Source: Selaginella moellendorffii (taxonomy: Eukaryota > Plantae > Lycopodiophyta). From it: a stretch of DNA of 64,000 nucleotides. A program made the translations under genes and the position numbers. The stretch covers positions 1,053,199-1,117,198 of the forward strand of contig NW_003314309.1 of NCBI RefSeq assembly GCF_000143415.4, written 5' to 3'. This document shows, one piece after another, positions 1 to 64,000 of this stretch. Positions within the stretch are counted from its first letter, which is position 1; each line of letters opens with the position of its first letter. The notes beneath the pieces are model-generated. The model had not been told where the DNA came from, made no database searches, and worked only from the letters and a program-made list of their open reading frames with translations.

Positions 1-1500
1 AGATTTATGAAGATTTTCAAGTATTTATCACAATTTTATTAGGAATTCATATCCATTATTTGATAATACAATTTCTTAAAACTCCATATTTGTATATGAC
101 CTTCTTAAAGAACCAAACATTAACCTTTTGAGGCTTCTTAGTCTTCAAAAGTGTAACATCCACCCATTTTATGAGCCCACTACCACATAGTTGTACCTTG
201 CCAAAAATTCCTAATACTTTGTAAGGTTTATACATACTGAAGAATGTAAGAATTTATGTTAGCTTTAGTTCTATTAACTTATTCAGTTATGCAAATTTCT
301 TTTTCCTTTCATGGCATACAATTTTTTAAGAATCTTGCGACTTAAGCTTTCATATTCTACTAGAAGAACTTTTTCCTGTAACATTGTTAAAGTTTTATAG
401 ATTCCAAAAGTCTATTACCTACTTCCTTATTAAGTCCTCTACCTATGAACCTCATAAAATATGTCTTCTCTTTTACTAAGGGTTGGAATCTCATAAATAA
501 ACCTAGACATACTAAACTTATATATCAAATGATTCTTTTTTAGGTTAGTAATACTTGGATGCTTCTTCCTAATCCTTAAAAAGGAATTTTCAATAATTGT
601 CAAAGCGGAAATGGAAAAATAAAAAAATGAAATGTGCTCAAAGTTTAGAGAATATAATTCCCTTTCATATAAAAAATTTTGGCCATCACAAAATAAGTAC
701 CTCTTAACCTTCTTAATACACAATTTAACAATTGAGGCTAGAAAATCAATATAAAAATGTAAACAACCAAAGAGAATGATTTGATAGATGATCTATGGGG
801 TTTAAATATAAAGGGAAAGGGCCCATGAACAAGAGTGCACCCTTTTTTTGAATCAGTTAAGGGTTTTGGGATATTTGAGGTTAAACATCCTTGGGTTTGA
901 ATAGTACTGGGTTAAATAACTTCCCAAGAAATTCAAATTCAAGAGCTTACAAAAAATCTATAGTTTCAAGGGAACATATAAATTCTTTAGTAATAATGGT
1001 AAAATAAAGACTCTTAGTAGCGCTTATATTTAGAGATATACATTAAATTTGAAAAATTTCAAGTTATAATATATTTATCTCCCTCCTCTTAAGCCAATTG
1101 GAAAAAGGGATAATATAAGAGCTTTTAGTGGCTATTTTATCCCTATTTATCCCCCAAGGTTCTAAAAATTTATGGTAACAATATATATAAATTTTATCCC
1201 ATCATCAATGTGCTACAAAACATATATTCAACATCTAGATTAGTATGAGAAGGACAAAAAATACTTAACTCAACACTAAATTAAAAATAAAAATCATAAG
1301 AGTCACAAAAGATCAATATGTTAGTAGAATAAAATATTGCAAATGAATAAGAAACATTAGGAACATAAGAAGGTGGCTTAAGTTGAGAAATAGAAAAAAA
1401 GTTAGGAAATAAAGCAAAGAAAAATAATTAAATGGCAGATTAAAAGATTGACACCTACCTCCAACTCGTCTTCAAAGCTACCCTTAAATTAATTAAATTA
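1..1500 (-). mobile_element. Highly degenerate Ty3/gypsy pol remnant (integrase region)
   Basis: Minus-strand translation gives integrase-like pieces (EIPTLSKREDIFYEVH; KWVDVTLLKTKKPQKVNVWFFKKVIYKYG) broken by stops and frameshifts. Very AT-rich; boundaries approximate. Confidence 0.55.
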
Positions 1501-1569
1501 TCATAAATAGGAATCCATTTAAGCTTATAAACATTATCTTCCTATAAATTCATCATTAAATATTCTTTA

Positions 1570-3104
1570 AAAACTTGTATTTGATGTTCAATATCCACAA
1601 GATATGTAGAGCAAGATTTACCTTTTCTTAATGAGGTTCATAAAGCTTAAAAGGTTAAATTATAGATCTGAAAGCTTTGTAATAAGTTTAAAAATCTTAC
1701 ATTACTTGCTAATAATTTGTCATTTCAGTATTTGAAAACAATCTTCTTTATTTTATGGGGAGAGGTCTTGATGATTATTTATGGTTAGTGGTGCCTTTGA
1801 TATTTATTTCACACTTTCTTTATGCTTATTATGATTCTTTTATTCTAGGTGGGCATATAGGATATTGCTGTATGATTAAAAAGTTATGTAAATCTTTCTA
1901 TTAGCCGGAGATATGACATGATATTATCTAATATATGTGTAACTATTTTTAATGCTAAACTCATAATACTTCCCCTCATGTTATAAAAGGATAATTGGAG
2001 TCAATTGCAATTTCCTGTTCATTTGAGTTGATGGCATTTGATATGATAGAGCCTTTAACATGGTCAATTACTTGTAATGAATGTGTCATTATTACTTTTG
2101 ACTACTTAATTCATTGGGTGAAAGTTGATGCTCTTACTAGTGCATTTGCAATTATTATTGAGTATTTTTTCCTCAATCAGGTGGTGTTCTAATATTTTTA
2201 TCCAAAGCAGATTCTCTTGAATAATGATCTTGCATTAATGGCTAAGGCATTTTATAATTTAACATCTTGATTGGGGATATATCACACTTTCACAAGTGTT
2301 TATCATCCATAAATGAATGGTTTGCTATAACAAATTGTTTGGAACTTCAAAAGAATAATTGTGAAGTACATGAAGTTCTTGTATTTAAATTAGGATGGTT
2401 ATTTACTTTTTTTTTAATATGCATATGTCACAAAGGTACAGAATTCCATTAGTGCTTCATTATATAAATTCTTATATGGTTATGATCCAATATTACCAAT
2501 AAAGTTGAGTTTATCTTTCTAATTGCTATGAGCTACTGATGATAGGTCTAAGAATTAATATTTAATGAGTATTTTTTCACTAGTTCAAGCAGAGTTTATT
2601 GAACATTTGAGTTGTGTACAAGTGGGACAATAATAACATTACAACTCTTATCATCATCCACTTGCAAACTATAAATTGGATGATCTAATGCTAGTTCGTT
2701 TTCCCAATTTTTGTTTAAAGGGCTCTTTACTTAATTTGTATCAGTTATTGCAACAAGTTGGACCACAAGTTTATAAAATTTAATATAACAATCAATTGGC
2801 CAATCCTCCAGAAACTGTATATATGTAGCAATTAAAGTATTTTGTACAAAGGGATCAAGAATAATTAACACCACTTACAAATCTACAAATGCCTCTTTTT
2901 GATGTTCCTCCAAATCCCAGCCTATCAACCCTAATTGCCTTCCATCCTTCCAAAAGAGGAGAGGATGATGTGAGGTCTAAATATATAATTATGATGTTGT
3001 ATATTAATATTAATATAGTGGGATTTTGATAGCGATTGGATTAGTTTCAATCCCGAAAACTCACTTTTGTATATAAACAAAGGTTTTGGAGCTAATCACT
3101 CATA
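1570..3104 (+). mobile_element. 3' part of a degenerate short-LTR Ty3/gypsy element (integrase, PPT, 3' LTR)
   Basis: Colinear with the reverse complement of 43.9-45.4 kb. Integrase remnants (IITFDYLIHWVKVDAL). Polypurine tract AAAAGAGGAGAGGA at ~2952-2965, followed by an LTR from TGTGAG at 2969 to CTCATA at 3104. Confidence 0.75.
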
Positions 3105-3249
3105 AATTGTTTTATTATAGATTTACAATATGAAGTATTTACTTATTTGGGATGAGAATATTCATCTCATATATTCAATGGAGAGCTCCAACACTAGAAT
3201 CTTAAGTATTTCGTTTAGAGAGCTAGGTTTTTTGATACTTTGCTGGACT

Positions 3250-3660
3250 AGATTGGTGATTGTCAGTTCCTTGGAAAGCAAGTAGAGGCTACTCGGTGTT
3301 GCCTTTTCAGTGAAACAATCGATCCACATCCTCTTTTTTGTATAAAAAGGCTCCTAATTTCATTGTCTTTGTCCCAGGAAGTAGATCAATTGAATCATAT
3401 GTGGGGAATTATGTTCTTTGTTGGTACTTAACTTTTTGTTTTAAGAGCCTTTCTAGCTTGTCTTCTCGTTTTCTATATGTAAGGTGTTTTCAAGTACTTG
3501 GAATACATCTTAAACCAGACTAGGGCCTCAATATCTTAATTGTTCCCATGGGTAAAGATTTCTCCCATTCTTCGTTCAAGTATCTAGCCAAATTCCATCT
3601 ATTACGGGATCTGGATTGTCGAGCTTCGCAGCATTCCTCTTGGCAGCACTTTACCAAGGT
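3250..3660 (+). pseudogene. Galactokinase (GHMP kinase) gene fragment
   Basis: Exon-like pieces QEVDQLNHMWG/NYVLC and GLNILIVPM-GSGLSSFAAF match the plant galactokinase region QEIDLKNHKWGHYFIC...VPTGSGLSSSAAF (GHMP motif). Frameshift, stop and a damaged acceptor are present. Confidence 0.6.
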
Positions 3661-3919
3661 CTTTAGGTTACCACAATTGTTTCGGATTCAGCTCGTCTGC
3701 TGGTCCAGTCTACTTTAAATCTGGCCTAGTTGCTTTGAGAATTCTTATAGGTTTTAAAACTGCAACTGATCTGGAACGGTAAGCTTGTTTATCAGAAAGT
3801 GAACGTAGTGCTCAAGTATCTCGATTACAGGTGATCAGAATATCAAAGATTTTTAATTGGGTATTAGAGTAGTACCGCAAAAAAAAAGATGAACTACTAA
3901 CCACTTATGGTTACCTCAG

Positions 3920-4341
3920 ATTGTTTTCAACACGAAACAAGCTGCCATTCATGAGTCAATTCTCAAGTTTCCAAAGCAATACAAAACCATGGTTTGGCGA
4001 GAGGGGACTAAAGGTATTCAAAGCTCTTTACTTCCGTTGCAGCTGAGTGGAGGAGAGATAGCGCTGACAAGAGCATTCCTCAAATCCGTGCGAATCTTGT
4101 AAGTCAGCTGTGTTCCCTTGAACGTTTCACGACGCGTTTTCTTATCAGGTTGTGTGATGAAGCAACGTTGTTTTCTCTAGATTCCACCACCGAGGCAGAA
4201 ATTCTATCGTCTCTCGCGGCCGCCATATTCATTGCTCACCGTCTCACAACAGCACTGAACTGCGACGAGGTATACGTTTCTGTTAGCTTTGCAAGAGCTG
4301 GGCGGTATGCTCAGCTCTGGGCGAAACAGAAGAGCTTGGAT
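3920..4341 (+). pseudogene. C-terminal fragment of a mitochondrial ABC transporter (ATM3/ABCB25-like)
   Basis: AAIHESILKFPKQYKTM..GERGLK, LSGGE, CDEAT..LDSTTEAEIL, IFIAHRLTTA..CDE, AGRYAQLW, with frameshifts and internal deletions; short introns retained. Confidence 0.75.
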
Positions 4342-4682
4342 TATGGTCCATCGCTGAGCTCTTCGCCAGATTATATGACCCTTACTACAACCAATCGCTC
4401 AGGAGCCAGTGTCCCAGCAGTGGTGGTGACTCAAATCTTTCTCCTCTAGATTTGCAAACTCGAGTGGTGTTTGACAACAAGTACTACAAGAACTTGATAA
4501 ATTTCAGTGGATTGTTCCACTCTGACCAGACACTGTGGAGTGGTGGTGATTGGACAGTTGCGCAGCTGGTGCACACTTATGCCATGGATCAAGTGCGATT
4601 TTTCCGGGACTTTGCGACTGGAATGATCAATATCAAGCCGCTCTTGGCTCCAAATTGTAAATACTGTGGCAAAGTGAACTAG
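4342..4682 (+). pseudogene. 3' fragment of a class III peroxidase
   Basis: YGP...CPSSGGDSNLSPLDLQTRVVFDNKYYKNL..GLFHSDQTL..FFRDFA..C.KVN*. Frameshift near 4377 and small deletions relative to the canonical MIKMGNI and GQIR motifs. Confidence 0.8.
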
Positions 4683-4746
4683 AATTTTTCAATATATAAA
4701 AATTATCTTGGTTCCAAGGTGTTTATCAAGTATACTTCTTCTCAAG

Positions 4747-5833
<1,087 letters not shown>

Positions 5834-5896
5834 CTATCCGCTTGAGCTTTAGCTTCACTCGAAAGGCCTGGCCTTTGAAACGTCTGGAAGGGTTGC

Positions 5897-5905
5897 ATTT
5901 ATAGA
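5897..5905 (-). promoter_or_regulatory. TATA box of the peroxidase gene
   Basis: TCTATAAAT on the minus strand ~65 nt upstream of ATG 5833. Confidence 0.5.
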
Positions 5906-6914
5906 TAGAGCCTTGCCGTATTGAGCACGGGTGCCACGGTGGTGAATGATATTAAACACAACTCGAGCCGGTGTATTTTGACAAGCTTTTTGTTTTGTGA
6001 TGGAATAAGTCGTATCCATTTCATGTGGTGAAAGTCGGCGATGGCACACAAGTTCAAACATTTCACCCTCGAAAGAACCATATCTCACAACTTCCAAATC
6101 TCACAAGAGATGATCAAGCTTGTCATGACGCAAAAAAAAGTCAAGTACCGCTCAAATGCATCCTGTGACTTTGGACAAGTTTTTCTAATCACTCCCTTTC
6201 TGCCACCAAAGCATCCTGCCTGTTACAATTTTTCTTTGCTGGCTAATGCCTCCACAGAAAAACCTTGCGAATAAGACATTAAAACTTTCGAGGAGAAAGC
6301 CTCCTCCTAGATCCTCTTTAGGATCTTCACCGAGTACTTTTGAGACTAAAATTAATAGAAAAATATAATTCTTATAATTTATTTCTACATTATTTAAAAT
6401 ATCATAAAACTCTTATAAAAAAGAGAAAAATAGTTTTTCATATTAAATCTAGTTATTCCAACACAAAATAATAATGTTTTAGAACTTAATACAGACTTAA
6501 AATAAAATTTAACATGTATTTAATAACAATTTATGTTTTTTGTTATACTAAGTGGTGTAAAATATTATTATATTACATAAATATGCATATTTTTAAAATA
6601 TATAAATTAAATTATTATTACTATAAATATAAAATAAAAATATTTATCCTTTTTTCTGTCCAAAATTACATTTAAAAAATATTAATATTAAAAATACTAA
6701 TAAAAATTAGTCAAAATAATAATCAAAAATAAAAACTATAATTTGAAATCATATACTATCAATTTTAGATTATTTTGTTACAAAGATAACATCTAGATAC
6801 AATAACAACCCCACCTTAATAAGGGCTTCACACTCCTCTTTGATTTTGTTAATTTAAAATTAAAAGTATATAAAGGATTTTGATTATGCCAATGATATGA
6901 TCTTGGATGACTTC

Positions 6915-7680
6915 TCATCTGTGTCACATATGATTTTCACCCTTGACCCTATAGTGATTTATTATAGAATAACCACAAAATAGAATATAAACTTTAAATG
7001 TATGGGCCAAGGGTATTGAAGTGGAATTTGAATTTCAAAGCTCTGGCTATTAAATAAAGGAACAAAGCTAAACTCTCAATCATACAACTAAAGAATAAAA
7101 AAATGAAAGCATAGAATGACTTTTGAGTGTATAGCCTAAAGAACAAAATAATAGAAGTATAGAGTGATATTGGAACAGTCCTTAAGCATCCACCATCTCA
7201 ATGCTAGAGCCAACATGCAAAATAAGAGTTTAGTGTTATTTTAGCATATTGGTAGTTTAATGTGAAAATATAAATATTCCACCAGTTAGCATGGTATGGA
7301 ATTTGGGCTTAGACCCAAATTAGATGCAAAACAAAGACAAATATACAAGCAGAGAGTTAAACTATACCTCAAATTGATCAACCATACCCAATATACCCAC
7401 TATCCCTACTATATGTTCCCCTCCTTTTATATCTATATGAAAGCACATTTTGGGCTTTCACCCCAATCCCATGAACAAAAATTTATTAAATATGAAATGA
7501 TGCTAAATTTTAAATTTGAATATGTGAATAACACTATTGTGTTCAAAACAATTTCTACATTCTACAAATATACCTTACTTGCTAATTTAGACACTTTCAA
7601 ACAAAACTAACATATGGGAAATGATAGGGTGTCTTGCTAGATATAGTAAGTTATTACATAAAAAATATTGAGAGACCAAA
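6915..7680. repeat. Dispersed repeat (degenerate retroelement-derived), uninterrupted copy
   Basis: Colinear similarity to 55.71-56.01 kb joined to 63.49-64.0 kb, e.g. CCTATAGTGATTTA..ATAACCACAAA and CCTCAAATT..TCAACCATACC..TACCCACTATCCC. Confidence 0.75.
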
Positions 7681-8756
7681 CTCAATATCACAAAGGTTTC
7701 CAACACTATCAAGTGCAAGCTAGGCCGAGTATGCTCAACAGGTAATATATAGAAGTTTCTACTTTATGTTTATTTGGCAAAAGTATATACATGATGACTA
7801 ATTTCTCTACTAGCTTGGGCAGAGATTGAATAAGGTTTAACAATACCAACTTTTTACCATTGTGGCAGTAAAAGAAGAATATCCAAAAAGACTCATTAAC
7901 ATGTAAATTTTGATACCTATAATCACATTCACAACATCATTATAGCAATTATCAAAACTGTAGGCTAAGAACACCAATCTAAGATGCAAGGTAAGAGAAA
8001 GGTAGCAAAAGAACTGACTAGTGTTGATTCAATTCAAGAGTTTGTGTAAAGAGAGCTTAATTTTTATAGTAAGCTAACTTTGCCATTACCATTTATAAAT
8101 ATAGTGTATGCCATTTCTGGCTAGCACACCTACAAATGACTAAGTCTAGAACATATGTTTAGTTAAATTACAATCAGCTCTCTTATTGATATCACAATTG
8201 TACTCCATATCAGTAAGAGATATCAGGAGATTGAGAATAGAAGAAGCCACATAATCATGTTACATAGAAGCTAGATATAATAACACATCAAAGATTAGAC
8301 CAACATCAATAGAATCATGCCACACAACACCAAAAGTTTACTCTAAAAAGGATATAGCCACAAGAATAACATTGTTAAGTGACAACAATAATGCATCATT
8401 TGTAGTCTTAGACAATAGACTCCTCAATTACTAATGACATGACATGGTGGAAGAAGAGATTGTAATAAAGATTGAAAAGTAAAAACTAATTTAATAGGTA
8501 TATAAGTGTAGATCAAAAAAAGAATGAAGAAATAAAAATAAAAGTATAATCCTAAATATTGAGCAAAGCATTGTCAAAACCCTTTACTCTCTACAAATTG
8601 TAATGCCCCTCACTTCGACCAATGTGAATGCTCAAGATATAAGAAGAGGTACATTAATTGGTAATTAAACACTTGCTTATATGCAATAATGGATGGACCA
8701 AATTTAGTCCCAAATATGCTATAATACTATAATTAGCATATTACCTTTTATTTATT

Positions 8757-8784
8757 ATTATATATATATATATATATATATATA
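8757..8784. repeat. (TA)n microsatellite
   Basis: Direct TA run upstream of the neprosin gene. Confidence 0.9.
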
Positions 8785-8948
8785 TTCTATTTTTAAAATA
8801 TATATTATTGTAATCAAAATATCTAACCTATAAAAATAATTTTTTTAAAAAAAAATAATAACCATTAAATCTAAAAATATGGAAGATTTACAGAAGACTA
8901 TCAACAACTTCTATTCCAAATTTTTGGGATTCTAGTATCACATTGTAT

Positions 8949-10451
8949 ATGGAGCCATTTTGGTTTTTTGTCTGTGCTCTGTTTGCTGGTGCCTATTCAA
9001 AAGTTTTCAAGGTACCTAATGTTTAACGAACTAGTATACAGTTTTCCGTTTAATCTGGTTCCAGTTATCAAATGGAGACATTGTAAAATGCATCACAATA
9101 CAAGATCAGCCTTCTTTGACAGACCCTTCTCCCATCCAGGTGAAAAAGACTTGGTCACTTTTACTGTTGTAGAGAGATCTCCCCTTGTCCAGATGGAACC
9201 ATCTGTAGCGCACCAGCGTGCATTTGGAAATGCAACACAAAAGCCTTCGCTTGTTCAGATGTTTGCAAAAGAATTCGGATCATGTCCAATGGGCCAAATA
9301 CCCATTCACCATGCCTCAAAACACAACTACAATCTTGGAACGAATGAGTTTATTATGAAGAAAGAAGCCGGGTATACAAAGAAATTTGCTACTCCACAGA
9401 CATTAAGCGGCATAGAAACACATCAGGTTCTCTTGTCACAATGTTCTAAAATCTACAAAATATTGGCTGACCATATTCTTTGTAGCATGCTGCTCTGTAT
9501 ACTACGGGAAGCTTTCTAGGATTCTCCACAACCATCAACGTATGGCAACCGTACGTGGAGAAGGCCTCCGAGTTTAGCTTATCACAACTCTGGCTTATAT
9601 CATCCAGAACAAGTCGAGGAACTCCACGAAACACTATTGAGGCCGGATGGCAAGTCTGTCTATAGTCTTCTTCCATCGTTAGGTCGTTATACAAGTTTTG
9701 TAGGTGTACCCAGCTCTATACGGTGGATACCAACCAAGACTTTTCGTCTATTGGACGGTAGATTGATCTGTATTATTATATTCTTGTGGGTGATGATATT
9801 GAATTCTTAGGCGGATGGGTACAACAAAACTGGATGCTACAACTTGAAATGCCCTGGATTTGTCCAAGTAAGCAACACAATCGTCCTGGAGGGAGTATTA
9901 GCTCAATCCACGTCCGGATCTTCTCAACAAGAACTAGAGTTTCTCGTGTTCCAGGTAACTTTAAAGTAAGATTATTTAGAAGCTAAAGATCGCATAAACT
10001 TTAGGACCAAAAAACAAAGAATTGGTGGCTGCGATTAGCTGGAACTTACGTGGGTTACTGGCGTGACTCGTTCTTGCAAGAGTTTCGACTTGGTGCCACC
10101 GAAGTTGCAAGTGGCGGTGAGATTTACTACGACAAAGTGAGTGTCCCTCTCAAACTTTTTAGAGTCGATCGAATCTAATCTCTATCTATTCAGATGAATG
10201 GGGTCAGGCACACAAGAACGCAAATGGGGAGTGGTCGATTTCCAAGCGCATTATTTCGATACGCAGCCTACCATCGGAAAATCCAGACTGTGAAGCAAGA
10301 TTTTAAACTGTACGATGCCACGAGCCTGGGGCAATGGATTGTAGCAGCTCCTGGATGCTACAACGTTGGAGATCCAACTTACAACGATACGAACTGGGCA
10401 ACTTTCTTCTTCTTTGGAGGGCCTGGATACAATCCAGCAAGTTGCCCATGA
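8949..10451 (+). CDS. Neprosin-family (DUF239) secreted glutamic peptidase with activation peptide; 8 exons
   Basis: ATG 8949 signal peptide MEPFWFFVCALFAGAYS; pro-domain GDIVKCITIQDQP and CPMGQIPI; INVWQP, EFSLSQLW, TIEAGWQ|VYP, RLFVYWT|ADGY..TGCYNL.CPGFVQ, NWWL..VGYW, GGEI, HT.TQMGSG.FP, FFGGPG..CP*. Confidence 0.92.
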
Positions 10452-10636
10452 AAAAACACAGTTCTATAAATGAGAATATTCCCCTGATAGTTTCAAACAA
10501 TCGTCACCGTCGGTGGGTCAACGGCTGGATCCACTTTTCCTTGGGTTCTAGGGTTGCACGATTGGAGCGCAAACGAAGCTGCCGATCTCCTTGTTTGTGA
10601 GTCTTCTTGGAAGAGTTTCGGGCGATCTTGAAAGAA

Positions 10637-11066
10637 ATGCCGTCCATCCAGTACTCGGAGAAGTACTTCGACGACGTCTACGAGTATCGGTGAGTTCAGC
10701 TGTTGTGCACGGAAAAAAATCATTTTTTTCTTCATCTGTGGTGGTTCTTTTCTTGGTTTTTCTTCCAGGCATGTCGTGCTGCCACCTGATGTTGCCAAGG
10801 CTCTTCCAAAGAACAAGCTTCTCACAGAGGTGTTTGCGTTCTTCTTCTTTGCATTTGTTTTTGCTTAACCCGCTTGTTTTCTCTCAAATTTCTAGAACGA
10901 ATGGAGGACAATTGGAGTGCAGCAGTCTAGAGGCTGGGTTCACTACGCGATTCACAGACCGGAGCCGCACATTATGCTCTTTAGAAGGCCTCTAAATTAC
11001 CAGCAGCAAAATCAGCAGCAGCCATCACAGATCCAAACGCAGCAGCAGCAGCAGCAGCAGCAGTAG
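10637..11066 (+). CDS. CKS1: Cyclin-dependent kinase regulatory subunit CKS; 3 exons
   Basis: [18 protein letters not shown]|[20 protein letters not shown]|[38 protein letters not shown]...polyQ, TAG at 11064-11066. Not shown by the ORF track because the exons are short. Confidence 0.95.
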
Positions 11067-11609
11067 ATATATACATCCACAGGTTTGGAATTTATTTAAG
11101 CTATTTGTGTTGTAGTGTAGCTGGCTTGTTTTAGTCCTTCTTTTCCTCGGAGATTTGCCTCTTGAGGAGAAAAACTAGAAAGAAAATCCAAGACTTGTGA
11201 AAGCGATATGGTATCAACTACAGCTCATTCATGTAAATGGGAATGCGTGTCCTAGCCCAATCAAAAGCACCAAATGCTTTTAGTGGGGTGAATGGTAAAC
11301 CAGTCATATCATAGCAGCAGCACTACCAGGCAGTGCCCGAGAGAACATTGCAACTTGGAATCCATCCATGGTCAAAAAAGCTCTTTCCGGTAAAACTTCT
11401 CGCTTAGCAGGCCACCTTTCTTCATTCCAAGCACTAGGAGAGATTTCAGCCATGGGGAAAGGAGGTGTTAATCATGGAAAAGATGCAAACCAACACACAA
11501 AAGTTTATTATATTGCCAAGAAGGATGTTTTACCATCTTTTGATAGAGGACATCACACACTTATTGTAAGATTAGCCATCCTGGCCATTGCAACTTGGCT
11601 TGGTGTTCT

Positions 11610-11909
11610 TCACGGGAGCTCCTCGTCGGCAGCCACAACAAGAGGATAGCTATAGTTCGTAGCAGCCGTGATGTGGAACTCCGCTGCTGCGGCAGACCTC
11701 CAGCACGGGCCGGCGATGCAATTCCCTCGCCCGCAGTACGCTCGCCCGGTTCCACACCAGTTGAATCGACTGCAGCATCGACCGGGATTGCAGTACTGGC
11801 GACCCGCCGGGCTGCATGTTGGATCCGCGACGCTCAGCTCCACAGCAATGAACGCGAGCACGAGCATGAGCGCGAATGCGAGAGCCACACGGGAGATGGA
11901 AGCAGCCAT
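11610..11909 (-). CDS. 8-Cys hevein-like chitin-binding peptide precursor (99 aa, intronless)
   Basis: Signal peptide, then DPTCSPAGRQYCNPGRCCSRFNWCGTGRAYCGRGNCIAGPC with chitin-binding motif S-x-F-x-W-CG-x4-Y, then a short acidic C-tail. TATATAAA ~95 nt upstream. Confidence 0.9.
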   Translation of the reverse strand: MAASISRVALAFALMLVLAFIAVELSVADPTCSPAGRQYCNPGRCCSRFNWCGTGRAYCGRGNCIAGPCWRSAAAAEFHITAATNYSYPLVVAADEELP

Positions 11910-12002
11910 TAATGAAAGTAGATTAAAGTTGCTCTTTGGTGACAAAGGAGAGAACTTGTGGAAGCTTTGGTGCTGGATGGCCACAAATGGAGACGCCCTG
12001 CG

Positions 12003-12113
12003 TTTATATAGCTCGAGAGATTCTCTGTTTTGGGTTATTGTATTCACAGGTTGGATCGAGCACGCAGTTGAAAAGTAAAACGAGATTCTTAATCACGGAT
12101 TAGAAAACACGTG
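12003..12113 (-). promoter_or_regulatory. TATA box (12003-12010) and G-box CACGTG (12108-12113) of the hevein-like gene
   Basis: Motifs seen directly at typical spacing from ATG 11909; function inferred. Confidence 0.45.
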
Positions 12114-14398
12114 GGAATCCCAATGCACGACACGACGACCAGTAAGTATATGTTGATAATCAAGGAGATTTAAGTGGAAGAAAGAGAGCATTTGTAAAAA
12201 TTGCCATGGATGGATCACGAGAAACTTTGAGCGATGGGAGGGCAGCGCAAGAGCTGATCCCCAAGCAAGTTATGATGCCAGAGTGGGGAGCTCGTGTTTC
12301 AGTGATTCCAATGCTCAATGCACATGAGAAAACAACATCAATTTGAAAACACGGATTTTTAAAAGACCATCTTCTGGAGTTGAGTGTTCTTGAGGCCAGA
12401 TTTGCTGCTGTGATATGTTACAGGATGACTTCAATGTACCCCCGTTTTAACTGCGATCTCGTAAGCCTCGAGCTTTGTAAACTTGGACTCCGAGCTTTGT
12501 CACTCATGTGTTCTTTCAAAAACTTTTTTTTCTTTCTCTTGGTTTCGATTCCCCCAAATGGTTGGAGTCATAAACAAAGTTTCCCAGGAATCCGATTTCA
12601 AGGAAGTTTGCTTGACATGAGGGAGCACGGATGAATCCAGAGGTATAAGTTATGTTTTCCCGGGAGAGCTTCTGTACTTGAGCCTTGTATAGCGTATTTA
12701 TTCGATCACGTGAGGTCATTGGGAATATATTATTGTCAAAGGAGGCTCCTACACAGAATGGCGCATGAACTTCTTCAGAAAGTTGGGGGATTTCGGGGAT
12801 TTTTTGCTTGGCACTCAAGGCGTTCTGTGAATCAAATCAAATCAATCACAGTCTGCTCTGCTCATCAGCACACGCAATGCATCAAAAAACTACATTAGAG
12901 CAAAAGATATTTGGTTTTGTTTCTGGAAGGAATTGCATATGTTTCGTCCTCCCCACAGAGCGACATGTGTTTGTAGTCTGGATCATATCAGATGTAGGCA
13001 TGCAAGCAACGCCAAAGATATTCCAGAGACAATATTGGTAAGTTTGTTTTGTAAGATAGAATAAGTTGATAATACCATAAGAAATAGAAAAAACTTTGAA
13101 AAAAGTGTACAAACAATGCCCAAAAACTGCTTTGCCCTCCTGTCAATCAGAAAATATATATATATATCTCCCATAGCTGCATTGCACGATGGAAAAAGGT
13201 GGCTGTAGGTTTTTGATTGAAGACCAACTATTCCCTTGTGCTCATGAAAAACAAATATTACAAAATGCAAATAAAATAAACTGAATAGTTTGTTGCTGGT
13301 CATGACTTTCATGTACACAGCTTTTTCTTCCTGTACAAATTGAGCTGGAGAATGATAGATAGAGAAATAGATAATGGAGTCCCTGCTGAGTTCCTGACCC
13401 TCTCCCAGGAAACTGTCCAGACCACTGCCACCAGTGCAGCCACAGCTGGTTGGAAAACAATGTTATCATAATACCATACTCCCTATAGCAAGTAGCATGT
13501 ACTTGTAGCATCAGCTCTAGCCCTGATCTTGGAGTAAAGGCCACTTTTCCTCTCCTCTGAGTTCACTTGTGATGCTGAACTTCATGTCAAGCCAGGCTTT
13601 GTGATGACAAAACACTCGTGAATGGAACTCATGTCATTCTCTAGGCTAACTCTGTATCCTGTTACCGCTTTGTATGTTACGCTCTTCCCTGGGATGATTC
13701 CTTTCATCGCGCGAAGTGCCACACAACATGTTACAGTCCTAGGGGTCGTGTACTTTCGCGAAAATAACGAAAGGCAGTGCCAGTCTAGCCAGCCAGCCAG
13801 CCAGCAGCAGCAGCAGCAGCGCCAGCCTCAAAAGAATGAGAAGACAAACAAAAGTTCAACATTTTGTTCTAGTCCTGAGTACAGGAATTGAAAGAGGTTG
13901 AGTGAGACAACAAACTGTTGAAACTTCATCACTTTCACCAAGGCAGCGGGAGGTTGCTGTATTATTGTATACATGTCTCTGTATAGAGGCTTCTCGTATA
14001 GCGATAGTATGCCATTTTACAGCTTCACAAACCCAAAGAGGTATTTTCATAAAATATAAAACTGAGATGTCCGATGTTCTGCATTCTGTCGTCATCTTGT
14101 CCAGTGCAATAAAAAACAAGCTTTAAAAATTAAAAGAAAAAAGAGAAGAAAATTGAAAAGAAGAAGAACCATGGGGCCAGCGCCACCTTTTTGTTTACAC
14201 TAAAGTTTTAAAGGAGATCTGTTATGTTAAATTACACACCCCAGCCATGCGTGGAATATGCCCCTGTTCGCCCTTTTGTTGCTTGCGAATAATTTCTTTG
14301 TTTGACTCTTTTGCGGGGCATGAGAGTGCGCTGTTTGGCATGACATTTCCTCAGCCCAGAATGAATTCCTTGTCATGGGCAGCAGCAGCCAGAAAAAG

Positions 14399-14424
14399 AG
14401 CAGCAGCAGCAGCAGCAGCAGCAG
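14399..14424. repeat. (CAG)n microsatellite upstream of EMS1 (another at ~13802-13820; ATTCC repeat at ~14470-14500)
   Basis: Direct simple repeats. Confidence 0.85.
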
Positions 14425-15032
14425 CGAATCTTGGTGAAATTCCTCGCACGAATCGATCGGTCCATCCATCCCATTCCATTCCATTCCATTCGGCATTCCA
14501 TTCTCCTAAAGCGATCTCTCGCCTCTCTCGTGTGGGTGCCATTTCTGCGTGACAGCGAGCTTGTAAAAAATCTCTTTGTTTTTTCTAGTTTGTGATGGGC
14601 TTGTTCTTCGTGACGCGCCCGCCGGGGGTGGTGTGTGAGGGGAATGGCGATGGTGTCTCGAGCAATGCAAGAAATGCGAGAGTCTTGGATCGCGCAAGGG
14701 AGAGAAAGTAGATCATTGTTTCGTGATCTTCAGGTTGGCGGGTGATACGCTCTTTGGATCCACCGTAACGGCGTGATTTCTATCCTTTTCTTTTTCACCC
14801 CTGGGATCTCTACTTCTCGATCAAGCTCTAGTTTTTTCTTTCTCCCCGCTTTCGATCGCGCGAGTAGCCGCCAAAGGAAGAACAGTTTGGCCGAAATCTT
14901 GTGGTTTGTCCTCCTTGGTACGTTAGAAACAGTCGCGGCGAGGAAAGAAAAGGAAAAGAATGGGCAAAGAAAGAATCGGCTGATCACACAGGAGGGAGGG
15001 AAGAGAAGAGAAGAGAATTCCAGCTCGCGACC

Positions 15033-18000
15033 ATGATCGCGAATTTCATCGCCATTCTTGTCACTGGGCTGTGGATTTCGACGAGCAGCGGGGCGAGCGT
15101 GAATCCTCTCCTGGATTTCCGAAGTGGGCTCACCAATTCCCAGGCTCTGGGCGACTGGATCATCGGTTCGTCGCCATGCGGCGCCAAGAAATGGACAGGG
15201 ATCTCGTGCGCGTCCACGGGGGCAATCGTGGCCATCTCGCTCAGCGGCCTGGAGCTGCAAGGCCCAATCTCCGCCGCCACCGCGCTGCTAGGGCTCCCGG
15301 TACTCGAGGAGCTCGATCTCAGCAACAACGCCCTCTCGGGCGAGATCCCTCCACAGCTCTGGCAGCTGCCCAAGATCAAGCGCCTGGATCTAAGCCACAA
15401 TCTCCTCCAAGGCGCCAGCTTTGATCGGTTCGTCTCTCCACCGCCCCAAAATCTCGAGGAGCTCAATCTCGCCTCGAATTCTCTCACGGGGAGGATCGAC
15501 CTATGCGCGCTGTTGGGTGGGCAGCTCAGGAAGCTCGATCTCTCCGCGAATTTCTTCTCGAGTCTAGACCAGCAGCCGTGCGCTGGGCAGGATCAGCGCC
15601 TAGAGGAGCTTGTTCTTGGCGGAAACAGCCTCTTCGGCCACATCCCTCCATCGATCTTCTCCCTAGCGGCGCTGCGGCAGCTGGATTTGAGCAGCAATCT
15701 CTTGTCCGGCACCATCCCAGCGTCCAATCTCTCGCGCTCGCTCCAGATCCTCGACCTCGCCAACAATTCCCTCACTGGCGAGATCCCGCCCAGCATCGGT
15801 GATCTCTCCAACCTCACCGAGCTCTCTCTCGGCCTCAACTCTGCGCTGCTCGGTTCCATCCCGCCCTCCATCGGGAAACTCTCCAAGCTCGAGATCCTCT
15901 ACGCCGCCAACTGCAAGCTCACAGGTCCCATCCCTCGTTCCCTCCCGCCATCGCTCCGCAAGCTCGATCTCTCCAACAATCCCCTCCAATCGCCCATCCC
16001 GGATTCCATCGGTGATCTCTCCCGGATCCAATCCATCAGCATTGCGTCCGCGCAGCTCAATGGATCCATCCCGGCGTCGCTCGGGCGGTGCTCCAGCCTC
16101 GAGCTCCTCAATCTGGCCTTCAATCAGCTCTCCGGGCCTCTCCCTGACGATCTCGCGGCGCTGGAAAAGATCATCACGTTCTCGGTGGTGGGGAATTCGC
16201 TCTCGGGACCAATCCCGCGCTGGATCGGGCAGTGGCAGCTCGCGGACTCCATACTGCTCTCCACGAACTCGTTCTCGGGCAGTATACCGCCGGAGCTCGG
16301 GCAGTGCCGTGCGGTAACAGACCTGGGCCTGGATAACAACCAGCTCACCGGCAGCATACCGCCCGAGCTGTGCGACGCAGGTCTCCTCTCTCAGTTGACC
16401 CTTGACCACAACACGTTGACCGGGTCCCTGGCAGGCGGTACGCTGCGGCGGTGCGGCAATCTCACGCAGCTCGACGTCACCGGCAACCGGCTCACGGGTG
16501 AAATCCCGCGGTACTTCTCGGATCTCCCCAAGCTCGTGATCTTGGACATCAGCACGAATTTCTTCGTGGGATCCATCCCCGACGAGCTGTGGCACGCGAC
16601 GCAGCTCATGGAGATCTACGCGAGCGACAATCTTCTCGAGGGCGGGCTGAGCCCGCTGGTGGGAGGGATGGAGAATTTGCAGCACTTGTACCTGGATCGC
16701 AACCGGCTCAGCGGTCCGCTGCCCAGCGAGCTCGGACTTCTCAAGAGCTTGACGGTGCTCTCTCTGGCTGGGAATGCATTCGATGGGGTGATTCCACGAG
16801 AGATCTTTGGTGGTACCACTGGGTTGACGACGCTGGATCTCGGTGGCAATCGCCTTGGCGGTGCCATACCGCCCGAGATCGGTAAGCTGGTCGGGCTGGA
16901 TTGCCTGGTTCTCTCACACAACCGGCTCTCGGGGCAAATTCCAGCCGAGGTGGCGAGCTTGTTTCAGATCGCAGTGCCGCCCGAGTCGGGCTTCGTCCAG
17001 CATCACGGGGTTTTGGATCTGTCACACAACTCGCTCACGGGTCCCATTCCTTCCGGGATCGGCCAGTGCTCGGTGCTCGTGGAGCTCGATCTCTCCAACA
17101 ATTTGCTCCAGGGGAGGATACCGCCCGAGATATCTTTGCTCGCCAACCTCACCACCTTGGATCTTTCGAGCAACATGCTCCAGGGGAGGATTCCCTGGCA
17201 GCTCGGAGAGAACTCCAAGCTCCAGGGGCTCAACCTCGGGTTTAACAGGTTGACGGGGCAAATACCACCCGAGCTGGGCAACTTGGAGAGGCTGGTCAAG
17301 CTCAACATCTCGGGCAATGCTCTCACGGGATCCATCCCGGATCATCTCGGGCAGCTCTTAGGATTGAGTCACCTCGACGCCAGTGGCAATGGGCTCACTG
17401 GATCGCTCCCGGATTCCTTCTCCGGATTGGTTTCCATCGTGGGCCTGTTCCTCCAGAAGAACTCTCTCAGCGGGAGCATCGATCGGCTGCTTAGAAACAG
17501 CTTCCAGTGGCATCAGGCGCAGGCTCTCAATCTCAGCTACAATGCCCTGACCGGGGATCTCCCGAGAAGCATTGGAAACTTGACGGGTCTCTCGTTCCTC
17601 GACTTGAGCAAGAACTCGTTGACTGGCGAGATTCCAAGCGAGATTGGAGGCATCTTGCAGCTGAGCTACCTGGATCTGTCTGTGAACAAGCTCGTCGGGG
17701 GTATACCGGGTAGTCTCTGCGAGTTGACCGAGCTCGGCTTCTTCAACGTCTCGGACAATGGGTTGACGGGTGATATACCCCAGGAGGGCATATGCAAGAA
17801 CTTCTCGCGGCTCTCGTATGGTGGCAATCTAGGGCTGTGTGGATTGGCGGTGGGAGTGAGCTGTGGAGCGCTTGATGATCTTCGCGGCAATGGCGGCCAG
17901 CCCGTGCTTCTCAAACCGGGTGCCATTTGGGCGATCACCATGGCCAGCACGGTTGCGTTTTTTTGCATCGTGTTTGTGGCGATCCGGTGGAGGATGATGC

Positions 18001-19172
18001 GGCAGCAGTCGGAAGCGCTGCTGGGCGAGAAGATCAAGCTCAACAGCGGCAACCACAACAACAACAACAGCCATGGATCGACGTCGAGCTCGTCGCCATT
18101 CTCGTCCGATCGCGGCGGCTCAAGCTCCTCCAGCGGATTGAGCTGCCTCAAGAGCGTGATATCGGGTACCGCGGCCAGCACCCGGATGATCACGAGCTCG
18201 GACGGCACTAACACCGATGTGTCCCGGGAGCCACTGAGCATCAACGTCGCCATGTTTGAGAGACCGCTGCTCAAGCTCACGCTGTCCGACATCGTGACCG
18301 CGACCAACGGCTTCTCAAAGGCCAACGTGATCGGGGACGGCGGGTACGGCACGGTGTACCGCGCGGTACTGCCCGACGGCCGCACGGTGGCGGTCAAGAA
18401 GCTGGCGCCGGTCCGGGACTACCGCGCGGTAAGCAGCGGTAGCAGCTGCCGCGAGTTCCTGGCCGAGATGGAGACGCTGGGTAAGGTAAAGCACCGTAAC
18501 TTGGTAACTCTGCTGGGTTACTGCTCGTACGGCGAGGAGCGGCTGCTGGTGTACGACTACATGGTCAACGGGAGCCTTGACGTGTGGCTCCGGAATCGAA
18601 CCGACGCGCTGGAGGCCCTGACGTGGGACCGCCGGCTGCGCATCGCGGTGGGCGCGGCGCGTGGCCTGGCGTTTCTCCACCATGGGATCGTGCCACATGT
18701 CATCCATCGCGATGTCAAGGCGAGCAACATTCTCCTGGACGCCGACTTCGAGCCACGTGTCGCGGACTTTGGGCTGGCGCGGCTGATCTCGGCGTACGAC
18801 ACGCACGTCAGCACGGACATCGCCGGGACTTTCGGGTATATCCCGCCCGAGTACGGTATGACGTGGCGTGCTACGTCAAAGGGTGACGTCTACAGCTATG
18901 GCGTCATCTTGCTGGAGCTGGTGACGGGGAAGGAGCCGACTGGGCCGGACTTCAAGGACACTGAGATTGGTAACTTGGTGGGCTGGGTGAGGTCCATGGT
19001 ACGGCAGGGTAAAAGTGACGAGGTACTCGACGTGGCGGTGGCTACGCGAGCCACGTGGAGGTCCTGCATGCACCAGGTCCTCCACATTGCGATGGTGTGT
19101 ACGGCGGATGAGCCCATGAAGCGCCCGCCCATGATGGAAGTTGTACGTCAGCTCAAGGAGTTAGAGCTATAG
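15033..19172 (+). CDS. EMS1: LRR receptor kinase of the EMS1/EXS clade (LRR-X), intronless, 1379 aa
   Basis: Signal peptide from ATG 15033; long LRR array; EMS1-type island FQIAVPPESGFVQHHGVLDLS; TM; EPLSINVAMFERPLLKLTL; complete RD kinase (GDGGYG, AVKK, HRDVKASN, DFG, GTFGYIPPEY). Confidence 0.92.
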   Translation: MIANFIAILVTGLWISTSSGASVNPLLDFRSGLTNSQALGDWIIGSSPCGAKKWTGISCASTGAIVAISLSGLELQGPISAATALLGLPVLEELDLSNNALSGEIPPQLWQLPKIKRLDLSHNLLQGASFDRFVSPPPQNLEELNLASNSLTGRIDLCALLGGQLRKLDLSANFFSSLDQQPCAGQDQRLEELVLGGNSLFGHIPPSIFSLAALRQLDLSSNLLSGTIPASNLSRSLQILDLANNSLTGEIPPSIGDLSNLTELSLGLNSALLGSIPPSIGKLSKLEILYAANCKLTGPIPRSLPPSLRKLDLSNNPLQSPIPDSIGDLSRIQSISIASAQLNGSIPASLGRCSSLELLNLAFNQLSGPLPDDLAALEKIITFSVVGNSLSGPIPRWIGQWQLADSILLSTNSFSGSIPPELGQCRAVTDLGLDNNQLTGSIPPELCDAGLLSQLTLDHNTLTGSLAGGTLRRCGNLTQLDVTGNRLTGEIPRYFSDLPKLVILDISTNFFVGSIPDELWHATQLMEIYASDNLLEGGLSPLVGGMENLQHLYLDRNRLSGPLPSELGLLKSLTVLSLAGNAFDGVIPREIFGGTTGLTTLDLGGNRLGGAIPPEIGKLVGLDCLVLSHNRLSGQIPAEVASLFQIAVPPESGFVQHHGVLDLSHNSLTGPIPSGIGQCSVLVELDLSNNLLQGRIPPEISLLANLTTLDLSSNMLQGRIPWQLGENSKLQGLNLGFNRLTGQIPPELGNLERLVKLNISGNALTGSIPDHLGQLLGLSHLDASGNGLTGSLPDSFSGLVSIVGLFLQKNSLSGSIDRLLRNSFQWHQAQALNLSYNALTGDLPRSIGNLTGLSFLDLSKNSLTGEIPSEIGGILQLSYLDLSVNKLVGGIPGSLCELTELGFFNVSDNGLTGDIPQEGICKNFSRLSYGGNLGLCGLAVGVSCGALDDLRGNGGQPVLLKPGAIWAITMASTVAFFCIVFVAIRWRMMRQQSEALLGEKIKLNSGNHNNNNSHGSTSSSSPFSSDRGGSSSSSGLSCLKSVISGTAASTRMITSSDGTNTDVSREPLSINVAMFERPLLKLTLSDIVTATNGFSKANVIGDGGYGTVYRAVLPDGRTVAVKKLAPVRDYRAVSSGSSCREFLAEMETLGKVKHRNLVTLLGYCSYGEERLLVYDYMVNGSLDVWLRNRTDALEALTWDRRLRIAVGAARGLAFLHHGIVPHVIHRDVKASNILLDADFEPRVADFGLARLISAYDTHVSTDIAGTFGYIPPEYGMTWRATSKGDVYSYGVILLELVTGKEPTGPDFKDTEIGNLVGWVRSMVRQGKSDEVLDVAVATRATWRSCMHQVLHIAMVCTADEPMKRPPMMEVVRQLKELEL

Positions 19173-19257
19173 TGAATGTAACAATGGTAACGTTAATCTT
19201 TTGTAAGTCCAGTTTATATCAAAATGGTTAAAACAGGATTTTAGGGTTCTTGCGAGA

Positions 19258-20525
19258 ATGGAGGCGCTCAAGGCGTATGTCAAGGGCCCGGCCTCGCTCC
19301 AAGGCGATAGTAGCGGCGTCTCCACGGCGCTCGTCACTGTCTCGCATTCTAATCTCAAGAACTACTCCAACGAGCTGCGCCTGGATCTACATGTAAGTCG
19401 CGCGCGAATGGATTGATGTTTGATCCCTGGCAAAATATTTTTCTAGAGCACTGTGGAATCCCTAAAAGAGAGGCTTGGGCGACAATGTGGGACATCGCCG
19501 AGCTACATGCTGCTCCAGCTCTTCGATGGAGACAACCACAAAGTCTGTGACATGGCCGAGGGATTTCGCCCAGTTGGATTCTATTCTCCTCACGACGGGT
19601 AAGATGATCTTAGCGTGATTTCTTTTCATTCTTTTTTCCTTTCTTGCTCATGAAACGTATCAGGTTTTTGTAAGGTATCGCGTCCACATTGTCGATTTGG
19701 ATCCCGGCTCTGTTACTGCTGGTGGGTGGCTGGAAGATGTCTCGAGAGTGGAAAAGTTCACGATCTCGGACGATGCGTACAACAAACGCGATGGTATGTG
19801 TTTCCCGCATCTCGCATTTCCTTTGTGACTTATCAAGTTTTCTATCCTCTTATCTATCCTTGACAGATACTTTCAGGAAGTTTAAAGAGAAAAAGCTCGC
19901 GGAAGGTGCTTCACGGTCTGCTGCTACTGCGCAACAAGAGGTTCATCTTTGCGACGTTCCTTCTCTTTGTTTTTTTCCTTAAAAATCGTGACGTGCCCAG
20001 ATAACGGATGATTTTATGGCCGATCTAGCCGCAAGCATCAAAGTGAGTGAGACCCTTGTCGTTTCTCCGGTTTAAATGCTTCCCTGCCAGGATGCTAAAA
20101 TGGGGTACAGGTTGGTGATCGATGCGAGATTGTTGCGGGCCAAAAGAGAGGCGAGGTGATGTACGTTGGTAGAGTGGAGGGCCTTCCCGCTGGGTTTTGG
20201 ATTGGAATTCAATGCGATGAACCAGTTGGCAAGCACGATGGCATGTAAGTATGCGAGGTTTTTTCCTCGCCTAGCTCTCCTGTTCTTGGTTTTAAGAGAT
20301 GTCACGATCTCTTTCTTTATTTCTTTTTCTTTGCAGGGTGAAAGGCAAGCGCTACTTCACTTGTCCAAACGGTCACGGTGTCATGCTTCGACCGGACAAG
20401 CTTAAGGTGAGCTGCGCTTTGCTTATCTTGGCGTGAAGCTGGGACCGTTATCTAATGAAATTCCTTCCCAGGTGGGAGACTATCCCGAGATTGATCCGTT
20501 TGAAGCCGAGCTTGACGAAATTTAA
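19258..20525 (+). CDS. TFCB: Tubulin-folding cofactor B (ubiquitin-like + CAP-Gly); 8 exons
   Basis: VSHSNLK, LKERL..CGT, GFYSPHDG|YRVHIVDLDP, GGWLEDVS.VEK..ISDDAY, VGDRCEI..KRGEV.YVG, GFWIGI..DEPVGKHDG|VKGKRYF.CP, VGDYPE.DPFE..DEI*. Confidence 0.93.
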
Positions 20526-20577
20526 GCAAGTTTTCTATCTTTCGAAAAACAAATACCAAAAAGTTTGTACGTCTCGC

Positions 20578-21969
20578 TCAAGGAAACAGAGGTTGCTGCA
20601 ACAGTCCGGTACTCTCTGGAAAGCCCATCATAAGATTGAGGTTTTGCACAGCTTGGCCAGACGCGCCTTTGACGAGATTATCAATCTGCCAAGAGAAAAG
20701 GAAAGTGTTTTTTCTTCCATTCCACGTAGATGTGTTTGGACTTACCACAGAGATGATGATAGCTCTTGCAGAGATCCTGTCTTCAAAGACATTGATGAAG
20801 CAGTAGTTTGATCCTCGAGCGTGGCGAGTGTGTGGGACGATTCCCTCGCCGAGAACTTTGACAAACTCCTCGCTCTGGTATGTTTCCACCAGGTGCTTTC
20901 GCAAATCTCTGGCGCTCACGCCAGCTTTTAGCTTCACATAAATGGTCGATTGCATGCCTCGGCTCTGTTGCATTGAAACCGCGACGATAACATAAGAGGA
21001 AGGAGACGTAAGTTTCTTTACCATTGGCATCAAATGTGGTGTGAAGCTGACTTTGAGCTTGGAGCCAGCTGCTTGTGCCAGGCCCTGCTCGATCTCTGGC
21101 ACTGCAAAACAAATCAAAACGTGAGCTTTTCTTACGTGAAACGAGGAACGTGGCTTTTTACCATGGCGGTGCCTGGTGACACCGTAAGCGTGCAGGCCTT
21201 CTGCGACTTCTGTGTAGAGATTTGCTTCCTTCGCAGAGCGGCCTGGGTGAAAAAGAAAGATATTTTACTCGTGAAGAAGCTTAAAAATATTTACCTGCGC
21301 CGCTCACTCCAGATTTTGCATCGATGATGATATCGTCTGGTTCTATAAGTTGGCTCTGTGTGGAAAGTTACGTAGTTTTGAGTGATTTTTGAAAGTGAGT
21401 ACCTTGAGGAGTGGGACGAGAGGAATTTGCACAGATGTTGGATAGCAACCTGGATTTGCAACCAAGCGGGCTTGTTTGATTTCTTCTCGGTGGATTTCCG
21501 TTAGCCCGTAGACTGCTGTTTCCTAGAATAAAAGGAAAAAAAAAAAGAAAAAAACGAAAAAGATCGTGAAACTTGATGCCGATTCAAAGTGGGATTTTAC
21601 TTGCAATTCTGGAGCGCGATGCGGGCCGCCATACCACTCCTCGTATTCTTTTATGTCTGCCAAGCGAAAGTCCTACACAGACAGACACACGGAAAACTTC
21701 AGAGATGTTTTCTTCTTTAGTTTTTCTTGGATGACTTACAGCCGAGAGATCGACGACTTTCAATCTCTTGGGAAGAGCTGCGATGATTTCCTGTTTTCTT
21801 GGAGGAACAAAATCATTAAAAGTTCTCTAACAAAAGTGGCAAACTTTACCTGAGTTGTTCCATGCGGGAGGCAGCAGAAAACGGCCTCGACGTCGGAGAA
21901 ATTCGCGTCTTTCACGGCCACCATATCAGGCAAGCTCTGAAAGAAAGAATTAAAGAAAAAAAACAACAA

Positions 21970-22013
<44 letters not shown>

Positions 22014-22490
22014 TTGCGATGGCTCTCACCTGAGAGATAACCAAGTGCGGGAAAACCGTAGCGAGCGATTGACCCGCCTTGCGATCCGCGGTCATGAGCT
22101 TCACATTGAAAAAAGGATGCGTTGCCAACAATCGTATCACCTATGATCCCGAGAACAACCAAAGTTTCTTCAACCAAAAGCAAAAGAAAGAAAAAACCAT
22201 ACCTCTGATCCAGTGTAGCCACTCGCTCCAAGCACTCCCACCGGAATCCTCTCTTCTCCCTGCCGCTGCTTCAGTCCAGACGGATCAATCTCCTCCTTGA
22301 CCTTGGTCACCGATGCTCTGATCGCCGAGAACTTGGAGTGGCAGGAGTCACTAGGTTTCGCGCTCCAGGCCTGTGGAATTCAGCAAACGCATGATCAATG
22401 AGAATGTGGAAGAGGTAAGGCCTCAACCTCGCGTGGCGATGGAACTAGAGAGCCGGCGCCAAAGGATCGTGTCACAAATCCAGCCGCCAT
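20578..22490 (-). CDS. argC: N-acetyl-gamma-glutamyl-phosphate reductase, plastid; multi-exon
   Basis: Transit-like N-terminus from ATG 22490; [77 protein letters not shown]. Confidence 0.95.
21973..22009. repeat. (AG)n microsatellite in an argC intron (second run at 22508-22534 just upstream of the ATG)
   Basis: Direct dinucleotide runs. Confidence 0.9.
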
Positions 22491-22504
22491 AGCCACGAAG
22501 AACT

Positions 22505-22535
<31 letters not shown>

Positions 22536-22675
22536 ACCACGTTTATCACAACGTCAGCTCTTATTAAACCAAAAAGGAAAGAAAACGAAGCAATGGTTGC
22601 AAACCACGCTCGATTTTTCTCTTCTTTTACCACGCCTATATTGTAAATAATAGAATGCATGGCGAGTTCTTCGTC

Positions 22676-23734
22676 TTACGCTCCGGCTCTCGGTCTGGAT
22701 CCACACAGGCGCTTTCGGATCTGTTGCAAAATCTCGTTAGATAGATTTTCCATCGGAAAGGAGAAACTCTTTGCTTACTTCTGGGAGGTTTTGCTTGTGA
22801 ACGATTTCGAGGCGAGAGTCCAGAGTGTTGTCACACACGATCTTGCCGTCCTTGGTTGCGAGAACTATCCCTCCGGCGCTGCAAAGACATGGAAGTTATT
22901 CTTGATCCTTTGGAAGAAATGAAAGAGATGGATCTACCAGGAGAGGCCGTCGGCTTGGCGAGAGGGGAGGAACTTTCGATTGTCCACCATGACTTCCGAG
23001 AGCTGCAGCTTGGTCTTGGACGTGTACTCGTCTTTCGCGGAGTCGACGACAGACTCGACGAGATGACGGTCGGATTCTCGGCAGCGAATTTGCACGGCAG
23101 GCTCCTTCAATCTTATCAGGGCCTGAGTTGAAAGGAAAGAAACGAGAAAAGCTCTTTGCTACTGATCGACAAACTGGGAAGACTTACCTGGACGATGAGG
23201 TCTTTGAGAAGCTGCTTATAAGCTCCTTGGTTGTTTGATGTGTTTTGGAGCTGCTTCATGGCAGCGTCCTTCATCTCACGGACGAGATCGTCCTGCGCTT
23301 GCAGGATTTTCAAGCGCGACGCATTGAGCTGCGTGGAGTACTCGCTACAAAACAGCGAAAATCAAGCTTTTAAGCTGTCCGAAAGGAGGATAACGAGACA
23401 AAAAGCGAAGACAAAGAAGGATGGAACTCACATCTTTCGACGAACCTCGATTTGTTTCTCCTTGCGCTCGTATTCTTGGCGGACTTTCTTCTTCTCGGCC
23501 TCCACGATTTGCAGCTTCTCAATGTTAAACTCCTGGAAATCCAATGTCAGCTCCACCGAAGGAAAGAACCCATCCATCCATCTATCAATTTATTCCAAGT
23601 CTACAAAGAAGAGGAGGAGAAGAAAACCTTACCTCTTCTGCGGAGACCGAGATCTCGTTGGCTTTCTCCTCGGCTTCCTGGCGGATGAATCTCACCATCT
23701 GCGCGACCTGCTTGGCGACCTCGGCATCGTTCAT
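22676..23734 (-). CDS. VHA-E: Vacuolar H+-ATPase subunit E; 6 exons
   Basis: MNDAEVAKQVAQMVRFIRQEAEEKANEISVSAEE|EFNIEKLQ..|EYSTQLNASRLKILQAQDD..|ALIRLKEP..RCRE..|CAGGIVL..DGKIVCDNTLD.RL..|IRKRL; TAA at 22678-22676. Confidence 0.95.
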
Positions 23735-23934
23735 CGTGGACGGCGCACCCGGGGATTTCGATCAGATCCAAGCGCCTTGGGACTGGAATCGCGAGAAGAG
23801 AGCAATCCAGCAATCCATTCCAATCCAATCCAATCCTAGCGTCTTACCTGCAGTGCTCCTCCTCTTTCTCCCTGCTGAGGCAATAAATTAGGGTTCTTGG
23901 TAAGAAATATCTTTGCTCATTGCAAGCTCTCTCC

Positions 23935-24989
23935 ATGGCGCGTCTTGGAGCTGTGTTCTTCGATCTGGACGACACGCTGGTGCTCACTCACGCCGCGACC
24001 AAGATCGCCAACGACGCTGTCAAGGCCGTGCTCGCGAATCGAGCGCCGTCGTCCAATGCCGACGAGGTGGTGAGCGCGTTTCTCGAGGGTTTCAGCTCCA
24101 GCCCCTGGGATCCAGTCGGTCAGGTAATTCTAGCTTGGCGATTTAGCTACATTGCTGTGGATTTTATTTGTGGATTCCCCAGGTCGATGTTACGGAGTGG
24201 CGAGCGCGAATCTGGCACGTTGCTCTCCAGAAATGGAGCGTCCAAGACATAGAACTAGCCAGAGTGAGTCCATTGCTCCAAGTTGTTAGTTTACTACCTC
24301 CATCCTTTCGCTTTTTTTCTAGGATTTGCAAGCTTGCTTCGACCGGGAGAGAATGCTTGCGTTCCAGTGGGCCGAAGGTGTCGAAGCGGTAAGGAGATTT
24401 CTAGTTTTTCTTCTCTTTCTCTCGTTATGACTTTCGAGCTTTAGAAGAGCAGCTTGTGCGGGAGTTGCAAAATCAAGGCTTGAAAGTCGGGCTCATCACG
24501 AATGGACACACTGTGGTAAGCTTGTTCTTTCCTGGGAATCTTCACATGATAAAAGTTCTTGCAAGGTCCAAAGAGCGAAGCTGGAAGCGTGCAAAGCTCA
24601 AGAACTCTTCAACGTTATTCTCGTGGGTGGAGGTGAGGCCCTTCGTTTTTCTCTAACTCGGTGATAACTTTCGTGCAGAGGAGCCCCGAGAAAAGCCATA
24701 CAAGGAGATTTTTCTCAAGGCTTGCGAGCTTGCCGGGTGTGATCCGCGAGAATCTGTCATGGTTGGAGACAATCTCTCGACAGACATTCAGGTGGTGTGA
24801 TAAACAGTACGCGTTTTGGTGCTAACTTTGATGCATCAGGGGGGTCTAAACGCTGGATTTCTCGCAACAATCTGGGTGAACTTACACGGCCATCCACCAT
24901 CAAGCTCGATCCATCCGAGCTATACAATCTCTAGCATTGCGGAGCTACCTTGCGTGCTCAAGGAAATCCAGAGGAAGTACACCAATTAA
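23935..24989 (+). CDS. HAD-superfamily phosphatase (NANP/HDHD4-like); 7 exons
   Basis: Motif I FFDLDDTL, motif II GLITNG, QRAKL, EKP..EIF..AC, motif IV VMVGDNLSTDIQ|GGLNAG. Confidence 0.88.
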
Positions 24990-25063
24990 GAAATCCATGG
25001 TATGGACCGATTTTCTTATATTCACGTATCAAACTTTCCATCTATCCAGAGCTAAAATGACAG

Positions 25064-28000
25064 TTAATCATCGACCAAAATTTGGAGTTTGACTGGGCGA
25101 TTGAGCAAGCTCTCGAACGCAGCCTCGAGAGCCGCGGCGTGCTCGTGCTGCTGGAACTTTCTAACGAACAGAGGAGACGATCCTATCGTCACGATTGCCG
25201 GCTGCGAGGTCTGTGAGATCGACACGAGTGATCCCTGCCAAAGAAGAACAAACCAACAAGTGAATCAATGAATCGTCTAAGTTCGCGGCAAGTACCTTTT
25301 GTGTCGCGAGAGCCAAGGTTGCTGGAGAGCTTTGAAGCACCGTGGACACTTGCTGCCATAGCTGCTCTAGATCTTCTCCTGGAGCTTGAGCGGGCTCCTT
25401 CGTCTTTGAATCTCTCGAGTTCTTCGTCTTGACTTTCGTAAAGCTCATGATCTTGTGCCAGAGATTTGTCCCTTGATCCGCATCCTCGTTTCCAGCTTCC
25501 TCACCACAGCTGCTGCTGCGCGCATTCTTCTCCAGAAGCTTGCCGGCCCTCCTGCGAATCCACTCCGGATAATCCCCGCTCTGGAAACCATCCGGCGGAG
25601 GAGCCAAGCCGGGAAACAATGCATGCGACGAAGAGAAGTGACACGCTGTAGCGTTCGCAAGCTCGGTGTGAAAGTTCTCGTAGTAGTCTTCCATGGCGAG
25701 TAGAGCTCTTGCGTTTACGTGGTTTGCCAGGTACTCCATCACTGCTCTCAACAAGGCTGCCTCGGTCTCTTGGAAGCCAGTTCTCAGCCGAAAGTCATCC
25801 AGAAGAACGAGCGAACTGCTTGTGACTTTGTCCAGGACCTTTCTTCCATCGGGCCAGTCGACGCTGTAGATTCCGTCCGCAATGGATAGTCGAGCTTCTT
25901 TAGCCGGTACAAAGCTGCCGATCTGTGCCAGCACCTGGATGAGAGCTACTTGTTGTAAGTAGCACGTCTTGCCACTGCCTCTGGGACCGGTGACGATGAG
26001 CAAGTCGGGCCTGTCTTCTACCTTCTTCGAACGACCGCGTCTCGGCTGGTAGCCCAGCGAGCACGAAGTCGGCTGGAAGTCTTTACGTATTTCAACCAGT
26101 GGATGTCTACCATCCACTATAGTGATTTGTCGTCCATCTGGTACTAGCTCTGGCTTGCTGAAATCCCTTGCTGCAGCGATTTCTGCATGAAACAAAACAA
26201 AGGTCGGCAATGGCGTCGTTTTGGAAAAGACATACCAGCGAAGTTGCAAAGGACGTCCAGTGCAGCCAATGCACTACTCGTTTCTTGTAGCGTCAGCAGC
26301 GAGTCTGTAACTTTCTTTCTCAGACTCTCCACAAGGTCCGAACGCTCAGAGATTGTATCGCTCGCTTCGAAACCAATGTCAGCATCAGTTGCGGAACTCC
26401 TTGCCACCTTCAGCAGAAAATACAAACGTAAGGTTCAAGCTCTTAGGCAGCCAAACGGTCAGTGTAGATCATTCAACATTCTATCAAAAGCCGGGACAAA
26501 CCTGAATCTCTTCGGCCAGTTTCTCGGCAAAAGCTTGATGGCGAATAACAGCCGAAAAATAATCATTTCCTGGAAATTCTTCAAGTATCTGAGAAATCCT
26601 GGGTAGCATCAACAGCGAGTCTGCCAAAGCAATAAGCTCGTCCCTGGAAAGCAGCTTGATCAGTACATTAGAAAGATGTTGCAGAGACCCACCAAGAAAG
26701 GGTGGACTGTCGTGCAATACTTCCCGAAAGGTTGGCAACATCCACCATGGTCGAGAGACAGGAACGCAATGCTTCACGAACAGGACTATTTTTTAGGAGA
26801 ACCTGAGGAGCTATTTAGTTGGATAAAAATCATAAGAGTCATTGCTACTGACCTCCACGGCATTTTGGCGTAAAAGAATCGATTCAAGACTTCTTAAAGG
26901 GTGTAACATCCATTGCCTCAGTAAACGAGTACCCATACTAGTTTTAGTTTCGTCCATTGCCCAAAGAAGGGACGCGGTCTCAGTTCTTTTACCTTCGACT
27001 AGCTGGAAATCACAATGATGAACAAGAACAGAATAGAGCTATTTAGTACCTCTAAGTAGCTTCTTACGCCTTCATCAAGACGAAGATAATCTTCGGTTTT
27101 ATACAAAAGTAATTGCCGAAGGGAAAGCTCGTCAAGTGCAAACGCTTGTATTTGCTGAACGTATCTGAGCACGAAAGTGTCACATACACTCCACTATAAA
27201 ACTCGCGATATAACTTAAGCATGCACCTTAGTAAGGCCCTGGCCGCAGAGTCAGTTAAAGACCACTGCTGAATTGCATCGACAGTTTTTTCTCCGATGTA
27301 TGGAAGTAAAAGCTGCACAATAGAAAAATGTCTCATCGTTTACAAAACTATAAAGACCTTACAGTATCATTTGAAATGGGAGAAAACTCTGACGAATCGC
27401 GTGCTACTACGCATACTTCTTCTAAATATGGTCTAATCGCCTGTGATGAGAAAAAACACAAAGATATATCATGAAGGCAAATTCAAGATCAACAAACTCA
27501 CTTGCGAGTTAAATATGGCCTCTCTTGGTTTTAGTCGACCCAGCTCGTCCATCAAAGCGGCCAAACCTTCAGATTGTGTAGCACAAAAATCTCCTGCAAT
27601 AAAGACGTAAGAAAGATACAAATATCATCATTTCAACCAACAGTACCGGTCGCTAAATCACAAAATGCTAGCCCCCAAGAAGAATCAGCGGACACGTTAA
27701 CTGCGACCAAATAATTATTATGTGTCTCGTCTATAATCCCTTCATCGAGAAGCATTCCTGGCGTCAAAACGCAGATAGATTCTTGGACCTCATCACCAAC
27801 CTATAACCATTTCCAAAACAGATATCAGCTTTGTATGCCTACAAAAAGCTTGCACGTACCTTTACAACGCTTATTCCTCTATCGAACAAAATTTTTGTAT
27901 ACACATAAAATTTACACGCTGGAAACCTCGTAACTGGAACTTCGATCTGCGTTTTACATCATCATCGTAAATCAGAGACGGTAAACGTAGCAAGCAACGT

Positions 28001-29777
28001 ACCTCGCCATCTTCGACTGTGCTTTGCCGAATCTTGCACGTTCTAGACAAAGAGATTGCATCTTCAAAAAGAGCCTGTAGCGTCATGTGCATAAAGAAAG
28101 CTCTCAGAGTGCGGAATGTAATACCTCGTAAAAGTCACCAGCTTTTAAGAGGTGAATAAAGCTTGGTCTCTTTCTTTTTGCCTCGACATAGTTCGCAAGA
28201 GCAGGGCTCAAAACTGTAGAATCCACAGATCCGGTATCCAGAAATGTCCTGCTCGACTGCTGCTCCATCTCAACCCTGACCCCTTCCACATCTTCTTCTA
28301 ATACCATCTCTTCCTCCACTTCATCAACCGTGATTTCCAGTTCCAAATCCTCCCAAGGAACGTTAAGCCTATCCTCCTTTGTCAGCTCCTGTGTAGCTGA
28401 TGAATCCGTCACTAACTCCCCTCTATCCATATCTCGGAAAAGCTTGGAGCTGGCGTATACTTCGTCAGCGGTGAAGGCCTTTTCTAAAAACTCACTGGCC
28501 GGAAGCTGAAGTTCGGATACTATTGCCTCCAGCACCGAAGCAAGCATATTCACATCTGCCATGGCGCGATGTGCACGCTCTGTGGAATGCAGACCATATG
28601 CTTCATGTAAAACAGAAAGTTTCAAAGACCGCCAGTTATATCCTGTAGTACGGTTATGAGACGCGAGAAATGGTATTTATAAACACGTACCGAATTTTTT
28701 CTTCGTTTCCCGAGCCAGAGGCATGGAATCTAAAAAGAGCCACCACTCAGGAACTTGTATCCCGCAACTCTGAAACTCTTTAAGAAGAAATGGAACGTCA
28801 AACCTCTTCCCGTTGTGCGCGACAAGGATAACAGGCTCATCACCCTTTCGACGGCTTTCTACAAACTGAATAATGGACGGGCCAACCTCTTTCCAGCTGC
28901 GAGGGAAAAAGAAAGAAAAGATAATGAAGTACGAACACAAAAGTAGTTTTCTTACCTGGGAACATGAGGCTTGTTCACCATCTGATTCGTTATTCCTGTA
29001 ACAGCTGTTATAAGGTAAGGAACAGTCCGGCCGGGATTCACTAGAGCAGAAATGGTACTGCGATCACCCCCAGCAAGATCACGAGCTGCAAACTCTATAA
29101 TGCGATCACCAGCAGCTCTAAAACCTGTTGTCTCGAGGTCGAAAACGATGATCGTCATCTTTGGAGCAGGAATTTCTGAAGTAATGCTGCTGTCACTTGT
29201 GCTGCTAGCCAAAATCTCTTCTTTGCTCCGTAGCAGTACCTCACTTTCCTGTGACGATGCCCCACTTTGCTCCAGGCCTGTTCGCTCCAAGACGCTCGAA
29301 GAAACCTTTAGCTCCATCCCATTGTCAGTTTGAAATCTTACGCTTTCTCCAAGATCTTTGGAGACTTTGGATGTGGAGGTTTCGATCTCGGAGCTCCCGA
29401 TCTCTTCCTCCTCACGTAAAGCTTGATCGGGACTCGAGGATGCCCACGTTGAAAATCTAGAGCGCAAGAACTGGAGCTTGATGTCTCGCAACGATGTCCT
29501 TGACAAGTAACGAGGATGAGGCTTGACGATAAAACACCTGAATGGCCCGATCGATCGACTGGAAATCACTGGAAACGGCAAAAATTTACCTGGAAGAACA
29601 GCACGAACACGAAGAAGGAACAATTCGCCCGACGAAGAGCCTTGCTCCTGCGAATTCGTGCTTGAGGAGTCCATAGCACGCAATGCCGGACTCCATATTC
29701 TCCACGATCTTCCTGACGATGCCGGGGCTCATATTCGCAGCTCACGGGCACTCACCGAGGAGAATCGCTGCCCGCAT
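25064..29777 (-). CDS. DPD1-type DEDDh 3'-5' exonuclease fused to a cyanobacterial-type MutS1 (clamp-less, degenerate ATPase); probably organelle-targeted; many short exons
   Basis: Exonuclease motifs FDLETTG, IIEFAA, VAHNGKRFD, AHRAMAD. The same exon runs on to MutS-I (YVEAKRK...GDFYE|ALFEDA). Later exons give LTPG, NNYLVAV..WGLAFCDLATG, SLLWAMD.T.T.MG.RLLRQWMLHPL, AALDVLC, GRHPLVE, TGPRGSGKTCYLQQ..AQIGSFVPA. Start at ATG 29777 (with a 43-nt intron) is tentative; alternative ATG at 29674. Confidence 0.85.
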
Positions 29778-29795
29778 TGCAATTCTTCCTCACAT

Positions 29796-29976
29796 AAACC
29801 CTAAAACTTGCTCCAACCCTAACCCACGCTATCCGCTGATGTGTCGTAGTCACAGTGACGTGGCCTGTCCACTGTGGACGCCACGTCAGGTCTTCTTCCG
29901 CCTGTTCTTCTTCCACATTCTTTTAGGACCTGGAGGGAAGGGCGCGCCCTGGAGCTCTGGCATAGCGCTAGGGTTT
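29796..29976. promoter_or_regulatory. Bidirectional promoter: telo-box, palindromic pair of TGACGTGGC bZIP sites, telo-box
   Basis: AAACCCTA at 29796-29803; TGACGTGGC-CT-GTCCAC-T-GTGGAC-GCCACGTCA at 29856-29888; TAGGGTTT at 29969-29976; lies between divergent ATGs. Confidence 0.6.
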
Positions 29977-30043
29977 GTGGAAGCGCGCGTGGATAGCGGC
30001 ATCTTGGCGCGCTTTGGAGGAGCGAAATCTTTCTGCGCGAGCT

Positions 30044-33000
30044 ATGGGGTGAGTGAGCTCAGACTAGAATTCCTGCATTGCGCATCCACCGGGTGTGAGA
30101 TTTTCGGCAAGATCAGGCTAGATCCAGGCGATCTATGGCGGAAGAATTGGTCCTAGAATGTAGACTTCAGTGCTTAGTTTTGCGTTATTGGAGACTTACC
30201 TATAAGAATGTGTGATGTGATGTTCTTAGGAGTCAAGAGATGCTACTCCAGAGGTACCGGCGTGACAGGAGGGAACTTCTCTCGTTCATTCTATCGGCTA
30301 GCATTTTCCGCAAGGTGGTCATGCCTCCCGGAGCTGTCACTCTTGACGATATTGATCTAGAGCAAGTTAGCATTGATTATATCCTGGAATGCGCGAAGAA
30401 AGGTGAGGTTGAATGCTTTTGCTTTTCTAAAAGATAGCTTTTCTGATAGGTGGAATTCTCGAGCTTTCGGAGGCGATTAAAAAGTTTCACGATGATGCTC
30501 ACATTCCAGCGGTGGTATGTTCTGGTGACGTGCTGCTAATTCACACTAAAAGTTTTCTGGTTCTACAGGCAAATTCTTTAAAGGGTGACATCTATTATCT
30601 CGTTACAGATCCGCAAGTTTCAGGTCCACCTCCTATGCGCTCGGTCCCTGCGCCTGCGGCATTGAGTCCACCAGTCGCAAAATCATCGCTATCCAAGTCT
30701 ATATCTATACAGTCAACTCCATCGCAGCAAATCTCCGTTGATGACGAGATTGATGATTTTGAAGATGACAATGAGGTGACGGGGGAGCTGTCAAGAAGAA
30801 AGCTAAATGACGCGAGTGACCTCGTTTTGAAACTTCCTCCCTTTGCTACTGGTATGTCGTGTTACTTTTTAGATTTTACTACTAAAGCTCCATTTCTCAG
30901 GTTTATCCGAGGATGATTTGCGTGAGACTGCTTACGAAGTTCTTCTTGCATCAGTTGGTGCGACAGCGTATGTTTCACAGTTGATATGTTATCTAAGCGT
31001 TAATACTGGCTGGAACAGGGGTCTTGTTGCACCGCCCAAGGAAAAGAAAGAGGAAAAGAAAATGAAGCTCGTGAGGAAGTTTACCAGGAGTAAGTCCGAA
31101 AAGCACAAACCCGAGCCAACAAAGGCACAGGGGCTTGCTGGTTTACTGGAACTAATGCGTACACAGCTGGAGGTTTTTCTTTTGTTTTCATTTATTACAG
31201 CTACGGACATTTTATTTCTCTGTTTTCAGATTTCTGAGGCTTCCGACAAAAGGACAAGAGAAGCCTTGCTGCATTCTTCCGCTGGGAGGGTGGGCAAAAG
31301 AATGGACACTTTACTCATTCCACTTGAACTGCTTTGCGGTATTTCGAGAGCAGATTTCACGGAGAAGAAAGTTCATCTACGCTGGCAAAGAAGACAGGTA
31401 AATGTAAGTTAAACTTGTTTTTCAGCTGACATAGTTTGTTACAGCTAAATCTTCTAGAGGAAGGCCTTGTCAATTTTCCTGCTGTAAGTTTAGAGCACAA
31501 TGATCGCCAAGCTGGCGAGTTGAGAACATTAATAGCTAAGATAGAGGAAGCAGAGGTAAAAAAAAAAGGGCTCGTTTTTATGTCTGAAAACTGTTTCTTT
31601 GTTGCTTGTAGACATTACCATCCCCCGCGGGTCCAGCACAACATGCCGAGGCTTTGAAAGCGCTAAGAGGTGTTTCATTAGCGTTGGCAGAAAGAGCTAG
31701 CAGAGGGGATCAGATTGGGGAAGTTTGTCATTGGGCTGATGGCTATCATCTAAACGTTCGAATCTACGAAAGGTTGCTCAGCAGTACGTTTGATATTCTG
31801 GATGAAGGACAGCTAATCGAGGTAATTTCACAGGCTCTAGTTGAAATTATTACGATATGGTTTTGCAGGAGGCAGACGAGATCCTTGAGCTTCTCAAATC
31901 TACATGGAAGATATTAGGAATCACTCAAACTGTGCATAACACCTGTTATACATGGGTCCTTTTCCGCCAGGTAACCATTTTTTCCACATTGTACGTCAAC
32001 TTGGATACTACATGTGTGTATATTTAGTTTGTCATCACTGATGAAGTCTCGCTTTTACAACATGCTGCACAACAAATGAAAAGAATAGCATCTGATAGTC
32101 AACGCAGCGCACAAGAAAGAGCGTATATGAAGAGCTTGCGGTCTACCATTGTTTTGAATGGCACGTCCCAAGATCTTTCTTTTGTTCAATCTATAGTCGA
32201 GCCTATCAAGACTTGGGTAGAGAAGCGGCTTAACGATTACCACCTGCATTTTTCCGAGGTACTTACATGACATTTTCTTTGTTATAGCCATGACATTTTG
32301 ATGCAGGACGCAGCGAAAATGGAACAGTTTATTACGTTGGTTATGATCGCTGGAAGGTTAATAGCAGAAGAGGACGAAAAGACCGAAGTAAGCGTTTGAT
32401 AGAGATAAATTCGGAGGTTTGATTTTTCTTTGTTCAGATAACGAGAATGACGTCGGCAGCAAATCAAGCAGCTATTGCTAAACAGGCAGAGGAGTATATT
32501 TGGTCCTCAGTAAAACTCGCTTATGAGAGGGTATGTCATGATTTATTCCTCCAGGTGATACTACTTACAGTTTTTATAGGCTTTGGAAGGTGTGGATGCT
32601 AAATCTGAAGCAGAGCACGATCATCCTCTGGCTTTGCTCGCGGAAGATGTGGAAGCTCTTGCCAGGAAAGATGCTTCAACCTTTGCCCCCATTTTGTCTC
32701 GTTGGCAACCGCAAGCCAAAGCTATCACTGGCTCTCTCTTGCATACGCTGTACTACAAAGAACTGGTACCTGATTTGGTTTTCATTCATCTTTCATTTCT
32801 AAGTAACCTGTTTCTACCTAGAAACCATTTCTAGACGGTGTATCTCACTTGACAGATGACGTTGCGTCTGTTCTTCCTGCTGCTGATAGCCTGGATCGCT
32901 ACTTGACCGAACTTGTTGGAGCTGTTGATGATGGTAACAACGTTTATCGCCAGCAAATGACTTTTTATGAGGTGAGTAGACAACCCTTTCTAATTGCGAT

Positions 33001-34758
33001 GCGGATAACTTTTGTTGTTCGAAGGTGGAAAATCTGTCAGCAACTCTTATCATGCGTTGGGTAAACGCTCAACTGAGCAGATTGTCTGACTGGGTTGATC
33101 GTACTGTTCGTCAAGAGGTACAAACATTGTATTTTTTATAATCATGACATGTAGCCTGTAGAAATGGGAGCCCTTGTCCATGCAAAAGCGGCAGGGGGAA
33201 TCAGTCGTTGAGGTTTTTCGCATTATAGACGAGGTTTGTTGTCGTTGTTTTCAATTCTGCTTCTAACCTTTTTAGTGCAGACCGTTGAGCAATTTTTTGG
33301 TTTGAAGCTTCCAATGAAAATTTCTCTTTTGAAAGGTCTAACAAACGGCTTAGACAATGCACTACAGTTGTACTGCAATAAGATTGTCGGTCAGCTAGGT
33401 ACGTGGATATTGCTTGTATGTTTCTATTTATTTCTGTCAATGCAGGCACCAAAGCTGATTTAATTCCTCCTCCACCAAGTTTGACACGTTATGGTAAAGA
33501 CACTTCTTTGAAAATGTTTTCGAAAAAGAGGTTCGTGGATCCTGGCCTACCGGATGATAGGAGAGGGGACGATATTAGACTTCTCACAACGTCCAGGCTA
33601 TGTGTTCGTCTTAATTCCATTTACGTGAGTTTGTTTCATGAACTAATGGTTCCCATGGACTGAGTATTTTTACCTTTGTAGTATATACTCAATCAAGTGG
33701 ACGTTCTAGAAGACAACATCCGAGATCGATGGCGTTCTGGAAAATCAACTATAAAACCAAAAACTGAGGCAAATGGAAGTGAGTATATTTATCATGTATT
33801 TCCCCGTTACTTACATATTTGCAGGAAACGGAGATGTAAGAGTGAGGCCTCTTGACGAAATCTCGTCTTCATTTGATGGTTCTCGAAAGGCAGCAAATGC
33901 AGCAATTGACAAGATATGTGAATTCACAGGTATGAATTCTCTGTGCTTTTTTCCAACCAGAGACTTAACGCTCTTTTAGGAACAAAATTGATTTTCTGGG
34001 ATATGCGAGACCCATTCATCGATGGGTTGTATAAAGGAGGCGTTACGGAGGCACGGATGGAACAAGTTGTTAACAACCTTGATCCCGTAAGAACGTTCAA
34101 ACGTGCTCCACTGTGCGGTTTTTAACTCGATCTTAATATTTCCAGATTCTGGGACAAATTGTTGAAATGGTGGTAGAAGCGTTGAGAGACAGACTTGTGT
34201 TGGGCCTTTTGCAAGCTGCAATCGTAAGAAACTCCTACGAGGTTTTGATTCTCACCACAATGGCTTTGCAGGAAGGTCTTATCCGTGTGCTTCTTGATGG
34301 TGGCCCTTCGCGTGCATTTTCCCATAATGACGTGGATATGCTGGAGCACGATCTTAGAGTGTTGAAGGTTTGTAGGATTCACCGTGTCCTCGCTCATGCA
34401 AGCCTTGTGATGTTTCTGCTAGAATTTCTTCATTGCCGAAGGGGAAGGTCTTCAGAGGGGAGTTGTCGAAAATGCTGCTGCCCCTGCACAACAGATTATC
34501 GAGCTATATCGACTTGAGGTGCACATCTTTTTTGCTCATGTCGTGATCAAATTTGTTGCGTTGCGGCAGACATATGTGTTAATCGAGAACTTTCGTAAAG
34601 CAAGCGACCGGATGGCAAGCGGTACCAGCGTCCAGCGGACGGGGATTCGAGCTGCAAGCGACGCAGACACACTGCTTAGAATACTTTGCCACCGCATGGA
34701 CGACGACGCCTCACAGTTTCTCAAGAGACAGTACAAGTTGCCAAAGTCAACGGCGTGA
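30044..34758 (+). CDS. PATROL1: Munc13-like protein PATROL1 (DUF810); >25 short exons
   Basis: ATGGG micro-exon at 30044 spliced to ..SQEMLLQRYRRDRRELL..KVVMPPGAVTLDDIDL; LRETAYE; PLELL; CHWADGYHLNV; LIPPPP.LTRY; LCVRLN; GTKLIF.D.R; RVLLDGGPSRAF; DADTLLRILCHR.D..ASQFLK.QYKLP. Confidence 0.92.
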
Positions 34759-34889
34759 TCACTTCACCCCAGCCAAATTTTCTCCGTTAGAGAATGTGAG
34801 TGTTTTTATCTCGCAAATGTATACTTTTTACTCGAAATCAAAACGTTTGTTTGTGCAGCTTCTCCTTCATCTTCTCATTCGCATTGTTG

Positions 34890-35335
34890 TGGATAGCATC
34901 ACATATGGAGTCGAGTTCTTGAAACCAGCCTCGAGAACGTATCTAGCTGCTTTACTCGTATCACTGTGACTCTTCGAGGCCAGAAGCAAGCAGTTCCAAT
35001 CCAGACAAACGGCATACTCCAGGCAAGCTCTCGAGCATTCTCCAGATGCCCAGATCGGGCAAGTATGTCGATCATACAGCTAAAGTGGTGCCTGTTTTGA
35101 GTCAGATCATGGTCACCAGTCACGGACGCGGAAACTCCAGGCCAGCTTCTAAGTCTCCAAGATGGCTGCAGCCAAGCAGGGCGCAAGTGAAAGAGGTATC
35201 GTTGGGCCTCACGCCCTCAACTTCCATGGCCTTCAAGAGCTCGATGCACTCTCCCGAGTGTCCATTTTGGGCGTACGTCGTCAGCATCTCAGTGCCCAGT
35301 GCTTACTCCGGCATCTCCACAATACCCGGCCTGGG
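34890..35335 (-). pseudogene. PLS-class PPR protein fragment
   Basis: MLTTYAQNGHSGECIELLKAMEVEGVRPNDTSFTCALLGCSHLG and HFSCMIDILARSGHLENARELAWSMPF lie in different frames, with stops. Confidence 0.75.
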
Positions 35336-35359
35336 CACCGTCGCTCGCCCAGGGTACAG

Positions 35360-38280
35360 AGGATACGATGACCAGTGCCTTCCTTCTATGGGCAGATAGT
35401 CGTTTACTTGAGGAACAAGACCTCGGAGAGCTTGTTGAGGCAGATGATGTCTACGCATTTGGCAATGGCTACGTCCTATTCAAGGGCGAGGAGACGGGGG
35501 AAGATGGTACACCAGGAGATCCTGCAGATGAACTGGTGGATAACCATGGCTGGCCTTACGGTGCTTCTATTCCCTAGAGCACGTTCTGTGCCCTCTTTCC
35601 AACACACTGGCCGGATCTACAAACGTTTGATATGAGGACTGCAGAAGGTCGCTTGGGAATCTTCATCACTTGCCTGAAGGTCTACAACCTGGAATTAATC
35701 TGTCAATGTTCAAGTTCGAGTGTGCTGCCTATGTGGAGCATGACTCGACCGAGTGGGAAAACTTTGGAATTCTACTTGGACAAAATGGTGAAGACGTACC
35801 CGAATGATATCAAGGCAACGAGTGTGTGTTCCATGTACGCTTTGATCCCGTTTGTTGAGAAGGCTTTATATGCGAACCAAGAAAAGCACCACATTGTCTT
35901 TCAAAGTGGGCATGATGTAAGGCCGTGCTCAAGGAAAGAGTTACTTGATTGCCTTGCTGCAGGCCTTGGCCTTGGCTTTATAGCAAGAACATCATGCACA
36001 AGGATCTGTGTTGAGATCCACCCAGATCTCATGGCAGGAATCACTGATATATTCCATGGAAGAGAAATACAAAGGTGGTGAAATGGAGGTGGAGTGGCCG
36101 AAGTTTATGAGTCCAAGAAAAAATTGATGTTTATATCAGCACTTTTAGCAAAGCATAGTCCTCTTGTTGCAAAGTCCTAACGACTTTGTTAACAACTTCT
36201 TTTCGTTCTCAAAGCTGCTTTTCATGTACTGCCAAATACGCCTCCAGTTGTTCTCATATCTAGAACTCACTGCTTGCTTCTTATGTATCACTTTGTGTGC
36301 CTTGCATACAGAAGCTCATGGACAGGCTCTATACTCTTGCTCAATGGCTATCACGAAGCAAGACAATTGCCTTGCAGCCTCTCTCCAAGCAGTGAGACAC
36401 GACGGATTTACAAGCGATTATACGAAATTACTTTTTTCTCTGGTACAACATTCATAACTCTTCTCTCACGTGTAAAGCAAATCTTCTGGACTTATATCGT
36501 CATCGTCCTTCAAGCACGTCTACTTCAATGAAATAAGGTAAGTTTCTTCTAGATGAAATGTCATTTCTTTGCCATGAACATGCAAACTCTCCAGTAATTC
36601 GTGCGCCGCCTCCAACATGCACATCACCAAGCTGGGCCTCTGGCTTCAAACAGCACTAGATGGCCAGGTTGCAAGTCCGTCCAACTCGTTCCTAGGCAAC
36701 GTTGAAATCCTCTGCCGCAAGAAAGGCCGCGAGCTTGCCAGCGCAGCTCTCCAAAGTAGAATCAGGTTCGCCTATGTTCTTTGGGATCAAACGTTTGCAA
36801 CGCTTCTCTTTGGCAAAGTGCTATGGATCCAGTACACAGGTCTGGGGATGACAGTGCCGGTCGTGTTCGTCCACATTCCTCTCAAGCTGGACGCCACTGC
36901 CACGAGAAGCTGACTGGTCAAAGAGTTTCTGATCCGGCAGAAGTACTACGTCGAGATCAGCGTCACCTAGCGCTTCACCACTCTCCCGTCCAGACAGTTT
37001 CATCGTGAATCAGTTCCAGCAAGAGGCAAACGAGAAGAAAATCAAGCGACTCTCCACCATGCCTACAACGGAAAGCTGGGCCTGTGCTACGAGATGAGAA
37101 GCTCCCTTGCGCCGTTGTGCGTGGAACTCGATCAAGGCCAAGGCATCGGGGAAGCTATCCGCGTCCAGCCACAACAGGCGGTAGAGAGACTCAGACAAAC
37201 GAACCACTACATACGGCACCTCATCTTCGTCCTTGAATACGTCGCTCACCTCCTTGTTGACGAGCTCCTTGCAATCCTCCACGGCGTCCCGGCTCAGCTC
37301 AAACTCGTACATCCCAAGCCCTGGGATCTGGCCAGCAGGATTGAAATGCGGTGAACAAACAGGTGGAAAGATCGTGATTCAAGGACGAGAGAGCCATCAA
37401 AATCTCTAGAACTAGTGCTAAGGTAGCGATTGCATGTTTTTTGGGAAGCGCCCAGTGAGACCACTACAAACAACGCATAACTCCAGCTACACACGTCATT
37501 TCTATAATGGTAACTTGGAATCCATGGAAGAAGCGAACTTTCGAGGAGAAGACGAAGACTATGATTTTCTTCATTCTTTGAAGGAAAAGAAGAGGTGATT
37601 TTCAAGCTCCAGAGTATTGGAAAACTAAAGAGAGAAGAAAAAAAGCCTTTGGGGTCCAAGGAGAGGAAAACTTAAACCCAAGCTCTTCGGCTCCAAGGTA
37701 AAAGTCCATGGCACGGCGTTCCTGCTGGACCGTTCCAATAACTCCATGGCTACCATTCCCAGGAGCTAGTGATGTTATGGAATCCTCTAATGTGACTCTC
37801 TCCCGAGGATCTGGCTCGAGTGGACAAGGAGTACCTGGAAGCCAAGAAATTCCCTTATCCAGTCCTTGATGGCATCCGTTATGTGTGTAAAATTCTTGTT
37901 CTGGTTTGGCATTTTCTTACTTTCTTTTTTCTTTCCAGACTCTAGCGTTTCTGGGGCATCTTGCACTGAAGCTCACTGAAACTCTGATCATAGAGATGCC
38001 TGACAGGCCAAGGCTGTTCAGCGATATGTCACCGAGGGCAGATGCATTGCAGCTCCGGAGGGACAAATGGAGACATGATTCTGATCCGCGTCACTACTGC
38101 CGATGTGAATGGTGTCTGGAAGCAGAAGAAGAAGAAGAAGAAGAAGAATACGCTGTTGTGGTTGATCCTCTGAGGAGCTTATTCATCTTCATTGAAGTAT
38201 TTTTGCAGACAATCTGGAAATCAACCTTGGACAGCATATGCAAGGGAAATCCAAGCTTCAAGATTTACACCTAACCAAAA
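35360..38280. pseudogene. Unidentified degenerate coding-like fragments on both strands
   Basis: Coding-like composition and stop-interrupted frames (e.g. 35632-36081 +, 36821-37312 -) with no recognisable family motif. Confidence 0.3.
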
Positions 38281-38745
38281 CCAATGGAGTGTCCTTGAAT
38301 TTCTCGTGGCTCCAACGTGTCATAGAAGTAAATTGCAGCACTCCACCTTGCTTGTGACAATTCTGCTGAACACCAGATTTAGGTCTTTCTTTTTTCTTTT
38401 TCTGTAGTGTAAAAAGCTTAAGCATTGTGAGCCACCATGCTCATTATCCGTCATAATGATAATCTTATGAGATGAAAATACCATCTGGTGGCAATTTGTA
38501 TGAAAATGTGAATTTAGGTGTTAATCTCTTTTCGAATATTCTACATCAGTAATCTCAAGAACAAATACACGATCCAAGCCCTGAGGACGTGGGTGAGCAA
38601 ATCATTTTCTCTTTTTCTTCAGGAGTATTGTCTGATTGTACGACACGAATCGTTTCTGTGATGTGTATGGCATTGCGATGAAAATTAATTTTATGACCCG
38701 TTAGATGATAGCATTTGTTTAGGGTTCCTGGCGAAGGGTAGAGCG

Positions 38746-39901
38746 ATGAGCAACGGTAAGTCACTCCCGATCGATTGGCGCCCCCGTTGCCAAGATATCT
38801 CTCGTCAGAGCAAAGAGGGAATTCCCCCTCGAAGCTGAGAGATTGGATGCCAAGCAGAATAGGGTGATCATGCCTCTGCCCTCGTAGAAGCTTTGTGGTA
38901 CCTCTATCCTCGTTTTTTTTTTCCAGGGAACTACATTGCGCCTGGAGAGAATCGTCCGTGCGTCCTGATTCTTTACGTGGAGTGCACTCTGTCTGCATGG
39001 CCTCTTCCAGCGGGTGACTGGAAGAAATCTCTGGATGGCGCTTTTGGTTTTGCAGTGGATGCGGCAGCGAAACGTTTCAACCTGCGGAAGGAAGATCTGG
39101 AGGTCAAAATCAGTGATCCTAGCTACAAGAACTCGAGGCTGAAGCCTGAGGCATGGGCCAGACAGAACTACACCAGGGTTGTTCCCAAGCCACACCAGGG
39201 ACTGGAGGGCGAAAACACGAGACTCAAAGCTCTGAACTCCAAGTTGATCCTGCAAGTCACCAAACAGAAAGAAGAGATCGAGAACAAGCTTATGAAGGTC
39301 AACAAAGAGCAAGCTGAGAAAATCCAGGAGCTGCAGAAGGACTCCAGGGAGAGCCTTAAGGAGGAGAATACCAAACTCATGGAGAGAGTGGCAAAGCTCG
39401 CGGAGGAAACTTCGAAGCTGAAGGAGGAACTTACAGACCTGAGTCGTCAGCTTTCAGCCCAGGGCCGTCAACTCTCAGCATTGGAGCAGAGGTTATCTGC
39501 ATTGCGCATGGTCGAGCGAGTGCTTCTGCAAAAGCTCTGTGAGGCCGCTCGGGAGAAATGCGTGAGGCTTGCGAGAGAAGCAGATGTGGAGATCCCACTC
39601 GCAGCCGATGGAAAAACAAATTGGAATGCGTTTTATAACATTCCAGAGTAAGTTTTTCTTTTTCTTTTTTTCTTCTGTCAACTAGTACTTACATGTGACT
39701 TTTATTTCTTTCAAAGTCGTGGCATTGTTAAACGATGCAGTGCTCACCGTGGGGCTCGAATATGCCAGATCGATCCCGCGGCGTTTGCATGCCGGTGCGC
39801 ATCAAGTGGTGGAGTCGGAGGAGGTGTTCCTGGACACAGTGCTGGAGCTGACGCTCAACGAGTTCCGGACCAAAATGGAGAACATTCTGGTGTTCGTCTA
39901 G
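38746..39901 (+). CDS. Uncharacterised coiled-coil protein (5' exons uncertain)
   Basis: ~240-codon open exon (~38925-39647) with K/E/L heptads, GT donor near 39648 and a further exon ending TAG at 39901. Candidate ATGAGCAACG|GTAAG at 38746 could not be spliced unambiguously. Confidence 0.45.
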
Positions 39902-40803
39902 CCAGCAGCTCACGCTTCTCTCCAAGCGGCCTTTAAGGCTGACTCTCCGACTGAGTAAAGGTGTGTCAATTTCAAGCTTACTAAGCATTGAGCTCTTTGT
40001 TTCTCGTGTCAGATTTTGCAACGAATCTTTGTTCCTTCGAATTTTCTCCCTTCAATAGCTATCCTTTCGAGTTCTAGAGTGTCTGCTGTCCTTAACATCG
40101 GAAGATACGAGTAAGCTGAAGTAAATGTAAAAACTCTTTTGTCGCTAAATCTTCTTGCTCATTTTCTTTGCTTGTCGAGGATCTAACAAATAGAAATAGC
40201 AAATGAGTCAAGCAAAAATAGCAAGAGGTGAAAGTTTCCTCGCGTGCTAATGGCTGACTAAGTGCACTGCAGCTCTTTTGAGCCACTTGCAGCATCTACG
40301 CAGTGGTAACTGTTACCTAGAACTTCTACTTGTGTTGCTGCTTCTTCCAGTCCTCCATGGCTTTCAAGATTCTTTTTTTGCTGGGGACCTTCAACGCCCA
40401 CGATTTTCTTTGTCTTTTCAGACTTGGAATCTCTCTCGGGAGGCGTCGAAGGTAGCTGCAAGAGGCCAAATCCCATAGCAATCTTGCCAACCTGCAGTTT
40501 CTTCCACGTAAATACAAATAGAGAACAAACCGGAAAATGTAGTTACAGTGGTGCTGCTCTTGTATGCTCGAAAATATGATACAAATGCTTTAAGTCTTTT
40601 CTCCAACGCCCGACTCTGCAAACAAACGTGTTTGGATCTTGAGGAGGATCATAGTGGGCTGCGAAGCGTAAGTGAACTTTACCTGAACAATCCAGTTGAC
40701 ACCAGGTTATATCCGCGAGCAGTGCAGAAGAGCACACCGGATGGCAAGGCATTTTTACGGGATTTCTGCAATAGGACCTGCTACTCAGATGAGACATGAT
40801 GGG

Positions 40804-40860
40804 ATTTTGGGATTGCTAGTCTCCGGGCACGAACTTAGTGCAAGTTCTAATATCATATGA
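40804..40860 (+). repeat. Inverted copy of a P450 coding segment (41774-41828)
   Basis: 40804-40844 is the exact 41-nt reverse complement of 41788-41828; imperfect match continues for ~16 nt. Confidence 0.92.
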
Positions 40861-41111
40861 GAATATGCTAATAATAACAAATGCATGGCCTTTAATTTTA
40901 TATATTTTATTCTGGTGCCTAACAGTGTCAACTTAAGTTAAAAAAGAGTATAGTTATCGCAAGTAACATCTTATTGAATCTTATTAAGATACAAGCTCAT
41001 ACCACAGAAATACATATATAGTTCCACACAAAGATTTTGTCCAGTCTCCACCAGCAGTCCAAGGACCGAGTTTATTAACGTATATGGGACTTGGCCGATA
41101 TGGTCCAGCTT

Positions 41112-42653
41112 CTAAACTAGACGTAATTCTAAAGGGAGACCATGAGCTGGGACAGCAACCGGAGATATTTTGATTGGTTCATCAGGTTCCATAAGGGTCC
41201 AGTCGAAGCGAGTGGTAATATGATGAAGAATCACCAAGCTGTGCATTTTCACCTGTTCAATGCCCCCACAAATGCGAGGGCCTCCACCAAAGGGAAAGTA
41301 TGTATATGGATTGGGCCCAGCACGTTCAAATCTTGAAGGATCAAACTTTAGAGGATCCGGAAAGAACTCTGGCGTTGTATGACTGTTGTATACTGCCGAA
41401 AACATCTGCAAATAACTGGTATTAATTAACTGTACCTTTGAATCATGACAGTATGTATTATACGACAGTACCTGCCATCCTTTGGGAATGGTGTATCCTT
41501 CGAGTTCGACGTCAGTAAGTGTTTTCCTGGCAACAGCTGGTGCAGTGGGTCTCAGCCTTAGACTTTCTTGGACGACTCTCCACGAGTACTTCATTTGCTT
41601 CAAGTCTAGTGGTTCCAGTGGTTCTCGTGGACGTTTGAACGATCCTATTTCGCAATGAACTGTCCATAAAATCGTATAAAATCGCTTCAGGGTTTAAAGG
41701 ACTTCCCTTGGACTACTCTCACCTCTTTTCATTTCTTTGTAGACTGTCTGGTTCTCCACAAGGCTCTTGATAGTCATTGATATTGAGCTTGCACTAAGTT
41801 CGTGCCCGGAGACTAGCAATCCCAAAATGTTGTGCGTGATTTCATTGTCTGTCATTGCAGTTCCCTCCTTCGATCTGGTGGACAGCAGCATTGATAAGAG
41901 ATCTTGATCACGAGCTGGTGAAAGCTGTGAGTTTATTCTTCTCTTAGCTATGTGTTTTTCAAGTATGTTGCATATTTCCTTTTGTCCCAACTTTGCTCTG
42001 TGGAAGGCTGTTCCAGGAAGATTGACTGGTATACTGATTATCCCATGGATCACCTTCTCAAACGGTTCCATGAGTTCCATTACCTCTTTCTCGTCTGTTA
42101 AGCCGAGGTACATGTTGCATACGATGGAGAACAAGCATCTCTTGATCAGTGGATATACACGGACAAGCTCTCCAGTAGGCCAGGAGTCCAGGTGTTTCTG
42201 AACAATGACGCTGGTGCTAGTTACATACCTTTTCATGCATTCTGGACCCAGGAATGAAGTTATCAGTTGGCGAGAGCCGCTTGCGTCTGGGCGAACAAAA
42301 GCACTCTCGGGAAACAATTTTATAACCGGCACAGGCCATGACTTGGTGATAAGTGTATGGTTGGTGTCAGCGAACATGAACCTGGTGCCGACAGGTGGGG
42401 AAACAACAACAACAGGCATCCCAAACAACCGGGTTTTGTACACCTTTCCATACTTGGCTTCTCTAACTCTGAAGAACTCCCAAGGCTGGTTGCTTACTAA
42501 AGACCGAAGAAATGGCAGAGTTTCACCAATGAATGGCAATCCCATGTTCCCGGGTGGGAGAGAAGCATGTTTTCTTTTTCTATTTCTATTTGTGAAGGTA
42601 AACCAAATCACTGAAATGACAAACAACAGCACGAAAAACAATGCCTGAGACAT
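41112..42653 (-). CDS. Cytochrome P450, CYP85 clan, CYP716-like; exons 42653-41723, 41659-41472, 41405-41112
   Basis: N-terminal anchor, LPPGNMGLPFIGET, PGTAFHRA, MKYSWRVVQESLRL (ExxR), GYTIPKGW, KFDPSRF, PYTYFPFGGGPRICGG (heme Cys). Confidence 0.92.
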
Positions 42654-42682
42654 GTTCGCTTCTCACGAGTTCGTCTTTGAAC

Positions 42683-42925
42683 TTTTATGCTTCTGGAGTC
42701 AGTAAGTCCGGTCCGTCTTTGATTTGACTGGGCATAGTGGTCTATGCACGCAAAAAGACTTGGATTTTTATGCTTCTTGGGCAAAGTAAGTCCGGTCCGT
42801 CTTGACTTGACTGGGCATTATGGTCTATGCACGCAAAGAGGCTTGGAATTTATGCCTCTAGAGTCAAAGTAAGTCCGGTTCATCTTAACTTGACTGCGCA
42901 TAGTGGTCTATGCATGCAAGAGCTT
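42683..42925. repeat. Three tandem ~82-bp repeats in the P450 proximal promoter, containing W-boxes
   Basis: Unit TTTATGC..AGTAAGTCCGGT..TTGACTG.GCAT..TGGTCTATGCA.GCAA repeated 3 times. Confidence 0.9.
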
Positions 42926-43858
42926 TTCAAAGGTGGAGTAGTGTGAACTGCCCCATTGAGATTTCTTCAAAGAAGGCTGAAGTTTTGAGACTCCATGGTC
43001 TGATATGTCTAGTCCTTTTTTTCAAGTTCATTTTACGTAACTCATGGACTTGTAACGCATAAATTGTTAGCTCAAAACCAGGACACACCTCAGTCTTAGT
43101 AGAGAAGATGAAGAAGAAAATTCATTGAACGTTCACTCATTGAACTCACCCACAGGACAGCCGCAAGCAGCAACCAATCATAATTGGGAGGAAGATTTCA
43201 AAGATGTGTGATTCTGTTGTTACTTCATACACAAGCAAGCCTTGATCATTCTTTCAACTGTCTCTAATATATTCAAATAAAGCAAGTAAGCCTTCTTGAA
43301 AGACAAGAGTGATCTTATTCCTTTAAACATCACATTGAATTCTTGGTTGAATATGACTGAATCTTGGCTTTAAGTCAAGTCATGTAACCAGCATTATTTT
43401 GTTGTTTGAGTCCATAGGACTCTCCACATCTTCTGACTTTACATGTCTTTCCCCTCTTCTACAACTCTTAGCACCGACATAACTCACTCAAGTCTTTGTA
43501 AATTCATGGATGCATAACTATTGTTGGGAAAGTTATCTATGATATGAGGTAGTGGAAAAGTAGATTTCCATAAAGTTTACGCTACTTGAAGGCGGTGGAA
43601 AAAAATATTTTTCCTTAGCATAACTTATATGTATAACTTGTGTAGTGTGGCCACTATATCTACTCATGTTTGTTATCTCAGTGTTACACTAAGAATATTT
43701 TAGATACTTAAATGGATTTTCATGACAAAATTTTCAGAAGTTTTTCATGTGGTTGATATCTCAAGGAGGATTTCCAAATTCTTGTTACTGAAGTGTTAAG
43801 TCAGAATTTAGTCATAAGAATTAAATAAAGATATTCACAAATAAAGAAATTTAACATT

Positions 43859-46800
43859 TGTGAGTGCATGGAATATGGAAAGGGAATACAAAAAATGTGC
43901 ATATCAATTAGCCCAAAAATCTTAACTTATATACAAAAGAAAATGGTCCAGATTAAAACCAATCTAATGGCTACTAAAATCTCACTATGCTAATGTTAGT
44001 ATACAACATTGTAACTATACACTTGAACTTCATATTACCTCTTCTTGGAATAATGGAAGACAATTGTTCCTAGTCCTTTTGTATGAAGTGTTTCAACTGT
44101 TGTATATTCACAATTTCTGGTAGATCAGCCTATTGGATGTCATGCCAAACCTCATAAAATTGCCTGATACGGTCCTTTCCATTAAGCAAAGAGCCTCTTA
44201 GATAAACCATGTACCATAAGATGGGGAAAATAGACTAACACCAAATCATCCACTTTGTACTTCGCAGGTGAACGATGATGGGGGTTGTAATGCCGTTGTT
44301 ATCCCACTTGTATGTGGCCAAAGTGTTTGGTAAACTTTATTTGAACAAGTAAAAGAATGCTCATCAAATACTTATCCTATAACCTAGCATCGATAACTCG
44401 TAATAATCATACAGGTAAATCCAACTTCGTTGGTAATATTGGATCATGACCATATAGGAGTTTATATGGTGAAGCATTAATAAAACTCTGCACCCCTGTG
44501 ACATATGCATACCCAAGAGACGGCAAATAACCATCCCAGTCTGAATACTGAAAGTTCATGTACTTCGTAATTATCCCTTTGAATGTCCAAACAAGCTATT
44601 CCATCAAACCGTTTAATTGTGGATAATAAGCACTTATGAAAGTGTGGCATATCACCAAGCGAAATGTCAAAACATGAAATACCTCAATTATAAATGTGGG
44701 ACCATTATTCGAAAGAATCTGCTTCGAACAAAAATGCTGGAACACCACTTGATTAAGGAGGAAGTATCCAACAGTAAGTGCAAAGGCACTAACAAAAACA
44801 CCAACTTCCATCTAACAAGTCAAATAGTCAGAAGTAATAATAACATACTCACTATCAATAATCTATCGTGGAAAAGATCTTATAAGATCAAATGCCACCA
44901 ACTCAAATGGATGAAGAATTGCAATTGACTTCAACCGTCCTTCGACAACACGAGGGGGAGTATTACAAGTTTAGTACCAAATGCAATTACACATATGTTG
45001 GATAACATCATGTCACATCTTCGGCTAATAAAAATACTTATGCAGCTTCTCAATCACATGACAATGTCTCATATGCCCGCATAGAATAGGAGAATCATGG
45101 TAGGCATGGAAAAACCGTGGAATAAAGATTGAAGGCATCACCAGCTGTAAATGATCATCAAGATTTGTCCTCATAAAATAAAGAAGGCTATTTTTTAGGC
45201 GATATTGAGAATGTAAATGCCAGAATGACAAATCATCAACAAGTGATGCAGGATTTTCAAACTCATCTCGAAGCTTTCGAATCCATAGCTCAACCTGTTG
45301 AGCTTTGCAAACTTTATTAAGAGAAAGTAATTTTGCTCTACACTTTGTGGACACTGAATGTCAAGTATAACAACTACCGATAGTAGAAAATCTTCGTCTA
45401 GAAAATCCATAGATGCTAGAACAATAAGCTTATAAAAAACATAAGAAGAAAGTGAAGAAGAAAGAGGAGCTCGAAAAAGGGCATTAGTATCAAGCATAAA
45501 ACTCCCCGGGTGATGAATAACATCAAAATCATATATTTGAAGCTTCAAAGCCCACCGAGCAGTATGACCAATTAGGTTTTTTTACTTCAATAATGAAGTA
45601 ATGGCAACATGATCACCTTTTAGTAATGTCCTAAAACCATGTAGATATACATGAAGTTTCTCAAAACCTTAAATTGTTACTAAACACTCCTTCTCTATCG
45701 TGGAGTAATTTACCTCTGTTGGTTATAATATATGGTTTATATATACAATGGGATGGCACTGACTAAGCACACTTGAGCTTTCTTGCATCAACACAACTCT
45801 AAGACCAATATCAAAAGCATCCATATGTAAAATGAAAGGTTAAGTGTAGTCAGGATACTCCAAAACTGGAGGAGTTGTCAATACTTCTTTGAGATCCATG
45901 AATGCTCGCTCACAATTTGTAGACCAAATGAAAGATGACGTTGATGACTTTAGCAACGCTTGCAACAGTGCAGTGTGATTAGAAAGATGATCCACAAAAT
46001 GACCTAGATATTGCACATCATTCACACATTTCGGAATAGGAAATTTTATAACAGCCATAAGTTTGTTAGAATCAACTTGTAAACCCTTATGAGAAATACA
46101 GTACATTAGACCCAAACATGCATTTTAACCACTTCAACTTTAAACCAACTTTTTATAGCTGATCCAACACTTTACAAATATCATGAACCTATTCCTTTCA
46201 CATCCCCTCCGAGTGGATCAAGACATCATTAATGAAGTCAGCAATCATCTTTAGCATATTGCAAAGAACCTAGTCCATCATTCGCTAAAAAATCACTAAA
46301 GCATTGTTCAAACTAAATGGCATCACCAAGAATTCATACAAAACAAATAGTGTATATAAAATAGTCTTAGGAATATCTTTTTTTAGCCCTTGGTACTTGT
46401 CAGTACCCAAAAGAAAGATTGAGCTTGGTGACCCAACGACTTCTCCCCAACTGATCTAAGAGATCAGCAGTGTGAAAAAGAAGGTACACATTTGAGATTA
46501 TCACTTCATTTAACAAATGATAGTCGAGGCAAAAACAAATACTCACATCAAACTTCGTCAAAAGATAAAATTCACATGCTAAGGATTCCACGACATTCGA
46601 ATAACACCATTTTCCAACATTTCCTTAGCGTTTGCATGTAAAATCTTAATCTTTTTAGGTGACCAATGATGAACATAAACCTTAATTAGACGAGCATTTT
46701 CAGTTAGAATCGGATGACATGTGGCAATCTTGGCTTCAGACAATATGTCAAATTTAAAGAGATCGGCATACTCCTTTATGAGCTGGTCAACCGCTGTAAC

Positions 46801-48301
46801 ACAAAAACCGTTGGAGGGATCGGAAAAGGGAAAAGTGGAACAAAATGGAAACATAAGAGGAAGTAATAAGAGATAAAAGTAATGGAAGCAAAGGTAGAAT
46901 CAGAAAGACCAAAAGATTCAAAAGTGAGAGGAATGGATAAAATATAAAGAAGTATAAAATAAGGGGGAGAAGCCTCAAAGTACATTTGGCATGATTATCT
47001 TGCAACTAATCTATATCAAAAATAAAGTCAAAAACTTGACTTGGCACCATTTGCAATTACTCAAATCAAAGCTCAAGATTGCCTATACACACAATAAGGT
47101 CCACCTCATCCTATGCACATGTATGTGTACAGTCGTTGCCATAAAGAATGAAAACTAGTTCTACCACATGATGCAAATCAACAATGAACATCATGGCCAT
47201 GACCACGTCCTCACTCTTGTCCTTAAACTCAAGCAGTAGCAACATCAACCTCCATTGGAATAAGACCATCTCCCATATGAAATGGGGTTGAAGGATGTGC
47301 AACAAGAAGTGAAAGAGGTGGCGACATTTTATAACATTGTGCCAAGCAAAGGGTATTGTCAAAGGTAGCTAAAGCAAGTGCATGCACAAGTTCTACAAGA
47401 TCTTCATGAAGTGCTAGCCACAATATCCCCAGCTTGATCTACTTTGACATATTTGGCTTTGCATGAAGCAAAAATCTTTGGAAATAAATGTCAAATTGCA
47501 TCATCGACTCAGATAGCCCTTAATAAAGATGATGCAATTATTAGAAAGCATCATCACAATCGTCAACCTATCTGAATGTGCATTTGAAGATGTCCATGAG
47601 AATATTTCAATCCTCACAAGTGGCTACATTCAAACCATTATATCACTACAGCACCATCCCTTAGAAATATGTGGGAAACTCATGTAAATATCGAGCATCA
47701 TCTTAAGAATGATATGTAGCAATCATTGTGAAATGATGGAACTAGTAAAACACATCATCCCCAGGATTCCCACGAAAGAACTCGGATTGGCACCAAAAAA
47801 AAAAGGAGTTGTACCACATGCCATGAATGTTGCCATCAACTGAGTTTAGTTATGCAATTGCAATTATATAATATCAAGCAATTGTACCAATTGCTGCTCC
47901 AAAGTGAAAGGAGGAAGAGATTGTTACTCTATCATGAAGATGAATAAAAATGAAAGAGCAAAAAAAAAGAAATGAAAAAAGTTAGAAGGAAAGGGAGATC
48001 TAAACAATGCAAAGGCTAGATTTAAACCAAAATCTTGAAAGGAAAAAACAAAAGAAAGGAAATAGAAAAAGCTAGATCTAGACAATACAAAAAGTTAAAG
48101 TTAAACTAAAATCCCAAATCTAAACATTCTTCAGGGACAATTAAAAATGCCCTTCACCTCCATTGATGTGAGTGCATGAAATATGGAAAGGGAATACAGA
48201 AAATATATATATTAATTAACCCAAAAACCTTAAGTTATATACAGGTCTAGATTGAAATTAATCCGACAATTATAATAGTAAACATACACTTAAACCTCAC
48301 A
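43859..48301 (-). mobile_element. Full-length but decayed short-LTR Ty3/gypsy retrotransposon
   Basis: LTRs 43859-44034 and 48167-48301 (outer ends TGTGAG...CTCACA); flanking CATT/CATT duplication; PPT adjacent to 44035. RT (DLLDQLG..KLNL..GY), RNase H (LTTPPVL.YPD; LQIYDFDVIHHPG) and integrase remnants in gypsy order. Confidence 0.88.
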
Positions 48302-48356
48302 CATTTGAGTTAAGAGAAAAGCTTTTGGGTTACTTATTTTTACAAATGGTTTAAAG

Positions 48357-50294
48357 CTACTTTCGTGTAAGTAAACTCCCCAGACTTTCCCAGAACAAAA
48401 TACAAAAGCTCCATAGCAAGAAACAAGCTGCTCCCGTTACCATCCCTGCCAATACCTCATCATGATCATCATTCCCTACCTCCTTCTCAGGTGTTGATCC
48501 TTCATGATCCGGTTCCTGGCACTGTGAAATAGGCGATCCACATAGCCCTGAATTCCCTTGGAACGAACTCAATGGAAACGTCGTCAACTGACCCTTCTGC
48601 GGAATCCCTCCCGATAAATTGTTGAACGAGACATTGAAATCCATGAGCGGGAGCCTGGAGAATGATACAGGTATCACACCAGTGAACAAGTTGCTCGACA
48701 GATCCACAGTACTCAATCGCTTGAGAAAGCCAAGGCTGGAAGGAATGCGGCCAGACATTCGGTTCCTTGCCAGGCTGATCTGATACAGACTCTGCATGTC
48801 TCCAAACTCCACAGGAATAGCGCCGGTAAACAGGTTTCCAGACAGGTCCACTAATACCAGACTGTCAATCTCCGGGAAGAGCTTGTCCTGGTAGATGTAC
48901 AGCCGCTTGTTACACACCATAGGAGCTTTGGTCTGAAACTCCTGGATGCTAATGCCGAGAAGGGGGAAAATCGAGTTGATGCCCCGGTTTCCAGGGCACT
49001 TATACGCTTCGTTGTTATCAAACACCAGCCGAAATTCCCTTGTTGTGTTGTCCACGAGCGGGGCTGGCTTTGATCGCCCTATGCGAGGAGGAATCTCTCC
49101 CGTGAGACGGTTGTTGTTGAGATCTAGCCATGCAAGCTTCTCACATCCAGAGAGTTCACCAGGAAGCTCACCTTCGAGAGAGTTGTTACTGACGGCAAGC
49201 ACTGTGAGTCGCTTCAGCTGCCCGAGAGATGAGGGAATTGTTCCAGACAGGTTGTTGCTGCTCAGGATCAACCATTCCAGGCTGTGGAGCTTGGAGACCT
49301 CGGGAGGAATGGGACCTTGGAGGTTGTTGAAGCTAAGGATGAGAGTGACTAATGAGCTGCATTTAGATATGGTCGTAGGTACAGGACCGTGAAGCTCATT
49401 TGACCAGACGGCAAAGTGCTCCAGTTTAGATGTCTTCTCGCAGAGGTCAGTTGGGATTTCTCCGCTGATTGTATTGAAGCTCAGATCCAACACCTTGAGC
49501 TTTCGGCAAAGGAGAATGGTATGGAGGAACGGACCCGTCAACCTGTTGTTTGAAATGATGAGTTCTTCCAATTCCGAGCCAGTGCTCGAGCATATATCCC
49601 TCATGACATCTCCGTTTGTGAATCTATTGGAGCTTAAGTTGAGAATCCTAAGCTTCGAAGGGAGAGAAGCGGGGAGATCACCTGTGAAGCTATTATGGCT
49701 GGCATTCAGGGTCTTCAGGTTTCGAGCACACAGGTTGATCACTTGTTCAACGTCTCCAGACAAGAGGTTGTGGGAGATGTCTAGAGCTTCCAAGCTTTTG
49801 CAACTAGTGAGAGAAGACACAGACAATGATCCGTACATGAGATTGTGTGAGAGATTGAGAAGCTTGAGCCTTGTGCATGCATCAAGAATGCTGACGCTAT
49901 CACTGGAAGTGATTCTGTTGTTTGAGATATCTAGATACTCCAATGAGCACTCTGATGAACTGTTCGACGAGGAGATGGGGGAGATAGTAAGATTGTTGCC
50001 CGACAAGAACAAGCCCTGTAGATGAGATAAATCTCCAATGACATCGAAGGGAATGGCACCAGATAATGATTTGAACCGGAGATCCAGCCTAATCACCAGG
50101 CCATCTGGTGAACATGTTACACCATTCCACTGACATAAGACACTGGTAGTCTTTGAACTCCAACTGTTTAGAGCAGCGGATGGATCTTCCAGTGAAGTCT
50201 TCAAGCGGAGAAGTGTCGTTGCATCAGTTGATCTATTACCAAGTACCAGTTCCAAAGCTTGCAAGATGATTAGCTGGAGAAAGAGTAGATTCAT
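48357..50294 (-). CDS. LRR receptor-like protein (no kinase) with a BRI1/BRL-like island domain, intronless, 645 aa
   Basis: Signal peptide, LRRNT (CQWNGVTC), LRR array, ~70-aa Cys-pair island, terminal LRRs, GNSGLCGSPI cap, acidic juxtamembrane, GxxxG TM and a ~10-aa tail. Confidence 0.9.
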   Translation of the reverse strand: MNLLFLQLIILQALELVLGNRSTDATTLLRLKTSLEDPSAALNSWSSKTTSVLCQWNGVTCSPDGLVIRLDLRFKSLSGAIPFDVIGDLSHLQGLFLSGNNLTISPISSSNSSSECSLEYLDISNNRITSSDSVSILDACTRLKLLNLSHNLMYGSLSVSSLTSCKSLEALDISHNLLSGDVEQVINLCARNLKTLNASHNSFTGDLPASLPSKLRILNLSSNRFTNGDVMRDICSSTGSELEELIISNNRLTGPFLHTILLCRKLKVLDLSFNTISGEIPTDLCEKTSKLEHFAVWSNELHGPVPTTISKCSSLVTLILSFNNLQGPIPPEVSKLHSLEWLILSSNNLSGTIPSSLGQLKRLTVLAVSNNSLEGELPGELSGCEKLAWLDLNNNRLTGEIPPRIGRSKPAPLVDNTTREFRLVFDNNEAYKCPGNRGINSIFPLLGISIQEFQTKAPMVCNKRLYIYQDKLFPEIDSLVLVDLSGNLFTGAIPVEFGDMQSLYQISLARNRMSGRIPSSLGFLKRLSTVDLSSNLFTGVIPVSFSRLPLMDFNVSFNNLSGGIPQKGQLTTFPLSSFQGNSGLCGSPISQCQEPDHEGSTPEKEVGNDDHDEVLAGMVTGAACFLLWSFCILFWESLGSLLTRK

Positions 50295-50695
50295 CACAAC
50301 AAGGTTGGAGGTTTGGAAACGCTATAGGGATTTGCTTAGACCATGACTTGTTGAGGTCCTATTATTTATTTCACTTGAAGCCGAAGCTGTTTCTCTCTAA
50401 AAGTTCCAGTTGTAGGTCCCTCTCTCAAAGACTAGTGCAATGTAGGTCCTATGGTCTTTGGTCGTGAGTGCAAAGACTAGTGCAATGCTATTGTCTTTGG
50501 TAGAGGACCACAAAGAAAAAGTCAGACGACGTGCTTTTAAAGCGAAAGTCAGTCTTAGCACTAGTTTGAATATTACTATGCATGCAAGGGAGCTCGTGAC
50601 TCGAGGCTCTAGAAAAACTAGCTTTTTGACCATACACATACTACATTAACAACTATCTTCTGGTCATTCGGGTTTCAGGACTCCTTCACTTGGCA

Positions 50696-52028
50696 ATGGA
50701 TTTTCTCCGTTACCTCTTTGGATGCAAAGGGCAGAGCGGATATGGATCGTCAACCACAGCGGAGCAAGTCGCTGACGGCATTTCTTTGTCCTCCTACACC
50801 GCCATTGTGACTGGTAAGAAGTACAAATTCCTGGGACTCGTTTAGATCCAAGAGTAGTGCCTCAGGAGCAACATCTGGCATTGGAGTAGAAACTGCAAGG
50901 GTGCTAGCAAAACAAGGCGCTTGTGTGGTTATTCCCGTGCGGAAGCTCCAATCCGGGGAGGAAGTGCGATGCAAAATCTTGCAAGAGTTTCCGGATGCAA
51001 ATGTTGCCATCTTAGAGCTTGATCTGAGCTCCCTCAAATCCGTGCGGAAGTTTGTGGCCAATTTCAAAGCTCTTAAGCTCCCTCTCAACATTCTCATGTA
51101 AGTCATTCGATTCTCAATCTGGACTGAGAATTCTTTAGAAACAATGCAGGAATTGCTGCTGGAAAATTCGTTCTGTCGGAAGATGGTCTTGAGCTAGATT
51201 TCGCAACAAATTATATGGGTATTTTTAAATAAATAAGATTTAAAAAACAATTGCTGGCCGTCTATTTTTCATAGGCCATTTCCTGCTAGTTGAGCTGCTA
51301 ATAGAGGATATGATCAAAACGGCAAGGGAGAGTGGCAAGGAGGGAAGGATCGTAATCGTGTCTTCAGAGGCGCATAGGTTCACACCAACTGGTGGAATAG
51401 CCTTGGACAAGATAAACGACAAAAAAAGGTTTTTTCTTTCAAGTTCCGCTAGAGACTTGACATGTTTGAAGTTGTTGTGACTCTAGCTTTTGGTATGCGA
51501 CCTCTTATGGTCAATCGAAACTGGCAAACTTGCTCCATTGCAAGGAGCTCTCCAAGAGGTTACAGGTTGATATGCAGATTTTAAATACTCCAGACAAAGA
51601 ACGGTGTATGTGTTGCAGGAAATGGGAGACGTCAATGTAACAGTCAATGCTTTACATCCGGGTAGCATCAGCACTGGCATTGGACGTGATTTCAACGCAT
51701 TGTTCACAAGTATGACACTTACTGAACCTGAACTAGATGATGAACTTTGTGTTTTTGCAGGGACAATATTTGCATTGGGATCTCCATTCCTGAAAAACGT
51801 TTCACAGGTTTGGATTGGAGATTTGTTTAATGCCATGGTTTGAAGCGTCCAGGGAAACAGGGAGCTGCTACAACGGTTTATGCTGCAGTTCATCCGTCAC
51901 TCAAAGGTATCAGTGGCAAATACCTTATGGATTGCAATGAAGCGGATTGTCACGCTAATGCAAAGGACATGAAACTGGCCAACAAGCTCTGGGCGTTTAG
52001 TATGACCTTTTTATCATCTCTTAGCTGA
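50696..52028 (+). CDS. Short-chain dehydrogenase/reductase, TIC32/retinol-dehydrogenase-like; 8 exons
   Basis: [18 protein letters not shown]|[42 protein letters not shown] (YxxxK), LHPG, QGAATT.Y.A.HP..KLW.FS. Confidence 0.93.
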
Positions 52029-53240
52029 TCAGATGAAATAATAAAATTTAAGAGCAACAAAGTTTAATGTCACTTCCTCGTTTGGACAAACTGGTTCACA
52101 TGCTTTACTTTTTTTAATTGTAATTTAAAGATATCTAAAGATTTTGCAAGATATTATTCCTTTATTTTCATGATGTTTCTTGACCATTTTAAAGTAGTTG
52201 TTGAGTTGAATGTGCGTTTTATGAATGTGACTGACTGTTGACCGTCTCATGCCTACACTAATACATACAAACATAGTTGTAGAATGTGGACCGCCATGAA
52301 TTCCACTGTTCATGTGATATATCACATTTGGTTGCATTCTTTGGGCCTTAATAAAAATAACAACAATAATCAAACAAATATATAGGAGATAACTGAAAAA
52401 TGTAGAACCTCAAGAAAGTCATGGTCTAAGCAAATCCTTGTAGCGTTTTGCTAGAAGTAAGGAATATTGGGAAATATTCCATTCTGTTCGTTGACCGTTG
52501 ACTGAAAAGGTGGGAGGCCGAGTCCATCAGTCTTGTGGAGAAGGTTGCCCCACGAGGTGTCGGTGTGTGTGTTACTGGCATCGGTAGCGTGACACCACTA
52601 CTATGATTCGTGCACTTTCCAAGGCATCATGTGTGGCAATTTGAAAACCACAAGAAGAGTATGCCACATTGACTTGGTCAACATTTTGGCAATCCAAGAA
52701 TATTCAGAATATTGTTTTTGACTGTAGACTAAAAGTTGACCAAGAGTTTACCAAAGTGGGGAGGATCTAGAGTGACTAAGACATACATAAAATCCATCAA
52801 TCATATGGGCAACTGTGTTTTGTGTTTGCAAAGTGAAATACACTAATCTTGCAAGGGACTTGTGATTTAGAGCAAAATTTGAGGGAATACACAAGGACAC
52901 TAGGTGATAAATCTGAGGGGCCATGCCAGACACTTGGCTTGCTCCAGCTGTGTTGCTCATCAGAACAAATCTAGCAAATTTGGTCTATCCATTCATTTAT
53001 ATAAGTAGTGGTCTAAACCCTAATTAATATGTTTATATATAAAGTATAATTAAGTTACTTATAAGTTATTTATATTTAAAATAAGTTATTTCTAAATGAT
53101 TAAACACTACTTAAAACTTAGAAATTATAAAAATAAGAACATATCTATAGAAATAATTAGATTATAAATATTTAAAGATGTAAATATAAACTTAGATCTT
53201 ACATTTTACTAAATTTATAATAAAATACTTTTTTATACAA

Positions 53241-55285
53241 TATAAGTGCATGGAATATAAAAATAGAATACAGAAATATACATATCAATTAGCCCAAAAA
53301 ATTTAGCTTAAATACAAAAGCGATCAAAATCCTATTACATTAATATTAATATATGGTATTATAGTTGTATATTTAGACTTCACATCATCATTAGAAGTTA
53401 AGGTTTTTTGGTTGACGGGCTGGGATTTGGAGGAATATCAAAAGGAGGTATCTATAGATCTTTAAGTGGTGCTAATTATTCTTGATCCTTTTGTATGAAG
53501 CATTTTAAATGCATACATAATTTCTAGAGTATCAAATTATGCCAAACTTTATAAATTTATAGTTCAACTTGCCGCAACACCCGATATAATCCCTTCCACT
53601 GAATAAGCAATCTTTTAGACAAACCATATACTATAAGAATTGAAAAATAAATTAACACTAAGTTGTCCACTTTGTATTTTGCTGATGAAAGTTGTAGCAC
53701 TATTGTTGTTTCATTTATATATGGCCTAAGTGTTTAGCATATTCCACTTAGACAAGTGGAAGAATGTTTGTTAAATGCTGATTCTAGGACCTAACATCGA
53801 CAATAAACTCAACTCTATTGGTAATATTGGATCATGACCATATAAAAATTTATATAGTAAAGCACCAACAAAACTCTCTTTTTGAAAGTTCAAACAAACC
53901 ATTCTACCAAGCTATCTACCTATGGATGATAAACACTTATGAAAATATAGTGTATCCCCAACCAAGATATTGCAATATGAAATACTTTAGTCATAAATAT
54001 GGGACCATTATTTGAGAGAATCTGCTCTACACAAGAATGTTAAAACACCACTTGATTGAGGAGGAAGTACCAAATATCAATCACTAACACACTAGCAAGA
54101 GTATTAATTTCTACTCAATAAGTCAAGTAGTTGAAAGTAATAATATCATACTCATTACTAACAGTTGATTGTGGAAAAGGCCCCATCAAATTAAACATCA
54201 CTAACTCAAAGGGATAGAAAATTGCAATTGACTCCAATTGTCCTTCTATAAAACAAAGGGGTACCACTAAACACAGCTATACATTTGTCAAATAATATCA
54301 TGTCACATCTTTGGACAATTGAAAAACTTGTGCAGCTTCTCAATCATATATTTGCTTAAAATAGAAGAGTCATGATAAACATGGTAAAAGTATGGAATAA
54401 ATATCAAAAGCACTATTAGCTATAAATGATAATTAGAATCAGTCCTAATAAAATAAAGGTCATTTTTAAGGCAATATTGAAAAAGTAGATGCTAAAATAG
54501 CAAATTATTAGTAAGTGATCCAAGATTTTTAAACCCTTCACGAAATCTTCAGATCCATGACTCAATCTTTTGAATCTTATGAACCTCATTAAGAGAAAGT
54601 AAATTTTTCTCTACACCTTGTGGACATAAAATATTATGTACATTAACTGCTAACAACATGGAATTTTCATTTAGAAATCCACTGATGCTTGAATAACATG
54701 CTCACTAGAAATAAAAGAAAAGAGTGAAGAAGGGAGAGGAGCTCAAGAAAGGGTATTGGGATTAGCCATAGAACTCCCTAGGTGATGAACAACTTTAAAA
54801 TCATATATTTAAAGCTTCAAGACCCACTAAGTAGTATGACTAATAAAGTTCTTCCACTTCTTTAATGAAGTACTTGTAGCATGATCACCTTTTAATAATG
54901 TCTGAGAACTATACAAATATACACAAATCCCAAATTGCTGTTAAACACTCCTTTTTTGTTATAAAATAATTCACCTTTACTAATTGTAATATATATGCAA
55001 TGGGATGGCACTGACCAAGCACACTTGCGACACACCTCTAAGACCGATATCATAAGCATCCATATGTAAAATAAAAGGTTAAGTATAGTCAGGATATGCT
55101 AAAACTAAAGGAGTCGTTAATAACTCTTTAAGGTTTGTAAATGCCTACTCACAGTCCACAGACTAAATGAAATAACAATATTGTTAATTTTAATAATGCT
55201 CGCAATAGTGCAGTATGATAAAAAAATGATTAATGAAATGACTAAGATATTGCATCTTGCCTAAGAAGCTTTTCACACTTTTACC
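53241..55285 (-). mobile_element. 5'-truncated, heavily decayed copy of the short-LTR gypsy family
   Basis: LTR at 53241-53384 similar to 43859-44034; the following sequence is colinear with 44.1-46.0 kb and breaks off near 55285. Confidence 0.8.
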
Positions 55286-55331
55286 CATGGTACATGGAAC
55301 AACTCATGGAACTATTGATAGGCTAACATTA

Positions 55332-55517
55332 ATCTTGCTAATTCAAAGTGTAACCTTGAGTTGCTAATGTGCCTCACTCACAAGCCCAAACACAAACTCA
55401 TCCAAAAATTGTACACCTCAAATCCATCTTGCCAACTCAAAGTGTAATCTTAAGTTGCTAAAGTGCCTCACTCACGAGTCCAAACACAAACTCGTGCAAA
55501 ATAGAACATCTCAATCC
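55332..55517. repeat. Two ~95-bp diverged tandem repeats
   Basis: ATCTTGC.AA.TCAAAGTGTAA.CTT.AGTTGCTAA.GTGCCTCACTCAC occurs twice. Confidence 0.8.
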
Positions 55518-57002
55518 TTTTTATGAGCTCAAGAGCAAGTTCACATAATAAAGTATAACAGGTAATCAAAATTTATACCCAAGGAATGAATGCAAAGTCA
55601 TTGCACTTAAATGTGTACCCACTCGGATCATCATTTTTATCTCTGCGTATGCAACGAAACTAGTTGCCCAATCTCATTGGATAGTATTCGCCAAAACTCA
55701 TTCTTTGATACTAAATGTAGTGCACATGGTTTTCATCTTTTATCCTATAGTGATTTACCATAAGATAACCACAAAGCGAAATCTAAACCTCCATGTGCCA
55801 TGTGTCATATGCCATATGCCATATGCCACATGTCTAAAGGACAGCGGAGTGGAACCCGAGTTTCATTGCCTTAGGCCACTAAACAAAAGAATAGTGCCAA
55901 ACTCCCAAGTATGGAACCAAGGAGCAATGGCACTGGAGCACGTAATAACTCCCGAGCATATAGCTCAAGGAGCAAAGGGACAAGAGCAGGAAGCAATTTG
56001 AATCAGTCTGTAACTGACTAAATTTTTCCATTTTACTTTAGTCACTTAACCGCATCTCCAACCACTTGAAGGAGTCTCACTCACAACCTCCATAAGTCCT
56101 ATTTCGGACTTGGGCTTGCTAGCCCCTAGAATGGCATCCCCGCCACTCAACCTTTGCACTTGGTCTAAGTGCCCCACGTGTCCAATCCCATGACCAACAC
56201 CCCAAGGTACCACTAACATATCAGCCCGTTATGCTAAGGCCATGCCCATTCACCTTGGTCACACTGGTGATCTAACACCACTTGCATCACAGTCCCGTCT
56301 CTCAAAGACTGGGCCATCCAGCCACGAGTGATCATCCCAGATCCACTCCTTAGCATCCTTAGGATGCCCACAGACATGGGGAATAGCCTTCCCCAACATC
56401 CCTTTATCAGTTCCTACCAAGTCCCTTTCCCGTCCATGGTTATGTTCACCAACACTGCCACTAGGTCGAGGCCCGCAGGCCCGGCCACTAAGTCCCATTG
56501 TCCCCTGGGACTTCCTCACCATGTAACTGTATCCGTAGTCACTACACTAGAAGATTGCTCCTCCTCCTTTCCCCCATTGGGACTTCGGGACAACATTTCG
56601 AAACACTGTGGCCCTACGTGAGCCCCATAGGTACTCTCCCCACCTTCCGCCTTTAGGTGCTCTAGCCATGGGCTTAGAGCGAGGTTCCATTGAGCCACAC
56701 TAGGTATCCAAGTAGGTAGTGCCACCCACACTTGGACTGGGAGCATCGGCCAGATGATCTCCCGGGGGAACTAGAGCCGGCTCTTGAACACTTCACCAAG
56801 CTACCCCGCTTGTCGGTCCATGTTCACTTTAGTCTTGGACTTCCCAGTGGTCAACTCATCACCCAACACTGGGTGCAGCCTCTCTGGGCCAAACTGGCCT
56901 TTCCTGGCCAAACTGGCTCCATTGCAGTCCTCCCCCTACTATACTTTTGGAGCTCACCAAACCCCCCAGAGTCTAGGAGACGAACGCTTTAGGCTTTCAC
57001 CC

Positions 57003-57110
57003 TCTCAGACTCGAATTCGGACTTGGACTCGGACTCAGACTCGGACTCGGACTCGGCCTCGGCCTCGGTCTCGGCCTCGGCCTCGGTCTCGGCCTTGGTC
57101 TCGGTCCCGA

Positions 57111-57157
<47 letters not shown>

Positions 57158-57500
57158 ACCTCGGACTCCATCTCGGGTCCATCTCGGACTCCATCTCGGA
57201 TTCCATCTCGGACTCTATCTCGGACTCCATCTCGGACTCCATCTCGGACTCCGTCTCGGTCCATCTCGGACTCCATCTCGGACTCCGTCTCGGTCTATCT
57301 CAGACTTTGTCTCGGTCTATCTCAGACTTTGTCTCGGACTCCATCTCGGACTCCGTCTCAGTCCATCTCGGACTCCATCTCGGAGTCCGTCTCGGTCCAC
57401 TTCGGACTCCATCTCGGGCTCCACTTCGGACTCCATCTCGGGTCCATCTCGAGCTCCACTTCGGGTCCATCTCGGACTCCACTTCGGGTCCATCTCGGAC
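57003..57500. repeat. Hexamer/12-mer minisatellite (TCGGAC, TCGGTC, GGACTCCATCTC) in the left LTR
   Basis: Direct tandem array; source of many spurious low-complexity ORFs. Confidence 0.95.
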
Positions 57501-60500
57501 ACTTCCACATGTCATGTGTTGGTTCTTTTGGGTCCCTTTTTGGAGCCTTGCTTATTGCTCGCTTCATGCTCGTTCCTTGAGCACTCTGTTGGGAGTTCCA
57601 CTCCCGCTCTCAACCTCTCAAGTCGGAGCCTTTTAGTCCAAACGTGTTACGCTCGTTTGACTTTTGCTTCGGCCACTACCACATGGCACCCTTTCGGCTC
57701 CACTTTGGGGCTTAGGGATTTGTGTCTCACAACTCCACCACCCATAGACGAAGTTCGATGTCCTCATCGAACGGTAAACCCTTTTATAAAGTAACACCCA
57801 CATGTATTACCGTTTCCATCCTTGGACCCCGGCCAATATTTGTCTATTGGTTTGACACCAAAGGCGCACCATGCCTTGTCCATCCTTCAAGGAGCATAGT
57901 CTCTCCAATATAGAGACTCATTCGACCACCTGGGGTGGTTTACTCTCTTTTATTGGTTCAGTTCTTGTTAAACCCGTTAGGGACTCCCTCTCTAACTCAA
58001 TTCCACTACTTATTCTCGAGTAGTCTCAAATTCCATCGACATAACTTTGCACTTTGGAACTTTTAGTTTTGACTTCTCAGAGTCAATTTCCTAGGTGTCT
58101 CCGACACCTTACGTTGCACATGGTGCAACTCCACTTCCCTATCCTAGGAAGTTCTTTACTTGAGGATACCATCATCCTCTCTCTGATATCGTGCCACCTT
58201 TGACACTAAGTTTCAGTTATCATAATTGGTGCTAGGGCTACCCACGGCCCTATTATTTGGCTACCTTCCCACTCCCCCCTTTGGAGCATCCACTCTGCCA
58301 AATCGGAGCAGTTGGGAATCCACCCTTAGGGAAACTTTGCCTTTCCCACAATCTGTTAGCACCCAACACATTAGTGTTCTCGGCCTAACTTTGCCATTTG
58401 GATTCTTTCCCAGGATTCTTATGGCTCTTTTCTTAGCCACTAGTCTTTTGCTCCTATCCTTGATTGTTGCACCTAGCAACACAGGATTGCTACCTCCATT
58501 TTCGAGGTTTCCTTTCAGTTCCATAGCAAACACTTTACTTTGCCAAGTCCAGAGGGTGTTCACCCCTAGTACGTCTCTTTAACATTTTCTGCTGTGGGCT
58601 CTATCCATGGCCCAACTTTTGAGATCCTCCCTTGGATCTCTTATAAAGACTACCTTCCTCGGACTTACTATGCCATAGCATTAACATAGTTCATTTCCCT
58701 TAGATGTTCTTCTCGCTTGGTCACCTTAACCAAACCACACCATTATCAATAGTTCAAATCAACACTTTGAACTTAAAATCATATTCCTTAACCCAAACAA
58801 AGACTTTGTCTTTGTTTAACCACAAGATCACCTAGTGATCTCATCCTGACCCCTTAATAGGTCTACCCATAGGAACTAGGTCTTCCAGACCCTTCTATGT
58901 TGTTGACTATGACCCCGGGGGCATCCCCCACACTTGGCGGTGTGCCCAAGCCAGCCCTTCCGGCCAAGAATCCATAGCAACTGAGACTGAGTGTCCCTAT
59001 CTCATTCACCACGTCCTTGGTGCCCTTTGCACCAAAGTGTTCAAGTTAGATATGCCAAGCTTTCACTCTAAGCAATCTAACTGTGCATCATGACTCCGAG
59101 GCATCCCTCACTTGGCGGTGTGCCCAAACTAGTCTCCTCACTGAGAGTCCATGACCACCGAAAAATGAGTGTCCTCATATTCCAAACCATCACCATGCCC
59201 TAGTGATTTGGGACTTGAACCCAAGCACTAGAGGGTCGGGACTTGAACCCAACCTCTGTATATGCATCTACGGACGGCATCACACCGGATGCCTGGCGTG
59301 GCTCCCTACGCCGGTGCTCCAACTTATTTTTAAAGCGCGCTACAGATCACAGCTTAGGAACCTAGTTCCTCCACACTGCTAAGTCCTCTCGTTTGACAAG
59401 TCTATGATCATGCATGGACTCCTCCATGCTCGGCCCCATGGCCCACCCTTTTTTGAAGTTATCACCTTCAACTAGGGCATTTGTTCCCCCGACTTGCCAA
59501 TCTCGCTTAGCAAATCCTCCGACAACTGTAACATGGTTCCTGCATAAGCGTGAAAGTCCTTGGCCATTGACTTTCGTTCAAAACCCTTTCTTTGAACACT
59601 CAAGAACTACTTCCCTAACCTTGATAGCTTTGCCTCATGGCAAGCTTCAAGACCACGCTTCTGCTGCACCATTCTGATTTCGCGCATTTCATGAACCATT
59701 TACCCTTGGCCTTTCTAGGTACTAAGCTACTTAGAATCGTTTTTGAGAACCTTGAAGGAACTCTGTCCCTTAGCTTGCTAAGGCCTCCCTTTTTGCAAGC
59801 TTTATAGTTGCCATATAGTCTAACATGGACAATTCTATATTTTAGACTCTCTATGGCATCACGGTTGCTAGCAACAACATCCTCGAGCACCCTCTTGATT
59901 CTCCACTCCCAACTTGCATAACCACCATTGGATATGCCCTTTGATTTCTATGGTTCAGTTCTATCCCAATACTACTTGCCTTTTGGCCCCATATGTTTCC
60001 TTTGGTTATTCTCCTCCAGACTAGGAGGATAGCTTTGCACATTTTACTATGCCTTAGCAAGTATTTTTAGGGATGAACCTACCCGATAGCCTAGGGAGTG
60101 GTTCCTCAATCTTGGGCATGCTCACCTTATAATCCCACACATTGGGATTAACATTGCTGCTTATGGGCCCTTACATGCCCATCACTAGCCTTGCCAAAAT
60201 TCCATTTTTGGCTTTGTTCAATTCGGATAGACAGTCTTCTCCTGTTTCCACAATCTTGGACATTTGGATAGCACCTACTATCCATCATTCGCTAGGGACT
60301 TAGTCCTTTGGGCCTTATCTATTGCCCTTGCGACACGAAATACCACCTCCTAGTGTTCTAGAGTGCTTGGGTGTCCCAATGATGGCCTCCTGATAATGAG
60401 CATTCCCGTTTACGACATTGACTTACTATATCGCAACATAAGCAATTTATCCCCCATAAGGGTATATCTAACTTCTTTATGCCATTAAGAAGTCTTGGGT

Positions 60501-60540
60501 AGCTACCTTCTACCCATTTAACCAATTGTCTTGCACCTCT

Positions 60541-60626
60541 TGCTTAGTTGCCCCATAGTTGTCAAGTCCTACAACTCATTGCTTGCTTAGTTGCCCCATA
60601 GTTGTCAAGTCCTACAACTCATTGCT
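60541..60626. repeat. Perfect 43-bp tandem duplication inside the LTR element
   Basis: TGCTTAGTTGCCCCATAGTTGTCAAGTCCTACAACTCATTGCT x2. Confidence 0.9.
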
Positions 60627-62828
60627 TGGTGCTACCACACCTCCATCATTATCTGGGTCACCACACTCCAACCGCATGCCTTCCAGCTTAGGCCATGCCG
60701 TTCCCGCTTCCGTTGGGATTCCCTTGGCAAGGGGTTCTTATGAACCCACCATCATAACCTCCAGGTATCACACCTTGGCACATTTGGTGTCTCCACACCA
60801 TCGGCCCCACAAGCCTACCCTTATGACACTATTTATTAGTGTCTAGGTCTTTGCCAAGACCAATATAGTTGTTCCTCATGCTAACTATCTGTTAGCACCG
60901 CACCATAGTGTTTGCACCCAACTCTGGGCCAAAGTTGCTTTCTTCTGGGAACATCTTTCCCACAACTTTAGTATGGCACCTTCTGCCATCAATGAGATAC
61001 CTACTGTTCTCATACTTGGATCTTATGATCCTCCCCATACCTCATGGGGCACCATACACTTCGGTCCAAATGCTCTAACCAATTCCTTAGGACCATTCCC
61101 TGACTCCGCTTGAGTCATCCAGCATTTTGGACTTTGCTAATCCAACAACTTGCGAGGTCTCAGTCTTAGAGGTGCCAACTTACTGGAATACAACTTCTTG
61201 TATTCATGTCCTACTCACAAGGACAACTTTTGCAAGTGTTACTTTGACACTTGATGATTTTCTTGGGGCTAACCTTTGCCCCTTAGGACTATTTATCCAT
61301 GTGATGAGGATAGCAGCTCATCTTTAAGTACACCCCCAATCCCTTGGGTTGTTCCAGCATTTATTAGAGGTAACCCCGGCTACCATTTCAAGGACTGGTG
61401 TCCTCTTCTATATTTGACCTCCCACAGTCAACAATTCCAGTCTCAAATTTATGAGTACCAGCCTCAACCATATAAGGGTAATCTTGTGACTCCTTTATTG
61501 TTTTGGAGTCTGCATCTTTCCCGTGATCCCAACTATAGTTGTTTACCACAACTACATTAGCTCGTTTATTGCGTCAAACGCTCATCTGGATCACATCCTC
61601 AACACTCTGAGGAACCCTTATACTGTTCCCAAGATCCCAAAGTCGTTCCCTTACTGCCCCTCTTCCATCCACCACATCGTGCACAAGTTCACGCATGAAC
61701 TTGAGTGGAGAGCCATGTCCTCTCGACATGCTACTCCTCGAGGATAGGTCCATATCTAGGACCTTCCAACTCCAATACAAGTGGTGATATGCTTTAGCAC
61801 CAATAAAAGTCGGACTAAGGAACAGCTCTGATACCAAGTTGTAACCGACTAAATTTTTCCATTTTATTTTAGTCACTTAACCGCATCTCCGACCACTTGA
61901 AGGAGTCTCACTCACAACCTCCATAAGTCCTATTTCGGACTTGGGCTTGCTAGCCCCTAGAATGGCATCCCCGCCACTCAACCTTTGCACTTGGTCTAAG
62001 TGCCCCACGTGTCCGATCCCATGACTAACACCCCAAGGTACCACTAACATATCAGCCCGTTACGCTAAGGCCATGCCCATTCACCTTGGTCACACTAGTG
62101 ATCTAACACCACTTGCATCACAATCTTGTCTCTCAAAGACTGGGCCATCCATTCACGAGTGATCATCCCAGATCCACTCCTTAGCATCCTTAGGATGCCC
62201 ACAGACATGGGGAATAGCCTTCCCCAACATCCCTTTATTAGTTCCTACCAAGTCCCTTTCCCGTCCATGGTTATGTTCACCAACACTGCCACTAGATTGA
62301 GGCCCGCAGGCCCGGCCACTAAGTCCCATTGTGGGACTTCCTCACCATGTAACTGTATCCGTAGTCACTACACTAGAAGACTGCTCCTCCTCCTTTCCCC
62401 CATTGGGACTTCGGGACAACATTTCGGAACACCGTGGCTCTACGTGAGCCCCATAGGTACTCTCCCCACCTTCCGCCTTTAGGTGCTCTAGCCATGGGCT
62501 TAGAGCGAGGTCCATTGAGCCACACCAGGTATCCAAGTAGGTAGTGCCACCCACACTTGGACTGGGAGCATCGGCCAGATGATCTCCCGGGGGAACTAGA
62601 GCCGGCTCTTGAACACTTCACCAAGCTACCCCGCTTGTCGGTCCGTGTTCACTCTAGTCTTGGACTTCCCAGTGGTCAACTCATCACCCAACACTGGGTG
62701 TAGCCTCTCTGGGCCAAACAGGCCTTTCCTGGCCAAATTGGCTCCACTGCAGTCCTCCCCCTACTATACTTTTGGAGCTCACCAAACCCCCCAGGGTCTG
62801 GGAGACGAATGCTTTGGGCTTTCACCCT

Positions 62829-63262
62829 CTCAGACTTGAACTCGGACTTGGACTCGGACTTGGACTCGGACTCGGACTCGGACTCGGACTCGGACTCGGA
62901 CTCGGACTCGGACTCGGCCTCGGTCTCGGTCCTGATCTCGGTCTCAGTCTCGGTCTCGGTCTCGGTCTCGACCTCGGACTCCATCTCGGGTCCATCTCGG
63001 ACTCCATCTCGGATTCCATCTCGGACTCCATCTCGGACTCCATCTCGGACTCCGTCTCGGACTCCGTCTCGGACTCCATCTCGGACTCCGTCTCGGACTC
63101 CATCTCGGACTCCGTCTCGGACTCCATCTCGGACTCCGTCTCGGACTCCATCTCGGACTCCGTCTTGGTCCATCTCGGACTCCATCTCGGACTCCGTCTC
63201 GGTCCATCTCGAGCTCCACTTCGGGTCCATCTCGGACTCCACTTCGGGTCCATCTTGGACAC
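62829..63262. repeat. Hexamer/12-mer minisatellite in the right LTR
   Basis: Same units as 57003-57500 but with different copy numbers. Confidence 0.95.
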
Positions 63263-64000
63263 TTCCACTTGTCATGTGTTGGTCCTTTTGGGTCCCTTTT
63301 TGGAGCCTCGCTTATTGCTCGCTTCATGCTCGTTCCTTGAGCACTCCGTTGGGAGTTCCACTCCCGCTCTCAACCTCTCAAGTCGGAGCCTTTTAGTCCA
63401 AACGTGTTATGCTCGTTTGGCTTTTGCTTTGGCCACTACCATGTGGCACCCTTTCGGCTCCACTTTGGGGCTTAGGGATTTGTGTCTCACATAGTCCTAG
63501 AGCAACCAGCATCCCAGTGCCAAGACCAACACGCAAAATGGAGCCAAACAGAGTTTGGCACTATTTCAGCATACTAATGATCTAATGCAAGGATACGGGT
63601 ACTCCACCAGCTGATATGAAATGGAACTTGGGCTTTGACCCAAGCCAAATACAAAACAAGGACAAGCACGCAAGCAAGAACTAAACTATGCCTCAAATTA
63701 GTCAACCATACCTGATCTACCCACTATCCCCCTCCCCTTGAGGAACACATGTTTTGGGCTTTCACCCCAAGCCACCTTTAATACTAGGAGTTAGTCTCTA
63801 GGACAAGCTTGAAACTTACTAAATATGGAATGTTCTTAAATTGCAAATTTGGACATGGGACGAACACTATTGTATTCAGGATAATTTTTACATTCCATAA
63901 ATATACTAAATGAGCAAATCTAGACACTTTCCATAATTAACATGTGGGACCGAAATGAAACTAACACAAAGAGCATGATAGTGAGGGTGTTTGGCAAACA

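What the first reader, a model, noticed from the sequence alone, without database searches (positions are those of the whole stretch)
25064..29777. DPD1-type exonuclease fused to a cyanobacterial-type MutS1: candidate one-protein organellar mismatch-excision system
Seen: all DEDDh motifs (FDLETTG ~29123-29143, HNGKRFD, HRAMAD ~28556-28573) in a DPD1-like context (ARDLAGG..ST...LVNPG; WLFLDSMPLARE). One uninterrupted exon (~28125-28640) carries Exo III, an acidic linker and the start of MutS domain I with GDFYE (28139-28125), so the fusion is not a gene-model artefact. The MutS part has features I recognise as cyanobacterial (WGLA.. after NN.L.AV, SLLWA.D, PDL.I.TGP..SGK.CYL.Q), unlike MSH2-7 or plant MSH1. 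Known: angiosperm DPD1 is a stand-alone organelle DNA exonuclease, and cyanobacterial-like MutS1 has been reported in seedless plants but is functionally uncharacterised. Inference: the protein couples mismatch sensing directly to 3'-5' excision in plastids or mitochondria, and seed-plant DPD1 may be its freed N-terminal module. I cannot verify whether this architecture is already published.
Basis: partly seen in the sequence, partly recalled or inferred. Interest (0 to 1): 0.92.

Follow-up and report, generated by a model that had tools for sequence, protein, structure and literature searches.

The report
Published DPD1–MutS1 fusion gene, Selaginella copy
This is the spikemoss (Selaginella moellendorffii) copy of a plant gene that joins an organelle DNA-trimming exonuclease to a cyanobacterial-type mismatch sensor; the fusion and the proposed repair role were published in 2024, but this copy has lost parts of the sensor that normal mismatch repair needs.

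Summary
Window 29732-25064 (minus strand) holds one 17-exon gene, S. moellendorffii SELMODRAFT_420926 / LOC9647424 (1254 aa). Exon 4 (28642-28125) runs without a stop from Exo III through an acidic linker to GDFYE.

The exonuclease is DPD1-like, 46-53% identical to seed-plant DPD1. The MutS part groups with a Nodularia-type cyanobacterial clade, not with MSH2-7.

The architecture is already published, as is the idea that the fused DPD1 supplies excision (Sloan et al. 2024, Plant Cell, PMC12292046; preprint July 2024).

This copy differs from that paper's general description in three ways:
- About 95 residues, the whole clamp domain IV, are missing. There is no Pfam MutS_IV hit, and nothing in the 64 kb encodes it.
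- A 16-residue block holding the GQSTF signature is missing. Walker B reads DD instead of DE, and THYHEL has become MEDYYEN.
- The MutS module's end branch is about 3 times those of Riccia and Diphasiastrum, while the exonuclease's is about 1.25 times Riccia's.

FXE, Walker A and a conserved C-terminal DnaX/DnaA_N-like domain (PF23007) remain.

A canonical ATP-driven mismatch-excision machine is therefore unlikely here. A DNA-targeted exonuclease on a degenerate MutS scaffold is more likely. The scan had already noted the clamp/ATPase loss and the C-terminal domain on this same DNA.

The parts
25064..29732 (-). Whole gene: S. moellendorffii SELMODRAFT_420926 / LOC9647424, 17 exons, 1254 codons plus stop (scaffold GL377613.1)
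   Evidence: An exact spliced mapping of P0152 reproduces the protein; all introns are GT-AG, 47-94 bp.
29207..29732 (-). N-terminal ~175 aa (exon 1 29732-29590, intron, start of exon 2): Ser/Arg-rich presequence-like region, possible transit peptide. The start codon and first intron are uncertain.
   Evidence: The first 100 aa hold 16 Ser, 10 Arg and 2 Asp. An alternative unspliced start (MDSS...) is visible in the ORF list. RefSeq isoform X2 of the other haplotype starts at the M just before FDLETTG. No targeting predictor was available.
28530..29206 (-). DPD1-type DEDDh 3'-5' exonuclease domain (aa ~176-348; exons 2-4) with D181, E183, D275, H335, D340
   Evidence: Pfam RNase_T 178-347, 80 bits. 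PDB hits are the PolC exonuclease and TREX1/2, with catalytic residues aligned. It is 46-53% identical to seed-plant DPD1.
28125..28642 (-). Bridging exon 4 (aa 311-483): Exo III motif, acidic linker, start of MutS domain I ending exactly at GDFYE
   Evidence: One open frame with no stop, AG acceptor at 28644-28643 and GT donor at 28124-28123.
26236..28215 (-). MutS domains I-III (aa ~453-902; exons 4-15). FXE is kept, a ~10-aa gap lies in the CEQ region of domain I, and clamp domain IV is absent.
   Evidence: Pfam MutS_I 457-538, MutS_II 565-684 and MutS_III 708-902 cover the whole profile in 195 aa, with no MutS_IV hit. Alignments.
26408..26501 (-). Intron 14 (94 bp, the longest): the junction where ~95 residues (clamp domain IV plus adjoining lever) are missing
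   Evidence: Homologues have 121-125 aa where this protein has 27. Taq MutS 372-504 faces query residues 385-433. tblastn of 8 homologues' clamp segments finds nothing in the 64 kb. In the AF2 model two lever helices are joined by a short turn.
25296..26182 (-). Exon 16 (aa 903-1198): degenerate MutS domain V and a low-complexity tail. Walker A GPRGSGKT is kept; the 16-aa GQSTF signature block is deleted (between 25865 and 25850 region); Walker B is LVLLDD (25811-25794); MEDYYEN replaces THYHEL (25694-25674).
   Evidence: Pfam MutS_V gives only 69 bits, profile 1-46, against 214-225 bits in Diphasiastrum and Riccia. Alignments. The exon is continuous, so the deletion cannot be a splicing artefact.
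25064..25234 (-). Exon 17, which with the end of exon 16 (from ~25340) forms the C-terminal DnaX(tau)/DnaA_N-like alpha-beta domain (aa ~1171-1250)
   Evidence: PF23007 31-37 bits (cut-off 27), matched by all 8 land-plant MutS1 C-termini. NCBIfam DnaX NF011510, E 2e-7. AF2 pLDDT 84. Foldseek hit to DnaA domain I 4tps, TM 0.62/0.68. 25 invariant columns across 8 species.

Best explanation
The locus is the Selaginella moellendorffii orthologue of the published Viridiplantae DPD1-MutS1 fusion. It is one 17-exon nuclear gene. Its product has four parts: a Ser/Arg-rich N-terminal presequence, an intact DPD1-type DEDDh 3'-5' exonuclease, a cyanobacterial-derived MutS1 body, and a C-terminal DnaX/DnaA_N-like domain. 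That much is shown. Also shown: in this species the MutS body keeps the mismatch-stacking FXE motif and Walker A. It has lost clamp domain IV, the trans-acting signature block, the Walker B glutamate and the conserved histidine, and it evolves about three times faster than in Riccia and Diphasiastrum. The exonuclease and the C-terminal domain stay conserved. Inferred: the protein acts in plastids and/or mitochondria as a DNA-targeted 3'-5' exonuclease. The degenerate MutS body would serve as a DNA-binding or dimerising scaffold, possibly still preferring distorted or heteroduplex DNA through domain I. The C-terminal domain would serve as a protein-docking module. It would not work as an ATP-switched sliding clamp that licenses excision, as in canonical mismatch repair.
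For: Identity: P0152 maps exactly onto the window. Fusion: exon 4 is one open frame from HRAMAD to GDFYE. The same architecture occurs in Riccia, Adiantum and Ceratopteris, and as uninterrupted 1761-aa and 2027-aa ORFs on transcript-like Logan contigs. Already described in PMC12292046. Exonuclease intact: RNase_T 80 bits, all five DEDDh residues aligned with PolC-exo/TREX and with 27 relatives. MutS origin: the plant clade plus the Nodularia-like group get 100% SH-aLRT; Taq MutS 180 bits against MSH3 102, MSH2 73 and MSH6 43. Degeneration: no MutS_IV hit; MutS_V 69 against 214-225 bits; gaps of 68+26 and 16 residues; DE to DD; THYHEL lost; the clamp is not encoded anywhere in the window; below the NCBIfam MutS equivalog cut-offs (349 < 480; 314 < 642). 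The fold is otherwise retained: AF2 pLDDT 82, pTM 0.84, TM 0.74-0.78 to E. coli MutS. Rates: MutS end branch 2.17 against 0.69-0.80, exonuclease end branch 0.49 against 0.39. The C-terminal domain is conserved, 39-52% identical across land plants.
Against: No transcript, localisation or biochemical data for Selaginella were available here, and targeting was not predicted. The retained FXE and Walker A could still support some nucleotide-dependent mismatch binding. Asp can sometimes substitute poorly for the Walker B Glu. The haplotype comparison gives dN/dS 0.57 from only 29 changes, not significantly below 1. The other haplotype carries a 1-bp deletion at codon 1101. Partial decay of the gene therefore cannot be excluded. 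No second Selaginella species was found in the databases to test whether the deletions are old and maintained.
Confidence: 0.75

Rival explanations
1. One reading: a fully functional one-protein mismatch-excision system. MutS1 senses a mismatch, switches with ATP, and hands a 3' end to its own DPD1 exonuclease.
For: FXE and Walker A are retained, all DEDDh residues are intact, and the two modules are covalently linked. The same hypothesis is raised for the family in PMC12292046. It is plausible for Riccia and Diphasiastrum, where domain V scores 214-225 bits and domain IV is present.
Against: In this gene clamp domain IV is deleted, the signature block is deleted, Walker B is DD, and the conserved His is lost. 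From established knowledge of E. coli and Taq MutS, these elements are needed for DNA encirclement, ATP hydrolysis and the sliding-clamp switch. The protein scores below the NCBIfam MutS equivalog cut-offs.
Confidence: 0.13
2. A gene in decay: the MutS part, or the whole gene, is drifting towards the loss already completed in seed plants and has no selected function beyond, at most, the exonuclease.
For: The MutS branch is three times longer. There are multiple deletions of essential motifs. dN/dS between haplotypes is 0.57 and not significantly below 1. The second haplotype has a frameshift upstream of the C-terminal domain. A partial duplicate fragment lies elsewhere in the genome (P0002).
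Against: A 1254-codon frame across 17 exons is intact, with every splice site canonical. The predicted MutS fold is confident. FXE, Walker A and the far C-terminal domain are conserved (52% identity to Diphasiastrum) even though they lie downstream of the degenerate region. A dead 3' half would not keep these features.
Confidence: 0.1
3. A gene-model artefact: two adjacent genes (DPD1 and MutS1) wrongly merged.
For: The public models are automatic. The N-terminus and one internal 'intron' differ between models.
Against: Exo III and FXE share one uninterrupted exon. No stop lies between the modules. Identical architecture appears in liverwort, ferns and intron-less transcript-like contigs.
Confidence: 0.02

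Closest known systems
Viridiplantae DPD1-MutS1 fusion proteins (Sloan et al. 2024, Plant Cell koae277; 'chloroplastic MSH1' of Hofstatter & Lahr 2021)
   Same: An N-terminal DPD1-orthologous DEDDh exonuclease with all five catalytic residues, a cyanobacterial-like MutS1 with FXE, a long N-terminal extension, and presence in a seedless land plant.
   Different: That paper states that plant MutS1 keep the full set of domains and the Walker A, Walker B and signature elements. This copy lacks domain IV, the signature block, the Walker B Glu and the THYHEL His. Selaginella is not named in the paper's text. The C-terminal DnaX/DnaA_N-like domain is not mentioned there.
Angiosperm DPD1 (AT5G26940-type stand-alone organellar exonuclease)
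   Same: 46-53% identity over the whole exonuclease domain, with the same DEDDh motifs and flanking signatures.
   Different: DPD1 is ~315-335 aa with no MutS part. Seed-plant DPD1 forms its own clade (95/91) and lacks a 2-residue insert that the fusion proteins share.
Bacterial/cyanobacterial MutS1 (E. coli, Taq, Nodularia)
   Same: Domains I, II, III and the N-terminal half of V. FXE. A cyanobacterial-style Walker A context (SGK-CYL-Q). Overall fold TM 0.74-0.78.
   Different: No clamp domain, a degenerate ATPase and HTH region, an added exonuclease and C-terminal domain, and scores below the NCBIfam equivalog cut-offs.
Plant MSH7 (reduced clamp domain) and plant MSH1 (MutS fused to a GIY-YIG nuclease)
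   Same: Precedents, cited in PMC12292046, for a plant MutS with a reduced clamp (MSH7) and for a MutS fused to a nuclease acting in organelles (MSH1).
   Different: MSH7 is a nuclear eukaryotic MSH6 paralogue. MSH1 carries a C-terminal endonuclease of different fold and has a different origin. No GIY-YIG domain is present here.
DnaX (tau) C-terminal region / STICHEL DnaA_N-like domain (PF23007) and DnaA domain I
   Same: The last ~80 aa pass the PF23007 cut-off, match a DnaX NCBIfam model, and fold like DnaA domain I.
   Different: The domain is attached to a MutS rather than a clamp-loader ATPase. Its binding partner is unknown.

Membership tests
DPD1-MutS1 fusion (Sloan et al. 2024) | DPD1-orthologous DEDDh exonuclease with all five active-site residues | tested here: met
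   D181, E183, D275, H335 and D340 are aligned with 27 relatives and with PolC-exo/TREX. The top stand-alone hits are named DPD1.
DPD1-MutS1 fusion (Sloan et al. 2024) | Exonuclease and MutS1 on one polypeptide | tested here: met
   Exon 4 (28642-28125) is one open frame from Exo III to FXE. No Selaginella cDNA was available.
DPD1-MutS1 fusion (Sloan et al. 2024) | MutS part of cyanobacterial (plastid EGT) affinity | tested here: met
   The plant clade plus the Nodularia-like group get 100% SH-aLRT against 23 other bacterial MutS. The best named bacterial hit is Nodularia. Only one named cyanobacterium was in the set.
DPD1-MutS1 fusion (Sloan et al. 2024) | Organellar transit peptide | not testable with these tools
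   Only composition was examined: an S/R-rich N-terminus with few acidic residues. No TargetP was available. The start codon is uncertain.
Canonical MutS1 (TIGR01070 / NF003810 equivalogs) | Whole-protein score above the curated cut-off | tested here: not met
   314 bits against a cut-off of 641.7, and 349 bits against 480. Only profile positions 2-405 align well.
Canonical MutS1 | Phe-X-Glu mismatch-binding motif in domain I | tested here: met
   GDFYE at aa 479-483.
Canonical MutS1 | Clamp domain IV (PF05190) | tested here: not met
   There is no Pfam hit, whereas Riccia, Diphasiastrum, Adiantum and P0005 all have one. About 95 aa are absent. The clamp is not encoded anywhere in the window.
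Canonical MutS1 | Walker A P-loop | tested here: met
   GPRGSGKT.
Canonical MutS1 | Walker B Asp-Glu, GQSTF signature block, and THYHEL histidine | tested here: not met
   The sequence reads LVLLDD-FRLRT, has a 16-aa deletion, and has MEDYYEN in place of THYHEL. MutS_V aligns only over profile 1-46.
Eukaryotic MSH2-7 | Closer to MSH2/3/6 than to bacterial MutS | tested here: not met
   Taq 180, Neisseria 159 and E. coli 137 bits, against MSH3 102, MSH2 73 and MSH6 43. The N-terminal domains align only to bacterial MutS.
Plant MSH1 | C-terminal GIY-YIG endonuclease | tested here: not met
   No GIY-YIG family appears in the Pfam scan. The C-terminus is PF23007 instead.
PF23007 DnaA_N-like_STI | Score above the gathering cut-off and the alpha-beta fold | tested here: met
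   31.3 bits in the whole protein and 37.4 bits for the isolated domain, against a cut-off of 27. Foldseek hit to DnaA domain I, TM 0.62/0.68, rmsd 2.6.

The most novel reading that the evidence does not exclude
The Selaginella protein is a naturally clamp-less, hydrolysis-impaired MutS that still uses domain I (FXE) to hold the fused DPD1 exonuclease on mismatched or heteroduplex organellar DNA. It would represent a stage in a stepwise decay of the MutS module across vascular plants: bryophytes and Diphasiastrum keep the motifs; ferns have lost the Walker B Glu, the His and in some cases FXE; Selaginella has also lost the clamp and signature; seed plants keep only DPD1. That series would mean the exonuclease, not mismatch repair, is the selected core of the fusion.
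Probability: 0.3. Interest if true: 0.55.

Novelty: already known. Interest (0 to 1): 0.3.

Why it matters
The headline has been in the literature since 2024: a DPD1 exonuclease fused to a plastid-derived MutS1, possibly supplying excision in organellar mismatch repair. It therefore adds no new kind of system.

What this locus adds is a caution and a lead.
- Caution: the published generalisation that plant MutS1 proteins keep all domains and ATPase elements does not hold for S. moellendorffii. By the alignments here, it does not fully hold for ferns either.
- Lead: a MutS that keeps FXE but lacks the clamp and catalytic ATPase residues is a natural separation-of-function variant. It could show what the MutS body contributes to the exonuclease, and how seed plants came to keep DPD1 alone.
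- Further lead: the conserved C-terminal DnaX/DnaA_N-like domain is absent from the published description. It points to an unknown binding partner.

Tried and rejected
1. Searching single exons with Pfam gave only fragments. The full picture needed the public full-length protein P0152.
2. I looked for other Selaginella or lycophyte orthologues, to date the deletions and measure selection. Two database searches found only the two S. moellendorffii haplotypes, a partial duplicate (P0002) and Diphasiastrum.
3. The haplotype dN/dS rests on 10 synonymous and 19 non-synonymous changes (omega 0.57). That is too few to separate constraint from drift.
4. A sequence search of the C-terminal domain against PDB gave only chance-level RRM hits. 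The fold search was needed, and tau in 5fku matched only weakly.
5. I checked for a hidden clamp exon. All introns are 94 bp or shorter, and tblastn of eight homologues' clamp segments found only chance hits (E >= 0.1) anywhere in the 64 kb. Rejected.
6. The two-genes artefact is rejected because of exon 4.
7. The exonuclease tree was meant to settle whether seed-plant DPD1 is a freed module. It was inconclusive (AU p 0.15 and 0.12).
8. No supplementary files of the paper were held, so I could not check whether Selaginella was in its Fig. 4 sampling.
Full report
**1. What is in the sequence**

The minus strand between 29732 and 25064 carries one gene. A representative-library search with the large C-terminal exon returned a 98%-identical 1208-aa protein. 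Its cluster holds four S. moellendorffii entries.

One of them, P0152 (EFJ17637.1 = XP_002981449.1, SELMODRAFT_420926 / LOC9647424, 1254 aa), is encoded on scaffold GL377613.1. It maps exactly onto the window as 17 exons with GT-AG introns of 47-94 bp. My hand-read splice junctions for exons 2-8 agree with this model.

Exon 4 (28642-28125) is one open frame from the Exo III motif (H335, D340), through a 104-aa linker with 29 acidic residues, to GDFYE, which ends exactly at the donor site.

**2. What the parts are**

Pfam on the whole protein gives the following:
- RNase_T, aa 178-347, 80 bits
- MutS_I, MutS_II and MutS_III
- a truncated MutS_V
- PF23007, 'STICHEL, DnaA_N-like alpha-beta domain', at aa 1171-1250

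The exonuclease aligns with PolC-exonuclease and TREX1/2 structures, with all DEDDh residues in place. Its best stand-alone relatives are seed-plant proteins named 'exonuclease DPD1, chloroplastic/mitochondrial', at 46-53% identity over 94-98% of the domain.

The MutS part scores 180 bits against Taq MutS, 159 against Neisseria and 137 against E. coli. It scores only 102, 73 and 43 bits against human MSH3, MSH2 and MSH6, and those hits cover domain V only. In a tree of 35 MutS sequences, the five plant proteins form a clade. Together with the Nodularia-like group they are separated from 23 other bacterial MutS with 100% SH-aLRT support. No GIY-YIG domain is present.

**3. Is the fusion real and general?**

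Besides the shared exon, the same architecture is annotated in Riccia (1864 aa), Adiantum (1556 aa) and Ceratopteris (1592 aa). Two Logan contigs of 6.6 and 6.7 kb carry uninterrupted 1761-aa and 2027-aa fusion ORFs. For an intron-rich land-plant gene, that indicates assembled transcripts.

I had no Selaginella transcript data.

**4. It is already published**

- It describes the cyanobacterial-like MutS1 of liverworts, mosses, lycophytes and ferns, and its loss in seed plants.
- It reports conservation of the five TREX-like catalytic residues in all sampled DPD1-MutS1 proteins.
- It describes DPD1-RecG fusions in some green algae.
- It proposes that the fused DPD1 provides the chew-back step of mismatch repair, or acts on invading strands.
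- It credits Hofstatter and Lahr 2021 with the first report of the gene.

No later functional paper was found.

**5. Where this copy departs from the published description**

The paper says plant MutS1 keep all domains and the Walker A, Walker B and signature elements. Selaginella is not mentioned in its text. In this protein:

(a) Clamp domain IV is gone.
- There is no MutS_IV hit. MutS_III covers its whole profile in 195 aa, against about 290 aa with a nested domain IV in Riccia, Diphasiastrum, Adiantum and P0005.
- Alignments show gaps of 68 and 26 columns. Homologues have 121-125 aa where this protein has 27.
- HMMER pairs query residues 385-433 with Taq residues 372-504.
- The gap coincides with intron 14, which is only 94 bp. 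tblastn of eight homologues' clamp segments finds nothing in the 64 kb.
- The AlphaFold model (pLDDT 82, pTM 0.84) joins the two lever helices by a short turn. It still superposes on E. coli MutS at TM 0.74-0.78.

(b) The ATPase is degenerate.
- Inside the continuous exon 16, a 16-residue block holding the GQSTF signature is missing.
- Walker B reads LVLLDD-FRLRT instead of LLDE-GRGT.
- THYHEL is replaced by MEDYYEN.
- The SYG/HTH region is unrecognisable.
- MutS_V scores 69 bits over profile positions 1-46, against 214-225 bits in Diphasiastrum and Riccia.
- The protein falls below both NCBIfam MutS equivalog cut-offs.

(c) About 10 residues of the CEQ region of domain I are absent.

FXE and Walker A (GPRGSGKT) are retained.

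The fern sequences also lack the Walker B Glu and the His, so ATPase decay is not confined to Selaginella.

**6. Differential constraint**

The Selaginella end branch in the MutS tree is 2.17 substitutions per site, against 0.69 for Riccia and 0.80 for Diphasiastrum. In the exonuclease tree it is 0.49, against 0.39 for Riccia.

The last ~80 aa are 39-52% identical across eight land-plant MutS1 proteins, with 25 invariant columns. So the exonuclease and the C-terminal domain are conserved, while the MutS body has diverged.

The two assembled haplotypes differ by 10 synonymous and 19 non-synonymous changes (omega 0.57, too few to be decisive). Haplotype B (GL377578.1) has a 1-bp deletion at codon 1101, equivalent to window position 25587. 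That deletion explains two things: the odd 'intron' in JGI model P0001, and the frame-shifted C-termini of RefSeq isoforms X1 and X2.

**7. The C-terminal domain**

All eight land-plant MutS1 C-termini match PF23007. The Selaginella one reaches 37 bits against a cut-off of 27.

It also matches the DnaX model NF011510, with E 2e-7. Its AlphaFold model (pLDDT 84) resembles DnaA domain I (4tps) at TM 0.62/0.68 and rmsd 2.6.

Cyanobacterial MutS lacks this domain. The 2024 paper does not mention it.

**8. How it most likely works**

Shown: an intact DEDDh exonuclease is tethered to a MutS-fold body that keeps the mismatch-contacting motif and a P-loop but lacks the clamp and the catalytic ATPase residues.

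Background from established work on E. coli and Taq MutS: the clamp closes around DNA. The Walker B Glu, the signature Ser contributed in trans, and the His are needed for hydrolysis and for the ATP-driven switch to a sliding clamp.

Inferred: the Selaginella protein cannot run the canonical cycle. More likely it is an organellar 3'-5' exonuclease whose MutS body provides dimerisation and DNA targeting, perhaps a static preference for distorted or heteroduplex DNA. Its C-terminal domain would dock a partner.

Rival explanations are full mismatch-excision function (0.13), a decaying gene (0.10) and a gene-model artefact (0.02).

**9. The 'freed module' idea**

The exonuclease tree joins seed-plant DPD1, the fusion proteins and two Spirogloea proteins in one clade (95/88). 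Within it, seed-plant DPD1 forms one group (95/91) and fusion plus alga forms another (96/91).

A fission in the seed-plant line predicts that seed-plant DPD1 sits next to the fern fusions. That tree is 11 log-likelihood units worse but is not rejected (AU p 0.15). The question stays open.

**10. Earlier scan notes**

Two first-stage notes on this same window state the clamp and ATPase loss (s1-392289) and the DnaX/DnaA_N-like last exon (s1-392361). I had reached both results independently before reading the notes, and I tested them as described above.

**Verdict**

The feature is real and was read accurately. As a fusion architecture with a proposed excision role, it is already known. The Selaginella-specific degeneration and the C-terminal domain are modest additions. 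Interest 0.3.

Noticed in passing
L002 (scaffold GL377578.1), position equivalent to window 25587: The second assembled haplotype of the gene has a 1-bp deletion (GGTTTCC to GGTTCC) at codon 1101. This shifts the frame upstream of the conserved C-terminal domain. It explains the artificial intron in JGI model P0001 and the aberrant C-termini of RefSeq isoforms X1 and X2. It could be a real null-like allele or an assembly error.
   Followed up: partly
another S. moellendorffii scaffold (protein P0002, SELMODRAFT_417901, 209 aa): A partial duplicate, 97% identical to aa ~1066-1198 of this gene (MEDYYEN... to ...ATQK), is fused to an unrelated acidic tail. It is probably a gene fragment or pseudogene.
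   Followed up: no
alignments of P0009, P0164, P0005, P0158 (ferns and fern-like Logan transcripts): Fern DPD1-MutS1 proteins also lack the Walker B glutamate (LLDG/LLDD) and the THYHEL histidine, and have altered signature blocks. This is contrary to the general statement in the 2024 review. Riccia, P0171 and Diphasiastrum keep the Walker B Glu and the GQS signature; Diphasiastrum reads TYYHNL for THYHEL.
   Followed up: partly
window 25064-25340 and the C-termini of P0156, P0007, P0005, P0158, P0171, P0009, P0164: A C-terminal DnaX(tau)/DnaA_N-like domain (PF23007) is conserved in all eight land-plant MutS1 proteins examined. It is absent from cyanobacterial MutS and is not described in the published account.
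   Followed up: yes
window 30044-32732 (+), 23935-24989 (+), 22676-23734 (-), below 22490 (-): The neighbouring genes are an UNC13/PATROL1-like protein, a HAD-family hydrolase, V-ATPase subunit E and aspartate-semialdehyde dehydrogenase. The same order occurs on both haplotype scaffolds.
   Followed up: no
window 56001-64000: There is strong, sustained negative GC skew (-0.20 to -0.28) and negative AT skew, unlike the rest of the window. The cause was not examined.
   Followed up: no
window 29590-29732 versus 29537-29683: The 5' end of the gene is uncertain. The public model splices a 143-bp first exon to exon 2, while an unspliced reading gives an alternative in-frame start (MDSS...). This affects any transit-peptide prediction.
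   Followed up: no

What the first reader, a model, noticed from the sequence alone, without database searches (positions are those of the whole stretch)
25560..26600. The MutS module has lost its clamp and has a crippled ATPase but keeps the mismatch-binding FxE
Seen: only ~50 residues and a 94-nt intron (26408-26501) lie between KLAEEIQ and AALDVLC, leaving no room for the lever/clamp (domain IV). Walker A is TGPRGSGKT (canonical TGPNxxGKS). The RIG..DD....STFM.EM signature is replaced by the short DGIYSVDWPDGRKV. Walker B reads LLDDFRLRT instead of DE.GRGT, and FATHY reads LAMEDYY. The last large exon is open with no stops, which argues for remodelling rather than pseudogenisation. Inference: the protein cannot form an ATP-driven sliding clamp or recruit MutL canonically. 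If the host is Selaginella, whose organelle genomes are known to be unusually GC-rich and heavily C-to-U edited, altered organellar repair is a testable link.
Basis: partly seen in the sequence, partly recalled or inferred. Interest (0 to 1): 0.8.

Follow-up and report, generated by a model that had tools for sequence, protein, structure and literature searches.

The report
Clamp-less MutS1 fused to DPD1 exonuclease
The spikemoss Selaginella moellendorffii expresses its copy of a plant DNA-repair fusion protein (DPD1 exonuclease joined to a plastid-derived MutS1) that has cleanly lost the DNA-encircling clamp and key ATPase residues, yet still looks selectively maintained; the gene family is already known, and this stripped-down variant is what appears to be new.

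Summary
Window 25064-29732 (minus strand) holds a 17-exon, 1254-codon gene. It is the Selaginella moellendorffii orthologue of the DPD1-MutS1 fusion described by Sloan et al. 2024.

Spliced transcript contigs from four studies remove all 16 introns exactly, including the 94-nt intron, so cDNA does not restore the clamp.

Compared with liverwort, lycophyte and fern orthologues and with E. coli MutS, the protein differs as follows:
- It lacks E. coli residues 409-514, which are the whole clamp plus the lever tips.
- It lacks residues 656-671, the segment leading into the trans-acting signature helix.
- It carries N616R, E694D and GRGT>RLRT, and Tyr or Asp in place of His728.
- It keeps Phe36/Glu38, the Walker A lysine, all five DEDDh exonuclease residues and the C-terminal STICHEL-like domain.

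Intron positions match Marchantia. The loss is an in-frame deletion of about 95 codons and one intron between two conserved introns.

The remaining core is predicted to fold as MutS (pLDDT 89). Two alleles differ less at nonsynonymous sites than in introns.

The most likely reading is a maintained, non-sliding, hydrolysis-impaired MutS scaffold for the fused exonuclease. Ferns show parallel ATPase erosion. The proposed link to GC-rich, heavily edited organelle genomes is untested. It is a new variant of a known kind.

The parts
25064..29732 (-). Whole DPD1-MutS1 gene: 17 exons, 1254 codons plus stop. Introns are 47-62 nt, except one of 94 nt.
   Evidence: Manual GT-AG model. All 16 introns are seen as joints in spliced contigs of public runs. 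It is 98.8% identical to the syntenic allele GL377578.1 / SELMODRAFT_440920.
29538..29589 (-). 52-nt intron in the presequence region. It sets the start codon at 29732 (MSPGIVRK...).
   Evidence: Joint 29535/29588 (cut +2) in three runs. It matches the P0001 model.
28497..29152 (-). DPD1-type DEDDh 3'-5' exonuclease domain (aa 177-359, two introns inside). The catalytic residues lie in FDLETTG, HNGKRFD and HRAMAD.
   Evidence: Pfam RNase_T E 5e-22. Motif positions.
28125..28139 (-). GDFYE: mismatch-binding Phe-X-Glu (F481, E483), at the end of exon 4.
   Evidence: Aligns with E. coli F36/E38.
26502..26643 (-). Exon 14, the outgoing lever helix of domain III, ending in KLAEEIQ.
   Evidence: The exon end coincides with the Marchantia intron after aa 1227.
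26408..26501 (-). 94-nt intron, the longest in the gene. It marks the upstream edge of the clamp deletion.
   Evidence: Spliced in all four runs. It is orthologous to the Marchantia intron after ...DRVQ.
26236..26407 (-). Exon 15 (57 codons): a 13-residue remnant (VARSSATDADIGF) plus the returning lever helix, ending in AALDVLCNFA. It stands where Marchantia has two exons (56 + 96 codons) and one intron.
   Evidence: Alignment. Exon map of Marchantia locus L005. The AF2 model shows a short helical hairpin.
25296..26182 (-). Exon 16: MutS domain V (ATPase), followed by a disordered linker.
   Evidence: Pfam MutS_V E 5e-20 over the first 46 profile positions only. PDB phmmer alignment to MSH3/MutS shows a 16-residue gap. 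AF2 core pLDDT is about 73-98 per 10-residue block. The exon is contiguous in transcript contigs.
25965..25988 (-). Walker A GPRGSGKT. The GxxxxGK[ST] pattern is kept, with N616R and S621T.
25836..25877 (-). DGIYSVDWPDGRKV: the site of the 16-residue deletion (E. coli 656-671) that removes S668/T669/F670.
25779..25805 (-). Walker B LLDDFRLRT: D693 is kept, E694D, and GRGT is replaced by RLRT (R697L).
25680..25700 (-). LAMEDYY in place of FATHY (T727M; His728 replaced by Tyr or Asp depending on the alignment).
25064..25373 (-). C-terminal DnaA_N-like / STICHEL-type domain (aa 1173-1254), split by the 61-nt intron 25235-25295, then the stop codon.
   Evidence: Pfam PF23007 E 2.8e-07, also found in Riccia and Marchantia. 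The intron is spliced in the X4 contig.

Best explanation
This is the S. moellendorffii orthologue of the plant DPD1-MutS1 fusion, a cyanobacterial-type MutS1 acquired from the plastid with an N-terminal DEDDh exonuclease. It is in a derived, expressed and still constrained form.

Shown:
- An in-frame genomic deletion between two conserved introns removed about 95 codons and one intron. This took out the clamp (domain IV) and the tips of both lever helices.
- A second, 16-codon deletion removed the loop and N-terminus of the signature helix.
- The catalytic Walker-B Glu is Asp. Arg697 and His728 are replaced.
- The mismatch wedge (Phe/Glu), the P-loop Lys, the Walker-B Asp, the five exonuclease residues and the C-terminal STICHEL-like domain are retained.

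Inferred:
- The MutS core still dimerises and binds DNA through domain I, and probably still binds nucleotide.
- It cannot close around DNA or run the ATP-hydrolysis-driven switch to a sliding clamp.
- It therefore acts as a static DNA- or lesion-binding scaffold that positions the fused 3'-5' exonuclease (and whatever the C-terminal domain recruits) on organellar DNA. It does not act as a canonical mismatch-repair motor.
For: Family and orthology:
- The domain architecture RNase_T + MutS I/II/III/V + PF23007 is shared with Riccia and Marchantia.
- The plant MutS1 clade has 100/100 support.
- The best bacterial relatives are cyanobacterial.
- 15 of 16 introns coincide with Marchantia introns.
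- The family is described in PMC12292046.

Losses:
- P0001 is the only one of 120 listed relatives without PF05190.
- There is no remnant elsewhere in the window.

Real, not an artefact:
- Spliced contigs from four studies.
- The same structure in a second assembly allele.

Maintained:
- The ORF is intact.
- The AF2 model of aa 450-1057 has pLDDT 89.2 and pTM 0.92, and matches Taq and E. coli MutS with TMq 0.75-0.86.
- The ATPase core is confidently folded.
- Between alleles there are 9 nonsynonymous differences in 1539 sites in the MutS part, and 1 in 506 in domain V. Introns have 15 in 904. Fisher p is about 0.01 for each comparison.
- DPD1 and the C-terminal domain are as conserved as in other lineages.

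Mechanistic basis (PMC4521584):
- The N-terminus of the signature helix contacts the gamma-phosphate in trans.
- The clamp domains cross in the sliding-clamp state.
- E694A cannot hydrolyse ATP.
Against: - No biochemistry was done. E694D might retain some hydrolysis.
- The Selaginella branch for domains III-V is about 2.7 times longer than that of Diphasiastrum (1.38 vs 0.51). This fits relaxed constraint as well as a change of function.
- The polymorphism test rests on only 29 coding differences, and pN/pS against synonymous sites alone is not significant (p = 0.11).
- The v1 assembly allele has a 1-bp deletion at the equivalent of 25587 that would truncate the protein. However, a transcript contig carrying the linked allele-specific SNP has no gap there.
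- AF2 confidence is partly inherited from the MutS alignment.
- Organelle targeting was not tested.
- No other Selaginella or Isoetes sequence was available to show that the derived state is old and conserved.
Confidence: 0.65

Rival explanations
1. The MutS module is decaying. Selection acts only on the DPD1 exonuclease and perhaps the C-terminal domain. The MutS part is a degenerating spacer on its way to the complete loss seen in seed plants, where DPD1 stands alone. The clamp and signature deletions are neutral erosion, not adaptation.
For: - The terminal branch for domains III-V is long (1.38 vs 0.44-0.51).
- Identity of MutS domains to Marchantia is 31-43%, against 44-57% (domains II-V) in Diphasiastrum and 46-72% in the canonical land-plant sequence P0308, taxon unknown. 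DPD1 stays at 55%.
- Catalytic residues were lost in parallel in ferns.
- Seed plants lost MutS1 altogether (PMC12292046).
- The frameshifted v1 allele.
Against: - About 670 MutS codons remain open across 13 exons, and every splice site is used.
- Both deletions are in frame.
- Phe/Glu, the P-loop Lys and the Walker-B Asp are kept.
- Nonsynonymous differences in the MutS part and in domain V are significantly rarer than intron differences, while the presequence and linkers look neutral.
- The four remaining domains are predicted to fold confidently as MutS.
Confidence: 0.28
2. Assembly or annotation artefact: the clamp and signature segments exist in the real gene but are missing from this assembly, or are hidden in mis-called introns.
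For: The public model P0001 does contain one artefactual 135-nt 'intron', so the annotation of this gene is not flawless.
Against: - Two independent assemblies give the same exon structure.
- Transcript contigs from four studies join 26502 to 26407 directly and read exon 16 contiguously.
- The interval holds only 94 nt.
- There is no clamp-like coding sequence anywhere in 64 kb.
Confidence: 0.02

Closest known systems
Plant DPD1-MutS1 (cyanobacterial-like MutS1 of liverworts, mosses, lycophytes and ferns; Sloan et al. 2024, Plant Cell, PMC12292046; 'chloroplastic MSH1' of Hofstatter & Lahr 2021, PMC7884376)
   Same: - N-terminal DEDDh DPD1 exonuclease with all catalytic residues.
- MutS1-type domains I, II, III and V.
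- The conserved C-terminal domain.
- Shared intron positions with Marchantia.
- Cyanobacterial affinity.
- FxE retained.
   Different: [quoted passage not shown]
- This copy lacks domain IV and the lever tips, lacks the signature segment, and has E694D, R697L and no His728.
- Neither paper mentions Selaginella.
Bacterial MutS (E. coli, Thermus aquaticus; PDB 1E3M, 1EWQ, 5AKB)
   Same: - Overall fold of domains I, II, III and V (TMq 0.75-0.86).
- The Phe-X-Glu wedge, the P-loop lysine and the Walker-B aspartate.
   Different: - No clamp and shortened levers.
- No signature Ser/Thr, no catalytic Glu, no switch His.
- Shortened helix-turn-helix region.
- Fused exonuclease and C-terminal domain.
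- No cognate MutL in the lineage (from the literature).
Fern DPD1-MutS1 (Adiantum, Ceratopteris, Pteridium)
   Same: Parallel erosion of ATPase residues: N616P, E694G or E694D, His728 to Gln/Arg in most, and the signature Thr changed.
   Different: Ferns keep the clamp and the signature segment but have lost Glu38 (and Phe36 in Ceratopteris). Selaginella shows the reverse pattern.
Angiosperm DPD1 (AT5G26940), a stand-alone organellar exonuclease
   Same: An orthologous exonuclease domain. It represents the end state in which no MutS module is left.
   Different: Selaginella still carries about 670 residues of MutS and the C-terminal domain.

Membership tests
Plant DPD1-MutS1 fusion | N-terminal DPD1-type DEDDh exonuclease with Asp, Glu, Asp, His, Asp catalytic residues | tested here: met
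   Pfam RNase_T 1-163/164, E 5e-22. FDLETTG, HNGKRFD and HRAMAD are present.
Plant DPD1-MutS1 fusion | MutS1-type core of cyanobacterial affinity that groups with other plant MutS1 | tested here: met
   The plant clade has 100/100 support against three bacterial outgroups (the outgroup sampling is thin). The top bacterial hits are Nostoc, Microcoleus and Synechococcus at 39-43% identity.
Plant DPD1-MutS1 fusion | Orthologous gene structure | tested here: met
   15 of 16 introns fall within 1 residue of Marchantia introns.
Plant DPD1-MutS1 fusion | Full set of MutS1 domains I-V, as stated for the family | tested here: not met
   No PF05190. E. coli 409-514 is unmatched.
Plant DPD1-MutS1 fusion | Plastid and/or mitochondrial targeting | not tested
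   No targeting predictor was available. The N-terminal roughly 90 residues are Ser/Arg-rich, but this was not evaluated.
Canonical MutS1 mismatch-repair ATPase | Phe-X-Glu mismatch-binding motif | tested here: met
   F481/E483 align with F36/E38.
Canonical MutS1 mismatch-repair ATPase | Clamp domain IV on long levers that encircle DNA | tested here: not met
   Deleted. The AF2 model shows a short hairpin only.
Canonical MutS1 mismatch-repair ATPase | Walker A GxxxxGK[ST] | tested here: met
   GPRGSGKT, with K620 conserved and N616R.
Canonical MutS1 mismatch-repair ATPase | Walker B Asp-Glu with catalytic Glu694, followed by GRGT | tested here: not met
   DD and RLRT.
Canonical MutS1 mismatch-repair ATPase | Trans-acting signature (Ser668/Thr669, N-terminus of helix 670-684) | tested here: not met
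   Residues 656-671 are deleted.
Canonical MutS1 mismatch-repair ATPase | Switch His728 | tested here: not met
   LAMEDYY. There is Tyr or Asp at the aligned position, and the local alignment is ambiguous by 1-2 residues.
Canonical MutS1 mismatch-repair ATPase | ATP hydrolysis, sliding-clamp formation and MutL recruitment | not testable with these tools
   This needs biochemistry. Viridiplantae are reported to lack a cyanobacterial-type MutL (PMC12292046).

The most novel reading that the evidence does not exclude
Selaginella carries a natural separation-of-function MutS. It would be a mismatch sensor with no clamp and no ATP switch, still able to direct a covalently attached 3'-5' exonuclease. 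That would make it a minimal one-protein excision device. Its altered or weakened activity would then contribute to the exceptional GC-rich, heavily C-to-U-edited, fast-evolving organelle genomes of the genus. More broadly, vascular plants would be dismantling MutS1 stepwise: ferns lost the FxE motif and the catalytic Glu, Selaginella lost the clamp and the signature, and seed plants lost the whole module and kept DPD1 alone.
Probability: 0.12. Interest if true: 0.8.

Novelty: new variant of a known kind. Interest (0 to 1): 0.5.

Why it matters
DPD1-MutS1 was recognised only recently and has no assigned function. The key paper generalises that plant copies keep all MutS1 domains and ATPase elements. 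This gene is a clear, expressed counter-example.

Together with the fern copies, it shows that different vascular-plant lineages have discarded different parts of the mismatch-repair machinery while keeping the exonuclease and the C-terminal domain. That narrows what the fusion can be doing in these lineages: it is not classical MutS-MutL repair.

It also provides a ready-made natural mutant (clamp and signature deleted, FxE intact) for asking which MutS activities the fused exonuclease needs. Finally, it gives a concrete candidate gene to test against Selaginella's unusual organelle mutation spectrum.

Tried and rejected
1. My first start codon (29674) was wrong. Transcript contigs show a 52-nt intron and a start at 29732.
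2. The public model P0001 removes 45 codons (VNARALLAMEDYY...DGFQ) as a 135-nt intron. I rejected this because exon 16 is contiguous in the contigs. The model appears to dodge a 1-bp deletion in the v1 allele.
3. A hidden clamp exon or a relocated clamp: tblastn with eight orthologous clamp segments and seven signature segments found nothing in 64 kb.
4. A second gene copy: L003/P0002 is only a 440-bp duplicated fragment in an unrelated context.
5. I searched for other Selaginella or Isoetes orthologues to date the losses. I used one exhaustive profile-free search and three word-indexed searches, with the full protein, with exon 16 and with region 700-1057. None was found, so a between-species dN/dS was impossible.
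6. The Diphasiastrum genomic locus could not be fetched because the gene range exceeds 100 kb.
7. The organism of the unlabelled relative P0010 (E694A, H728D) could not be identified from its run accession.
8. The 13-residue VARSSATDADIGF stretch aligns weakly with the first clamp strand (ERTGxxSLKVGF). I do not claim this as homology.
Full report
**Gene and organism.**
The finding lies in a minus-strand gene spanning window 25064-29732. I assembled it by hand from open frames and GT-AG sites. I then corrected the 5' end using transcript evidence. The final model has 17 exons and 1254 codons. Introns are 47-62 nt, except one of 94 nt.

An exhaustive protein search with exon 16 returned SELMODRAFT_440920 of Selaginella moellendorffii (P0001) at 100% identity over the aligned stretches. 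Its locus in assembly GCA_000143415.2 is syntenic with the window, sharing the UNC13-like, HAD hydrolase, V-ATPase E and argC neighbours. It is 98.8% identical over the gene, so it is an allele or a second assembly of the same locus.

**What the gene is.**
Pfam gives RNase_T (a DEDDh exonuclease), MutS I, II, III and V, and a C-terminal DnaA_N-like/STICHEL domain, PF23007. The same architecture, with MutS_IV in addition, occurs in several other land plants:
- Riccia and Marchantia;
- Adiantum, Ceratopteris and Pteridium;
- Diphasiastrum, where the gene is split into two models;
- several unlabelled transcript assemblies.

This is the DPD1-MutS1 family described by Sloan et al. 2024 (PMC12292046) and called 'chloroplastic MSH1' by Hofstatter & Lahr 2021 (PMC7884376). 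It is a cyanobacterial-like MutS1 acquired from the plastid, fused in Viridiplantae to the organellar exonuclease DPD1, and lost in seed plants.

My data agree with that placement:
- The plant sequences form a 100/100 clade.
- The best bacterial relatives of residues 700-1057 are cyanobacterial.
- 15 of the 16 Selaginella introns fall within one residue of Marchantia introns.

Neither paper mentions Selaginella. [quoted passage not shown]

**Checking the observation.**
I aligned the protein with eleven plant orthologues, two Firmicute MutS proteins and E. coli MutS (taken from NC_000913.3). The Selaginella protein alone shows the following:
- It lacks E. coli residues 409-514, apart from a 13-residue stretch. 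That is the entire clamp (444-503) plus the distal parts of both lever helices.
- It lacks residues 656-671, the loop and first residues leading into the signature helix, including Ser668, Thr669 and Phe670.
- It has further substitutions: N616R, S621T, E694D, G696R/R697L/G698R, T727M, and Tyr or Asp in place of His728.
- It has small deletions in the helix-turn-helix region.

The following are retained:
- Phe36 and Glu38 (F481, E483);
- Gly614, Gly619, Lys620 and Asp693;
- the five exonuclease catalytic residues.

HMMER against PDB sequences shows the same 16-residue gap against MSH3 and MutS. In the two protein-database lists that report precomputed Pfam domains, P0001 is the only full-length relative without PF05190.

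**Is it real?**
I laid contigs of four public runs from four studies on 25000-29750. The runs are only guessed to be RNA, but the contigs are spliced, so they derive from transcripts. They join every exon pair exactly as modelled, including 26502 to 26407 across the 94-nt intron in all four runs. They read exon 16 without interruption.

tblastn with orthologous clamp and signature segments finds nothing elsewhere in the 64-kb window.

**How the clamp was lost.**
The 94-nt intron is orthologous to the Marchantia intron after aa 1227 (...DRVQ|GMLV...). The next Selaginella intron is orthologous to the Marchantia intron after ...CNFA. Between these two introns Marchantia has two exons (56 and 96 codons) and one intron. 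Selaginella has a single 57-codon exon.

The loss is therefore an in-frame genomic deletion of about 95 codons together with one intron. The surviving upstream intron is the longest in the gene.

**Decay or remodelling?**

*Evidence for maintenance:*
- The ORF is intact over 17 exons, and all splice sites are used.
- The AF2 model of aa 450-1057 has mean pLDDT 89.2 and pTM 0.92. The levers are reduced to a short helical hairpin with a low-confidence tip. The model superposes on Taq and E. coli MutS with query-normalised TM 0.75-0.86.
- Exon 16 alone gives a confident P-loop core that matches MutS/MSH3 ATPase domains, followed by a disordered linker.
- The window and the v1 allele differ by 19 nonsynonymous and 10 synonymous substitutions, and by 15 substitutions in 904 intron sites.
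- Nonsynonymous density is lower than intron density for the whole gene, for the MutS part (9 in 1539) and for domain V (1 in 506). Fisher p is about 0.007-0.01 for each.
- The presequence and linkers look neutral.

*Evidence against, or cautions:*
- The counts are small, and pN/pS against synonymous sites alone (0.57) is not significant.
- The Selaginella branch for domains III-V is about 2.7 times longer than that of Diphasiastrum.
- MutS domains are 31-43% identical to Marchantia, against 44-57% (domains II-V) in Diphasiastrum. DPD1 (55%) and the C-terminal domain (50%) are as conserved as in other lineages.
- The v1 allele has a 1-bp deletion (TTT to TT) at the equivalent of 25587 that would truncate the protein. 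The P0001 model hides it with a 135-nt 'intron' that the transcripts do not support.
- However, a transcript contig carrying the allele-specific SNP at 25657 covers 25587 without a gap. The deletion may therefore be an assembly error or a rare allele.

**Mechanism.**
Established knowledge of MutS (PMC4521584) gives three relevant points:
- The N-terminus of the signature helix (670-684) contacts the gamma-phosphate of ATP bound to the other subunit.
- ATP binding tilts the subunits so that the clamp domains cross and DNA is pushed into a new channel. This is the sliding clamp that loads MutL.
- E694A cannot hydrolyse ATP.

With the clamp and lever tips gone, the signature N-terminus deleted, Glu694 replaced by Asp and Arg697/His728 lost, this protein can hardly form a DNA-encircling, ATP-gated clamp. 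With the P-loop lysine and Walker-B aspartate intact, it may still bind nucleotide. With Phe/Glu and a well-predicted domain I, it may still engage distorted DNA.

My best reading (confidence 0.65) is a static, dimeric DNA- or lesion-binding scaffold that positions the fused DPD1 exonuclease, and the partner of the C-terminal domain, on organellar DNA. These functional steps are inference, and none was tested.

The main rival (0.28) is that the MutS part is eroding neutrally on the way to the seed-plant state, where only DPD1 remains.

**Context beyond the finding.**
- Ferns keep the clamp and the signature segment but have E38Q, N616P, E694G (Asp in Ceratopteris) and His728 to Gln/Arg in most copies.
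- Diphasiastrum has T669A, T699A and H728Y.
- Another unlabelled lineage (P0010) has E694A and H728D.
- Liverworts and the canonical land-plant sequence P0308 (taxon unknown) are fully canonical.

So loss of canonical ATPase chemistry is recurrent in this family, which the published description does not note.

The proposed link to Selaginella's GC-rich, heavily edited organelle genomes is untested. The mitochondrial DNA is 68% GC with 2,139 C-to-U editing sites (PMC5654404). S. moellendorffii also retains plant MSH1 (PMC10487979).

**Verdict.**
The family is known. The clamp-less, signature-less but FxE-retaining and expressed variant appears undescribed in the literature I could search. It is a new variant of a known kind, of moderate interest.

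Noticed in passing
window 25579-25713 (equivalent in L002); P0001: The public model SELMODRAFT_440920 removes 45 codons of the ATPase domain as a 135-nt in-frame 'intron'. The v1 allele has a 1-bp deletion (TTT to TT) at the equivalent of 25587, which this pseudo-intron hides. Transcript contigs read straight through, with no gap and no splice.
   Followed up: partly
L003:5998-6437 (GL377601.1), equivalent to window 25258-25697: A 440-bp fragment of the gene's 3' part (97.5% identical) is duplicated into an unrelated locus and annotated as part of SELMODRAFT_417901 (P0002). It is a gene fragment, not a second copy.
   Followed up: partly
P0009, P0318, P0152, P0153, P0306, P0007, P0010, P0304: Fern DPD1-MutS1 copies have independently lost the Walker-B Glu (Gly or Asp), Asn616 and, in most, His728, as well as Glu38. 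An unlabelled lineage (P0010) has E694A and H728D. Diphasiastrum has T669A and H728Y. The family paper states that the ATPase elements are retained.
   Followed up: partly
window 25064-25373; P0006, P0151, P0308 C-termini: A conserved C-terminal domain of about 80 residues (Pfam PF23007, DnaA_N-like of STICHEL/DnaX-like proteins) ends the fusion protein in Selaginella, liverworts, ferns and Diphasiastrum. It is not mentioned in Sloan et al. 2024 (0 hits for STICHEL or DnaX).
   Followed up: partly
window 24999-25048 and 25049-26182, + strand: The upstream HAD-hydrolase gene (+ strand) has a 3'-UTR intron of about 50 nt. Contigs joined to its 3' end continue, unspliced, over the last MutS1 exons. 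This suggests convergent overlapping transcripts, but the contigs carry no strand information.
   Followed up: no
window 25375 and 25427: In-frame allelic indels (+CTC, -3 nt) occur in the disordered linker between the ATPase and the C-terminal domain, in transcripts of two runs. There are at least three haplotypes among public samples.
   Followed up: no
window 56000-64000: This stretch has a strongly negative GC skew (-0.2 to -0.28). It shows 74-86% similarity to sequence upstream of the L003 fragment, so it is probably a dispersed repeat or gene family.
   Followed up: no

What the first reader, a model, noticed from the sequence alone, without database searches (positions are those of the whole stretch)
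48357..50294. Kinase-less receptor with a brassinosteroid-receptor-like island domain
Seen: WLDLNNNRLTGEIPPRIGR, then a ~70-aa island (~48860-49085) with two Cys (YKCPG...LLGI...MVCNKRLY), then VDLSGN..G.IP.EFGDM.SL and IPQKGQLTTFP..F.GN.GLCG.P..C. This closely follows my recollection of BRI1/BRL ectodomains, especially BRL2 (WLDLNTN.LTGEIPPRLGR...C.G....F.GI...C...R.Y). The acidic juxtamembrane and GMVTG (GxxxG) TM are hallmarks of genuine RLPs, not of a broken kinase. Known: a canonical BRI1 is generally reported as absent from Selaginella. Inference: this may be a relic or precursor of the steroid-binding ectodomain that signals through a partner kinase.
Basis: partly seen in the sequence, partly recalled or inferred. 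Interest (0 to 1): 0.75.

Follow-up and report, generated by a model that had tools for sequence, protein, structure and literature searches.

The report
Kinase-less BRI1-like receptor in Selaginella
This spikemoss gene makes a cell-surface protein whose outer part descends from the plant steroid-hormone receptor family (BRI1/BRL) but has no kinase; it shows that Selaginella does carry BRI1-family genes despite published statements, though whether this one holds a steroid is untested and looks doubtful.

Summary
Window 48357-50294 (minus strand) is one intact, intronless 645-codon gene of Selaginella moellendorffii. It encodes a signal peptide, LRRNT cap, 14 LRRs, a 70-aa island with two Cys, 4 LRRs, C-cap, an acidic stretch, a GxxxG transmembrane helix and a 10-aa tail. 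There is no kinase.

The island matches BRI1/BRL islands in length and register. Profile-profile comparison gives 94.5% against BRI1/BRL and 0.08% against canonical RLP islands.

With island columns removed, the gene and five kinase-less Selaginella paralogs form a clade (100/96) sister to seed-plant BRI1/BRL1-3 (100/98). Grouping with ordinary RLPs is rejected (AU p 0.0008).

An AlphaFold model overlays BRI1 at TM 0.90, but island confidence is low.

All paralogs end at the same point after the membrane helix, so kinase loss is old and not caused by the retroelement downstream. A transcript contig matches the ORF exactly.

Steroid binding is not supported. Only 8 of 24 conserved island positions survive, and Tyr replaces BRI1 Gly644. 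The essential Trp564 and Tyr642 equivalents are kept, in this paralog only.

The scan had already noted three paralogs on other pieces of this genome. RefSeq already holds this 645-aa protein. BRI1-like RLPs in general were reported in 2024.

The parts
48357..50294 (-). Complete intronless coding sequence (645 codons plus stop) of the kinase-less BRI1/BRL-lineage receptor-like protein
   Evidence: The exact 645-aa product is already in NCBI/UniRef (P0373). A 1991-nt transcript contig covers window 48333-50323 with 0 differences.
50238..50294 (-). Signal peptide, aa 1-19 (MNLLFLQLIILQALELVLG)
   Evidence: Read directly from the sequence. It is a hydrophobic N-terminus ahead of the LRRNT. No predictor was run.
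50106..50231 (-). LRRNT_2 N-terminal cap, aa 22-63, with the Cys54/Cys61 pair
   Evidence: Pfam PF08263, E 1e-11. Cys positions.
49074..50099 (-). LRR 1-14, aa 66-407. LRR14 carries W389, the equivalent of BRI1 Trp564.
   Evidence: Repeat count. The W column is 100% conserved in 53 BRI1/BRL sequences and is kept here, but not in the paralogs.
48861..49073 (-). Island domain, aa 408-478, about 70 aa, with Cys433 and Cys461, G447-I448 and R464-L-Y466
   Evidence: Same length and register as BRI1/BRL islands. hhalign gives 94.5%, E 8e-8 against the BRI1/BRL island profile and 0.08% against the canonical RLP island profile. Pfam PF20141 gives no hit. AF2 pLDDT is 50-70.
48519..48860 (-). LRR 15-18 (the C3 region) and the C-terminal cap, aa 479-592, with the GQLTT (QxxT/S) loop and Cys585/Cys592
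   Evidence: The QxxT/S SERK-contact loop is defined in PMC10834447.
48456..48518 (-). Acidic extracellular juxtamembrane stretch, aa 593-613 (9 D/E and 1 K in 21 residues)
48390..48455 (-). Transmembrane helix, aa 614-635 (VLAGMVTGAACFLLWSFCILFW), with G617xxxG621
   Evidence: The GxxxG motif is absent from most paralogs.
48357..48389 (-). Ten-residue cytoplasmic tail (ESLGSLLTRK) and stop codon
   Evidence: The tail is homologous to the paralog tails ...W(E)ALLKRL(I).

Best explanation
This is an intact gene, transcribed at a low level or in few tissues, for a single-pass membrane receptor-like protein. Its ectodomain belongs to the BRI1/BRL lineage: 18 LRRs with a 70-aa island placed four repeats before the end. 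The kinase was lost before a Selaginella-specific family of at least six loci diversified.

Shown: the anatomy, the homology of the island, the sister position to seed-plant BRI1/BRL, the shared kinase-less C-terminus of all paralogs, a matching transcript contig, and purifying selection on a paralog.

Inferred mechanism: a ligand is bound in the groove between the island and the inner LRR surface. The last four LRRs, which keep the QxxT/S loop, then recruit a SERK co-receptor. Because the protein has only a 10-aa tail, output must go through partner kinases. These would be the SERK and probably a constitutively bound adaptor kinase of the SOBIR1 type, engaged through the acidic juxtamembrane stretch and the GxxxG helix.

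The ligand is unknown. The fast-diverging island and the loss of most BRI1/BRL-conserved island residues argue for paralog-specific ligands rather than a conserved hormone. Still, this paralog alone keeps the Trp564 and Tyr642 equivalents, so weak or altered steroid binding is not excluded.
For: The ORF is intact.

Kinase absence:
- Pfam finds no kinase.
- tblastn finds no kinase remnant nearby.
- All paralogs end 10-15 aa after the membrane helix with a homologous tail.
- Paralog loci L001 and L002 are intronless and are followed by unrelated genes.

BRI1/BRL affinity:
- Only BRI1 and BRL1-3 chains align across the island plus flanks; PSKR1 and RXEG1 align only to the last four LRRs.
- The island profile matches BRI1/BRL at 94.5% against 0.08% for RLP islands.
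- The tree built without island columns gives Selaginella clade 100/96, union with BRI1/BRL 100/98, and seed-plant BRI1/BRL 96/91.
- The AU test rejects union with canonical RLPs, p 0.0008.
- The AF2 model has pLDDT 86.9. Its 22 best Foldseek PDB matches are all BRI1 or BRL1-3 chains, with TMq up to 0.90 and rmsd 2.4 A over 355 of 360 columns.

Other support:
- A transcript contig covers 48333-50323 with no coverage in the flanking intergenic DNA, in a run whose neighbouring-gene contig is spliced.
- dN/dS is 0.36 between the two copies of paralog P0055/P0374; the deficit of amino-acid changes has binomial p 0.007.
- The QxxT/S loop, acidic juxtamembrane stretch and GxxxG are present. Their roles are described in PMC10834447.
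Against: - Three raw RNA-seq runs (about 12% of each read) gave no read on the ORF, so expression is weak or restricted.
- The transcript evidence is a single assembled contig from a run whose RNA status is a guess.
- GxxxG is not conserved in most paralogs, so the SOBIR1-type link is weak.
- No PSKR/PSY1R, true EMS1, NILR1, fern, moss or hornwort BRL could be fetched for the tree. The exact branching point and the direction of kinase loss therefore rest partly on the literature.
- The AF2 alignment contained BRI1/BRL sequences, so the island model (pLDDT 50-70) is not independent evidence.
- No orthologue outside S. moellendorffii was found.
- No selection estimate exists for this gene itself.
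Confidence: 0.72

Rival explanations
1. One reading: the protein is a working brassinosteroid-binding ectodomain, the missing Selaginella BR sensor, which signals through a partner kinase.
For: - The lineage is BRI1/BRL.
- W389, the equivalent of BRI1 Trp564, is kept here and in none of the paralogs. The same holds for R464 and Y466, the equivalents of Arg640 and Tyr642.
- PMC13481262 reports that Trp564 is the one essential pocket residue, that Tyr642 positions the ligand, that the pocket tolerates many substitutions, and that even BRL2 binds C28 brassinosteroids.
- Selaginella responds to brassinosteroids and to propiconazole but has no known receptor (PMC3862569).
- The QxxT/S SERK loop is kept.
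Against: - Only 8 of 24 conserved island positions are kept.
- Tyr replaces Gly644, and G644D (bri1-6) strongly reduces binding.
- The Tyr597 and Tyr599 strand reads RLVFD, with no aromatic residue at the aligned positions.
- The Pfam Island model does not match.
- The island is the most variable part among the paralogs, which is unlike a conserved hormone pocket.
- The island is modelled with low confidence.
- Expression is very low in three RNA-seq runs.
Confidence: 0.13
2. The protein is a non-signalling decoy or modulator, or a gene sliding towards pseudogenisation. It is a truncated receptor that merely titrates a ligand or SERKs, or does nothing.
For: - No reads in three RNA-seq runs.
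- No orthologue found elsewhere.
- The gene sits in AT-rich DNA next to a degenerate retroelement.
- Man et al. 2020 (PMC7318236) discuss truncated LRR-only paralogues as possible microprotein-like interferers.
Against: - A 1.9-kb ORF is fully open.
- The LRR scaffold, both cap cysteine pairs and the SERK loop are kept.
- A transcript contig exists.
- The family has persisted through at least six loci with the same architecture, and a paralog shows dN/dS 0.36.
Confidence: 0.12
3. The protein is an ordinary LRR-RLP of the immune type, or a PSKR-type ectodomain, that only superficially resembles BRI1.
For: - It shares the island-plus-four-LRR layout, an acidic juxtamembrane stretch, a GxxxG helix and a short tail with canonical RLPs (PMC10834447).
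- Whole-protein scores against GSO1 and FLS2 are as high as against BRLs, because repeat scores add up.
Against: - The AU test rejects a clade with RLPs, p 0.0008.
- The island profile matches RLP islands at 0.08%.
- There is no Yx8KG or Kx5Y motif.
- PSKR1 and RXEG1 align only to the last four LRRs.
- Foldseek gives TMq 0.43 for PSKR1 against 0.90 for BRI1.
Confidence: 0.03

Closest known systems
Arabidopsis BRL2/VH1 ectodomain (PDB 9S9C, 9U0G) and angiosperm and gymnosperm BRL2 orthologues
   Same: - LRR ectodomain with a 70-aa, two-Cys island four LRRs before the C-cap.
- The WLDLN.N.LTGEIPPR.GR motif ahead of the island.
- 39-43% identity over aa 385-600 for sequences named BRL2.
- phmmer aligns the whole island region.
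- A Selaginella+BRL2 clade is not excluded (AU p 0.051).
   Different: - 18 LRRs against 21.
- No juxtamembrane or kinase domain.
- An acidic juxtamembrane stretch and a GxxxG helix.
- Most conserved island residues are replaced, including the Gly644 equivalent.
- The best tree puts the Selaginella clade outside all seed-plant BRI1/BRL.
BRI1, BRL1 and BRL3 steroid receptors (PDB 3RJ0, 4J0M, 9S80)
   Same: - The best structural matches of the model, with TMq 0.86-0.90.
- The Trp564, Arg640 and Tyr642 equivalents, both island cysteines and the GI motif are kept.
- The QxxT/S loop is kept.
   Different: - No kinase.
- Seven fewer LRRs than BRI1.
- No Pfam Island match.
- The Tyr597, Tyr599 and Gly644 equivalents are lost.
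- Steroid binding is untested.
BRI1/BRL-like LRR-RLPs reported by Ngou et al. 2024 (PMC10834447)
   Same: Kinase-less proteins whose ectodomains fall in the BRI1/BRL clade. Their function is unexplored.
   Different: - Those described are highly similar to BRL1/BRL3 and keep the BR-binding residues. P0086, P0110 and P0115 in my tree, which nest inside BRL1/3, look like this kind.
- The Selaginella family is a deep, lineage-wide kinase-less clade with a diverged island, in a plant said to lack BRI1/BRL altogether.
- Selaginella is not mentioned in that paper's main text.
Canonical immune LRR-RLPs (RXEG1, EIX2, RLP23, Cf-type)
   Same: - Island plus four LRRs.
- Acidic juxtamembrane stretch, GxxxG helix and short tail.
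- Presumed dependence on SERK and SOBIR1 partners.
   Different: - The island is unrelated.
- No Yx8KG or Kx5Y motif.
- They are phylogenetically separate.
Paralogs in the same genome, named 'BRI1-like' by similarity in NCBI RefSeq: XP_024535501 (P0055), XP_024523835 (P0374), XP_024536526 (P0037), XP_024526155 (P0375). Also P0021, P0023, P0029 and P0014.
   Same: The same architecture and kinase-less end, at 37-40% identity. Three were noted earlier by this scan.
   Different: This gene is the earliest-branching member. It is the only one that keeps the WLDL Trp and the R-x-Y of the island, and the only full-length one with GxxxG.

Membership tests
BRI1/BRL clade of LRR-RLK-Xb | An island of about 70 aa inserted in the LRR solenoid, four LRRs before the C-terminal cap | tested here: met
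   Island aa 408-477 is followed by LRR15-18 and the cap. Its length is identical to BRI1/BRL islands.
BRI1/BRL clade of LRR-RLK-Xb | Match to the Pfam Island model PF20141 | tested here: not met
   No hit even at E<=10 for aa 366-505 or for paralogs P0001, P0014 and P0055. The control, Typha BRL2, scores 7e-20.
BRI1/BRL clade of LRR-RLK-Xb | Island homologous to BRI1/BRL islands by profile-profile comparison | tested here: met
   hhalign gives 94.5%, E 8e-8, over 47 columns with Cys-GI-Cys in register. The control against RLP islands gives 0.08%.
BRI1/BRL clade of LRR-RLK-Xb | Phylogenetic placement with BRI1/BRL using the LRR columns only | tested here: met
   Sister to seed-plant BRI1/BRL, support 100/98. 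Caveat: PSKR/PSY1R, true EMS1, NILR1 and non-seed BRLs are not in the tree.
BRI1/BRL clade of LRR-RLK-Xb | Cytoplasmic Ser/Thr kinase domain | tested here: not met
   No Pfam kinase and no tblastn remnant. The tail is 10 aa. The transcript contig ends 24 nt past the stop.
BRI1/BRL clade of LRR-RLK-Xb | Steroid-pocket residues, in BRI1 numbering: Trp564, Tyr597, Tyr599, Leu615, Tyr642, Gly644 | tested here: inconclusive
   Trp564 is kept as W389 and Tyr642 as Y466. Leu615 is Ile (conservative). Tyr597 and Tyr599 align to R and V in RLVFD. Gly644 is Y468. Residue roles are from PMC13481262.
BRI1/BRL clade of LRR-RLK-Xb | Binds brassinosteroids | not testable with these tools
   This needs purified ectodomain and binding assays.
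Canonical SOBIR1-dependent LRR-RLP | No kinase, short cytoplasmic tail, island plus four LRRs | tested here: met
Canonical SOBIR1-dependent LRR-RLP | Negatively charged extracellular juxtamembrane stretch and GxxxG in the membrane helix | tested here: met
   The juxtamembrane stretch has 9 D/E against 1 K, and G617xxxG621 is present. GxxxG is missing in most paralogs.
Canonical SOBIR1-dependent LRR-RLP | Yx8KG or Kx5Y motif in the island | tested here: not met
   A regex search of aa 408-478 finds neither.
Canonical SOBIR1-dependent LRR-RLP | Clusters with RLPs in the ectodomain tree | tested here: not met
   The AU test rejects the union, p 0.0008.
Canonical SOBIR1-dependent LRR-RLP | Constitutive association with SOBIR1 and ligand-induced SERK recruitment | not testable with these tools
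   Only the QxxT/S loop (GQLTT) could be checked, and it is present.

The most novel reading that the evidence does not exclude
This paralog, the only family member that keeps the essential Trp564 and Tyr642 equivalents, is the ligand-binding half of a split brassinosteroid receptor. It binds a Selaginella brassinosteroid with an altered island and signals through a separate kinase. That kinase could be a SERK, a SOBIR1-like adaptor, or an EMS1-type kinase whose intracellular domain is interchangeable with that of BRI1 (PMC6744412). One such receptor kinase lies 30 kb away in this window. If true, this would explain how Selaginella responds to brassinosteroids without a BRI1 kinase.
Probability: 0.1. 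Interest if true: 0.9.

Novelty: new variant of a known kind. Interest (0 to 1): 0.55.

Why it matters
Papers from 2013 to 2026 state that Selaginella has no BRI1/BRL homologue and that ligand-binding BRI1-type receptors appear only in seed plants or ferns (PMC3862569, PMC9223546, PMC6744412, PMC13261678). Yet Selaginella grows in response to brassinosteroids.

Searches keyed on the kinase would miss a family whose kinase is gone. This gene and its paralogs show that the BRI1/BRL ectodomain, island included, was present in the lycophyte lineage and survives there as kinase-less receptor-like proteins.

That changes the account of when the island-bearing ectodomain arose. It also gives concrete candidates, this one being the best conserved, for a direct test of brassinosteroid binding in a lycophyte.

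The finding is tempered in three ways. RefSeq already labels these proteins 'BRI1-like' by similarity. BRI1-like RLPs as a class were noted in 2024. The sequence evidence leans against classical steroid binding.

Tried and rejected
- **Exhaustive representative search with the whole protein.** The top 150 were giant multi-LRR fusion models whose repeat scores add up, so it was useless for phylogeny. Whole-protein E-values also rank GSO1 and FLS2 beside BRLs. I therefore relied on stretches that span the island, on profile comparison and on a tree.
- **Word search with the island alone.** It found only the gene itself, so no orthologue was recovered. This says little, given the method.
- **Fetching PSKR/PSY1R, true EMS1, NILR1 and fern or bryophyte BRLs.** None was obtained within the three search calls. 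The 'EXS-like' Davidia protein P0347 proved RLP-like in the tree.
- **Retroelement truncation.** I considered that the element at 44596-47423 had cut off a kinase. This is rejected: there is no kinase remnant, the next gene downstream is a P450, and the paralogs share the same end.
- **Linkage to brassinosteroid synthesis.** I asked whether the downstream P450 was a CYP90 enzyme. It is CYP85-clan but closer to CYP725A4 than to CYP90B1, so no case can be made.
- **Raw RNA-seq.** Three runs gave zero reads on the ORF, so transcript ends and strand could not be measured.
- **Liu et al. 2024 (pmid 38757845).** The paper is not held.
Full report
**What is there**

Window 48357-50297 on the minus strand is a single open reading frame. 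The first codon listed is GTG, but the next codon is ATG at 50294, which gives a 645-aa protein. The stop is at 48357-48359, followed by AT-rich 3' sequence.

Read directly, the protein has these parts:
- a hydrophobic signal peptide (aa 1-19);
- an LRRNT_2 cap with a Cys pair (Pfam 1e-11);
- 14 LRRs (aa 66-407);
- a 70-aa non-LRR island (aa 408-477) with Cys433 and Cys461;
- four more LRRs and a C-terminal cap with Cys585 and Cys592;
- a 21-residue acidic stretch, QEPDHEGSTPEKEVGNDDHDE;
- a membrane helix, VLAGMVTGAACFLLWSFCILFW, containing GxxxG;
- a tail of ten residues.

Where aligned, the protein is identical to SELMODRAFT_31808. That older partial model wrongly splices out aa 71-165. The exact 645-aa product is already in NCBI, UniRef and EukProt. 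The genome is therefore Selaginella moellendorffii, and the gene is annotated.

**It is truly kinase-less**

- Pfam finds no kinase.
- tblastn with two BRL2 kinase domains finds nothing between the stop codon and the next gene. Downstream on the same strand lie a degenerate Ty3/gypsy-like element (44596-47423) and then a P450 (41112-42653).
- Five paralogous S. moellendorffii proteins of 37-40% identity (P0055, P0029, P0023, P0037, P0021; P0014 is a fused model) have the same architecture. They end 10-15 residues after the membrane helix with a recognisably homologous tail.
- At the two copies of the P0055 locus the gene is intronless. An unrelated DUF829 gene on the other strand follows about 400 bp later.

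The loss of the kinase therefore predates the family's diversification. It has nothing to do with the retroelement next to this copy.

**Expression**

Three 2026 raw RNA-seq runs, about 12% of each read, gave no read on the ORF, although the neighbouring SDR-like gene was covered.

One older run, held as contigs, behaves as RNA: its contig for the neighbouring gene skips two 52-nt GT..AG introns. That run contains a 1991-nt contig equal to window 48333-50323 with no differences, and nothing in the intergenic DNA on either side. I take this as evidence of a low-level or tissue-restricted unspliced transcript. It is one contig from a run whose RNA status is a guess.

**Which family**

Whole-protein scores are unreliable for LRR proteins, because repeat scores add up. 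GSO1 scores as well as BRL1, and the exhaustive representative search returned only giant LRR fusions. I used four tests that do not have this flaw.

1. *PDB search with the island region only.* With aa 380-600 as query, only BRI1, BRL1, BRL2 and BRL3 chains align across the whole piece including the island. PSKR1 and the RLP RXEG1 align only to the last four LRRs.
2. *Island-only profile comparison.* The island profile of the Selaginella family matches a BRI1/BRL island profile with hhalign probability 94.5% and E 8e-8, over 47 columns with Cys-GI-Cys in register. Against a profile of canonical RLP islands the probability is 0.08%.
3. *Tree without the island.* A maximum-likelihood tree (LG+C20, 52 sequences, 338 columns) of the C-terminal 400 residues, with all island columns removed, gives these supports:
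   - Selaginella proteins as one clade, 100/96;
   - that clade joined to seed-plant BRI1+BRL1/3+BRL2, 100/98;
   - the seed-plant group itself, 96/91.

   Canonical RLPs (EIX, RLP12 and RLP35 types, plus a moss and a fern RLP) lie elsewhere. The AU test rejects a Selaginella+RLP clade (p 0.0008) but not a Selaginella+BRL2 clade (p 0.051).
4. *Structure model.* An AlphaFold2 model of aa 239-598 has mean pLDDT 86.9. Its 22 best Foldseek matches in the PDB are all BRI1 or BRL1-3 chains. TMq reaches 0.90 with rmsd 2.4 A over 355 of 360 columns, against 0.43 for PSKR1.

There are caveats. The model's alignment contained BRI1/BRL sequences, and the island itself has pLDDT of only 50-70. The Pfam Island model PF20141 does not match, even at E<=10. 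The tree lacks PSKR/PSY1R, true EMS1, NILR1 and non-seed BRLs, which I could not fetch.

**Is it a steroid pocket?**

In 53 seed-plant BRI1/BRL sequences, 55 columns between aa 370 and 500 are at least 85% conserved. This protein keeps 34 of them, but only 8 of the 24 that lie in the island.

Kept:
- W389, a column that is 100% Trp and corresponds to BRI1 Trp564;
- both island cysteines;
- G447-I448;
- R464 and Y466, corresponding to BRI1 Arg640 and Tyr642.

Lost:
- the strand carrying Tyr597 and Tyr599, which reads RLVFD here;
- Glu617, Arg622 and several glycines;
- Gly644, which is Tyr468 here.

According to PMC13481262:
- the pocket is plastic;
- Trp564 is the one essential residue, with W564H causing a 100-fold loss of binding;
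- Tyr599 and Tyr642 position the ligand;
- G644D strongly reduces binding;
- BRL2 binds C28 brassinosteroids moderately.

The picture here is therefore mixed. None of the paralogs keeps the Trp or the R-x-Y, so this gene is the most BRL-like member.

Against a conserved hormone pocket, the island is the fastest-changing part of the family:
- Island identity among paralogs is 13-24%, against about 40% overall.
- Between the two copies of P0055, the island holds 5 of the 19 amino-acid differences (Fisher p 0.036).
- Island dN/dS is 0.68 against 0.26-0.36 elsewhere, on small counts.

Overall dN/dS for that paralog is 0.36, with a significant deficit of amino-acid changes (p 0.007). The family is therefore under purifying selection.

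**Mechanism**

The following steps are inferred, not shown. A ligand binds in the groove between the island and the inner LRR face. The last four LRRs keep the QxxT/S loop (GQLTT) that BRI1, PSKR1 and RXEG1 use to contact SERKs (PMC10834447), so SERK recruitment is likely. With a ten-residue tail, output must come from partner kinases.

The acidic juxtamembrane stretch and the GxxxG helix are the hallmarks that tie canonical RLPs to SOBIR1. That kinase family is reported throughout embryophytes. However, GxxxG is missing in most paralogs, so this link is tentative.

**Comparison with what is known**

- Cheon et al. 2013 (PMC3862569) concluded that Selaginella lacks a BRI1 homologue and an island domain.
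- Zheng et al. 2022 (PMC9223546) and a 2026 review (PMC13261678) repeat this.
- PMC6744412 says BRI1 is absent from non-flowering plants.
- Ngou et al. 2024 noted kinase-less counterparts inside the BRI1/BRL clade, highly similar to BRL1/3, with unexplored function. They do not mention Selaginella in the main text.
- Man et al. 2020 showed that LRR-only paralogues of LRR-RLKs are common and long-lived.
- RefSeq names the paralogs 'BRI1-like 2', 'BRI1-like 3' or 'BRASSINOSTEROID INSENSITIVE 1' by similarity.
- This scan had already followed up three paralogs on other pieces of the genome, with the same conclusion.

The kind is therefore known. What is not in the papers I could read is a deep-branching, wholly kinase-less BRI1/BRL-lineage family, with a homologous island, in the plant said to have none.

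**Relic or precursor?**

All outgroups in the tree are receptor kinases. The literature places BRL kinases in ferns, Sphagnum and hornworts. Loss of the kinase in the Selaginella line is the simpler reading. I could not test this directly.

**Verdict**

The lineage and the kinase-less state hold. A steroid-binding function is neither shown nor favoured, at about 0.13.
- Interest is moderate. The gene is a concrete, testable candidate for an open question about brassinosteroid perception in lycophytes, but it is already annotated, its paralogs have been noted before, and a non-steroid ligand is more likely.

Noticed in passing
window 14901-19172 (+): An intact ORF of 1423 aa, with the likely start Met at 15033 giving 1379 aa. 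It encodes a full LRR receptor kinase with a short EMS1-like island (...FQIAVPPESGFVQHHGVLDLSHN). Pfam Pkinase scores 2e-40. Its kinase is 54-56% identical to BRL2 kinases, and it is 37% identical to Typha BRL2 over 1107 aa. It may be the 'closest BRI1 homologue' Sm99902 of Cheon 2013, but this is unverified. It lies 30 kb from the kinase-less gene.
   Followed up: partly
window 41112-42653 (-): A two-exon cytochrome P450 of the CYP85 clan (LPPG..G.P.IGET start, PFGGGPRICGG haem motif). Its best PDB matches are taxadiene 5-alpha-hydroxylase CYP725A4 (5e-42) and CYP90B1 (1e-28). It is not clearly a brassinosteroid-synthesis CYP90.
   Followed up: partly
window 44596-47423 (-): A degenerate Ty3/gypsy-like retroelement with broken RT, RNase H and integrase ORFs and a weak RT_RNaseH_2 hit. 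It sits in AT-rich DNA directly downstream of the receptor gene and does not interrupt it.
   Followed up: partly
window 50785-52028 (+): A short-chain dehydrogenase-like gene that is expressed in the RNA-seq runs. It has two 52-nt GT..AG introns at 50813-50864 and 51098-51149.
   Followed up: no
window 48167-48202: A 36-nt piece, 155 nt downstream of the stop codon, appears in RNA reads and in a 255-nt contig with unrelated sequence on both sides. It carries an A>G difference at 48179. It could be a repeat fragment or an exon-like piece of a transcript from elsewhere.
   Followed up: no
L001:3001-5064 and L002:3001-5064 (GL377590.1 and GL377568.1): Two syntenic copies of paralog P0055/P0374, probably the two haplotypes of the assembly. 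They are 97.2% identical in protein, with dS 0.034 and dN/dS 0.36. The island holds 5 of the 19 amino-acid differences.
   Followed up: yes
P0014 (940 aa) and EFJ17639/P0001 (509 aa): Two gene-model problems in public records. P0014 has two LRRNT domains and looks like two neighbouring genes fused into one model. SELMODRAFT_31808 removes aa 71-165 of this gene as a false intron.
   Followed up: partly
P0086, P0110, P0115 (Malania, Durio): Angiosperm proteins named 'BRI1-like 3' with no kinase Pfam hit nest inside the BRL1/3 clade. They are probably examples of the BRL-like RLPs described by Ngou et al. 2024.
   Followed up: no
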